Assembly (NCBI GenBank): GCA_951406725.2
Contig: OX597819.1
Location: forward strand, 45,942,001 to 46,006,000
Source: Octopus vulgaris
Taxonomy: Eukaryota
DNA: 64,000 bases
Direction of reading: 5' to 3'
Part shown: piece after piece, positions 1 through 64,000 of the stretch
Layout: every line of letters starts with the position of its first letter
Position numbering within the stretch: the stretch's first letter is position 1
Made by a program: the position numbers and the translations under genes
Notes under the pieces: generated by a model
Seen by the model: the letters and a program-made list of their open reading frames with translations, nothing else
Told to the model about the DNA's origin: nothing
Database searches by the model: none

Positions 1-168
1 CACTCAAGTCGTACACGCTAAAGACAGCAGACAGCATCGGGTGGATTAGACATTATCTACGGTAAACAATCAATGTTGGTGGTCACAACATTTTGATCTG
101 AGGGTTGATTTATCAGAGCTGACCTGGGGTAACAAGCAGTAACAACAACAGCGGCAGCAGCAACAAGA

Positions 169-169
<1 letters not shown>

Positions 170-232
<63 letters not shown>
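170..232. repeat. (CTA)n microsatellite
   Basis: Perfect ctactacta run; source of the poly-Ser ORF 70..276. Confidence 0.95.
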
Positions 233-233
<1 letters not shown>

Positions 234-1082
234 AAGAATAAGAATATAATTCTACTTTTATACATGAACCAACCATGGAGAAGCAGCTGTGTGGTCTTTC
301 GTTCTTGTAGAAACAGAAGTCAAATCCCCTTCAAGCAACGTTTTATCGTCTTGGAAAATAACGTAATTGTAGAAACATTATGTTTGGAAAAGAAAACAAG
401 GGATAGACATTGCTATAATACCTATGATCATAGGCCTACTCGTTTCTGCTGACCTGGGGCTAAACAACAATATTTTCAAAGAATCACCAGAAAGAAACAT
501 AGCGTTATTTTTTACGCTGTCGTTACAGTTGTTGCTATAATTGGAATTTGCGCTGATTTTCGTCTAAAAATGTATTTAGATTGATGTGGAGAGAATAAGT
601 TTGTAGATAATATGAAGGACACCAGATTTGTTTGTTGTTTATTGGGTATTTTTATTTTTGTCCTTTTCTTTGTTTTTGTCGAGATGTATTACAAGGACGG
701 TCTTTCGGATTGATACTGCAGATGCTGGATTGAGAGTAGTAGAAGGAAGAGGAAAATAAGTCAAAAGAAGAGGAAGGGAGGAATGAGAAGAAAGTTATGA
801 TAATGATAATGTTAGTCGTGGTGATGGAGGAAGGTGGTGGTGGTGGTGGAGCTATTGTCTATGTAGTAGAGAAACGAGAACATAGGAGGAAATAGGACAT
901 TAAAAAAAGAGACAAATGAAACGAACAAGAAATTTTAACGTTTATTCTTGAGTGGACAAACTTTCACCTTCTTCCTCTCTCGCTTGCTCTATTAACATGT
1001 GTGAGTTTATACACACACACACATATACATACATATCTCACTGCTTAGCTATCTACTTCTTTACTTATCTAATTACAGACAC

Positions 1083-1121
<39 letters not shown>

Positions 1122-1229
1122 AAATTCTGGTGCATCTAATTAAAGTACCACATTCATTTGAATCTAAATTTTTCTGAACGTATATATATATATATATATA
1201 TAGGATTGTGTGTATGCATATATGCTCTT

Positions 1230-2800
1230 GTAATGTCACATATCGACCTACTAGAAAACATAATGAGGGAAACGGAAGTGCTCAATGACGACCCGGGTTT
1301 TCTGGAAACCAATGAAGGACACCCAGACAGTATCAAAAAAGAATCTGAGAACATCGCTGGCACCTAAACAGCACTGAAGAAGAAAAAGAAAAAGAAACGG
1401 CGAACAGCTGCTATGAGAACAGTAAAAGCTTGGCTGTGGTGAAATATAGAGGCATGCAAAATCTCTGACAGCCAGAAAAACTGGCACTCTGAAATCCGAA
1501 AGTAGCAGGAAGAGCAAGAACAAAGACAAAAATCCCAAAACGCCAAAAGGCAAAACGAAGAAGCACCAGGATAGAAACTGATAGAGCCCAGGTGGCATTT
1601 ATATTTTACTTAGATAGCACCAGCTGGCACGGAGAAAGGGAAGAGGAGTGCGGCTTTACCCATCCCAAATCTTATCGGAACAGCTAGTAAAGCAACCAAA
1701 TGAAACAAAACCAGCCGAAACATAGAAGGAAATCATCAAGCATGGATCTGCAGGGAGAAACCAACAGGAAGAAAAACGTCTCAAATGCGTAGGAAAAGAG
1801 ATCAACGCATGCGCTCTGCATCCCTCAAAAGGCAATACGCATATACTGTACGAACTGCAGCTGTCGAACAAGTCATTTTGGAACATAGCCCAGAAGATAG
1901 TGCAGCTGCAAACTCAAAGGAAGCAAACTCAAAGCCGCGTATTTCAATGCAAAAGACTGTGTCAGGTGACAGGCCCAGGATGGCCACCACTAACACCTAC
2001 CCAGATATTGCCCCTATAAATCAAAATGGCAATCAATCGACAAAGAGATCCACAAAGGAAGTTGGTCCAACTTTCTATATATGCAAGATATTGGCTTGAA
2101 ACTCAACCAGTTTATGTCAACAGTATAAGCTAATGCACTAAACATACCCCAGAAAGAAAGACTAACAGACTGATAAACAAGAATCTAAGAGACAGAAAAT
2201 CCACATGAGACGCAGGTCAAAGGTCTCAAAGCGGTTAAATAGGCAACTGAAGGATAGGGAGATCTTCATACGGACACTCCTAGAAGTCGAAAACAAGTTC
2301 AAACTCTCTCATGAAAGGGAAAGAGCAGAGAGAAAAGGGGCTGCGGAAAGCATAAACACAAATTCCATAGCTTTATAAAAATTTACAAAGGAAAGAGCCA
2401 CACTATAATATAAAATAGAACATTGTTCCAAGGTAATGACTCAATGAGAGCGGACCCAGGGAGAATAAGTGAGATACTCAGTGAACAATTTAAAGGTGTC
2501 TTCACTTCACCCTTTGGACACATGGAGATAAAAAATCCAGCTGAGTTCTTTAATAATGCAGCTCTAAAATGGAGGCGCCAGCCATCGATTACACCAACAT
2601 TGAGGATACAGATGTAACAGCGGCCATACATGAAATAGGCTCATATTTCTCTACTGGTCCTGATGGCTTCCAAGCTATTTTGAAGTCACGTAAGCAGGCT
2701 TTAGCCAAACTACTTCAGATACTTCAGATACAACGTTTCCTTGCAACTGGCAAACTTCCTAAAAAGCTGTAACAAGGCATTATGTACCCTATCCACAAAC
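1230..2800 (+). mobile_element. Decayed, internally deleted CR1/L2-like LINE (possible ORF1 remnant plus ORF2 region upstream of the RT)
   Basis: 2440-2800 reads, across frameshifts, ISEILSEQFKGVFT...VTAAIHEI...STGPDGFQAILK...LAKLL...GKLPKKL*QGIMYPIHK. This matches the LN.QF.SVFT / GPDG / G.LP..K...PIHK pattern of CR1/L2/Jockey ORF2. Assigning 1230-2400 to the same element is inference. Confidence 0.7.
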
Positions 2801-2809
2801 ATGGCGCAT

Positions 2810-3178
2810 TGTTTGATCGCTTCGTGCTTATATATTGAACTCAAGGTGTACCTGTTGAAGACTATTTCACCTCGCGAGTAAATGTTATTTACTTGCTAAA
2901 CTAAAATCAGAAACCAATTGGTCCAGGAAACATATTTTTGAAGAAAAAAGAAATAGTAGTCTTTTGGCTGCTATTTCTAAAGTTTTCGGTATGTGGTCAA
3001 ACAACTTGTTGCTAAAGCCTTAATTATTGTTATAATTATATATAAATAAACTTCTTGTATAAGTTTTTACCGAATATGGTTCTTTTCCATACCGAAAACT
3101 ACTTGGTAAAATTTGTTAATTTTATTAAATTGATAATTTTACCCTATATCTGTAATATATTAACTTTATATATATATA
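2810..3178 (+). mobile_element. Non-coding Penelope-like/HHR element, distant relative of the 644-bp monomer
   Basis: HHR at 2851-2927, then TTGGCTGCTATTTCT..TTTTCGGTATGTGGTCAA..CATACCGAA, colinear with the same motif at 30476-30606; ends in (TA)n. Confidence 0.7.
2851..2927 (+). ncRNA. Type I hammerhead ribozyme motif with long stem II (degenerate core, C3U)
   Basis: CCTG-TTGAAGA-[stem II with inner 10-bp GCGAGTAAAT/ATTTACTTGC]-GAAA-CCAATTGG-TC-CAGG. Stem I is CCTG/CAGG, stem III is palindromic, cleavage triplet GUC. Confidence 0.7.
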
Positions 3179-3180
3179 AA

Positions 3181-3392
3181 GTTAATCCAAACAAGAAAAC
3201 ACAGAAAAAAAGAGAAAAAAAACACAGCAACGCGAGGACGTGGAACAATTAAAGTATTATTGACGCTCAGGAAAGAAGGGAAGGAGGGTTTAACGTTTCG
3301 AGAGGAGCTCTTCGTCGGAAACAAGGAGAAGGAAAGATCTCAAGAAGGGAAGACAGAAGAAAAAATATGTTTGCTGGTGGTGCTCAAGAGAT

Positions 3393-3396
<4 letters not shown>
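3181..3396 (-). mobile_element. HHR element family H1 (Penelope-like pLTR remnant), copy 1
   Basis: Homologous to 51182-51392 and 61499-61677; all three abut (TA)n at GTTAATCCAA. Minus-strand HHR 3288-3322: GTTT-CCGACGA-A-GAG..CTC-GAAACGTT-AAAC. Confidence 0.8.
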
Positions 3397-3461
<65 letters not shown>

Positions 3462-4758
3462 GTGTGTGTGTGTATGTATATATACAGGTAGAATAGTCTG
3501 TGGGCTGTTATGTAGATACATGTATGTGTGTGTATATGTGCATATATGTATATGTATACGTATACGTATATGCATATGGCTGTAGGTAAATGGATATCAA
3601 TGTAAATAGACAGGCATACAGATAGATAAGTACATAGGAAATATGAACAGACAAGCACACATACACATATACGCAAATGCAGACTGAAACACGTTACCAT
3701 ACACACACACTAACTTCACTTGAGACATACATAACAGACACACAGAAACCCATACACAGACACACTCAGACATGCACACACAAGGAGAGCGAGGTATGCA
3801 CACACAAGTAAACATACATACATACAAACACATACGCGAACACACAAACATATGAATATGCAGAATATATATATACAAACGTACACACATACATATATGC
3901 ATACACACACATTCATACATACATACGTATGTGTATGCGTACGCACACTTACCCACATACATGCGCACAGACAAACAAGAAGAACGTAGCTCGGATAACG
4001 GACAGAGTCAACGATTATTGAAACGGCTGCAAGACGCCAAGAAAACTTTAGAAAAAATAAATAAGTAAATGAGTGGAAGCTTAACCGGTGAGTGTATTAA
4101 ATAATAAGGCACTAAAAGGGAATGATTCTTTCCAGATACCACAAAATATGCTTCAACACACGAGCTCACATAAAGAATCTTGCAAACCAAATCCAGAAAT
4201 GAAATATGTATATATATTTATCGCAAAAAATCCCAAATTTTATTTAATTTGCTTTGCGGGAAGGACTGTTTCAATGAAGTCACGTCTTGTCTTTGCCTGC
4301 GAAACGTGGAGTAGTTGAAACAGGGACAACTGCAGAAGAGGAATATTCTTTATGTTGTATGTCTCGTTTCTTTGTTTTTTTCGTTGTCCGAAAAAAAAGT
4401 TCGTTTCTATGTTTTTGTTTTTATGTTTTCGTTCTTCATTTTATTCAACGTATTTTTGATGTCCTGTACCCATATATGCATGTATATATATATATACATA
4501 TATATGTAGGTATGTATATATATGTATATATGCATATATCTATATATTATTTATATTATTCTATGATCGAACGCCATGCCACCTTTTCCAAGTAAGTTTT
4601 ATCTGTCTATCTATCTATCTATCTATCAATATATATATATGTATGTGTGTGTATACATATATGTATATACACACCCACACATATATATGGATATTTGTAT
4701 TATACACACACACATTCACACACAAATACACACACACACACACATATATGGATGTTTG

Positions 4759-4804
<46 letters not shown>

Positions 4805-5679
4805 TACACATATACATACACATATATGTACACACATACATAATATACATATGAGTTTGCGTGGAATGAAAGAGAGGGAGGGAGGGAGGGAGGGAGGGAG
4901 GAGAGAGGAAAGCGAGAGAGATATGATGCACACATGTGTTAATATATTAAAAGTGCCGAGGTCTGTTATTAATTGCTGGAGAACTTTTAATTGACTAAAA
5001 TACTGGGTGTTACACTTGGACGTCTCGCATTCTTCTCACAATAGCAACGTAGGTGGTGGTGGTGGTGGTGGTGGTGATGCTGGTTGAGGGGGAGAAGGAA
5101 AGGAAGTATGAATGGTAGTGCAAGGGGATTGTAGAATGAGGTTGGTGAATGGTAGGGGAAAGAGAGACGTTGGTAATGGGAGTGAGGGGGAAAATGTAAA
5201 TGGATGTCTTCTGAAAGGAGTGAAAAAAAAATATCTGGAAAAGGAACTAAGTATAAAAAATACTTGGAGAGAAAAAATAATTACTAAACAAAAATGGAAG
5301 GAAGCATGGGAATATGAAAAGAAGAATCGGGGGAGGGTAAAAGAAAAGAAAAAAAATAGAAACAGGGGTGAAAAATGAGGTGCATAAAGGAAGTGGTGAA
5401 ATGAATTGAAGGCTGATGGATGGAATGAAAGAATGAATTTAGGGAGGGGGAAGGAAATTCCGGAAGAATGAAAATGAGAATAAAATGAATGAATAAATAT
5501 ATGATTGAATGAAAGAATGAATGTTTGCGATTAATTTGGGAGGAGTCGTAGGGTAGACAGAATTTTAAAGAAACTTTTATTTTTTTTAAAATGAAGGATT
5601 GAAAGAAAATTACAACTAGGGTTTTCAAAATAAAGAACGAAGGAGAAAAATAAATAAAGTAAGTAAGTAAGTAGGAACG

Positions 5680-5995
5680 AAAGAAAGAAAGAAAAAAGAA
5701 AGACAGAAAGAAAGACAGAAAGAAAGAAGGAACGTATGAAAGAAAGAAAGAAAGAATGAGGGAAAGAAAGAAAGAAAGAAAGCTAGACAGAAAGAAAGAA
5801 AGAAAGAAGGAAAGCTAGAAAGAAAGAAAGAGAGAAAGAAAGAATGAGAGAAAGAAAGAAAAGAAGGAAGGAAGGAAGGAAGAAAGCTAAACAGAAAAAA
5901 AGAAAGCTAGACAGAAGGAAAGAAAGAAAGAAAGAAAGAAAGAGAGAAAGGAAGAAAGAAAAAAGAAAAAAAGAAAGAAAGAAAGAAAGAAAGAA

Positions 5996-6051
<56 letters not shown>

Positions 6052-6052
6052 A
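5680..6052. repeat. (GAAA)n compound microsatellite
   Basis: Long imperfect gaaa array. Confidence 0.95.
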
Positions 6053-6659
6053 CGGAATGAAATCGAAGAGTGTAAGGATATTCTGGGTATCACATTAAAT
6101 CTGGAACAAAAAAGAAGAGATTTGTAATATAATGAAATCTTTATCATAATGATACTGGCAACTGCCGAGGCAGCCGCCATGAGCATTATATCTTGAACTC
6201 GTTGGTGTCGTTGTTGTTGCTGTTGATGATGTTACTACCCCTGCTGTCATGCACCGCCTCTTCTTTTAGGGTGAAAGTTTGTACCATAACACATGTTGCA
6301 GCTTCTGAAATACACATCCTGAGACACTAGTTTTGGGGCGCAGCGTAACGCACCAATTCAGCCTTTCTTCTCGTCTTATCCTCTGTTTAAAAAAAAAATC
6401 CAGTCACAGACTACCTTATGCTCTGTACTTGTCAACAGAGAACATGCCTAGTCACTAAATCAGAGTAGGTCTTAGACACTCACATGTGGTTAACGAATAC
6501 GAACTCTAATATTCTAATTTCATTTACCTCCCCACCACACGCACACACACACTTTTAAGCTGTTTCTGGCATTAGACTGCAGCCATGTTGGAGCACTTAT
6601 CTTGAAGGGATTTAATCGAATAGATCGACTCCAGTAATTATTGTTTTAAGTTTAGTAAT

Positions 6660-7060
6660 AGGCGTAGGAGTGGTTGTATGGTAAATAGCTTGCTTACCAA
6701 CCACATGGTTCCGGGTTCAGTCCCACTGCGTGGCACCTTGGGCAAGTGTCTTCTACTATAGCCTCGGGCCGACCAACGCCTTGTGAATGGATTTGGTAGA
6801 CAGAAACTGAAAGAAACCCGTCGTATATATGTATATATATGTATATGTATGTGTGTGTATATGTTTGTGTGTCTGAATTTGTTCCCCCAACATCGATTGA
6901 CAACCGATGCTGGTGTGTTTGCATCCCCGTAACTTGGTGGTTCAGCAAAGGAGAGCGATGGAGTGAGGCTTACAAAGAATAAGTCGTGGGGTTAATTTGC
7001 TCGACTAAAGGCGGTGCTCCAACATCGCCACAGTCAAAATGACTGAAACAAGTAAAAGAG
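6660..7060 (+). mobile_element. tRNA-derived SINE, family A, full length
   Basis: Head GGCGTAGGAGTGGTTGTATGG (A box) and GGTTCAGTCCC (B box), internal (TA)/(TG) tract, tail GACTGAAACAAGTAAAAGAG; many copies in the window. Confidence 0.9.
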
Positions 7061-7452
7061 TATCGTAGACCTGTTCAAATAGGCCTATCTAGATTCTCCA
7101 TTCTGTCTACCAGAGCCTAATAATATCGAGATAAGAATGTGGTGGATACGGCTCGAATCATAGCTCTAGTCGATTCAAGCTTACCAGAGTTAAACAACGA
7201 TAAACACTTGAAAGATGAGATATATATATATATATATATATATGGCATTGTTCGATGAGATGTTTTTTCTCAACTGATTGTTTGGGAAAAATTCAGCGGC
7301 TGCTATATGCTGTGACATCGGATGGGAGCTAAAGGAAGTTTACCAAAAAAAAAAAAAAAAAGACGCCCCCATCTGAAGGAACCAGCCTTGGCATTTTACT
7401 TTGAGAAATTCGGTTTCTGCCTGAATATTACATCCCTTCCCTTACTATATGC

Positions 7453-7483
<31 letters not shown>

Positions 7484-8855
7484 TGTATGTATGTATGTAT
7501 GTATGTATGTATGCATGTATGCAATTATGTGTGTGTTTGTATGTATATATATATATGTTTGTGTACAGAAATATATTTCCATATATATATATATGTAAAT
7601 ATATATTTGTGTGTGTGAGAGTGTGTGCATGCATGCATGTATGTATGTATGTATGTATGTATGTATGTATGTATGTATATTTACTATGGCATTCTGCGAA
7701 ATTTTCATCAACCATATTTCACTCATATATCAATAATCAACTCGGGCCTTATAGCAGAATACTCTAATTGAAGGTGCTTCGCAGTGGAAATGAATCCGAA
7801 ACAACGTGGTAGAACAGCAAGCTTCTTTACCCACACAGCCTGCATTACTTTTCGATTCAGTTATGGCTTCCATGTTTAACGTCACATATTCTAGTTTAAA
7901 TACCATTGTTACTCCATACCCTCTATTCTCATTCCCATTTTTGCAAATTCCGACAGGCATTAAGAGGAAATGATTATCTCCTTTGTAAACTGTCCGTTTG
8001 AAAACTTCAGTTTTTTTCTCATTTTCCCCTATATCTTCTCGTTTCTTTATAATTTTATTAGTATATCAACTAATGTATTTCTTCCGAATATTAATACTCT
8101 GTATTTTCAAACACTCTTTTTCCTTTATTTTTCTTTCTCCATACGTTGGTGTAACAGTTTCTATGTCACCTTCAACCATTTATTTTTCTTCTCTTACAAT
8201 TTCTGCTTATTCTTTTCCTATTTTCGTCCACAACTTAACTATTTCTTACGGTTCCTCTATTTCTCCTTCTAATATCCATTTTTCCTTTTCATTTCGTTCC
8301 TTTTCCTCTTATTTCATAATTTACCTTTTGTATTTCCTTCAAATTTTCTCTCTCTTCATCTATCTCCATCTACGTCAATTTTTCTCCATATTTCCTTTCG
8401 ATTTTTCTTCAAGTTTCAACATACACGACGAGCTTTTTTCAGTGTCCGTCAACCAAATCCACGAAAACGACTCGTGTCGGCCGGGGGCTACTGTAGAAGA
8501 CGCTCCCCCAAGGTGACACACAATGAGACAGCACTCGGAGTCATGGGATAAAGAAGCAAGCTTCTTACCACACAGTCACGCTTGTCGCTAACTTACAGAT
8601 TGTAAACAAATGGCACGCTTCTGTAAACGGTGTCAACGCAAACAAATACACACTTAAATATGTGTATTAGAAGCTTTTTCGTGGTTTCTGTTAATCAAAT
8701 GCTCCCAAAAGAAATTAGTCCACTTGTCAGCCGTAGCGAAAGAAGAAACAGTTACCCAAGATACTTTGCAGAGGAATTGATTCCAAAACCATGTATTGAT
8801 GGACGGAATTTCTCAATCACACAGACATGGCTTCTTAAATATTTCTTCAGATTAA

Positions 8856-9750
8856 GGAGGCGAGCTAGCTGAATCGTTAACATGCCGGACAAATTGCTTA
8901 ATGTCGTTTCGTCCGTCTTTACGTTTGGAGTTCATACTCCATCGATCTCGAATTTACCTTTCATCATTTTGATGTCTATAAAATAAGTATCAATTGAGTA
9001 CTGGATTCAATGTGATCGACTTACCCCCTGACTCGAAATTGCTAATCCTATGCCAAAATTCGAAACCAATATTTCTTTAGATTGAAGCGGCGAACTGGCA
9101 GACTCGTTAGTTTAGCACGCCAAGCATTTTAACTTAGCAGCATTTCGTGTCTTTACGTTCAAATTCCTCCAAGTCAACTTGGCCATTCATCCTTTTGGGG
9201 TCGATAAATTAAGTACCAGTTACGCACTGGTGTCGATGTGATCAACTTAATCCCTTTGTCTGTCCTTGTTTGTCCCCTCTATGTTTAGCCTCCTGTGGGC
9301 AATAAAGAAATAAGAATCTTTAGTTTATAGTACGTCAAGCATTTTAGCTTAGCAGTATTTCGTGTGTCTTTATGTTCTGCGTTCAAATTCCTCCGAGACA
9401 GCTTTGCCGTTCATCCTTTCGGGGTCGATAAATTAAGTACCAGTTACATATTGGATCGATCTAATCTGCCCTCCTTCCCCAAAATTTTGGGCCTTGTGCC
9501 TAGAGTAAAAAATAATATTTCTTTAGATTGAAGCGGCGAACTGGCAGAATCTTTAGTTTAGCACGCCAAGCATTTTAGCTTAGCAGTATTTCGTGTGTCT
9601 TTACGTTCTGAGTTCAAATTCCTCCGACGTCGACTTTGCCTTTCATCCTCTCGGGCTCGATAAAACAAGTACCATTTGAGCACTGGAATTGATGTAATTA
9701 ACTCGATCCCTTCACTGATATTACTGGCCTGCTGCCAAAACTTGTAAACA
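8856..9750 (+). mobile_element. Head-to-tail cluster of about four family B SINE units
   Basis: Repeated GGCGAACTGGCAGA..GTTCAAATTCC..CATCCTTTCGGGGTCGATAAATTAAGTACCAG. Confidence 0.85.
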
Positions 9751-10129
9751 ACATTTCTTCAAAATGTTTCACTCAAAGAGCTTCAGTAGAAGGTATTGTA
9801 GAATTCCTGTCGAAGGTGCTGTACAGAAAAACTGAACCCAAAGCCATGTCGTTATGTAAGGAATTTCATAATCACACAACCACTGGTTTCTATATTTCTC
9901 TAATTTTTTTTTTTAATATGTATGTTGCCTTTCCATCTTTTAACTTTTCCTTGCATTACCATTCTTTTTTTTACGTTTGAATATTTTTTAAATAAAATTT
10001 GAATTTTTTTTTCCCTCTGAAAATCGTTTTCTTTCCGTTATTGATTTACTTTTTATGCACTTTCCACACTTTTCCCTCTTTTCCTCTTCGTGTATCCTTG
10101 ATTTAGCTTCCTGATATCTTGTAGTACTA

Positions 10130-10465
10130 GAAAAAATGATAGTAGTAGTAGTTCTAGCAAGAGTAGTTGTAGTAGTAGTAGTAGTAGTTGTGTTGGTGGA
10201 GGTGGTGGTGAGAGTAATAACTGTGTTTGTGGTGGTGGTTAAGATGGAAGTGGAAGCAGTAACAGTGGTGTTGTGGTTGAGCTGGAAGTGTTATTAGCAA
10301 TGGTGGTTGAAGTAGTAGTAGTAGTGGTGGTCGTGGTGGTGGCGGTGGCGGTGGTGGTGGTGGAGTCGAAGGCAGTGGTCAGGATGGAAGCAGTAATAGT
10401 GGAGATTGAGATGGAAGTGTTACCAGTGATAGCCGTGATGGTAATGGTGGTGGTGGTAGTAGTAA

Positions 10466-10532
<67 letters not shown>
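10130..10532. repeat. (GTA/GTG)n triplet repeat region
   Basis: Degenerate, then perfect, gtagtagta run; source of the poly-Val and poly-Leu ORFs. Confidence 0.9.
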
Positions 10533-10804
10533 CGTTGATTGACTCCCTTTCGACTCTGGTGGAGCAGCCTTGCGATCAGAGTTATTCCGACTGATACTAT
10601 TCCTGTCTTTCGTTTGGACACAATGTATCTAAGACTGCACAATGCAGTTTGCTCCTCAATTCTTTCTAATGGCAGCTAGACGTGATTTTAGAGTGAGTTA
10701 GCTTGGATTTCTAACCGGTTGGCAACTGCGGAGAACCAAGTTCATACGAGACTCACGATTAGTCTCTGGCTTGTATTTTCCTTATTATTGTTCATTGTTA
10801 AGTA

Positions 10805-11450
10805 AGGCGATGATCTTACAGAATCGTTAGGCCGCCGGCCGAAATGCTTAGCGTTATTTCGTCGGTCTTTACGTTCTGACTTGAAATTCCGCAGGGATCG
10901 ACTTTGCCTAGTCCGATAAATTAAGTACCAATTGCTTACTGGTGTCGCTTTAATCGACTGGTCCCTCCCCAAAAAATTTCGGACCTTGTTCCTGGAGTAG
11001 AAAAGAATCGTTAGCACACCCTTAGAGGCATTTTTTCCGTCTTTACCTTCTGAATTCAACTTCTGTGGTGGTCGAATTTGCCTTCTATCCTTTCGGGGTC
11101 GATGAAAAAAAGTACCAATTGAACACTTGGATCAATATAATCCGCTAGCGTTTTACTTAAAAATTTTCATCATCCCGTGGTCAACTTTGCTTATTATCTT
11201 TTCGGGGTCGAAGAGATAAGCACCAGTTGGGTACTGGGTTTCGGTACTAGTCCTCTGCTTCAGAAATTCCAGGTCTTTTGCCTCTTGTAGAAAAAATTAT
11301 TACTCACTGAAAGGTAGACAGCTGGGTGGCCCATTAACACATCAGACAAAATAACGGGATTTCTTCCGGCTTTTTACGCTCTTAGATCACATCACGCCGA
11401 GCTTATCTTTGCCCCTTTCCTCTTTTCAAGGTCGATAAAGGAAAATACAT
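10805..11450 (+). mobile_element. Cluster of degenerate family B SINE units
   Basis: Several TTTCGGGGTCGA..AAGTACCA cores. Confidence 0.75.
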
Positions 11451-11690
11451 GTAAAACATTGACATCGATGGCATCAGTAAATCTACGATATGTATATTTA
11501 TATATCTATATCTATATATATATATATATATATTTGTATATAGGAATGGTGATGCAGTCAAGAAAACTAAAACTCAAGATATGAGTATATGTATAATTCT
11601 AGTAATATTTAGCAGTGGCAAGAAAATGAGTCAAGGGCTGACACTTTCGTGCGTTGGGACCTATCGAACTATTCATCTATCTATAGCAAA

Positions 11691-12008
11691 GGTGCGTGGC
11701 TTAGTGGTTAGGGTATTCGCCTTTGGACCCTAACGTCAGGAGTTCAATTCCCGCTGACGCATTGTGTCCTTGATCAAGACACTTTATTTCACGTTGCTTC
11801 GGTCCACGCTGCTGGCAATAATGACTAGTACATATATTTCAAAAGACCAGGCTTTGTACACTCTTTTACGTTGAATCTCCCTGAGAACTACGTTAAGGGT
11901 ACGCGTGTCTGTGTAAAGTTCGGTCACACGTACATTAATTTCTCGAGCAAGCCGCTCAGGTAAGCGGATCAATTGGAACCCTGGTCGTCGTAACCGACGG
12001 AGAGCCAG
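11691..12008 (+). mobile_element. tRNA-derived SINE, family D
   Basis: TGGCTTAGTGG (A box), AGTTCAATTCCC (B box), then TTGTGTCCTTGATCAAGACACTT, resembling the conserved central-domain start of CORE/V-type SINEs. Confidence 0.75.
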
Positions 12009-12013
12009 TTATG

Positions 12014-12069
<56 letters not shown>

Positions 12070-12085
12070 TGTTTGTGCGTGTTTG

Positions 12086-12120
<35 letters not shown>

Positions 12121-12169
12121 GCATGTGTGTATGTGTGTGTGTGTGTGTGTGTGTCTTTGTCTCTCCAGC

Positions 12170-12349
12170 ATTAGTATCTTGACAACCGATCTTGGTGTGT
12201 TAACATCCCTGTAACTTAGCGGTTCGGCAAAAAAAGGCTGACTAGACTAACAATGAATAAGTCCTGAGTTCAATTTGTTCGACTACAATCCTTTAACGCA
12301 GTGCTCCAGTATGGCCGCAGTCGAATGACTGAAAGAAGTAAAAGAATAA

Positions 12350-12386
<37 letters not shown>

Positions 12387-12402
12387 TGAAAGAAGCCAGT
12401 CG

Positions 12403-12436
<34 letters not shown>

Positions 12437-12655
12437 AGTCTGTGTCTGTCCCCCCACCACGCTTGACAACCGGTGTTGGTGTGTTTATGTACCCGTAACC
12501 TAGCGGCTCGGCAAAATATAGACACCGAGAGAAAAAAGTACTAGGCTTACAAAGAATAGGTCTTCGGGGTCGATTTGTTTCGATTAAAGGCGGTGCTCTA
12601 GCATGGCCGCCCTCAAATGACTGAAACGAGTAAAAGAATAAAAGAATGAAAGAAT
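12170..12655 (+). mobile_element. Two 3' halves of family A SINE
   Basis: TTGACAACCG..TAACTTAGCGGTTCGGCAAAA..GTGCTCCAGCATGGCCGC..GACTGAAA..GTAAAAGAATAAAA, present twice. Confidence 0.85.
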
Positions 12656-12731
12656 ATATATATATATATACACATATAACGAGGGGACAGAATGCATTCT
12701 GTGTTTTTGTGAGGTTTATTACATGACGATG

Positions 12732-12762
<31 letters not shown>

Positions 12763-12990
12763 TTCTGTATGTGCCTGTATACGAGCTTGACTATGAAGTC
12801 AGTTCATCAGCGCTCAGGTTTTGATGAGGATAATGGATGTGTTTGTGCGTGTTTGCATGTATACATTATGCGCAGGGGCGTTTGTACGTGCATGTTTGCG
12901 AGTTTTACATGCATGTATATTTATGCTATTTTTTCTTTATGCTGTGTTCACGTCCTGTCCTTTTTTGTAACGTTATTATATGAATGCATG

Positions 12991-13083
<93 letters not shown>

Positions 13084-13830
13084 ACGTGTATATGTATGAA
13101 TGTGTGTATGTGTGTGTATGTGTGTGTTTGGTGAATTTAAATGTCCCTGTGCGAGTGTGTCATGACAATGGTGTGTATATTTCCATGTATGTGATTGTGT
13201 GTGTCACTACGTGTTCGCTGTAACGCGCATGTGCGTGTGTGTGTGCTATAATGTGTGCGTATGTGTTTTAGTGGTTTGCTTGCATCCCTGGGGCGACTAC
13301 TCTCCATTTTTGCTGACTAATTAACCCGTACGTTGAGAGACCAATCATTGAAGAGAGCTGATGAAGACCTCGCTGCTAATTAATGCTGGGGACGTCACAG
13401 AGCGAAAGAGAGGGAGCGAAAGGATGGCGAAATATTTGAAGGAGAAGGCGGAGGGGGTAAAGGATGGCAATAGGCTTTTTTTTTAATGGAATATGTGGGG
13501 GGGGGGGGGAAGAGGTATGTAGAGGAGGGAAAGGGAGAGAAGTGACATGACTGGGATTTAGAAAAAGGCAAAGAGAGGAGAGGATTTTAGAAGGTTTAAA
13601 ATTTGCGGAGTATTGGAATAATCTGGGTTTAAATGGAATACAGAACTGTGTTTTATTCTGTCCCTGTTTTTCAATCACACTCACTAAACATACACACACA
13701 CACACACATATATATATACAAACACACACACACACACACACAACACACATACAAACGCACACACACACAAACACACTCACAGATACAAACACACACACAC
13801 AAACACACATACTAATGCACACACACACAA

Positions 13831-13865
<35 letters not shown>

Positions 13866-14044
13866 CAAACACACATACAAGCACCCGAAAATATTATACG
13901 TGCTTTTGTACGTGCGTGTGTGTCGATGTATCTAACGCTCTGTCTGTCTATGTATTTAAACACACACACACACAAGCATGATTCAGTGTGTATGTTTAAG
14001 TTATGTAAATTAATTTTGGTAGTAAATATTAGATTCTAATTTTT

Positions 14045-14410
14045 GCACAAGGCCAGCAGTTTTGTGGAAGGGGTAAATTCGATTCCATTGGTCTTAATAC
14101 TCAACTGGTACTTACATCATCGGCCCCCAGTCTACTTCGGCAGAACTTGAAGTCAGAACGTAAATACTAACAAAATGCTGCTAGTCTCTAATATTTCTTT
14201 CAAATTTTGGCACAAGGCCAGTAATTTTAGGGGAGAGTGTTAAGTCAATTACATTGACTCCAGTATTTTTCTGGTACTTATTTTAATGGATCCCGAAAAG
14301 ATGAAAGACAAAGATGACCTCGGTGGAATTTGAACTCAGAACGTAAAGACAGACGAAATGCCGCTAAGCATTTTGCCCAGCGTGCGAATGATTCTGCCAA
14401 CTCGCCACTT
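14045..14410 (-). mobile_element. Two family B SINE copies
   Basis: Reverse complement of the family B head and core. Confidence 0.8.
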
Positions 14411-14935
14411 TAGTATTGAGTAATATTTAGTGAGCCAATGCCTTCATTCCGTACATAGTGTAAACGTGACCCGGTCAGGATTGTCTCTAAATCTCATGCA
14501 AAGATTCCTATCACCGGTCGTTCTGATTTTTAGGATGATCTTCATTCAACGATAATCTAGAATTCTCGCTGTCTCCAGCGTTGAATGTCGATACTACACA
14601 CATGTTCATGTGCTTACATAAATGCATTTAAATCCTGTACTTCCATACATTTAATGTTTATATGTATAAGGTTTATTTCAAGCGTGTACGAATGGGATTT
14701 TAATCTTTTTCTGTTTCATGAGACTATGGAAGTGATGTTAACGATCATAATAACGATTTCAACTCAGAAGGGGAAATTTTGTAACTAATCCCGATTAGAA
14801 GCAATTTCACTACCTATATTATTTCCATTCATCGCTCTCTTCATCTTTTCAAATAAATTTACAACACACACACACGCTTGCAAAAGCATACACTAACACA
14901 CCCACGGGGTGCATGCCTACACAAGCAAACATATA

Positions 14936-15166
14936 TATTTCTTTACTACCCACAAGGGGCTAAACACAGAGGGGACAAACAAGGTCAGACAAATGGATTA
15001 AGTCCATTATATCGACCCCAGTGCGCAAATGGTACTTAATTTATCGACCCCGAAAGGATGAAAGGCAAAGTCGACCTCGGCGGAATTTGAACTCAGAACA
15101 TAACGGCAGACGAAATACTGCTAAGCATTTCGCCCGGCGAGCTAACGTTTCTGCCAGCTCGCCGCC
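14936..15166 (-). mobile_element. tRNA-derived SINE, family B, full length and young
   Basis: Minus strand GGCGGCGAGCTGGCAGAAACGTTAGC..GAGTTCAAATTCC (B box)..GCCTTTCATCCTTTCGGGGTCGATAAATTAAGTACC..CCCCTTGTGGGTAGTAAAGAAATA. Confidence 0.92.
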
Positions 15167-15364
15167 TTTTCAAGCAAACATATAGTAACATACGCGCATG
15201 AGCGTCCACACAATGAAACTAAATAAACAGAATTACAAACAACAATGCATATGTAGTATTCGTTGTTACTGAATAATGAAACCGGAAAAAAAAACAGAAA
15301 GACTATTGCAACGTTCTCATTTTACCAATTATTGAAAAACAGTACGAGAAATATTGTTAGCATA

Positions 15365-15770
15365 GGCGCAGGAGTGGCTGTGTGGTAAGTAGCTTGTTTA
15401 CCAACCACATGGCTCCAGGTTCAGTCCCACTGCATGGCACCTTGGGCAAGTGTCTTCTACTATAGCCTCGGGCCGACCAAAGCCTTGTGAGTGGATTTTG
15501 GTAGACGGAAACTGAAAGAAGCCCGTCGTATATATGTATATATATATATGCGTGTGTGTGTTTGTGTGTCTGTGTTTGTCCCCCTAGCATTGCTTGACAA
15601 CCGATGCTGGTGTGTTTATGTCCCCGTTACTTAGCGGTTCGGCAAAAGAGACCGATAGAATAAGTACTGGGCTTACAAAAGAATAAGTCCCGGGGTCGAG
15701 TTGCTCGATTAAAGGCGGTGCTCCAGCATGGCCGCAGTCAAATGATTGAAACAAGTATAAGAGTAAAGAG
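15365..15770 (+). mobile_element. SINE family A, full length and young
   Basis: Complete head, internal microsatellite and tail. Confidence 0.92.
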
Positions 15771-16361
15771 TATATTACATATATTGTAAAATACAAGGTT
15801 TGGTTAGATAATATGGGAAGGGAAAATGGTGTAGAAGGCGCTAAATGATAGGCGTACACTATCTAGGCCAAGCTATCTAAACGATTAAAAAAATAGACTT
15901 TACATGTTAAACAGAATCACTTTCATAAAGAGTTCTTGGTTTTAAAGATGCAAAATCGTACAGTCGTTCCAAGAATCCGTGCATTTATCTCAGAAGTATA
16001 TTAAATACTGTTTCCAAAGGTCCCGCTCTTCAAAAAGAAGCTGGATCTGGCTTCTAGTTGTTTGCATGTAAGATACATAACACTAACATTTTTCAAACCC
16101 TTCGTTAGGAAATTTTCGTACAGCTAATACAGTGAAAGTGACCGCCCTGTGTTGATTCTACCGCTTACATTCGCAGGAAATGTAGAACGCATGAATTATT
16201 TTTCAGATAAATATTTCCCCTAATAAAACAGTAATTTTTCCTATGTAACTGGAAGCCTTTTAGGTAAAGAGCGTGCATGAAACTACTTTTGGTATTTTTA
16301 TTATTTATGATTTTTTTCAATATGCTTTCCACCGTAAAGAAGGCTTATAATGCCAAAGAAA

Positions 16362-16375
16362 TAATAATGATGATG

Positions 16376-16440
<65 letters not shown>

Positions 16441-16472
16441 TACTATTAATATTATCATCATCATTATTATTA
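16362..16472. repeat. (ATT)n microsatellite
   Basis: Direct observation; source of the poly-Ile ORFs. Confidence 0.95.
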
Positions 16473-16507
16473 CATATAAATATAGATAGATAGATATATA
16501 TATATAT

Positions 16508-16538
<31 letters not shown>

Positions 16539-16900
16539 TGAGAATCCCTAACTTTTGTGCAGCTCTCTGAGAAAAAACGTATAAATAGCCCAAGGTTTAA
16601 TATCCGATATTGTTTCTTTTTGTCAAAGATTATCTACCAGTACAGTTACTAATGGACAGGTGCGATTTCAAATCGACTAGCTGCTATTTCTAGTAGGCGA
16701 ACCGACAGAGTAAAGTGAGAGAATTATCAATTTCTATGTTTTCGAACTAATTTTGAATAAAAAATCTTTCGTTTCCTAAAAGGTATCAATAATTTCGATA
16801 CAACTTACTTCTGTACACCTGGTGTATACACATAACGCAACATATGCAAATATGTATGCATATATATCTACATACATATATACATACATACATACATACA

Positions 16901-16932
<32 letters not shown>

Positions 16933-16933
16933 G

Positions 16934-16990
<57 letters not shown>

Positions 16991-17689
16991 CATATATATA
17001 CACACATACATACATATATATATATATATACACCTTATGTTCGTTTCTATGTGGTTTGTACATTTCCGATTATATAACAAGAGTTGGCAAAACTCAACAC
17101 GTCCAAACATTGTCATCGAACATAACAATTATGTACAGACGTTTGGAAAGATACGTTAAAAGAGATAAGACAAAATGTTTTATTTATTTGCGCTTACGTG
17201 TTATTTCTGACACCCACCCCAACTCTTTCTGTAAATAACATCCCTTTCAGTCCTAACGTCGTCACTGAACACCATGTATGATGGATTACAGAGTACCGCC
17301 ATTTTTGTTGTTGTTTTTTTCCCCCTATTCTTTGCTTTTCCGTCTAGTTGTATTTTTGTTATTATTTCTCTTTTTATAAAAAAATTTCTTTTGGCAAGCG
17401 TATTCAAAGATTTTGATTGATTGGATCATAACTTGGCAGAATCTAGCGTTTTCACTGATTTTATTCCAGGTTAATCTCGGCGTATTGGAAATCAGTTAAA
17501 GAGAGAAGCGAGATAGTGTTTAAATTAACTTCAACTAGTCAACTTCTCACTTAAAGCAACATCACTGCTGTCGCCGGTAGATGAATCACTTCCTAATGAA
17601 ACTTCCGGATTCGTATGGGGGTTTGTTACAAACACAAATGAACGCGTGCGCGCACGCACAAATATAAGGACAAATGCACAAACACACAC

Positions 17690-18370
<681 letters not shown>

Positions 18371-18461
18371 AAATTATAAATATATCGTGTCACGTATAGT
18401 GCCCCAACACGGAGCGCATCGTTATAGTTTGTGCGAGATCTAGAAATAGTATTTAAATCTA

Positions 18462-19171
18462 CAGGCTGGTCCGAAAGTCTTTTTACTCACTACATATTAT
18501 TTTTTATTGTTATAATTATCATAATTTTTTGTTTTAACACAACCCGCCCACTTGTAATGATTTGGGCCGCCATATCGTGTAAGCACCTGATAGGACTGTA
18601 TTTCTCCGAGGGCACTAACCAGAAATATTAGTTAACGATGTTAAGGGAGTGGTTTGCTCCACAGATCCAGAGGCTGAATGTTGACCTGAATTTTTGTTGG
18701 CTTCAACACGATGGTGCCCCATCCCACTATGCTATCACTGTCCGGAAATACCTAAATGAAGTTTTTCGGGATAAATGGATAGGGTTAGGATCGCATCAAC
18801 ATCTAGCACCTGTCGACTGGCCTCCTAGAAGTCCAGACCTTGTGACTTGCGATGACATTCCGTGGGTTATCCTCAAGGAGAGTGTTTCACATGAACGATA
18901 CGAGAATACCCATCAGTTGAAGCACGCCGTTCGGAGAGCCTTTGCAACAATCACCAAAGCACAGATTCAAAAAATATCACACAGGACATGGCGTCGCATC
19001 ATTTTGTGCCACGAAAATGATGGTGTTCATAAAGACCTTCTCAATGTGTGACAGCTAGAATGAAAGTGAATAAATTAAATCCAGCTCATACTTAAGAGAA
19101 CTGCATCACTTGTTTTTCTTTTGTTCTCGTTACTTTTTGGTAGAGAATAACAAGATTTTCGGACCACCCTG
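18462..19171 (+). mobile_element. Internally deleted Tc1/mariner (rosa-like) DNA transposon with TIRs and TA target duplication
   Basis: TA-CAGGCTGGTCCGAAAGTC ... GATTTTCGGACCACCCTG-TA. Transposase C-terminal half reads VMIWAAIS..LQHDGAPSH..WPPRSPDLVTCD..WVILKESV. Confidence 0.92.
18550..19051 (+). pseudogene. DDD transposase catalytic-domain remnant
   Basis: ORF 18638..19051 plus an upstream piece interrupted by a stop; N-terminal HTH domain absent. Confidence 0.88.
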
Positions 19172-19294
19172 TACATCAAATTAAGCCGAGATGAGTACAT
19201 TTTTGTCTTCATCAACGTTGACTGCTATTTCTGGCGAGTCGCGTAACTATTTAAGAGCTTTGTTATATGTACCAATAATATAAGTTATTAACAA

Positions 19295-19498
19295 GACAGC
19301 GAGCGGGCAGAATCTTTAGCACGCCGGGCGAAATGCTTAGAAGTATTTCGTCTGTCTTTCGGTCTGAGTTCAAATTCCGCTGAGGCCTTTCATCCTTTCG
19401 GGGTCGATAAATTAATTACCAATTGCGTACTGGGGTTGATCTAATCGGCTGGCCCCCTCCTCTAAAATTTTGGGCCTTCTGCCTAGAGTAGAAAAGAA
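19295..19498 (+). mobile_element. SINE family B (alternative tail GCCTAGAGTAGAAAAGAAT)
   Basis: Head and core match family B. Confidence 0.85.
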
Positions 19499-19864
19499 TG
19501 CAACTGAGTAACAATTAGCTGATCATGAAACAACGGCAACACCAGTGACTATTTCACATAACTGTCAGTTGTTTATGCATGTAGCAAAGCAGATCTTTCA
19601 TTCCACATAGCCTACAGTTAATTTATATTATGCAATTCATTGGTATCAGATCGTTTAAGAATGTAACAATGTAAATGCTTGGTTCAGTAGTTAACGTGTT
19701 TCCATAAGAATCATGAATCCGTAGGTTCAGTCCCTTGGCTTTGCGTTGCGTTGTGAACTTAAGCAAGGCATTTAATATATATATATATGTTCTGTTGAAC
19801 ATTTGTATATAAGCATAGGCGCACACACAAAAACACGCATTTATATATGTATATTTTATTATTA

Positions 19865-20370
19865 GTACAAGGCCAGAAATATTAGGAAAGAGAAAATGTC
19901 GATTAAATGGATCCCAGGACATCACTAGTACTTTATTATATTGACTCCCCACCCCAGACGGATGAAAGACAAAGTCGACCTCGGTGGAATTTGAACTCAG
20001 AACGTAGCAGCGGATGAAATACCGTTTGTATAGTGCATTTTACATACCACCGGTATAGGAGCCAGTCAGTGGGTACTAGCATTGGCCACATACACACACA
20101 CACACACATATATATATGCCAAAACAGACAGTGGAACTTGGTGCAAACCTTTGGCTTGCTAGAATTTGTCAAACAATCCAACCTATGCCAGCATGGAACA
20201 CGGACGTTAAAGGATGATGACACACTATGATTCTTTCAGTTACTTATTTCTTTATTTCCCACAAGGGGCTAAACATAGAGGGGACAAACAAGGACAGACA
20301 AGGGATTAAGTCGATTACATTGACCCCAGTAATGGTACTTAATTTATCGACCCTGAAAGGATGAAAGGCA
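19865..20370 (-). mobile_element. Family B SINE fragments (19865-20025 and 20245-20370)
   Basis: Reverse-complement core and tail matches. Confidence 0.75.
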
Positions 20371-20409
20371 TATATATATATATATATATATACATACATA
20401 CATACATAC

Positions 20410-20527
<118 letters not shown>

Positions 20528-20906
20528 TAGATATAGCCGCGGCTACACAGACACTTAAAACAATTATCGAAAGCATGGTGCATCATGTAGCGTCGCGAGT
20601 GACAACTGGTTGTGCTTTAAATACATAGATTCCATATAAGAGATATTAAACTACTATTCTCAACAGATTGTACAATTGTGTAGCGGCTCACTTTTCCGGC
20701 TCATTTTAATGGAGTGTATTTTTATGCGATGCTAGTAACGATTAAATATAACGATTCAGTAATGCAGCAGAGAAACTGGTGTTGCTCTACAGGAAGCTGT
20801 CATTAATTAAGTGTTTCGCTAACAAGCTGAATCAACTCTGATGCAGAAAAAGGCAGCAGTAGATAAGTGATGGTTTAAACGGTGTTTGCACGCAATTTGT
20901 AACATT

Positions 20907-21073
20907 GGAGGCGCAATGGCCTAGTGGCTAGGGCAGCGGACTTGCGGTCGGAGGATCGCGGTTTCGATTCCCAGACCGGGCGTTGTGTGTGTTTATTGAG
21001 CGAAAAACACCTAAAAGCTCCACGAGGCTCCGGCAGGAGGTGGTTATCCCTGATGTACTCTTTCACCACTCTA
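20907..21073 (+). mobile_element. tRNA-derived SINE, family C, 5' part
   Basis: GGAGGCGCAATGGCCTAGTGG (A box)..GGTTTCGATTCCC (B box); homologous to 36061-36366 and 53425-53612. Confidence 0.88.
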
Positions 21074-21227
21074 AATGTGGTGCTCCAGCATGGCCGCAGT
21101 CAAATGACTGAAACAAGTACAAAAAAAAAAAAAAAAAAAAAAATTGAAGGATTTTACTAGAAATGTGACGGATAGTCCCTTTTTTGGTGTTTAGGGTTGA
21201 GATTTTTTTAAAACATTGTCAATCTAT

Positions 21228-21600
21228 CTTTTATTTGTATCAGCCATTTGACTGCAGTCATGCTGGGGCAATGCTTTGAAGAATTTTAGTCGAACGAATC
21301 GACTCCAGGACGTTTTTTGTTTTTTTATAAAGCTTGGTAACGCTTTCACCGGTCACATTTGCTGAACCGCTGTGTTACATGAACGTAAACACGCCAACAG
21401 AGGTTGAAAAGCAGCGATGGGAGCCAAACAGACACAAAGACACACACTACGATCTTCTTCCGTTTTCCGTCTACAAAAAAATACACTCACAAGGCTCTGG
21501 TCGGCCCGAGGCTATAGTAGAAGACACTTGCCCAAGGTGCAACGCAGTGGGACTGAACCCGGAACTATATGGCTGGGAAGCAAGTTTCTTACCACACCGA
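21228..21600 (-). mobile_element. SINE family A, degenerate
   Basis: Reverse complement of the family A body and head. Confidence 0.8.
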
Positions 21601-22479
21601 ATGTAGAATAAGATTATAATTATGGTATTTCGACATATATAATGGAGTGAATTGATAAAAGCACGATTAAATGAGATTATCCTTACAGTTAGTAGACATA
21701 AACACCCGCTTGTGTAATTTTAAATAAAAGCAAGTCAGCAACAACTTAGGGTAATTATTTTACAGACAATGGGAGTAGAAACTGTAACCTTAATTTTGGT
21801 GGTATTGAACTCAGAATGCTTAAAGCCAGAGCGGTACTGAATGTATCTTATGATCCAGCGAATCTGCCAATCTAGATTATGCTAGGTCTGGATAACAGAA
21901 CGAAGCTAAAGTGTAAATTTAATAAAAAATAAAATGCGCACTTTCTATATTATTTCGAGTTCAGTTCACTTTATTATTCAAGTAAAGTTTAATATAACAA
22001 CCGAATAACCACAACGACCAGAATTATATTATATTAATGCGGAAAACGGTTGTGAAATGTAAAACGTTCTGCATGTGTGTTTTACGAATACTACAGAGAA
22101 AGAAATCTTGTAATTATATTGTTTGCAGTCCTTCTACACTCATAAGTCTGATGCGGTTGATGTTTATTAAACATCTGTAATTATGGCGTTTCCATAAGAA
22201 TCACTGGGATGAAAACAATTTCGTGTGATTATGTAGCATTTAAATCAGGAGTCCATGATAGAAATGAAAAGAAGAGAGAAGGTGGATGTATCAGGTTGAC
22301 TTGCCTAGATAAATGTATCTATGTAGAAGCTTTAGATGTCAAGAGACCATTGTAATAGCAGTGGAAGAATAGAAAGAATGAACATTAGCTTTGTGAGCAG
22401 ATAATCGTAGTTTGCTGGTGAAATCTTCAAACGTCTACGGCTATAATACTAACAGATCATCTTCTAGCCTGGTGTGGAA

Positions 22480-23012
22480 CCACTGTGTGTTTTGTTCTTC
22501 CAACAGGCACCCACATCCGGGCAGCCTAACTGAAGTCGATCAATCCCAAGCCTCTGTCCAAGTGGCATTCCACTGAACTAGCAGACCTGCCGTTTTAGTC
22601 AGAACTGTGTAAAGGCCTACTCAGTAGCCTCCAAGATTTTTCATAATAGCTCTTCTGTTCAAGTCTGCGATGCGTATGATTCCTTTACTGAATGAGCAGC
22701 ATTCAAACCCTTGACTGCTCACTTCTGTTGGCATGTACTTCGTTCTCCACCAGCCCTGTCTCTCTCTTGCACAAGGCACAGTTAGTTCTAACAGAATAAG
22801 CTATCGTTGACCTTAGAAATTAAGCTATTGTAATGCCTCAAGGACTGGTGGGTAGCGTTTCATGGACATTTTAGCTGCCTCTCCTGGTCAACATTCATCA
22901 CTCTGTCACATTCTGTAGAACACAAGAAATTAGAGAACTTCTTGAGTCTTTTCTTCAACCGGAATCTCTATGGATATTAATATGAAATCTGGTGATAGGT
23001 TAGTAGAAACGT
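22480..23012 (-). mobile_element. Possible restriction-like endonuclease C-terminus of a HERO/NeSL-type non-LTR element, decayed
   Basis: Minus-strand pieces STNLSPDFILISIEIPVEEK (compare RPD..ELTVPWEE) and RQGWWRTKYMPTEVSSQGF (compare GW..P.EVG.RGF). Confidence 0.45.
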
Positions 23013-24104
23013 GAAAGGGGTGTATCAAAGTCTTTCGAATATTAGTTTACATTACATTGCATCCTATTATTGCCAGTTTTGTTCATGCTTTTCATTTCGC
23101 CGTTTTGTGCTCAATAAAATAAATAGTAGTAATGAACTAGGATTAATTCAAAACATTATACTGCATCACTACAAATGTGTTGCTTGCCTTGTGCCAATAA
23201 AAGCGATCGATAGAAATGCAAAAGATGGTAGCAGACGCTGCATGAGGATATTAACACTCTCAGTTGACTGATATTACAACTACAACGCTGTTCTTATATT
23301 GGCACAATTGGTTGTTACTGAAAACTAAGAACGTTCATTCATTTAGCAGCCGCCATTTTTGTTACAAACATCGAAGAAAACGTAACAAAACAAATAGCAA
23401 ACAGAAAAAGGAATGACAAGTTTGTTTTATGATATTTCTTTCTTTCTTTCTAGTTTTGCTCCTAAACAACCATAATAAATCCTGTTTGGAGGCGACTGTT
23501 AAAAAAAGACACTATATATATATACATATACGTATATATGATAAAATAAACCTCTCGCTTCAATGTTCTAACAAAGTAGCTTTCACTGGCATTAGAGACT
23601 TCGGAATGTATCTAGAATAAACATTAACGCAAAGAATGCAGAAGGACCGCTGATTAAAACGATGAAGAAGAAAAAAAATTAGTTTTGAGTCAGAAGTAAA
23701 AATGTTCATCAGCAGATATTATAATAGAGGAAGGAAAGGAATCTGGAAATAAACAACTATAAAAACAAAACAAAAAATACAAAAAAATTATCTGCATCAT
23801 CATCATCGTCATCAACGTGAACAACAACAATAACAACAGCAATAAGGAAAGTATGTGGTTGGTAAAATAAGGAACTTATTTATAGGTAAATGAAAATAAA
23901 ATAAACAAAAGTAACATTCCTATCGCGAAACACAAATAAACAGTACTGATAAGAATTGAAGAAAAAAATAATTCTACTTTACACACACTCTCTCTCCTCA
24001 ATTTCCTTTCGGTCACCTCCCCCTATTTCTCTCTTTCTTTCTCTCCTTCTCTGTCTCATTCAAACTCTATGTTTTTCCATCGCTATCTCTATCTTTCTCA
24101 CGTT

Positions 24105-25045
<941 letters not shown>

Positions 25046-25094
25046 CAAATAGATATATACTTAGTCAAATAGGAATGTAATACATATACATAGG

Positions 25095-25400
25095 TATGCA
25101 GTATCGAATATTACAAAAGCTCGGGTTTAAAGGGCCCACAGTTCTTCAATATCCTCCCCAAAAGCCTAAAAGACTTCCGTGGGACGGATGTTGGTGGTTT
25201 CGAAACAGAAGTGGATCTCTTCCTGTTGAGGGTTCTAGATGAACCGACCTCACTGCAGGATACATTGATGAGGATAGCAAAATCTAAATCCCTCATTCAT
25301 CAAATATCAGAGCAGGTTCAAGTAGCGAAAGTTAGGAAAGGTAACGGCCATGCCCCAGAGTGGGCGTAGCTCTGGAACTGAAGCTAATAAAAGCAAATAA
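25095..25400 (+). mobile_element. 3' end of a CR1/L2-like LINE
   Basis: LGFKGPQFFNILPKSLKD..FETEVDLFLLRVLDEP..SKSLIHQ matches the ORF2 C-terminal GP.LFN.LP..FK..LD.FL..PDEP..NSL motif; short 3' UTR and A-rich tail. Confidence 0.85.
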
Positions 25401-25429
25401 TATATAGACATATATATATATATATACAC

Positions 25430-25463
<34 letters not shown>

Positions 25464-25613
25464 TTTATTATCTGCATGTGTGTATGTGCATATATATTAT
25501 ATTACATTTAATATTATTTATTATATGTATATGAACAGGAAGATAGAACTCAAAACATGATTATTAATGTCTATTTTATATATGCGTGTGTATGAGTGTG
25601 TGTGTGTGTATGT

Positions 25614-25731
<118 letters not shown>

Positions 25732-25808
25732 AGAGAGAATATAGAAATAGATATACACATTACCATCACACACACTCACTCACTCACACACATATACACA
25801 CACATGAT

Positions 25809-25839
<31 letters not shown>

Positions 25840-26326
25840 CAGAGACAGAGACAGAGATGAAAATATTGTTGAAGTATTACAAGAAGTATTTTCTTGCGCA
25901 AGATATTTTTTTAAAGTAAAACAGAAAGCGAGCCTATCTTCCCATACACTTTTTTATACGTCCAACGTACTAATGATAATATAAAATAGATTGCCGAAAA
26001 AAGATAAAAATAAAGGAGAGTAAAAAAAAAAAAGAGTTGCAACTGATAACGGAAATGGTACTAAAACAAGATGATTTGTGAAATTCTGGTAATCGATAAA
26101 GAATATATTGATATTGATAAGAAATTTCTGGAATAGACAAACTTTGTTTAGATGTAAAAAGTTGTTTTGCGAAATAATTGAATGTATGTTTTTCATAATG
26201 AATAATATTCGTAAATAGAATAATATTATTAATTTGGTTGTTAATTGGTTAATATTAGTTGCGCACGCAGTCGCTTTCGCTTAGAAAACGAAATCACATA
26301 TTCATATGTATATGTACTTGTGGACT

Positions 26327-26416
<90 letters not shown>

Positions 26417-26669
26417 TGTAAGTCAGTATTTGTGTGAGTGTGGAGGTAGCGGAGATAAAACTACGTTTTAGAGATATATCTTTTACTTGTTTCAGTCATT
26501 TGACTGTGGCCATGCTGGAGCACCGCCTTTAGTCGAACAAATCGACACCAGGACTTATTCATTGTAAGCCTAGTACTTATTCTATCGGTTCTTTTTGCCG
26601 AACCGCTAAGTTATAGGGACGTAAACAGACCAGCATCGGTTGTCAAGCAATATTGGGGGACAAACACAG

Positions 26670-26700
<31 letters not shown>

Positions 26701-26703
26701 CAG

Positions 26704-26745
<42 letters not shown>

Positions 26746-27250
26746 TAGTTATCGCCATACTAATATGGCATTATTACTAAGTCTCTCTAAAAGAGAACAA
26801 CGGCAGCGTTCCCGGAAAATATTAGTTATCGCCATACTAATATGGCATTCTTATAAAAATAAGAATAAAGCTGACCGCTTATTAGCTCCATGAGGCCATC
26901 GCCTTAAGTTAGCTATTTGATACACAAACTGTATCCATATAACCTTTGAACAAGGGAGGTCAGTCGCTCCACACTACTTGGCCGGCAGCTACGACGCGTT
27001 TCGGGGTATTGCCCCTTTTCAATGCAGCGTAGCCAAACCAGTAGGTGTCGCTTCCGACAATCTCTGTTCAAAGGTTTTATTTACCTAGCTTCGGTGGAAT
27101 ACATCCACTTGTTTTCAATAATAGAAATATTAAAATTACTAAGTCTCTCTAAAAGAATGCCATATTAGTATGGCGATAACTAATATTTTCCGGGAACGCT
27201 GCCGTTGTTCTCTTTTAGAGAGACTTAGTAATTTTAATATTTCTATTATA
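26746..27250 (-). mobile_element. Non-coding Penelope-like/retrozyme-like element: 362-bp monomer with terminal redundancy plus an inverted segment of about 97 bp
   Basis: ATTACTAAGTCTCTCTAAAAGA at 26773 and 27135; 27153-27250 is the reverse complement of the monomer junction; (TA)n on both sides; HHR inside. Confidence 0.85.
26988..27028 (-). ncRNA. Minimal type I hammerhead, U3-A8 core variant
   Basis: GCTGC-A-TTGAAAA-GGGG-CAATA-CCCC-GAAA-CGCG-TC-GTAGC; palindromic stem III ACGCGT, triplet GUC. Confidence 0.78.
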
Positions 27251-27282
27251 TATATATATATTATATATATATCTTTTTATTA

Positions 27283-27342
<60 letters not shown>

Positions 27343-28616
27343 GACGGGTTTCTTTCAGTTTCCGTCTACCAAATCCACTCACAAGACTTTGGTCGGCCCG
27401 AGGCTAAAGTAGAAGACAGTTGCTCAACGTGCCACGCAGTTTGACTGAACCCGAAAGCATGTGGTTCATAAGCAAGCTACTTATCACACAGCCACTCCTA
27501 CGCCTATGTGTCGAAATTTTTATCTTTTACTCGTCTCAGCTCTTGGACTGCTTCCAAGCTCGGTACTTATTTTATCGGGTTCTTCGGTCGAACCACTAAT
27601 TTATGAGGAAGTAAAGAAACCAACAGTAGCTATTAAGCAGTAGTGGGAAGGTAGACAATCACAATTTTATGCATCAGTTACCATTTCTCTCCGAATGTAA
27701 AAAAATGTAAGAAATTATACGCTAGTCAACATCTCGTTGGAGAGTCACTATCAAACGCTGTCACGACAGGAAAGCTATCTGATTACAGATGTTAAAGAAA
27801 GCATTGACGACATTCACAAATATGTTTTAAAAGCTGTTGTTATTGTCTTCTTTGTCGCTATTGCATGGTTTCATATTATCTCCCACTCGCAGATAAACCT
27901 ATGAACAAAGATGTTCCAACTTAGTATTACGTGCTCTTTGTCTTATAAACATGATGCTCATATGTTAAGATGTAGTACATCCTAATCTTTTTAAAGACAG
28001 TCGGAACCATGTGGTTGGTAAGCAAGCTACTTACCACACAGCCACTCCTACGTTTAAAATGCGACATTGTTTTTGTAAATATCTACATTCCACACACATC
28101 AATACATAAAAACAAAACACGCTCGCACACACACTTTCTCACACACACAAGAACAAGCACACACATACAGACGTACACGCATTAGCTTTCTCTTCCACTT
28201 TGACACGTCAAACAGAACAAACACGCATGAAGCCAGCTCCATGCCAAACTACCGCTCATTGGTAGATGATGATTGAAAAATTAACCAATGAAATGCAACC
28301 ACCACACAAACGGCAACGATACCCATCACAATTTTATCCGCAACCTAGACATACATTGTCAGACACGCAGTACACTTGACTATAACATTCTCTTCTCGGT
28401 AACTGCGTGCCTGACAGATAATTCTTATACAAGAATCTTGTTCACTTGACATTGACTTAAAAGTTTCGGCGTACAAAGCTATCATCACTTACACTTCGAA
28501 GTCACTGTCAACAACATTCTTGTGTAAGAATAACAAATTCGTACACTATATAAATATAGAGATACCCATCAGATTAATGTGAATTTGCTTTATAGCTGCA
28601 AAACGAAACACATTAA

Positions 28617-28671
<55 letters not shown>

Positions 28672-28708
28672 GTATGTATGTATGTATATGTACATACATA
28701 CATATTAA

Positions 28709-28895
28709 TAGTTATCGCCAAGCTAATATGGCAGTCCAGAAATATAGGACGAATGCGGCCGTTCATTAGCTCCAAGAGGCCGTCGCCTCTAGCTAGCTAT
28801 GTAACACATGAACCTGTGTCCATTATGACCTTCGAAGAAGGGACTTCCAGTACCGATGCCGTAGTATCCTTTAGAGAGAGACTTAGAAATATTAA

Positions 28896-28900
<5 letters not shown>
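28709..28900 (-). mobile_element. Truncated relative of the 26746-27250 element
   Basis: Shares TAGTTATCGCCA..TAATATGGCA and ATTAGCTCCA.GAGGCC.TCGCCT, and the inverted end TTTAGAGAGA..CTTAG..AATATTT; lies in (TA)n. Confidence 0.7.
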
Positions 28901-28930
<30 letters not shown>

Positions 28931-28934
<4 letters not shown>

Positions 28935-29577
28935 TTATGTAGAAAAATGGAAACTGGGACAAGAACGTAAAACATTTAGAAGACGATACAAAAAACACGG
29001 ACGGGACATTCGAAGCCTTCAATCTTCAGTCAAGAAACGGATCATCGTAGCAATTTCGGCTGATTAATCTTGAGATCGCTCCGATCCAGCCATCCCCAAG
29101 GAAAAACTAATCTACGAGCATTAGATTCTTTGGAAGAAGGATCGAATGTATACGAAACAGGGACAGAAAAACGGACGATGCCACACGAATATAAAATACA
29201 AAAAACAATAATGGTAAAAACAGGACAAAAACAGCGGGTGTCTTACGACTAATATTTTGAAAAAATGCCTTTATCGGCAGACGAAGACAACAGATGTTCT
29301 CACGGCGCTGGTCGAAGGCCAAAAGGTTGATTTTGACCAGCGGTCACGTGACAGAAGAAAGAGAAAAGAAAGGGGGCAAAGGAAACAAAGAGAGAGAGAA
29401 AGAGGGACGAAGGCAACAAAGGGGGGGAGAAGAGAGAGAAAGAAAGAATTAAAGAGGGGAGAAGAAAGAGTGCGTGCCAAGGAGGGCTAGTGAGTGAAAG
29501 GTGAGAAAGACAGAGAAATGTGAGTGAGTGGGGGAAGAGTAGACCAAAGAATCAGAGGCAAGAAAAGAGAAAAGGAG

Positions 29578-29608
<31 letters not shown>

Positions 29609-29853
29609 AGGGGACAGATCAAAGTAGAGTGCAAAGTGTGAAAGGCAGAGAAATGTAGGAGAGAGAGACAGTGTGTAGAGTCGTACCAAATTTTATAGGA
29701 ATATGTACTTACATATAAGGCCAACGAGGGTATGGACGTCGCTATATATATTATTTTATGTAGAGAAATACAAACTGGGACAAGAACGTAAAACATTTAG
29801 AAGACGATACAATAAACACGGACGGGACATTCGAAGCCTTCAATCTTCAGGCA

Positions 29854-29855
<2 letters not shown>
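28931..29855 (-). mobile_element. Non-coding element family P1: 821-bp monomer plus about 105 bp of terminal direct repeat, in (TA)n
   Basis: TATTTTATGTAGA.AAAT..AAACTGGGACAAGAACG at 28931 and 29752; homologous along its length to 49403-50245. Confidence 0.88.
29023..29091 (-). ncRNA. Putative rearranged (non-circularly permuted) hammerhead ribozyme, copy 1
   Basis: GGCTG-GATC-GG-AGCGAT-C-TCAAGA-TTAA-TCAGCC-GAA-ATTGCT-ACGAT-GATCC-GTT-TCTTGA-CTGAAGA. Confidence 0.7.
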
Positions 29856-29940
<85 letters not shown>

Positions 29941-29949
29941 CATATATAT

Positions 29950-29989
<40 letters not shown>

Positions 29990-30258
29990 CAGTCAAGAAT
30001 GCTTATTTCTATCAAAGTTGGACTCCGGGCACGACATTGGATTTTTCACTCCCTTATGACAACCTAATAGTTCCCAATCTTATGGAACTATTTTTGTAGT
30101 GCGCATGGCAAAATTTTGGAGGGAAGATTTACGAATTCAAACGTCTATGTAGGTTTAGCTTTTGCTCACTTTCTTCAAATATTTTGATGTCGCATGGTCA
30201 GAAGGTTTGAGGTACGTAGCATTTGATAAATCTATGATAAATCTTTTTCAATGGAAAG

Positions 30259-30371
30259 CTGTGCTGAAGAAGGATGTGAAATATATATGCAATGTATATG
30301 AAATATATATCAAAAATATATATGAAATATATATTCAATATGTTTATAATCCAGAAGCATGATGTTCACAG
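30259..30371 (+). ncRNA. Type I hammerhead, unit 1 (GAAA changed to GAAG, likely impaired)
   Basis: CTGTG-CTGAAGA-A-GGAT..ATCC-A-GAAG-CATGATG-TT-CACAG. Confidence 0.7.
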
Positions 30372-30902
30372 ATAACCACCAGACTTCGTTTTCGTTATCT
30401 ATTCCTTCTGTTTTGCATATGTGAATTACAGGGTTTGTCGTGCCCGGAGTCCAACTTTGATAGAAATAAGCATTCTTGACTGCTATTTCTATTTTTTCGG
30501 TATGCGGTCAAGCAACCTGTTTGCCTGTCCCTTTTTCTTATATACAATATATATACTGAACTTTACAGAAGTTCCTGCCGGTAATCGGCTATATTTACAT
30601 ACCGAATTCTACCAGTAAATAATTGGGGTTTTTTTAAAAGCCTTTATAGAAATTATTTACTCTTATTATTATATTACTATTTGGATTTTTCACTCCCTTA
30701 TGACAACCTAATAGTTCCCAATCTTATGGAACTATTTTTGTAGTGCGCATGGCAAAATTTTGGAGGGAAGATTTACGAATTCAAACGTCTATGTAGGTTT
30801 AGCTTTTGCTCACTTTCTTCAAATATTTTGATGTCGCATGGTCAGAAGGTTTGAGGTACGTAGCATTTGATAAATCTATGATAAATCTTTTTCAATGGAA
30901 AG

Positions 30903-31015
30903 CTGTGCTGAAGAAGGATGTGAAATATATATGCAATGTATATGAAATATATATCAAAAATATATATGAAATATATATTCAATATGTTTATAATCCAGAA
31001 ACATGATGTTCACGG
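30903..31015 (+). ncRNA. Type I hammerhead, unit 2
   Basis: CTGTG-CTGAAGA-A-GGAT..ATCC-A-GAAA-CATGATG-TT-CACGG; stem I keeps pairing through a U-G wobble. Confidence 0.8.
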
Positions 31016-31546
31016 ATAACCACCAGACTTCGTTTTCGTTATCTATTCCTTCTGTTTTGCATATGTGAATTACAGGGTTTGTCGTGCCCGGAGTCCAACT
31101 TTGATAGAAATAAGCATTCTTGACTGCTATTTCTATTTTTTCGGTATGCGGTCAAGCAACCTGTTTGCCTGTCCCTTTTTCTTATATACAATATATATAC
31201 TGAACTTTACAGAAGTTCCTGCCGGTAATCGGCTATATTTACATACCGAATTCTACCAGTAAATAATTGGGGTTTTTTTAAAAGCCTTTATAGAAATTAT
31301 TTACTCTTATTATTATATTACTATTTGGATTTTTCACTCCCTTATGACAACCTAATAGTTCCCAATCTTATGGAACTATTTTTGTAGTGCGCATGGCAAA
31401 ATTTTGGAGGGAAGATTGACGAATTCAAACGTCTATGTAGGTTTAACATTTGCTCACTTTCTTCAAATATTTTGATGTCGCATGGTCAGAAGGTTTGAGG
31501 TACGTAGCATTTGATAAATCTATGATAAATCTTTTTCAATGGAAAG

Positions 31547-31659
31547 CTGTGCTGAAGAAGGATGTGAAATATATATGCAATGTATATGAAATATATATCA
31601 AAAATATATATGAAATATATATTCAATATGTTTATAATCCAGAAACATGATGTTCACAG
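31547..31659 (+). ncRNA. Type I hammerhead, unit 3
   Basis: CTGTG-CTGAAGA-A-GGAT..ATCC-A-GAAA-CATGATG-TT-CACAG; triplet GUU. Confidence 0.82.
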
Positions 31660-31950
31660 ATAACCACCAGACTTCGTTTTCGTTATCTATTCCTTCTGTT
31701 TTGCATATGTGAATTACAGGGTTTGTCGTGCCCGGAGTCCAACTTTGATAGAAATAAGCATTCTTGACTGCTATTTCTATTTTTTCGGTATGCGGTCAAG
31801 CAACCTGTTTGCCTGTCCCTTTTTCTTATATACAATATATATACTGAACTTTACAGAAGTTCCTGCCGGTAATCGGATATATTTACATACCGAATTCTAC
31901 CAGTAAATAATTGGGTTTTTTTAAAAGCCTTTATAGAAATTATTTACTCT

Positions 31951-32005
<55 letters not shown>

Positions 32006-32019
32006 CATGATATATGCAC

Positions 32020-32114
<95 letters not shown>

Positions 32115-32762
32115 TAGATATATAGATATCTATATGTACATATATATATGTATATATATGTATGTGTGTGTGCCTGTGTGTGTATATTAGATATGTAAAT
32201 GTGTAAATGTAAGCGTACGCGGGTTTGTTTGCGTGTATGTCACATATATATGCTTTTACATTAGTTTGCGCCTTAGATTATGGCTCTCACAGAGATCATT
32301 TTATGATTTCACTTTGCAAGGAAGCTACATTATTCAAGACCAAATTTCCAAAGAGAAAGAAAAAACAACAAATAACCTCTTGAGCATTCACAGAAATACA
32401 AAACACCTACACAATTTATACATCATGCTACTGCTATTCACGTACGTGCCTCCATGTATGTATGTGTGTGAGTGTGTGTGTGTGTGTTTATATGCGCGTG
32501 CGGAGGTGTGATCTAATATTTACAAATAATGTACTTCATAGAATGATTTCTACGAGGTACGCAAATGCACACATACGCCTATACATATACATATATTTTT
32601 CATACATATATATATATATACATATATATATACATACATATATTTATATATATGTATATATATATATATACATATATATATATACATATATATATGTATA
32701 AATATATATATATATATATGTATATACATATATAGATACACACATATATATATACATATAAA

Positions 32763-32870
<108 letters not shown>

Positions 32871-33436
32871 ACATAGGCTTAGATACATGCACAAAAAATA
32901 CACTGAAATCAGAAGCATAGCACCGATGAGTCTACTTGTGCAACAGCATATAAAAACTTTCACTGTACTATTGAACGTTTTTTTTTCTTACATGAGTGTA
33001 AAGTTTCAAGCAATACAGCCTCGAGTGTATTCTTGTATGTACGATTATATATCTGTACGAATCTATACATATGTACATACATACGTACATACATATATAC
33101 GTATATACATACATACATACATACATACATACATACATACATACATACATACATACATACATACATACATGCATATATACATACGTACATACATATATAC
33201 GTACATACATATATACATGCATGCATCCATACACACGTAAAGAGCTATTGACAGATGCTTACAAATAGATGTATCCGTATGTGTGTGTGTGTACGTGTGT
33301 GTGTGTGTGTGTTCATCTATTCTGGTGTGTATGTGTGTACTGTAAACCAACAAAAACATACAAATATTATTGGTACGTTCCCGGGTGTAGTAGTTTGTCA
33401 ATACATATATACATACATATACACACATGTATATTA

Positions 33437-33488
<52 letters not shown>

Positions 33489-33659
33489 TTCTATAATATG
33501 TAAATATCTATTCGTATATATATATATGTGTGTGTGTAGACGTATATATTATAGTCATATACACCTATAGATGTGTACGGGTATACGTGTACGTGTGTGT
33601 GTGTGCGAGTGTGTGTATCTGTGTGTCTGTGCATGTGTGTGTGTGTGTATATATGTATG

Positions 33660-33729
<70 letters not shown>

Positions 33730-33974
33730 TCGATTTCCATTTCTTTCTATAGCTTTGTCAAGTTAATATATGCAGAAATCAGTTATATGCATAAATTAGT
33801 GTGGATAATAACACATACCTACGCATTAATATCATTGTCCATTTTTAACACTAGTGCACAAATGTTTATCATAATACGCATACGATCGCACATAGAGAGA
33901 TGTATATGTATATACATGTAAATATTTATATACATTAAGAGCTAAAAAAAATTATATTAATCAACATACACATA

Positions 33975-34175
33975 CTAGGTATGATAATATCTATATTCAG
34001 TAGAATACTGTTTACTAAGAATTCTTGTAGCCGAATAGCCTTGCCAAACGTCTTTCCTATTCAATGGAGTGGCGTCTAAGTATATCATTTTGTTAAAATC
34101 GCTCATAATTGAATGGAGATATTGCCTTCGTGTCGGTCGACGTCGTTTACAAACCAACCCCGCTTCCAAAGTATT
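33975..34175 (-). mobile_element. Possible RTE-clade LINE 3' remnant
   Basis: [30 protein letters not shown] resembles the RTE ORF C-terminus (G.R.RGRP...W.D.I..D...DR..W). Confidence 0.35.
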
Positions 34176-34211
34176 GTATGTGTTGTCTCTTTCAATTATA
34201 TATGCATATAC

Positions 34212-34263
<52 letters not shown>

Positions 34264-34289
34264 GTATGTATATTTCTATTATATTCATA

Positions 34290-34349
<60 letters not shown>

Positions 34350-34351
<2 letters not shown>

Positions 34352-34527
34352 AAACTGAGAATGTGTGTCTGTCTGTCTGTGTGAATCCCTAAAACTTGAG
34401 AACTACACAACCAATTTCATTCAAATTTCCCACATGCCTTACTTAGGGTCCATGGAGTGTCATGGGCAAAGCTCTGGGCGCCATTGGGTTAGCTGTCCAC
34501 AGCTACCAGCCCCAACAGTCAGCGCTA
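34350..34527. mobile_element. Helentron/DINE-like non-autonomous element fragment
   Basis: (GTCT)n followed by AACTACACAACCAATTTCATTCAAATTT, a layout typical of HINE/DINE elements. Confidence 0.45.
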
Positions 34528-34580
34528 TGTATATGTATATATATACATACATATACATATATAAATTCTAATGTTATATA

Positions 34581-34619
<39 letters not shown>

Positions 34620-34830
34620 CATTAACATTTAAAAATACGAGAAAATCTTTATAAGAATGTATCAAGTAGTCAGCATGAAAAACCTCAAAAAGGGAAAGAT
34701 TATAATTATTCCCTTTAAATATAGCTATTTTCATTAAGGGCATTAATACACATAAAGGCTAACGCTATGGGGGACTCTTAAAGTCAAAACTACCATAAAA
34801 GAATATATTCTCATTTTGTCGTACTTCTTC

Positions 34831-35187
34831 TATACAAAATGGGACAAGAACGCAAAACATCCAGCCAGATGATACAAAAAAGGGACAACAAAACATCCAG
34901 GTAGACGATACAAAGAAAACAAGACGAGTCATTCAGAATTTTCTTTCCTCAGTCGAATTCCAGATTATCTTTGCAATTTCGGCAGGTTATACTCGAGATT
35001 GCTTCAATGTGACCAGTCCCAAGGAAAAACTAAGCTAAGAGCATTAGATTCCTTTAAAGAAAGCAGTGAATGTATACGAAAACAAGGACGGTATAAAATG
35101 GAGAATGTTACACAAATACAATTAACAGGACATATCAACAGGTGTCTTTCGACTAACGACGGATTAAATTAAGCTGGCGTGTGTGGA
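34831..35187 (-). mobile_element. Non-coding element family P2 (diverged relative of P1), truncated
   Basis: Shares GGGACAAGAACG, AGACGATACAAA, GCAATTTCGGC, CAAGGAAAAACTAA, GAGCATTAGATTC and GAATGTATACGAAA with P1. Confidence 0.8.
34946..35018 (-). ncRNA. Putative rearranged hammerhead, family P2 copy
   Basis: GACTGG-TCACATT-GAA-GCAAT-C-TCGAGT-ATAA-CCTGCC-GAA-ATTGC-AAAGAT-AATCTGG-A-ATTCGA-CTGAGGA. Stems I and III are intact with a different stem I sequence; stem II is decayed. Confidence 0.6.
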
Positions 35188-35265
35188 AATATATATATGT
35201 ATATACATATGTGTATATATATATATATATGTATATATATGTGTGTATATATATATATGTATATG

Positions 35266-35335
<70 letters not shown>

Positions 35336-36010
35336 CATACATACACATACATATATACATACATACGATGGATTTTATTTCAGTTTCTTTCTATCAAATC
35401 CATTCACAAGTATTTGGTTGGCCCGAGGCTGTTTTGGAAAACACTTACCTAAAGTGCCACTGAACCCGGTACTATGTGGTTGGGGAGCAAGCGTCTTCAC
35501 ACACAACTTAAGCATACGCATATTTGTATGTTTGCTATTGAATTTTAATGTATACGTTTTTATTGTAATCCCTATATAATTTTCTCACAAGATAGGGCGC
35601 ACATCGCACCCACAACGGTCCAATATTTTGATCTCATGTGTTGTTATAAAATCGTGCGTAAATAAGCGAATAAACACTGCAATATTGAACAACAGCCACT
35701 GCTACTACTGCTATCTCGGCCACTGGTCATTTCCGCAATTAAAGCCAACGAATCTAGTCAACACACAAGACAGCCATTATGCTCCCCCAACACAAAACAC
35801 CACCACGTGGACTCTGTTGAGACTAGTAAGAAACAATTATGAACTTTTTTTATTACACTTAACCTTTTAAAGTATTTTTGATAAGGTTCGTTTTTCCAGA
35901 AGAACCGAAACATGTAAAATCTCTAAAAAAATTTTAATTTATCTTATATATAGTGGCGTTTTCAAACTTCCTTTTTATAAATATATACCCACTCGTATGC
36001 CACCTACACC

Positions 36011-36060
<50 letters not shown>

Positions 36061-36062
<2 letters not shown>

Positions 36063-36366
36063 CACGTGATCACGTGACCGATCAGTCCATCAGATGTAGT
36101 TACGCATCGCTGGTCACAATGCGTTCGCATTATTTTAGCCTTCAAATGACGCCACCCCGCTGGCTAAGTGAGCAGGCCAACAAAAGAAAGAGTGAGAGAA
36201 AGACTGGTGAAAGAGAACAGCAGGGATCACCACCCGCTGCTGGGGCCTCGTGGAGCTTTTAGGTGTTTTCGCTCAATAAACACTCACAATGCCCGGTCTG
36301 GGAATCGAAACCGCGATCCTACGACCGCGAATCCGCTGCCCCAACCACTGGGCCATTGCGCCTCCA
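36061..36366 (-). mobile_element. SINE family C, full length
   Basis: tRNA-like head at the right end; 3' end is the palindrome TCACGTGATCACGTGA abutting (TA)n. Confidence 0.92.
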
Positions 36367-36416
36367 CATATATGTATATATATGTATGTATGTACATACA
36401 TACATACATACATATA

Positions 36417-36640
36417 GGCTTGTGAGTGCATCTGGTAGACAGAATCTTAAAGAAAGTCATCGTCTGTGTGTGTGTGTGTCTCTATGCCTGTGTTTGCACT
36501 CCCCCCCCCGCCACCGCTTGACAAATAGTGTTGGTGTGTTTATGTTCCCGTAACTTAGCGGTTCAGCGAAAGTGACCGATATAATAAGTAACAGGCATTA
36601 AAGTACCGGGGTTCGATTCATTCGCCACAGCCTAATGGCT
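36417..36640 (+). mobile_element. SINE family A, degenerate 3' part
   Basis: GTAACTTAGCGGTTCAGC..ACCGATATAATAAGTA. Confidence 0.7.
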
Positions 36641-36681
36641 ACAAAGATATATTTAAAGATATCCAACTATATCTATATATC

Positions 36682-37384
36682 TACAAACATCTGTCTGTGT
36701 TCGGACTGTCTTTTCACAGGAGCCCTCCGGGGCCCCGCCTTCGCCGTGAACAGGATTTAATCTTCTATTTTCGCTCCTTTGCGCCACATGGGCTCAACTC
36801 CCTCCTCTCTTCATCTGGCTAAACTCCTCTCTTCACTCCTACCTACCTCCTCTCTAGATTGATACCATCCTACCTCCACCCACACCCCCACACCCTGCAC
36901 CACCACACCATCCCCCACCACTCCACACATGCTACCAATGAACACTTCCCAGCACCCACACAATACACCATCCACACACCCACACACAATCTTCATTAAA
37001 GTCAATACCACTATATGAGCAGCCACACGTTATAGACACACGTTATAGACACACGCACACACTCACACACGGCAAACTCACTAGCCCCTATTGACACACA
37101 CATACACTTACACAGTTCACATACACACACACTTACGCACGCGCAGCTTCATTTGGGACCACCAGCCCTTTATTATCTCCATTTCATTCAACCTCTCCTT
37201 TCAATTATTTTTTCTAATCAGTCGCCGTACAAATCTACAAGTTTTTCTTTCATTTTTCCCTCAGTTTATTTGCTCTTATTCCTTTCTGTTCAAGAGCGTA
37301 GGCTCGAAACATGAAAGACTTTTTCATTTTCCCGAACTAATACACCTGCTTGTTGTTCATACACCTGGTTTCGTCTTTTGTTTC

Positions 37385-37388
<4 letters not shown>
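36682..37388 (+). mobile_element. 5'-truncated Penelope-like retroelement: GIY-YIG C-terminus, 3' UTR with HHR remnant, (TA)n
   Basis: 36682-36822 translates YKHLSVFGLSFHRSPPGPRLRREQDLIFYFRSFAPHGLNSLLSSSG*, the R..RE..LI.....P.GLN end of Penelope-type GIY-YIG domains. HHR remnant 37282-37317: CTTT-CTGTTCA-A-GAGC-GTAG-GCTC-GAAAC-ATG-AAAG. Confidence 0.85.
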
Positions 37389-37415
<27 letters not shown>

Positions 37416-37419
<4 letters not shown>

Positions 37420-37890
37420 ACTAAAAATAAGGGTGTCTGAGAGACACCACCATGCCGAAATAGCAGTCAAATCCTTGACTCTAAAAACCACTTTAAATGT
37501 TCATATCGCACCATGAGATAAGACAGAGGGACAAAATAGACTAGCAAAAAGATATTACTGAATAATTCAAGATCCTGGATTTCTAGCTTTGCTTCAAATA
37601 AGCTTTGCCTTCATCAGCTGAATATATCAAATATATTCAACTGATGTGAATTATTCAGTCATATCTTTTTGCTAGTCTATTTTGTCTCTCTGTCTTATCT
37701 CATGGTGCGATATGAACATTTAAGGTGCTTTTTAGAGTCAGGGATTTGACTGCTATTTCGGTATGGTGGTGTCTCTCAGACACCCTTATTTTTAGTTGTA
37801 AAAAATTATTACCTTTGCATGGTATTTTTCCCGTGCTGCCCACTTGATAATATCGATATTTAAATATCGATATTATCCTTATTTATAAAT
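37416..37890. mobile_element. Fold-back Penelope-like/HHR element with 154-bp inverted arms
   Basis: 37416-37569 is the near-perfect reverse complement of 37647-37800; (TA)n on both sides; carries the TTGACTGCTATTTC motif. Confidence 0.88.
37566..37622 (-). ncRNA. Type I hammerhead with canonical CUGAUGA and GAAA boxes
   Basis: TTCAG-CTGATGA-A-GGC-AAA-GCTT-ATTTG-AAGC-AAA-GCT-A-GAAA-TCCAGGA-TC-TTGAA; triplet AUC. Confidence 0.8.
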
Positions 37891-37994
37891 ATATATATAT
37901 ATATATACATAGTAATCACTCGCCATATGGTGGTGTTGTTTTGTATTCATACTAAAATAAATATATACAAATTATAAAAATAATAAAAAAAATA

Positions 37995-38080
37995 TACAGT
38001 ACTGTTTCTACTTCGCGGATTTTCCCCTCTTGCGGTGGTTTTTGGAACGTAACAACAGCGATAGTCGAGGGATTACTGTA
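37995..38080 (+). mobile_element. Tigger/pogo-like transposon 3' end
   Basis: TACTTCGCGGATTTTC..GGAACGTAAC..GCGATAGTCGAGGGATTACTG-TA, recognised as a Tigger-type terminus. Confidence 0.55.
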
Positions 38081-38091
38081 TATCTACATAC

Positions 38092-38142
<51 letters not shown>

Positions 38143-38722
38143 CAAACCTACAGACTAGATATGATAACATAGCCAAATTAATTACTTGTCTGTAGATTGA
38201 CAAGAATGATAAACAACCATAATTGATCTACGAAACATAATGGTGTTTTATTAGAAGTATCTAAAACACTTAACCTGTCCCAGAGCAACAAGCACCGAGG
38301 CTGCTTAAATATACAACAAATTCAGTAGCTACAGAGACCAGTAGCTGCTAATTTGCATACCAAAATTGTTTCTCAGTTTATTTAATGCCAACTGTCTCAC
38401 ATCGGTGGTCTCAGTCCACACAGTATGAAGGTATGATATAGTATACGTAAATCTTCGTAATAGTTATATAATACATACTAACTTTCTCCCTTCATGGTAA
38501 AAATCCCGTTCTTTGAAGTACTGATATTAAGTTTGGGGTCAATTGTGGTTGAGAAGTAGTAGCTTATATTGTTCTTTGTCGCCATGTATAGATTGGTTTA
38601 GTAGGAATACGATGCAATGCATTCCATACTACTACATTCCGTTTGAAGAAAAACTAGAAGCATATTATTCAGCTTGTGCTACGTAAGACCAAAAGGTGTG
38701 GTATAACGGCTGCATACAAATA

Positions 38723-38753
<31 letters not shown>

Positions 38754-38785
38754 TCTTTTGTTGTCTTACCATTTCTCTCTACCCC

Positions 38786-38834
<49 letters not shown>

Positions 38835-39236
38835 CACACATACATATACATGTGTTTGTGTGTGTGTACGTATGTGTATGAATGTATCTTTGTGCATATA
38901 TGTGCATGGAAATGTAATGGTAAATGTATGCATGTAAGTATAGATTGCGTGATATAGGTATATGCATATGCCTGCGTATGATGTATATGTGGCAGCATAC
39001 GTAAAGAGGAAAATCCATACATCCCTATACATATGCAGATCATATATTTCACATGATTTACCATAAATTTTACATATACAACAGATTTTATTTTGGCATG
39101 TATACAAACGTACTTTCTCAACATATATATGGATACATAAGGAACCTAACTATAGATATGCACATATACATATACATAAATACATACATACATATATATA
39201 TATATGTATATATATATATATGTATATATATGTATA

Positions 39237-39355
<119 letters not shown>

Positions 39356-39798
39356 GTATATAATTGTGTGTGAGTGCGAGTGCGAGTGTATACGTGTAGG
39401 TAAGTACGCATTTACTTAAATATATATGCATTTACGGTTAAGCGTTAATTTATACAGGAAATGAAGCAATTTCATATCTGTATATTTATGTATACACACA
39501 CACATACACAAACACACACACACACATATATATATATGTATGTATGTATGTATGTATACATACATATATGTATATATGTGTACATATATATTTACATATA
39601 TATATATATATATATATGAGGAAAGACTGAGGAGAGAGAGAATGTGTGTGTGTGTGTGAGAGAGATAGAGATAGAGAAAGAGCGTAGGAGAGAGAGAGAG
39701 AGACACATTGACAAACACAGTTATTGATTAATTGAGGCATTGTAGGACACAGAAAAAGAGAAATCGTGATTAGAGCAATACACACAAATTCTAACGCG

Positions 39799-39865
<67 letters not shown>

Positions 39866-39904
39866 CAAACACACTCTGATACATATGCACCTCTAATATA
39901 TGCA

Positions 39905-39959
<55 letters not shown>

Positions 39960-40049
39960 ATATATGCATGTATGTAGTATATGTCTGTGTGGGAGTGTGT
40001 ATATTTGTGTGTGTGCTGGGTGTGTAAATCTGTGTGTGTGTGTGTTTGC

Positions 40050-40089
<40 letters not shown>

Positions 40090-41369
40090 ATGTGTGTGTG
40101 TGTGTCTGCGTTCTCTATATCTGCGTGTCCAAATGTGGGTGTACGTTTCTCAATAGGTTGGAAAACACCAATGCATTAAAGACAGCCATTATCATGAACT
40201 TTTGGCTGTAAATACCAGAGAAAAGATTTTTTACAAGATGGCGGCTCTGGTTTCACTTCAAAAGAATCATATATCTTTGATATACGTGCAGAAGCCAACG
40301 AATTGCGTAGAGGTAAATATCGTGAAAGATAAAGGTGTACAACATACAAACAATAGCTTTTGTACTAAGTTGCTTGTTAGAAAATGGCGTCAATTATACA
40401 CACTTACACCCACACACATACCCACTGATATATGTGTAGAAAAGTATATGTATACACGTATAAATGTATAAGCTTATACACACGCACTCATATACGTATG
40501 CATACATATATATCTATGTTTATATAACATACATACATATATATATATACACATATATATATACATATATATATATAATACAATATTTTATGTACACATA
40601 CATATCTTTGTGCACATTTTTATATAGCGGTTAATGTGCGTGGCGGTATGTGTATCTGCGTGTTGATATCCATGTACACAAAGTATACGTATGCATATAT
40701 GCATTCATTTATACACGCGCACACACACACAGATGTACACAGATACGTATACATACATACATACATATATATATATATATATGTGTGTGTGTGTAAATAT
40801 GTGTGTCTCTCTGTGTGTGTATGTATTCATATATATATATATGCATATAATATATTCATAAGCATGTATATATATATATCCTAAATCCCACGTCTATACA
40901 CCATCACGTATACACATGTACATGGGATGGTAAATTTTGTCTTGGCAATTGAAATGTGGAAAACGTGTATGTGGCATGGACGACCCTCAAGTAAATTCGA
41001 AACGCGTTTGTCCTCCTCCTGAATTGCTTTTGCAATGATTTCTGTCACTTGCTTATGTATGTCGTTTTCTGCACGCATCTCTATGAAGAAATTCTCGCTC
41101 GGACAATAAACAAACTAGCATGCCTTTCAAACGCACGGTATGCATTTGTTATGATGCACCAACGTCTTTGTATATACATGCGTATATGCATAAACACACT
41201 CGAACGCTTAGGCATACTAATAGATACGCACACGCATATACACACATGCACATACACCCATCTATACAGACATATATGTGAGTGTGTGTTGGGGGTGCGT
41301 GTGTGTGTTGGGGGTGCGTGTGTGTATTGGGGGTGCGTGTGTGTGCATGTATCTATGTGTCTGTGCTTG

Positions 41370-41790
41370 TACTTCCATTACCGCTTGACAATTGGCATTG
41401 GTGTGTTTACGTCCACATAACCTAGCAGTTCAAGGAAAGAAACCGATAGAATAAGTTTTAGGCGAGCTGGCAGAAACGTTAGCACGCCAGACGAAATGCT
41501 TAGCGGTATTTCGTTTGCCGTTACGTTCTGAGTTCAAATTCCGCCGAGTTCGACTTTGCCTTTTATTCTTTCGGGGTCGATAAATTAAGTACCAGTTACG
41601 CACTGGGCTCGATGTAATCGACTTAATCCCTTTGTCTGTCCTTGTTTGTCCCCTCTATGTTTAGCCCCTAGTGGGCAATAAAGAAATAAGCATAAGGATT
41701 AGGCTGTAGAATGTCTTGTGGTCGATTTGTTTGACTAAGGCAATTCAAGGCGACGTTCCAGCATGGCCGCAGTCAAATGACTGAAACAAA
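41370..41790 (+). mobile_element. Family A SINE 3' half with a full family B SINE nested at 41461-41690
   Basis: Family A sequence stops at ACCGATAGAATAAGT and resumes near 41700, on either side of a complete family B copy. Confidence 0.85.
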
Positions 41791-42467
41791 GAACTGTATG
41801 TGTGTGTGTGTTACATATGTGTTTGCATCTGAATATCTATACATGGTTTTATTGCCTTATGTATCTATACATCTATACATCTTTTCTGTTACGCTGTTAT
41901 GAACGTATGAATGACACTTTTAATTTTAGAGGAAGTAGTTTCTCTTCTCCTGAAATGTTTTCTTTCCAGCCTACACTTGCTTCCTCTTGTAGTTTTTGTC
42001 TCTTTATAATATTGATTTTGTATCTGGTATGTTTCTTTAAATTATTTCAATGATAATCGATAACTTCTTTATCTATATTATCTTTCGGTAGTGATCATCA
42101 TCAGAGGGTAATGGTGATTTTTCTTAATCGGTCTCAGCAACCGGACAAAAGTTTGATAGTTCTTTCTTTAAAAGTGTTTTACAAAAAAATTCGAAGTTAA
42201 TAAATTTGGCGTTAAATATAGCAACCAGTTACAAGGGGAGATAATTATGGGAAAGAGAAGAGAATCAGTAAAAAATTTGCAGAACACGATCCCCTCACAG
42301 GAAACGGATTCAAATCCTCACAGTCAATGTTGTATTAGTGAAAATGTCCCCAAACAAAACATCATCGCAATCACCATTAACACAACTGTCACACTACAGC
42401 TAATTATTATGCCTTTGTATAATAAAACCATCACTGCGGCTGTTACAATGAAACTCACATTGTTTAA

Positions 42468-42822
42468 AGCGAGTTTTCCAAGCATATTTTCATCTATGGG
42501 CCCCTTTTGGTTACAATTTTATTCTGTTGAACCCCCATAGTCATTCGATGTTTAAAAATTGGTTTTATAGAAACCTTCTTTCAAAATTCCTATTTTGTTT
42601 TTCATACAAAATTGTGTGGGTCAAATTATGCAAAATGTTAGATAAAGAAACCTAGCTGTTTCTTTTAATACATACCAATACATATATCTAAAGCAAAATA
42701 TTTCTGGAGCCCTTAAAATACTATTGTGGGTCCCCAATTTTCTATTTTGTTGTATGGACCCCCCAAAAATCTTATATCGACGCTCAAGGCCCATAGGAAC
42801 CCCGGTTGAAAACTTTTGGTTT
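42468..42822. mobile_element. Possible hAT-type MITE, decayed
   Basis: Ends GTTTTCCAA and TTGAAAAC, with internal GGCCCC/GGACCCC subterminal motifs. Confidence 0.35.
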
Positions 42823-43079
42823 AAAGTTTAGGAATAATGTTACCCTCAGAAGCAGTAACGTGTAACGACTGTTACAGCTTGAACAACCGTTATTACGAAC
42901 AGCAATACAACACAGAAATCACCAGCTTCACTAACGATGCCAACATCTGTTGTAACAGTTAAGTGAACAACAAAACTAAATCACTCGGTCTTTGTGTATG
43001 TGTGTGACCAGAGCTGATAGAAAATTTCACCGGGCTTTCATCAAAAGTTGAAGAGTGCGCACAAGGAGACGGGCAATGG

Positions 43080-43440
43080 AAGGAAGAAGTGTCTCTTGTT
43101 GCAATCATGAAAATAACACAAGACCAAAGGGATAGACTGACTGAGTTTAAGGAAGAGCAGAAAGCGCAGCACGTACAGGGACACGAACATGAAGATAAAC
43201 AGTTGAAAACGTATAATGAAATAATGGAGACTAGAACAGTTTTGTGCTGCCGAGTGTTCGGAAATGGTGGACACGTACCGAATTTTGAAAATGGCCAAAC
43301 CTCCAGAGTTGCTCTTTCGGGAATGTGTGTGCCTGCAGGTGGTCAAGAGACAATTTTGGATACCGGACGGAATCATGAGGATCCAGTATTTGGCCCCGAT
43401 CCAGCGAAGTACAAGACTGCGGTAGACTTCCCATTGCACA
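43080..43440 (+). mobile_element. Possible RTE-clade LINE C-terminal remnant
   Basis: GGHVPNFENGQTSRVALSG..GGQ resembles W.GHV.RM...R.P...L.G...GGQ. Confidence 0.4.
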
Positions 43441-44594
43441 AATATGATGAAAGGTAAAGTCTATCCTGGTGACACTTGAACACAGAACGTAATGTCATAA
43501 GAAATGCCACTAAGCAGTTTGTGTCACTCGGTAATGATTCTGGAAGTTCCCCCCCTTAGGGAATGAAAATATTGCCAACAAAATATCCTTCCAAACTGCT
43601 CACAATGTTTCACTTACTGGCGATGAGTGGACGAAAACCTAGGTGACACATGACATAGAGCCAGCCACTGGAGTGCCGCCTGCCCACAACAAAAAAGCAG
43701 AACAAACGTTGAGTCGTTTTGCTGCTAACATCGCAGTCATAATAGTGACAGAAACAGTACTAATAGCAATGCCAAAGATCAGAGCATATACCGAAGGATT
43801 GTGAATATTGTAAGAACAAAGGACCCATTTCGGAGCCGAATGGTGTTGTGCGTTCTAGAAAAAAATACCTAATGTCACATTGCTCCAGTTCACTCAATTG
43901 AAAAATGGTTGCATCTGCCTTCGAGTGGTGCATCTCAGAAGGTTACCAAGGAAAAAGGTTTTTCGAATGCAAGATGCCGACAACCTTTTGTGGCAACACC
44001 GACTTAGATAATGATCGACAAACTTTTAAGATTTAATCTGTTATAAATTTATGCGAGTAAGTTTGACACACCACTGAGCGAGGAGCCATCTTTTTAGGTT
44101 ATCATATTCGGTTTCAAAAATGTTGATGTTATATCTTCTACTTTCTGTGTGTCTACATATGTGTGTGTATGATTGGCTTTGTATTTATGCTCCTAGTGCT
44201 TGGATGCGTCAGATTGTTTAAGCATATGTCTGTGTCTATGTATCTATATGTCAATGTGTGTCTGATTAGGTTTGTATGTGCTTTCTTTTTGTATGTTTTT
44301 ATTCAGAAGAGTCTCAAAATCAATTCGTTGGCTATTGTATTTTTTCTTTTCTATTCTTTTAAATGTTTTTCTCTTTGTTCTTTATTATATAATTTTTCAG
44401 TGAATGTAAATATTTTTGAGTGAATGTAGGGTCAGGACAGTGCAAACAAATTTAATTTATATACACCCGTACTCATAGACATATAATTTATAAACACCCG
44501 TACACAGACACTCACGCATGTATGGATATATGTTTATGTTTACATGTATGTGTGTGCGTGTTTATGAGCACGTTTATTTATATATGCGCATATA

Positions 44595-44675
<81 letters not shown>

Positions 44676-44697
44676 TATACATACACACAAATATATC

Positions 44698-44743
<46 letters not shown>

Positions 44744-45664
44744 ATATATATATATGTGTGTGTGGCTGCATGTAGTCAAAGTTAATTGCATCATACTGAA
44801 CGGATAATTTGCATACACAAAAAGGTCATAAACATATGCACATATACTTACAAATGAAACACACACACGCATAATCAGACACACACACACGAAAACACAT
44901 ATATATATAAATGCGTGTATGTATGCATTTATGTATGTATGTATGTATGTATGTATGTATGTATGTATGTATGTATGTATGTATGATGTATGTATGTACA
45001 TATGTATGTACTCGCGCACATACATGTACGTGTGTATGCGTGTGGATATGTACGCAGCATGTATTTATCTGTACGTTTGTGCGCTTGTACGTATGTGTAT
45101 TTTCACACATGTAATGAAGAGAATTATTGTCTGCAAAGACGTGTCTCCCAACGTGTTAACATCTATTATTTCACTTGTTATGAATTTGTTAAATAAACAA
45201 AAGTCTAAATTGTTTCAGTACACGTGACCTTAACTGAGAAACAATAGTGCCATGGTTTTCCGTTTATTTGTTTATATTCATTGGATTGCAAGCAAACTGG
45301 AGTACCAAATTGAAAGCATTCTAGCCCAACTATTTTACCCGCAGTACTTGTGCTTTATAATGATCTGGTAATTTTTGTATCGTTGTTTTTCACTGAACTG
45401 CTAAGTTACTTGGACATAAACCGAAAGATATAAAGCGATGGAAAAGACAAAAGTAGACACAGACACACACGTACACAAACACACACACGCACACACATAG
45501 ACCTACGTTGTAGACATACATGTCAATTACATTTATATCTATATATACAGATTGATTGATAGACAGGCAGTCAGTCAGTCAGACAGACAGACAGACGGAC
45601 GGACTGACGGACCGACAGACAGATAGATAGATAAATAGAGAGAGGTACAAGAATCTTATATATA

Positions 45665-45900
45665 TATACCATTCTGCCAAAATAATGGAAATAGAGATAG
45701 AATATCCCTGCATATCTCACATCTATTGTAATTTCTCCACTTCACTCTCTATTTCATAACTTATCTAGAATAAATATTTTCTCACACCGTATCCGATGGA
45801 GGGATGTATAAAATATCCCGGAAACAGCTGTAAGACCTATTTATAAATGTTCTGAAATCATTCACAGCCTTGGATTTTAATCCCATTCTGTTAGTTTATA
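45665..45900 (+). mobile_element. HHR element family H2, copy 1 (HHR 45789-45836, degenerate)
   Basis: GTAT-CCGATGG-A-GGGAT..ATCCC-G-GAAA-CAGCTG-TA-AGAC; homologous to 46665-46795; flanked by TA repeats. Confidence 0.75.
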
Positions 45901-45909
45901 TATATATAC

Positions 45910-46236
45910 GTCCCCTGCCCAATTCAAGATCACAACATACATGTACACTACAACATAATTTCTTTTCCTCAACAGGCCCTGCCCTATTTAACATTGTCCC
46001 GAGAGAGATCAAAGAGGAAAAGGATCCCATCAACTTTAAACAGAGTCTGGATAGATTCCTTCAAAGAATACTAGATAAGCCACCCATAATTGGATACAAC
46101 TCACCCAACAAGAACTCACTACTTGAACAAAACTTGACTTAAACAGGATTCGAATAATCCTATCAGGTGGTGCTATTAAGTTAGACATGGCCTGGACCAA
46201 TCTTTGGTCGAAACATATCTAAGTTTATCTAAGTTT
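45910..46236 (+). mobile_element. 3' end of a CR1/L2-like LINE
   Basis: FFSSTGPALFNIVPREIK..NFKQSLDRFLQRILDKP..GYNSPNKNSLLEQ, then 3' UTR and tandem tail (ATCTAAGTTT)x2. Confidence 0.85.
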
Positions 46237-46447
46237 ATATATATATATATAATGTTATGAATAGCGGGAAAATATAGAATGATGAAATTTATTTGACCAT
46301 CAGAAAATCTTCTTTAACGACAATTGTTTCGCAATTTTATAATGCATGTATAGTTAATTTATTTTATTACATTTTAAATAAACAATAAATTATATATATA
46401 TATATATATATAGAAAGAGAGGGAGATGAAGAGGGAAAGATAGATAG

Positions 46448-46498
<51 letters not shown>

Positions 46499-46539
46499 AT
46501 ATAAATATGTACACACACACACACTGACACACACACACA

Positions 46540-46795
46540 TATATAGATTGATGGTATGAGAGGTAATGGTGTGAAGAAGACCCAAAGGTGTCAGGTAATG
46601 CTGAGTAGGTGCTATGGACATACTATAGTTAAGCTCCAGGTTCGGTGATTATGCGTGCTTAACCATTTTCTCGCACCGTCTCCGATGAAGGGATATATAT
46701 ATAAAATATCTCTGAAACAGCTGTAAGACCTCTTTAAAATGTTCTGAAATCTTTCATAGCCTTGGATTTTTATCTCAATCTGTTAATTTTTTAAT
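46540..46795 (+). mobile_element. HHR element family H2, copy 2 (HHR 46678-46729)
   Basis: GTCT-CCGATGA-A-GGGATAT..ATATCTC-T-GAAA-CAGCTG-TA-AGAC. Stem I GTCT/AGAC, palindromic stem III, triplet GUA. Confidence 0.8.
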
Positions 46796-46822
46796 ATAGG
46801 TATATATGTATATGTATCTGTG

Positions 46823-46879
<57 letters not shown>

Positions 46880-47580
46880 TTGTGTGCGTGCGTGCGTGTG
46901 TGTGTGTGTGCGTGTGTGTACATGTTTATATATGTATGTATCTATCTTTACGTGTATATATATATATATATATATACATACATATACATATATCTATCTA
47001 CCTACATATATATGTATATATGTATATATGCTACTTTTATATGCTACTGGTCTCACAACTAAGTTTTAAATTATATTGTTAAAACTGAAACAACTGCCTG
47101 ATTACATGAAGAATGAACTATGTATGATAGTCACGTAACCTACATGATGCAAATGTGTATGTATGTATGTATTTATGCATGTAGCAGTGGTGTATATGTG
47201 TGAGCGTCTGTGTGTGTCTGTGTATGACAGTGAAACCGACGATATATAGAACAAATTCATTAGTTCTGAAATATCACGCCATCACATTCTCCCTTCACAT
47301 ATCAATCCCGTATCAGGCCGTCTAGTCACTAGCTATATAGGAATTCATCATTAGTGTTTACTTAATGTGTATAATGTATGCATCGCATAGATTATGTACA
47401 TGAGCATATAAAACAAGCAATGCATACATTATTCGTGTGGTATCATATGTCAGTCAAATAGTTATTTCTGTAAATTGTTTGTGGTATTTGTTTTATATTT
47501 ACACATATATGTATTCACCTCTAAAATAATATAAACGAGGGAATATCACACCAATGATATAATAAACATTGAAGACATAT

Positions 47581-47625
<45 letters not shown>

Positions 47626-47926
47626 AGAAAGAGAGAGAGAGAGAGCATGTTTGCGGTTTGTCTTACAGTATTTTTCAAGTATTTTAAACGTCGTTTAAAT
47701 ATTTATATATGTCGGTTTTTATTACTGACATCTTATAGGTTTATGTTTTAATTACTTTCCTTGTTTTAAACATTTGTCTTTTTCCCCACCCCTCTTCATT
47801 TATTTATTAATTTATTTTATTTTATTTTATTTTATTTATTATTTTTTTGTTCATTTGCGCTGCTTTTGTTGATGTCGTTAGTGATATTGTTATTTGAAGT
47901 TCATTTTTGTGCATATTTCGGAATAT

Positions 47927-47987
<61 letters not shown>

Positions 47988-48007
47988 ATGCTCTCACACA
48001 TAGTCGC

Positions 48008-48039
<32 letters not shown>

Positions 48040-48141
48040 ACACATACATACATATATATACAGATACGTACATATATATATACATACATATATATGTACA
48101 TACATATACACACACACACATATATATATATATACATACAT

Positions 48142-48194
<53 letters not shown>

Positions 48195-48249
48195 CAAATG
48201 CGTGTGTATGTGTTTGTATGTATGAGTGTTTGTGCGTGTGTGTGTATAT

Positions 48250-48745
48250 AAAATGCTATATAAAAAGCTGTTGCGCTAACGTATCGTGGAGGAAACAACA
48301 ACAGTATTTATGATGCTCTATAACAATACCAAATCAATGGTAAGGTCCCGAGACCCAGTTACAAGTTTCTTCGATATCAAACCCAATGCACTCCAAAGGG
48401 ACACATTGGTATATTCTCTGTTCGTGATCGTTCTGGATTATATCCGCAAAACAAGACTTAACACTCTAAATATACTCGGCTTCACGCGTGAAAAGGCGAT
48501 CTATTGGACATCCAGCTCAACACCTAACAGATGTAGACTACGGTGTTGATTTAGCCTTCCCTCTCTGACAGAATATCAAGCTCCACCCAGTTACTTCATA
48601 GTCTCGTATGAGCTATACAAGATCTTGGACTACTTGTTAATCTCAGTAATAACCAGGTTTATTGCTCACAAAGAACAAGTATGCATCACCAACATCAGTG
48701 GAGACCCCATCAACGAAGTTAATGATTTCACGCACCTCGGTACGT
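48250..48745 (+). pseudogene. RTE-clade reverse transcriptase fragment
   Basis: MLYNNTKSMVRSRDPVTSFFDIKPNALQRDTLVYSLFVIVLDY matches LY..T...V.SPDG.T..F.I..GVLQGDTLAP.LF.IVLDY; later EVNDFTHLG matches V..F.YLG. Confidence 0.85.
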
Positions 48746-48919
48746 GAAATCATTAACTTCATAATTAAATAGCTTCATAATTAACTAGCATAATTAAATA
48801 GCTTGCCATCTCCATCTCGATATGTGATAGTACGTGATTTCACGAACTATCTCAGATAGCGCTAACTGAAGTGGATGTAAATATTCAGATATGTAAGATG
48901 GTAAGGCCATTCAAAGTAA

Positions 48920-49275
48920 ACCTCACACATGGTTCCAGCAAGATGCGGGCAGCTGCTCATACCTCAAGAGAAACAATGCATTTGCTGCAGTAGTGCTTTA
49001 GAGAGAGAATAATCTCTCGCTACGGCAATATCAACTAGCCTTCACGTTCCCCAGGATTGACTATCCCAGTTTTTTTCTTGTGGGGATACTTGAAAGAGAG
49101 AGTTTACATCAACAAACCGGAGACCTTGGTTCAACTGAAGGAAAACATCAATAGAGAAATCAGAGATGTGGGGTCTGAAACTATTGAGGGTGTGATGGTG
49201 CAAGTCTTGGAAAGAGCATTTGCTTGCAAAACCGAAAACGTCTGTCATTTAAGTAATGTCATTTTTCTTATGTAA
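48920..49275 (+). pseudogene. Tc1/mariner rosa-like transposase C-terminal fragment
   Basis: WFQQDA..AHTSRETM..PSRSPGLTIPVFFLWGYLKERVYINKPETLVQLKENI. Confidence 0.88.
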
Positions 49276-49338
49276 TGTGGTGTTGCAAAATTTGACTTGT
49301 GCATAATAATTATGTCCTTTTTATGGTATCAAAATTCT

Positions 49339-49402
<64 letters not shown>

Positions 49403-49403
<1 letters not shown>

Positions 49404-50245
49404 GATATGTAGAAAAATACAAACTGAGACAAGAACGCATAAAAACTTAGAAGACGATACAACAAACACAGACAGGACATTCGAAGCCCTCAGTCTTCAG
49501 TCAAGAACCGGATCATCGTAGTAATTTCGGCTGATTAATCTTGAGATTACTAGAACCGGCCAGCCCTCCAGGAAAAACTAAGCAACGAGCATTAGAAAAA
49601 CTAAGCTAGGAGTGTAGATTTCCTGGAAGAAGGATCGAATGCATACGAACACAGGGACAGCAAAACGGACGGTGCCACACGAATATAAAAAACAAAAAAC
49701 AATAATGAAATACAAAAACGTGAAATACAAAAGCAATAATGGTAAAAACAGCAAGTGTCTTACGACTAATAACAGTGTAAACAGGTCTGGCTGGCGTATT
49801 TTGGAAAAATTGCCTTAGCGGCGAATTGCCTTAGCGGCGAACGAGGACAACGATGTTTTCACGGCGCTGGTCAGAGGCCGAAAGGCAGATTTTGGCCAGC
49901 AGTCACGTGACAGAGAAGAGAGAAAAGAAAAGAAAGGAAAGAAAGGGAGGCAAAGGAAGGAAGAGAGAGAGAAGAGGGACGAAAGCAACAAGGGGGGAGA
50001 ATAGAGAGAAAGAAGGAATTAGAGAGGGTAGAAGGGATGGGTGTCAAAGATTGACCTGTGAGTGCAAAGGAAGACAAAGAAATGGAAGGGTAGGGGAAGA
50101 GTAGACCAACGAATCAGAGGCAAGAGAAGAGAAAAGGAGGATGAGTAGACAAACAGTGTAGAGTCGTACCAAATTTACAAGAATATGTGCTCACATAAGT
50201 GTTAAGGAGGGTACGTGACGCCAGGAATATATATTATGATATGTA
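49403..50245 (-). mobile_element. Family P1 copy 2: monomer of about 834 bp plus 9-bp redundancy
   Basis: Colinear with 28931-29751; TGATATGTA at 49403 and 50237. Confidence 0.85.
49494..49565 (-). ncRNA. Putative rearranged hammerhead, copy 2
   Basis: GGCTGG-CCGGTTC-TAGTAAT-C-TCAAGA-TTAA-TCAGCC-GAA-ATTACTA-CGAT-GATCCGG-T-TCTTGA-CTGAAGA. Confidence 0.72.
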
Positions 50246-51137
50246 TGTATATATTCATCGACGAATACCCAGTATTTAGGTTTCACACTCCATGTGAATT
50301 CTGTTTCGTGCTATTATATTTGCATCAGTTGTTAAGAGTCCAGAGCTTGGATGTTTCACAGCGTACATTTAGGAAATAAAGCGAAGTATGAGGGATTGTT
50401 TATAAGAATTTTCTTTATACTATCTTACATATGTTTTGTTAGCATAATTAAATAGCTTGCCATCCCCACCAGTGTTGATATTATCAATATTTCTTTAATC
50501 TAATAATTTTGCGTATAAACGTTAAACTTCTGACGATTTGACATGTCATGATTATGTAATTTTGAGTAACTTATAATCCCCTGCGTTGATGAAATATTCA
50601 TGAGATTGTGGGATTATGTAAATAAATATATTATAAACAAGGTCTCATTTTGTTCTAACGTGTATCTTTGTATGTGTATGTGTGAGCATTATATCTTGAA
50701 AAATAAACTAGAGAAATTGTCTCAATAACGCCAGTGCTATGAATATTAAGATGAATAAAGTTCTATCAGACTCCCTCGAAGATAAGTTCACGCTTTACTA
50801 AATTATCTTCCTGTGCAGGTCAGAGAAAACTCTGTACCGTTGTGCGTAGTTTTCAAAAACTCTCTAAAACTGATTTGCCATTAAGTAAGAGGTTGTCAAT
50901 ATAATGTGGTTGATGGAAAATATTTCTGGGAAACGCTTCACTTACAAAAACACAAATTTGGTAGTGTCTCATATATTATCTTACCCTTTTCTTTCAGCCT
51001 TTTAGGTTATTGGATTGTGGCTACCGCCTCGACGATTTTCGTTGCCTAAATCACGCCAAATATTTATTACAAGTCTAGTATTTATTCTCTTTTTTATCGA
51101 TCTTCTAAATTACAGTGAGCTAAATAAGACTACAACG

Positions 51138-51181
<44 letters not shown>

Positions 51182-51185
<4 letters not shown>

Positions 51186-51389
51186 ATCCAACATGAAAAC
51201 ACAAAGAGAAAACACAACAACGCGAGGACGTGGAACAAATATAGTATTATTGGACGCTCGAGAAGGATGGGAAGAAGGAGGGTTTTACGTTTCGAGCGGA
51301 GCTCTTCGTCAGAAACATAGGAAAAGGAAAGATCCAGAGAAGGGAAGACGGAGGAAAAAAATCGCCAACGGTACACACGCGGTCACATT

Positions 51390-51392
<3 letters not shown>
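51182..51392 (-). mobile_element. HHR element family H1, copy 2, with intact minimal HHR core at 51282-51316
   Basis: GTTT-CTGACGA-A-GAGC-TCC-GCTC-GAAA-CG-TA-AAAC; (TA)n on both sides. Confidence 0.88.
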
Positions 51393-51436
<44 letters not shown>

Positions 51437-51440
<4 letters not shown>

Positions 51441-51556
51441 CCTGCCCGCTTAGCCAGCGGGGTGGCGTCATTCGAAGGCTAAAACAATGCGAACGTATTG
51501 TGACCAGCGATGTGTAACTACATCTGATGAACTGGTCGGTCACGTGATCACGTGAT
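51437..51556 (+). mobile_element. SINE family C, 3' part
   Basis: Matches the reverse complement of 36061-36180; ends TCACGTGATCACGTGA then (TA)n. Confidence 0.85.
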
Positions 51557-51569
51557 ATATATATATAGT

Positions 51570-51960
51570 ATCTCACAGAATTATGTAAACAGAGGAAGGG
51601 CAGTGTCGAGGCAAGTCAGGTGGAACAATTACATATTTTTTTCGTTTTTGTTGTTGTATTCTTGTAATCATGAGGTTTCGATTAATAGTAGTGGGAATTT
51701 TTTCAATATCAGCTCTGCTCAATTGAAAATAAGTCCAGCTAAACAACAAAGTGAACAACGGATTAGCAATTGTATTTTTACGAATAGAAGTATGAATTTG
51801 AATATTTGCCCCAAAACAACGTATTTTGAAGGGGAGCACAAATCATCTGATTTAACACCGCCAGGCTTTTTTTCTGGGGAGCAAGTCAAGGATCAGTATA
51901 CAAGAATCGCCCGAAAACCATTAAATGCGTACTGCGGAGAGACCTTTTGAACACTCTGTA
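51570..51960 (+). mobile_element. Decayed Tc1/mariner fragment
   Basis: SSDLTPPGFFSGEQVKDQY resembles SPDLTP.DFFLWG.VK..VY; ends TTTTGAACACTCTG-TA. Confidence 0.5.
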
Positions 51961-52254
51961 TATACAACGAAACACAATGGAAATCTAACATGAAACAGCG
52001 GTATTTGAGTTCAGAGCGCAATGAGAGCTAATCAGACACCTATTGCTGTATTGAGTGCGTTATACACCGGAAAGTATTTAATGAACATATAGTTCATTTT
52101 GAAACCATTGCTAGAATGTCAGGTCTTTAGAATTTTGTTTACACTGAGGTCAAGTGTTATTATTTTAACAATTAGGTATTAAACTCAGAACTGAAATAAA
52201 ATGCAAGGTGCATTAACCAGCATACTACAAATTCCGATGTATTGAAATAATCTC

Positions 52255-52994
52255 TTTTACTTTAGGCACAAAGCCCAGAATTTTGAAGGAGTGTACCAGT
52301 TGATTGGATCGACCCCAGTACACAACTAGTACTTAATTTATCGACCCCGAAAGGATAAAAGGCAAATTCGACCTCGGCGGAATTTGAACTCAGAACGTAA
52401 CAGCAAAGGAAATACCGCTAAGCATTTCGCCTGGCGTGCTAACGTTTCTGCAAGCTCGCCTAAAACTTACTCTATCGATTTCTTTCCTTGAACTGCTATT
52501 TAATCGACCCCGAAAGGATGAAAGGCAAAGTCAACCTCGGCGGAATTTGAACTCAGCACGTTAAGACAGACGAAATACCTATTTCTTTACTACCCACAAG
52601 GGGTTAAACACAGAGGGGACAAACAAGGACAGACAAAGGGATTAAGTCGATTACATCGACCCCAGTGCTTAACTGGTGCTTAATTTATCGACCCCGAAAG
52701 GATAAAAGCAAAGTCGACCACGGCGGAATTTGAACTCGGCACGTAAAGACAGACGAAATACCTATTACTTTACTACCCACAAGGGGCTAAACACAGAGAG
52801 GACAAACAAGGACAGACAGACGGATTAAGTCGTTTATATCGACCTCAGTGCGTAACTGGTACTTATTTAATAGCCCCCGAAAGGATGAAAGGCAAAGTCG
52901 ACCTCGGCGGAATTTGAACTCAGAACGTAACGGCAGACGAAACACCACAAAGCATTTCGCCCGGCGTACTTACGTTGCTGACAGCTCGCCGCCT
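52255..52994 (-). mobile_element. Family B SINE multimer plus an adjacent copy
   Basis: One head at 52994 followed by headless body units (period 183), and a separate copy at 52255-52460. Confidence 0.88.
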
Positions 52995-53424
52995 TGGTAT
53001 AGTTCCTGTAATTGTCATCTCGTTCTTATTTAAGTTATTGGTGTTTTATCAGCAGGAAGCTTACATCGGCGGACAAAATTCTGTGTGACATTTATTCCGG
53101 TTCTTGACATTTTGAGTTCGAATCTCACCGTGATCACTTTTGACTTCCAACAATTCGGGATAGCTAAATTAATAAAGTACCAGATAAGTTCTAAGGTAGA
53201 TGGTATTGACAAGCCCCTTCCATCAAAACCGTTGGTCTTTTGCCCAATTTATTGGATATTAATTTTGTACGAAGCAAGCTCTCTCTCTCACACTCTTTCT
53301 CTCTTATAAATGATCGTGAAAAGGAGTGGGAAATAAAAATAATAGAAGAGGTAGCAGTGGAAATAGTTGTAACAGCAGCAGCAGCAACAGCAGTAGAAGC
53401 AAAAAGCCGCAGCAACAGCTGCGT

Positions 53425-53612
53425 GGAGGTGCAATGGCCCAGTGGTTAGGGCAGCGAACTCGCGGTCGTAAGAACGCAGTTTCGATTCCCAGACCGGGCA
53501 TTGTGAGTGTTTATTGAGCAAAAACACCTAAGCTCCACGAGTTTCCGGCGGGTAGGGGTGAACCCTGCTGTACTCTTTCACCACAATTTTCTCTCACTCT
53601 TTCTTCCTACTT
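53425..53612 (+). mobile_element. SINE family C, 5' part
   Basis: GGAGGTGCAATGGCCCAGTGG..GTTTCGATTCCCAGACCGGGC. Confidence 0.88.
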
Positions 53613-53892
53613 CTGCCACAAAGCAGAAGAACCATGGTGTAATTCACTATGGTGTGGTGAACTTTCAGACCTTAGTCTCGATTGCGAATCCTGTGTACCC
53701 CAAGATGGTTCAGCTCTCCACCCGTTAAAAGCCACCGTTTACGGAATGAGGTTATCAACGTAGCTTTCGCACCCGTGCAACCGTCAGTCTATCGCGTTTG
53801 GTGATGGTGGGGATCGTCAAGTTACCACACACATTCTTAGAGTAGGCTCGAATTAGAGATTATTCTCTGTGGCTAATAGCGTGAGTCTTGAT

Positions 53893-53981
53893 TAGAAGAA
53901 GAAGAAGAAGAAGAAGAAGAAGAAGAAGAAGAAGAAGAAGAAGAAGAAGAAGAAGAAGAAACAGCCGCAATAGTCGTAGTC

Positions 53982-54042
<61 letters not shown>
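53893..54042. repeat. (GAA)n and (GTA)n microsatellites
   Basis: Direct observation. Confidence 0.95.
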
Positions 54043-54044
<2 letters not shown>

Positions 54045-54674
54045 AAGAAAGAGAAGATTAGAAGAAACAAGAGGTGTCGTGAAAGAAAAGAAAAAAATCT
54101 CAGAACAATAAGACCAAGAAAAAAAGAGAATAACAACAAAAAAAAACAAGAGATAAAACAGAGAAGTAAAATAAACAATAAATCCAACTACAATAAAAAC
54201 AACAATAACAAACGATAACATAACATAACAGCAATAACGATGCTAAAATTTTTATCAAAGTTATTTTATGAATATCTTTACCATAAAGAGCAAATTGTTG
54301 TATATCTCATAAACAGAACACCGCGTGTTATTAACACCACAGCTTGGTAAATTTAGCTGTGAACACTAACCTCCAGTTCGTTTCGTACACAAAATCTTTC
54401 ACCCAAGATCTTTATGTTTTTCTCTTGTTTTCATTTTCTTCTCTCATCTTCTCCATCGTCATTTTGTCTTGTTTTTACTAAGACGTTTTTGTTTAGTTTT
54501 TTGCTACAGCTATTGTTTTTGTCTACTTGTTATTATTTTTTCCTCTTGTATATAATATTTTTTCATATGCTGTATAATGAACATTTTATCATGTCAATAA
54601 ACATACGCTCTCAGATACAATACTTAAATTGTTATTCTTTCACTACTACTACTTTAGTAAGTACGCTGAAAAAT

Positions 54675-54718
54675 CTCCTCTGCTGATAGGGACAGAATAT
54701 GACCGAAACATTAAGGAG
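54675..54718 (+). ncRNA. Degenerate minimal hammerhead within a probable old Penelope-like 3' region (about 54250-55026)
   Basis: CTCCT-CTGCTGA-TA-GG..CC-GAAAC-ATTA-AGGAG; stem I CTCCT/AGGAG; preceded by T-rich sequence, and the region ends in (TA)n. Confidence 0.5.
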
Positions 54719-55023
54719 TGTTTTACCTTATTTGACAGAAAAGTGGTGAGCTTATTTGTCATTAAACAATACTATGTTGTTTTTTTTTCGCCACTGCATA
54801 TTTAATCGTAGTTAGGTTTTTAATGGTTTTACAACCTCAATTGTTAACGTCTAAGAACCCCGAAGAATCAGATGTATGGGTTGGTTTCAGTATGGTTGAA
54901 ACTAAAACGACTCTATACACAATGTCTGCTAAATCTGATGGTAAGGGCATGAATGCATGAAGGCATTAATTTTGTTACCTACTTATAAGTGTAAGGAGTT
55001 CAGCTAATCAGATATAATTAATG

Positions 55024-55061
<38 letters not shown>

Positions 55062-55069
55062 GTTACTAG

Positions 55070-55750
<681 letters not shown>

Positions 55751-56428
55751 ATACTGAAAACGTATTTCCAATCAAAAACAAACCAAGATATTCAATTAGC
55801 ATGTGAAGAATCGAAAAACAAAAGATCAGCCGTCGGCGAAATTAGTTCTTGATTTGCGTTCACATCCTTTTAAGTGATAATTCGTTCCATTCAAAACACT
55901 AATCAATGTCAGGTAATATTATTTTTCGCCGTGACAAACCTGGAGCTTAACGAGCCAATGACGACGATGGCTGCAAGATTCAGGATCAACATTTCTTCAA
56001 ATTACATCTTACATTCTGAAAGAGTTTTGCGGATAATGTAGTTGTAGATACACAATGACACAATGAATATATGAATCTGTTGACAGAAATGAAACGAATT
56101 TTGTAGTGGACTTTTTCCATTAGACTTGACGTGGACCTTAACATCAATAATCTTAAGCCTTTTAGCTATATAAGAACTATATAAGAACTATATTTAAAAA
56201 AGGGCATCGAAGGGGCGATACATGCCTTGCACGCACATAAACTTTTTCGCAAATTATTGTGTGGTTTACAATGCGTTGCTTACCCATGCTTTTTAAATTA
56301 ACTGAATTTTTTTTTTCGGTGGAGTGGTTAAAATCCGGTGAAATTAAGAAATCAGTTCGTGAATAAACGAAACCCTCTAATCCATCACTATACACGCACA
56401 CATGCACACACGCACACACACACAAACG

Positions 56429-56477
<49 letters not shown>

Positions 56478-56879
56478 TCACAATCGCATGTCTATGTATG
56501 TCATTATTCAGTTTATTTCAAGATTTCTTGCCAATAGAGAAAGAACCCGTTTCTAACCTAGATCCAAGTTTCTTTCATTGGAATTTCAATATCAACAATA
56601 GGGTATTTTTGTCTGCAGGTACGTATGTATGTATGTATGTATGTATGTATGTATGTATGTATGTATGTATGTATGTATGTATGTATGTATGTACGCAAGT
56701 ACGTACGTACGTACGCACGCACGTACGTACGTATGTATGTATGTATGTATGTATGTATGTATGTATGTATGTATGTATGTATGTATGTATGTATGTATGT
56801 GCAGATTTGTATGTTTTAGGTATGTATTTGCATGCATATAGTTGCATATCTAGACATGCTCATATATATATATATATAT

Positions 56880-57110
56880 TAAAATGATAAACTTCTGGAA
56901 AGTTTTACAACTTTTTACAGTTCCAGTTTCCCGCAATGAAATGGATCTGTAGTCTTCGAATTAGCTTTCTCCTTTCTGGTTTTGAGAAGCCTAATTTCTC
57001 AAGATTGGTATTTATGCAGTGCGTTACATACCCCAGGGCCCCGATAATTACAGATATTATTCTGAACTTGTAGTTTGGGTAGGATAACTGCAGATTTCTC
57101 AACATTATGA
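56880..57110 (-). mobile_element. 3' end of an R4/Dong-like (restriction-endonuclease) non-LTR element
   Basis: LRNLQLSYPNYKFRIISVIIGALGYV..NLEKLGFS..KLIRRLQ shows the P.IIGALG..L..LG..LQ C-terminal motif; abuts TA repeats. Confidence 0.7.
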
Positions 57111-57299
57111 ATGTATGTATCTGGATTGAGCAACAGCAGAATTCTAAATATGCATGTATGTATGTATTATGTATGCATGTATGTGTACACACATGTTTAC
57201 GCGTATAGGTACGCCATGATCCACACACGCGTAGACAAGGGTAGATTCATATGAAAAAGAAAATCAACTTAATAATATGTCGACATACTTATCGGGAAA

Positions 57300-57470
57300 T
57301 TTGTTAAGTCGGGATTTTTTTCTTTTAAAGAGAATCAACCCAAATGTTCGTCATTCCGAGCCTCGCACCCGATGAGTAATTCTACCAAATGTGGTGAAAA
57401 TCTGTTCAGCCGTTTTTCAGTTATTTTGCAAACACACAGACAGACAAAGACGAATGATTACAATACACTG
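57300..57470. mobile_element. Helentron/DINE-like fragment
   Basis: AAATGTGGTGAAAATCTGTTCAGCCGTTTTTCAGTTATT..ACAGACAGACA. Confidence 0.45.
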
Positions 57471-57551
57471 CTTTCCCATACGCGGGCAGCGTAATTAATA
57501 TTTCCACCAGTTGCTGAATATTTAATGTGGTAAAACATGGCGTTTGGATCA

Positions 57552-57790
57552 ACATAGGTTTGGGCAAAAGTCAGCCTACAGTTAATCAAAGTTCCATGAA
57601 TACAATCTGTAATTCTGTCTTGACTCGAATGTAAAAATGTGTCGCGCACGAAAGACTTCAGTTTGAGCAATTTTCATGATGTTTTATATTTAGATGCTTT
57701 CATTAGATTCATTAGGTGATCAACACAAATAAATCTTGGAATTAAATAGATTTGATTTACTGTCAGGTGACTTTTGGCCAACCTTGTATA
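57552..57790. mobile_element. Tc1/mariner-type MITE
   Basis: Imperfect TIRs GGTTTGGGCAAAAGTCAGCCT and AGGTGACTTTTGGCCAACCTTG-TA. Confidence 0.55.
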
Positions 57791-57796
57791 TATATG

Positions 57797-57967
57797 GGCG
57801 TAGGAGTGGTTGTGTGGCAAGTAGCTTGCTTACCAACCACATGGTTCCGGGTACAGACCCACTGTGTGGCACCTTGGGCAAGAGTCTTCTACTATAGCCT
57901 CGGGCCTACCAAAACCTTGTGTGTGGATTTGTTAGACGGAAACTGAAAGAAGCCCGTCGTATATACG

Positions 57968-58044
<77 letters not shown>

Positions 58045-58045
58045 A
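57797..58045 (+). mobile_element. SINE family A, 5' half
   Basis: Head through the internal microsatellite. Confidence 0.88.
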
Positions 58046-58902
58046 TAAATATATATATATATATATATCACTCTATCACTGCATCGACAAGAATATCTGA
58101 AGATGTTATACAGCGCTTCTCACAGTGCGATTCATTGCATTGTGTTGTGCTTGCTTTCGACTGATGGCAGCCAGCTGGCTAGATGGGCAGGTCAGTGTAT
58201 ATATGTGTGCATGTATGCATGTGTGTATGTGGGTGTGTGGGTGTGTGTGTGTAAGACGCATGTATCTATGTATGTGTGTGCGTATGTCTGTGAGTGAAAA
58301 CTGTATTTACCTTGTCAATTTTTTATCCTGCCCGAGAATGTCAGACAGATAATAGAGTAATCCTCGACATTTTCTGACCCCCAATGAATTGAATGTATAT
58401 TTTTTCGTGTCTACTTTGCTTCCAAACAGAATTCAGAAAATACCATTCAGGTGTGATTAAATGTTATGGACAGAAACTCTTTACATAAGCATACAGAAAA
58501 TTTGCATTTTTATTTCTAATTTCTTCCTCGGTCCTCGGATTCAATTAACTCTCGCTTGATTCATCAGCGAGTTAATCGTGCATTAAACACACACGAAACA
58601 CACACACACATACACACATACACACCTGTACACATACACACACTTGCAAAAACACAAATATATATACGTATATATCTATATGCATGAGTGTGTACATATG
58701 TTCATGTGCAAAATGGCTTCTTGTCGAACATGTGTTCCTTTACACACACACACACATATATATATATATTCATTAACTTAAATGTACATACATACATATT
58801 TATATGTGTGTGTGTTAGTGCGTGTCTATATGTTTGTGTTTGTCTGTGTGTGTTTATGTATGTGTCGTACATGTACACACGAGTATATATATGTATATAT
58901 AT

Positions 58903-58967
<65 letters not shown>

Positions 58968-59378
58968 CACAATCACGCACACATACATGCATACATGTAT
59001 ATACACATATATACATGTGTGTATGTGTACATGTATAGATATCTATGCATATGTACATGTATTCAATAGGTTGTTGGAGCAGTAACTTGTTTTGATGGCT
59101 GAAAGTACTTTATAACATAGAATAAATCTATAATTTGCTGCCAACATTACATGCGCGAATTAGACTACATTTAAATACTCCGGGCAGTAGTAAAGAAGTG
59201 TATTTTATACATCTGTACATAGAATGACTTTATTCAAGAACGTCTTTTACAACCAGCCGGTGAATTTCATTCACTTCTATTTGCACAGATTGCGCAGACG
59301 TAACTGTGTATTTCGCTGTGATACCACGCACACACATCAAGTATATCACATACATACATACATACATACATACATACA

Positions 59379-59440
<62 letters not shown>

Positions 59441-59463
59441 CACACACACACACACACACACAA

Positions 59464-59507
<44 letters not shown>

Positions 59508-59733
59508 GTATCTGTAATCTGATGTTTGTTTTTTGTTGAGTTTTATATTGAATCTATTTGACGTTAAACTTAAGAATAACGAGACCATTCAGAAGAGTAC
59601 AAATTTATTAACCTTCATCAGTGAAGGTGAGTGATCCGACTCATTGAAGTGATTGCCAATCTTTTCATTATGTGTAGTGTATATATATATACATATATAT
59701 ATGTGTGTGTGTGTGTGTGTGTTTGTATTATAA

Positions 59734-59782
<49 letters not shown>

Positions 59783-59949
59783 TATATATATATATAATAT
59801 AGTATATATATATATATTATATATATGTATATATAATTTATTATATATATAATATATATATGATATGATATATATAAACATATGAATATATATATATTGG
59901 CATATGTATATATATAGATAGATATAGATATAGATATATATAAAAATGT

Positions 59950-59989
<40 letters not shown>

Positions 59990-60212
59990 AACACACACAC
60001 ACACACACACACACAAGCGTAAAGTGAGCTTTATATATTTATATATCTCAAGTGAGCTGAACTAATATCAATCCTGTACTGTACTGTAAGAGTTTTTTTG
60101 TTAACATTGAAAATGCTTATTCTCAACAGCTTAGTTCGATTAATCAATTAACGGGGTGCTAACAGCATTTCTTCATCATTGCACTTTAATATACAATATA
60201 CTTGTTTTTATA

Positions 60213-60612
60213 AGGTGGTGAGTTGGCAGAAACGTTAGTACGCCGGGCGAAATGCTTAGCAGTATTTCGTCTAACGCTACGTTCTGAGTTCAAATTCCAC
60301 CGAGGTCGACTTTGCCTTCCATCCTTTCGGGGTCGATTAAATAAGTACCAGTTACACACTGGGATCGATATAATCAACTTAATCAGCTTGTCTGTCCTTG
60401 TTTGTCCTCTCTGTGTTTAGCCCCTTGTTGGTAGTAAAGAAATTGGTATTTTGTCTGTTTTTACGTTCAGAGTTTAAATTATGCCGAGGTCGACTTTGCC
60501 TGTTATCCTTTCAGGGTCGATAAATTAAGTACCAGTTGCGTACTGGGATCCACTTAATGGACTGGCCCCCTCCTCCAAAATTTCAAGCCTTGTGTCTAGA
60601 GTAGAAAAGAAT
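60213..60612 (+). mobile_element. Family B SINE dimer (one head, two bodies with different tails)
   Basis: Second body starts at GTATTTTGTCTG directly after tail 1 (AAAGAAAT) and ends in tail 2 (AGAGTAGAAAAGAAT). Confidence 0.88.
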
Positions 60613-60744
60613 ATATCTTTACTTATATAGCCATAACTATATACTAGGAAGATAGAAAGATAGTGTACATAATGCTAAGATGTTTACAATCAGTGCTAGA
60701 CGCAGGAGTGGCTGTGTGGTAAGACTGAAACTGAAAGAAGCAGT

Positions 60745-61262
60745 GGTCCACGTGACATTGCTGTGTTTACTTCGCAAATTGTGAAATTTGTGCTTTTGTA
60801 ATCACATGTTTTCTGCAATTTTTGTCATGGTCAGAAACAAACAACGAATATGAAATTTTGCATTAACGTTGGGAGGTCTGATACAGAGACACTGAGCATG
60901 CTTCGCCAAGCTTGCAGTGGCGAGGCAATGGGTCGTACGCAATGCTTCAAATGACACGGGGACTTCAAAAGCGGAAGAGCGTCTCTGGAAGACATGCCAC
61001 AAGCGTCAGCCCGGGAAATGTGGTATTGTACATCGAGAACTCGTCTCCCAGGGCCAGATCGTCCAATCGGGAATTCTACTGAGACATTTTGAAGCGTTTG
61101 GTGGAGAACATTCGGCGAAAGCCACCGAGTCTGTGGAATGCGAAGAATTGGATTTTTCACGACGACAATGCTCTCTTGTCACCGAGATCTCTTCGCTCGT
61201 GAGTTTCTCGCCAAAAACAACATGGTATCAATCCTGCACCCGGCCTATTGGCCAGATTTTAC
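60745..61262 (+). mobile_element. Mariner transposase remnant
   Basis: QRTNMKFCINVGRSDTETLSMLRQA..EAMGRTQCFK, GIVHRELVSQGQ, WIFHDDNA; frameshifted. Confidence 0.85.
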
Positions 61263-61398
61263 ACAAGCATGCATGTATACATGTATGTATATATGTATGC
61301 ATGCATGCATGTAAATGTATGTATGTATATATATATGTATATATATGAAATGTATCTTTATAAATATATATATATATATATATATGTATGTATATATT

Positions 61399-61450
<52 letters not shown>

Positions 61451-61457
61451 TATATAT

Positions 61458-61498
<41 letters not shown>

Positions 61499-61502
<4 letters not shown>

Positions 61503-61677
61503 ATCCAAACAAGAAAACACAAAAAAAACACAACAACGCGAGGACGTGGAACAAATATAGTATTATTGGACGCTCAGGAAAGAAGGGAAGAAGGAGGGCT
61601 TAACGTTTCGAGCGGAGCTCTTCGTCGGAAACATAGGAGGAAGGATCCAGAGAAGGGAAGACAGAGGAAAAAAAATC
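61499..61677 (-). mobile_element. HHR element family H1, copy 3 (HHR 61598-61632)
   Basis: GTTT-CCGACGA-A-GAGC-TCC-GCTC-GAAACGTT-AAGC. Confidence 0.85.
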
Positions 61678-62043
61678 TGTCTAGCAAAATACTTTATTTG
61701 CTAATTTACAGCTCGAAACCAAGGTGCAATAGATAGATGGTAAATGTCTTATTTTTCTTTCCGTTTGAAATTTACCCCTAATAGTGGTTTGGATTTTGGC
61801 TACTCCTTCTAGAGTGCTAGGTGTCTTATGATGCTCACATCTTATGTGTTTAAATGTATACTGTAATTATTATAATAATATATAGTCTATTGAATAATTT
61901 TCTACACGCTAGGTCACTGGTTGTAAAAAGTTTCTAACATTTTTCCTACCCTGATATTTATACACACACACACACATATACACACAAACACACACACATA
62001 TGTATACATATACATATATATATATATATACCCACATATATAT

Positions 62044-62099
<56 letters not shown>

Positions 62100-62130
62100 G
62101 TATAATTATGTGTATATACGTATGTACATA

Positions 62131-63010
62131 TACGTGGTCTGGTATCCGTTCTGGTACCATAGTAACGAAGCTAAAGCACGCAAGGTATAGCTTCTTGAAC
62201 CTTGAACACTGCTGTGCATGCACACTAATGTTTTAATGTTCTAGCTCATTTCAGCTGTTTAGAGTCGTGCTTGAAACGAAGGTGTGTAGTGTGCGATCGT
62301 CGCACTGACCATAGCAATGAAAGTTGAGCAGTGATTTACATGAAATTTTGCCAAGACATTGGCGATACCTGCTCAGAGATCTACACAAAGTTTCCAAAGA
62401 GTTTTCATCGTTCTCGACATAATCAATATCTTGTGCAACTGAAACCCGATTGGGTGTTTTCCGTCAGCTGAAAGAAGTTTTGGCACAAACTTGGCAGACA
62501 TGCGTCTCATACCCTAATATTCAGTGGTACTTAACTGAACTGTAACTTAACTAATCTTCACATCGTCTGATAACTCACGGATGGTGATTCGACGATTTCC
62601 CTTCACAGCTGCAAACACATCTGTGATATTTTTCTCAGTTCTGCTGGTTGAGGGTCTCCCAGGACGTTCATCAGTATCGACACTTTTTCGGCCATCTTGG
62701 AAACGTTTGAATCACTCGTACACTCGTGTGCGGCTCATACACTCCTCTCCATAAACTTTCTGCAATTTTGCGTAGGTCTCTGAGCAGGTATCGCCATGAC
62801 AACTTTCTCTGTCATAGTCAATGCAACGATCACACGCTACACCCCTTCCTTCCAAGCACTGTGTAAGAAGCAGAAGTGAACCAAAACGTTAAAACTTAGT
62901 GCACATGCACAGCAGAATTGAAGGTCAATTTGTGCCAAGCGGCTTTAATCTGCCTGCCTTAGCTTCGTTACAATGGTAACAGTCCGGATACTTGTTGATG
63001 AGACGTCTTA
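62131..63010. mobile_element. Mariner-derived element made of two inverted 5' ends
   Basis: Both ends read ACCAT.GTAACGAAGCTAA..CTGCTGTGCATG..CACTAA inward. Minus strand encodes GDTCSETYAKLQKVYGEECMSRTRVYE*FKRFQDGRKSVDTDERPGRPST; plus strand encodes MKFCQDIGDTCSEIY. Confidence 0.85.
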
Positions 63011-63011
63011 T

Positions 63012-63042
<31 letters not shown>

Positions 63043-64000
63043 CACGTACATACCTACGTATTTATGTACTTATGTAGACAAGACATATATACATATATAT
63101 ATATATGCATTACGCACACATACGTTATATATATATATATATTCATATATATCATCTGAGAGAGAGAGAGAGAACGGGGGAGAGAGAGAGAGATGAAAAG
63201 TAAAAGAGGCGAAAAAAGATATTTCAAAGGAAAATACCTCCAGGTTGACTCCATTATTTGCAGATAGTGTTAGAGATAAGAAGCTAAATTGGTGTTTTCA
63301 ATCGAGTAGTTTCGTGGTATCTGTCAATATTCTAATATAAACACAAGCAGCTTGCATGTTTTTGTCTATCAAGTCTTTTGCCTTTAACTATGTACCTCTA
63401 CTCTTTCATAACCTGCATCGTAATCAAAGCATCTTACATTTTGTGAACCGTGCCTGTTCAGTTTGTTCAACAACCAAAAAATTACATGCCACTGGTCTTT
63501 GTCTAATTTGTTTGTTTCACTTGGATAATATTTGATTATTTCCCCTTTATTTCTAAGGCAGTAAAATCTAGGAGACTGTCCCAAAGTTTTATTATTGATT
63601 TCTAAATTTAAAAAAGAAACTAAGGATTTGAATTGAAGCTATATATGATTAGGTTAAGTATATATCTTAACTGTAGTTATTTGGATGGTCTCCATGTGTA
63701 CCTTACGTTGCAAAAAATACCAGCTAAATCGCCTTCAAATTATATTTTACCTACATAAAGACGACGGACATTGTGTTATTATGCTAATACACTATGAGAA
63801 AAAAGCGAGATACTCACGTACGGAATACTTTTGATTATATGCTTCTTTGATCAGTTTGGTCTGGGGTCAAACAATAACTAGATCATTGTCTATTTCGGTT
63901 TGGATGTCAAGGGAGCGGCTGCCTTAAAAAGTTTGGAAACCATAGATTTATCTTGTGTCCACTATCTGTCCACTATCTTATTAGCACTGCTGCATCACCA

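What the first reader, a model, noticed from the sequence alone, without database searches (positions are those of the whole stretch)
29986..31956. 3 x 644-bp non-coding tandem array with one hammerhead per unit (retrozyme-like)
Seen: three nearly identical 644-bp units, each with a type I HHR (stem I CUGUG/CACAG, CUGAAGA, GAAA, triplet GUU), preceded by a 51-bp inverted piece and bounded by (TA)n; no credible ORF. Established: animal non-LTR retrozymes are tandem monomers with type I HHRs whose transcripts self-cleave and circularise, and inverted 5' segments are characteristic of Penelope-like insertions. Inference: a young non-autonomous element copied from a circular or multimeric RNA of about 644 nt by a Penelope-type RT. 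The monomer is longer than the few-hundred-nt animal retrozymes I know of.
Basis: partly seen in the sequence, partly recalled or inferred. Interest (0 to 1): 0.82.

Follow-up and report, generated by a model that had tools for sequence, protein, structure and literature searches.

The report
Hammerhead tandem retroelement in TA repeat
Almost three copies of a 644-base non-coding unit, two with an intact hammerhead (self-cutting RNA) motif, sit inside a TA microsatellite and belong to a high-copy family; it is likely a 'retrozyme' copied by Penelope-type jumping genes, and its fixed end beside a conserved RNA fold would give a testable handle on how such elements move.

Summary
Real and young: 30037-31956 is 2.98 units of 644 bp (7 private changes in 1,920 bp), preceded by a 48-51-bp inverted piece, inside (TA)n. 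The type I hammerhead is far beyond chance (1 of 20,000 shuffles). Unit 1's core is mutated (GAAG), so two of three are intact. It has A.A at the base of an 81-nt helix II and a 9-nt palindromic helix III predicted to work as a dimer; a distant element at 37416-37887 has the same design. Public runs show a high-copy family under 5 organism labels. Other copies leave the unit at the same base as this array, 303 nt downstream of the cleavage site, just after an RNA fold kept in a 68%-identical relative. Best reading: a non-LTR retrozyme (non-autonomous Penelope derivative), likely reverse-transcribed from an internal start, as shown for a lizard Penelope protein. Cleavage, circles and the partner element are not shown; 644 bp is within the published range. 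The scan had no look-alike of this sequence; similar Penelope-type arrays were noted in other genomes. Host probably an octopus (recalled, untested). New variant of a known kind; interest 0.5.

The parts
29856..29988 (.). Left (TA)n microsatellite (target side)
29986..30036 (-). Inverted 5' piece = unit positions 450 to 400; first 3 bases (ATA) shared with (TA)n; no shared bases at the inner junction
30037..30680 (+). Unit 1 (644 bp); hammerhead 30259-30371 with private core change GAAA to GAAG at 30357 (predicted inactive)
30681..31324 (+). Unit 2 (644 bp)
30903..31015 (+). Hammerhead of unit 2: intact core, one U.G wobble in helix I, predicted cut after 31010
31011..31654 (+). The only 644-nt cut-site-to-cut-site monomer this locus could release; folds strongly as a circle (z -7.1, 0 of 40 shuffles)
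31103..31305 (+). Structured 3' domain (unit positions 423-625: hairpin, multiloop, terminal hairpin), conserved in the old relative; candidate protein-binding / RT-start signal (inferred)
31325..31956 (+). Unit 3, ends at unit position 633 against (TA)n = 3' end of the insertion
31547..31659 (+). Hammerhead of unit 3: helix I CUGUG/CACAG, CUGAAGA, A.A, 81-nt helix II, GAAA, 9-nt palindrome ACAUGAUGU, predicted cut after 31654 (GUU)
31954..32000 (.). Right (TA)n microsatellite
2949..3150 (+). Old 5'-truncated relative (68% identical over 186 columns to unit positions 426-602) with the same 3' fold and an AT-rich end
37416..37887 (.). Distant relative in (TA)n: fold-back palindrome plus 3' tail with terminal hairpin; hammerhead of the same variant design on the minus strand at 37617

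Best explanation
This is a young insertion of a high-copy, non-coding hammerhead repeat, likely a non-LTR retrozyme derived from and mobilised by Penelope-like elements (PLEs). Shown: tandem anatomy, hammerhead motif, (TA)n site, inverted 5' piece, many related copies, a shared 3' end and a conserved 3' fold. Inferred mechanism: (1) tandem arrays are transcribed on the + strand; (2) the hammerhead cuts slowly and mainly as a dimer of neighbouring units, since helix III is a 9-nt palindrome, so long uncut RNAs persist and some 644-nt monomers may circularise, with the ribozyme masked in the circle; (3) a PLE RT-endonuclease supplied in trans binds the structured 3' domain, nicks (TA)n and starts reverse transcription internally at unit position ~633, 303 nt downstream of the cut site; (4) it copied about three turns here, from an uncut multimer (I put 55%) or a circle (45%); (5) the other nicked strand primed at position 450 through a 3-nt overlap and gave the 48-bp inversion. 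No step of (1)-(5) was tested here.
For: Hammerhead not chance. Family-wide: 19 of 24 listed runs hold half or more of the words, under 5 organism labels; 1,172 and 409 contigs laid in two genome-sized runs. Core conserved: 30357 reads A at full depth in 4 of 4 runs. Contig pieces of a sister subfamily show CUGAUGA, a shorter helix II and a helix I changed on both strands (UUUACG / CGUAAA); the two halves come from separate contigs, so linkage is inferred. The same A.A plus palindrome design occurs at 37617; the descriptor has 0 hits in 500 shuffled windows but was written after seeing both. Helix III: +2.1 kcal/mol as a monomer hairpin, -6.4 as a dimer; the two-unit dimer fold is 6.3 kcal/mol below two monomer folds. 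Fixed 3' end: 4 contigs of run X6 leave the unit at 30669 (= position 633) into unlike AT-rich flanks (agreement 0.62), and one X3 contig also stops matching there. The old relative keeps 26 of 26 pairs in four hand-matched helices (23 same, 1 one-sided, 2 double changes) and has a similar short unpaired end. All three units carry the same minority letters (e.g. 30076) and only private changes, as expected from one template. Literature: PLE insertions show tandems, inverted 5' pieces and (TA)n bias; a purified PLE protein cuts AT-rich DNA on both strands and starts RT internally, without needing ribozyme cleavage; vertebrate retrozymes match PLE pLTRs.
Against: No autonomous partner was found: no RT or GIY-YIG family among the 102 window frames scanned, and no whole genome is held. 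The active hammerhead is not the favoured fold in long contexts: helix I probability 0.01 in the circle, 0.00-0.40 for unit 3 with 70 nt or more of upstream sequence, and the dimer fold is still 5.2 kcal/mol above the free ensemble. 8 of 9 Xenopus retrozyme dimers tested in vitro did not cleave. RNA evidence is weak: all RNA labels of the good holders are guesses, 4 guessed-RNA rows hold next to nothing, and the contig crossing both the tandem junction and the cut site fits a circle, an uncut multimer or DNA alike. No target-site duplication can be read in (TA)n. The array is 11 nt short of three whole turns, which random stopping on a circle would give only about 2% of the time.
Confidence: 0.7

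Rival explanations
1. The unit is simply the pseudo-LTR of an autonomous PLE, and this array is a by-product of that element's transposition with no life cycle of its own.
For: The hammerhead has PLE-type traits: 5-bp helix I, extra base 5' of helix II, large helix II, palindromic helix III (Cervera 2014). In run X6 summed depth is 4.4-fold higher over the last ~215 nt, as for 5'-truncated copies; this is a weak hint, and the ratio is only 1.3 in X3.
Against: Three head-to-tail units without any ORF. A guessed-RNA contig crosses the 644-to-1 junction at full depth. No common upstream sequence appears among the 24 loose ends shown (128 more not shown).
Confidence: 0.15
2. One monomer was inserted and then amplified locally by unequal crossing-over or slippage, as a minisatellite.
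For: Li et al. 2026 propose local amplification from PLE termini. Units 1 and 2 are closer to each other (2 differences) than to unit 3 (6). The length is nearly a whole number of units.
Against: Units 1 and 2 share no derived change: the unit-3 letters are not listed as family variants. The 1/1/5 split of private changes is compatible with equal ages (p=0.23). The junction bases 634-644 are absent at both ends of the array yet present between units, and the same junction occurs in another individual's contig.
Confidence: 0.1
3. Assembly artefact: a single unit written three times.
For: No listed contig spans the array; long reads were not examined.
Against: Each unit has its own changes, and the tandem junction is seen in an independent run.
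Confidence: 0.03

Closest known systems
Animal non-LTR retrozymes (Cervera & de la Pena 2020, PMC7229834; Li, Clavereau & Pollet 2026, 10.64898/2026.07.22.740005)
   Same: Non-coding tandem units, one type I hammerhead per unit, GC 32%, strongly self-paired monomer, length within 51-972 bp, few units per array, dispersed copies.
   Different: Helix II is 81 nt with an A.A pair at its base instead of about 4 bp. The ribozyme is predicted masked in the circle, whereas most metazoan retrozyme circles are predicted to leave it free (some mussel ones excepted). Inverted 5' piece and a fixed end away from the cut site. Cleavage and circles untested.
Pseudo-LTRs of endonuclease-bearing PLEs (Penelope/Poseidon, Neptune; Cervera 2014 PMC4209133; Craig 2021 PMC8557442; Frangieh 2024 PMC11167929)
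   Same: Tandem plus inverted 5' piece, AT-rich/(TA)n target, fixed end downstream of the hammerhead, short helix I, extra base before helix II, palindromic dimer-type helix III.
   Different: No RT-GIY-YIG ORF. The end lies 303 nt past the cut site (about 85-92 nt in the lizard element, from its published coordinates). No AC-rich stem-loop at the inferred start.
Axolotl HHR_Amex2 retrozyme (PMC7229834)
   Same: Mismatch at the base of helix II and dimer-dependent cleavage (there shown, here predicted).
   Different: U.U there, A.A here; 350-bp unit; short helix II.
Non-autonomous Chlamys PLEs such as MRC1 (Craig 2021)
   Same: Non-coding head-to-tail multimers mobilised by PLEs into microsatellites.
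   Different: Green algal; most Chlamys elements lack canonical hammerheads.

Membership tests
Non-LTR retrozyme | Tandem repeats, each with a type I hammerhead; at least two consecutive complete motifs (Li 2026) | tested here: met
   Units 2 and 3 complete, unit 1 core mutated
Non-LTR retrozyme | No protein coding | tested here: met
   6 frames of 52-80 aa, no Pfam family
Non-LTR retrozyme | GC below 45% and highly self-paired monomer | tested here: met
   GC 0.32; z -7.1 plus strand vs -3.0 minus strand, 67% paired
Non-LTR retrozyme | Dispersed multi-copy family | tested here: met
   1,172 and 409 variant contigs, loose ends into unlike flanks; copy number not measurable
Non-LTR retrozyme | Transcribed | tested here: inconclusive
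   7 guessed-RNA rows in 3 studies hold 0.51-0.66 of the words, 4 hold 0.00-0.03; RNA is a guess
Non-LTR retrozyme | Self-cleavage and circular monomer RNA | not testable with these tools
   Folding predicts dimer dependence and masking; contigs cannot show ends or circles
Autonomous PLE | RT plus GIY-YIG ORF between pLTRs | tested here: not met
   None at the locus or among 102 scanned frames of the window
PLE-type insertion | Tandem with inverted 5'-truncated piece, microsatellite/AT-rich target, fixed 3' end | tested here: met
PLE-type insertion | Sequence homology to the pLTR of an identified autonomous PLE | tested here: inconclusive
   No genome held; four short motifs gave no match within the octopus Naiad entries shown from Craig's supplement (line breaks can hide matches)
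Rfam hammerhead families | Score at gathering threshold | tested here: not met
   0 hits; none among 68 rows at E<=10; the long helix II is the likely cause
Plant LTR retrozyme | LTRs with type III hammerhead, PBS/PPT, 4-bp TSD | tested here: not met
   Type I topology, pure tandem

The most novel reading that the evidence does not exclude
A cephalopod superfamily of retrozymes with its own dimer-type hammerhead (A.A-based long helix II, 9-nt palindromic helix III) whose conserved 3' RNA fold is the cis signal that recruits a Penelope RT-endonuclease and fixes an internal start about 240-300 nt downstream of the cut site. This would be anatomical evidence that animal retrozymes are copied by internal, structure-guided priming on an abundant circular RNA, and a ready substrate for the existing in vitro PLE assay.
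Probability: 0.3. Interest if true: 0.72.

Novelty: new variant of a known kind. Interest (0 to 1): 0.5.

Why it matters
Who mobilises animal retrozymes, and from what template, is still open: Cervera 2020 names PLEs as candidates, and Li 2026 gives phylogenetic support but says the mechanism remains to be elucidated. This family shows the integration marks directly (fixed internal end beside a conserved fold, (TA)n target, inversion) and so predicts a specific RT start site that can be tested. It also adds a hammerhead variant that Rfam misses. I found no report of a cephalopod retrozyme or hammerhead in the library; unread supplements (Cervera 2020, Li 2026) and Lunse 2016, which is not held, could list one.

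Tried and rejected
Whole-genome search: no genome held. Rfam: nothing. Metagenome contigs: 0 matches to a hammerhead-flank pattern; 1 match to a 3'-domain pattern (L001), rejected as chance because BLAST finds no homology. Viral contigs: 0. Host identification: a literature search for a SINE-like word found 0 papers, and the Atlas search with ORF 43008-43454 gave only scores of 0.78 or less; 'octopus' therefore rests on my recall of the look of its SINEs and microsatellites. One search's clean hammerhead fold depends on the cut-out chosen; longer contexts weaken it. One search folded a monomer one base out of register (redone). In one search one hairpin was paired at a wrong coordinate and three apparent double changes were a register shift; both are corrected. 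The Fisher test for higher identity in helices (44 of 52 vs 97 of 155, p=0.003) is biased because the helices were picked by hand. RNAalifold's 4 double changes depend on a doubtful alignment and are not used. Of 8 covariance-model hits, 4 are by construction, 1 is the distant relative (E 0.012, rough) and 3 were not pursued or showed no homology. The 37617 hammerhead does not fold as a monomer on its own. Summed contig depth is not used as a copy number.

Full report
Observation. The window is AT-rich, microsatellite-laden animal DNA. Three head-to-tail units lie at 30037-30680, 30681-31324 and 31325-31956. Units 1 and 2 differ at 2 of 644 bases; unit 3 has 4 more substitutions and a 1-nt deletion. 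The array is 1,920 bp and ends at unit position 633, 11 positions short of three whole turns. Upstream is an exact inverted copy of positions 400-450 (29986-30036), whose first three bases are shared with the left (TA)n. Seven private changes in 1,920 bp (0.36%) make it young, and their 1/1/5 split does not reject equal ages (p=0.23). Six frames of unit 1 have no Pfam family. No RT or GIY-YIG family appeared in the 102 window frames scanned (stop-to-stop, mostly 75 aa or more and not low-complexity).

The hammerhead. Unit 3 reads helix I CUGUG/CACAG, core CUGAAGA, an unpaired A, an 81-nt helix II (4 bp, a 3x3 internal loop, then a long AU-rich hairpin), another A, GAAA, and ACAUGAUGU followed by U, so the triplet is GUU. 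A strict descriptor matched 1 of 20,000 shuffled units and 0 of 60 shuffled windows. Rfam does not detect it. Unit 1 has GAAG; all contig depth in 4 of 4 runs reads A at that base, so the change is private. Helix III is an odd palindrome: +2.1 kcal/mol as a hairpin, -6.4 as an 8-bp dimer. Across units 2 and 3 the dimer ribozyme is 6.3 kcal/mol better than two monomers but 5.2 above the free ensemble. In the circular monomer helix I has probability 0.01, because positions 207-218 pair with the core; in linear contexts the value depends strongly on the flanks. I therefore predict slow, dimer-dependent cutting. Selection on the motif is indicated by (a) contig pieces of a sister subfamily with CUGAUGA, a shorter helix II and a helix I changed on both strands (two separate pieces, linkage inferred), and (b) a distant element at 37416-37887 whose minus strand has the same A.A, a 3x3 loop after a short helix II, and a different 9-nt palindrome. 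That descriptor was written after seeing both, with helix II relaxed to 3 bp; it had 0 hits in 500 shuffled windows.

The family. No genome is held. Of 24 runs listed, 20 hold the unit or part of it and 19 hold half or more, under 5 organism labels. I laid 4 of the 24 on 29989-30700 at 85% likeness: 1,172 and 409 contigs in the two large runs, 20 and 9 in two guessed-RNA runs. Summed depth in X6 is 1,077-25,943 over the unit against 3-10 over the inverted piece; the tool warns this is no copy number, so I read it only as 'many copies'. Four X6 contigs leave the unit at 30669, which is position 633, into unlike AT-rich sequence, and an X3 contig stops matching there too. Letters at which all three units differ from the majority (e.g. 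30076, other letter at 87% and 73% of depth) show one source lineage, and the unit-2 and unit-3 private letters are not among the listed variants (one row not shown). One guessed-RNA contig (451 nt) crosses both the cut site and the 644-to-1 junction; a circle, an uncut multimer or DNA would all give this. Seven guessed-RNA rows in 3 studies hold 0.51-0.66 of the words and four hold 0.00-0.03, so expression is suggested, not shown.

The 3' domain. The monomer folds far better than shuffles (z -7.1; -6.6 without helix II; minus strand -3.0). A 68%-identical fragment at 2949-3150 folds on its own into the same frame as positions 423-625 (z -7.2 and -5.8). Four hand-matched helices keep 26 of 26 pairs with 2 double changes, and in both a terminal hairpin is followed by a few unpaired bases and AT-rich DNA. 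Two sequences are thin evidence of covariation. The distant element also ends in a hairpin, CTTATT and (TA)n, about 240 nt past its cut site, and shares a short motif with positions 440-468.

Mechanism. Frangieh et al. 2024 (PMC11167929, parts 1-3 of 4 read) showed that a lizard PLE protein nicks AT-rich DNA on both strands, starts RT internally at a stem-loop downstream of the hammerhead, and does not need cleavage. That accounts for a fixed end 303 nt past the cut site, the (TA)n site and the inverted piece, which I read as priming from the second nick at position 450 over a 3-nt overlap (inference). Craig et al. 2021 (PMC8557442, passages and supplement searches) describe tandem-plus-inverted insertions with microsatellite bias. 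Template: a circle explains identical units; an uncut multimer better explains the near-whole-number length and the masked ribozyme. I lean 55:45 to the multimer. Unexplained: both inner breakpoints (positions 1 and 400) lie at the ends of one predicted helix, 401-418 with 1-24.

Comparison. It meets the sequence criteria for a non-LTR retrozyme (Li et al. 2026, parts 1-3 of 5 read; Cervera 2020, passages and sections 14 and 17), and 644 bp is inside their ranges. The ribozyme resembles PLE-type motifs (Cervera 2014, parts 1-2 of 4; Weinberg 2019, passages) more than the canonical retrozyme motif. It is not an autonomous PLE. In Li's tests 8 of 9 dimers did not cleave, so activity must not be assumed. 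The host is probably an octopus (recalled, no call shows it). If so, recently active PLE families exist in O. vulgaris (PMC13282606, part 1 of 3 and supplement search), and that supplement does not mention hammerheads or retrozymes. PMC8490949 and PMC11662667 (passages only) added nothing decisive. The scan's own index had no look-alike of this sequence and six notes on kindred arrays in other genomes, which I did not test.

Verdict. A real, young retrozyme-type insertion with Penelope marks and an unusual dimer-type hammerhead: new variant of a known kind, confidence 0.7, interest 0.5.

Noticed in passing
window 37416-37887: Fold-back palindrome centred near 37631 inside (TA)n. One arm holds the variant hammerhead; the other lacks exactly 42 nt (helices II and III and the cut site), as if RT skipped the folded junction.
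   Followed up: partly
window 2949-3150: Old relative of the unit's 3' domain, lying just after a decayed LINE-like stretch (LINE likeness recalled, not tested).
   Followed up: yes
window 28931-29856 (-), also 49392-49911 and 34890-35089: A second (TA)n-bounded family directly left of the array: partial tandem (105-114-bp repeat, spacing 821) with a degenerate hammerhead-like core; probably another non-autonomous PLE.
   Followed up: partly
window 51182-51354, 61498-61676, 3180-3368 (-): Third family of PLE-like 3' fragments ending at (TA)n, with a minimal hammerhead core at 51312.
   Followed up: partly
window 18632-19051 (+), 60896-61348 (+): Transposase-like remnants; weak DDE_3 match for the first (E 0.029, below cut-off); Tc1/mariner likeness is recalled.
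   Followed up: no
window 52498-52946: 2.4 tandem copies of a 183-bp SINE-like unit with many dispersed relatives in the window.
   Followed up: no
window 43008-43457 (+): 149-aa open frame of normal complexity with no Pfam family and no Atlas hit above 0.78.
   Followed up: partly
runs X3, X6 on window 30235-30335: Subfamilies with different helix II lengths and inserts, and an alternative segment at about 30430-30476 that appears to keep the 423-457 hairpin.
   Followed up: partly
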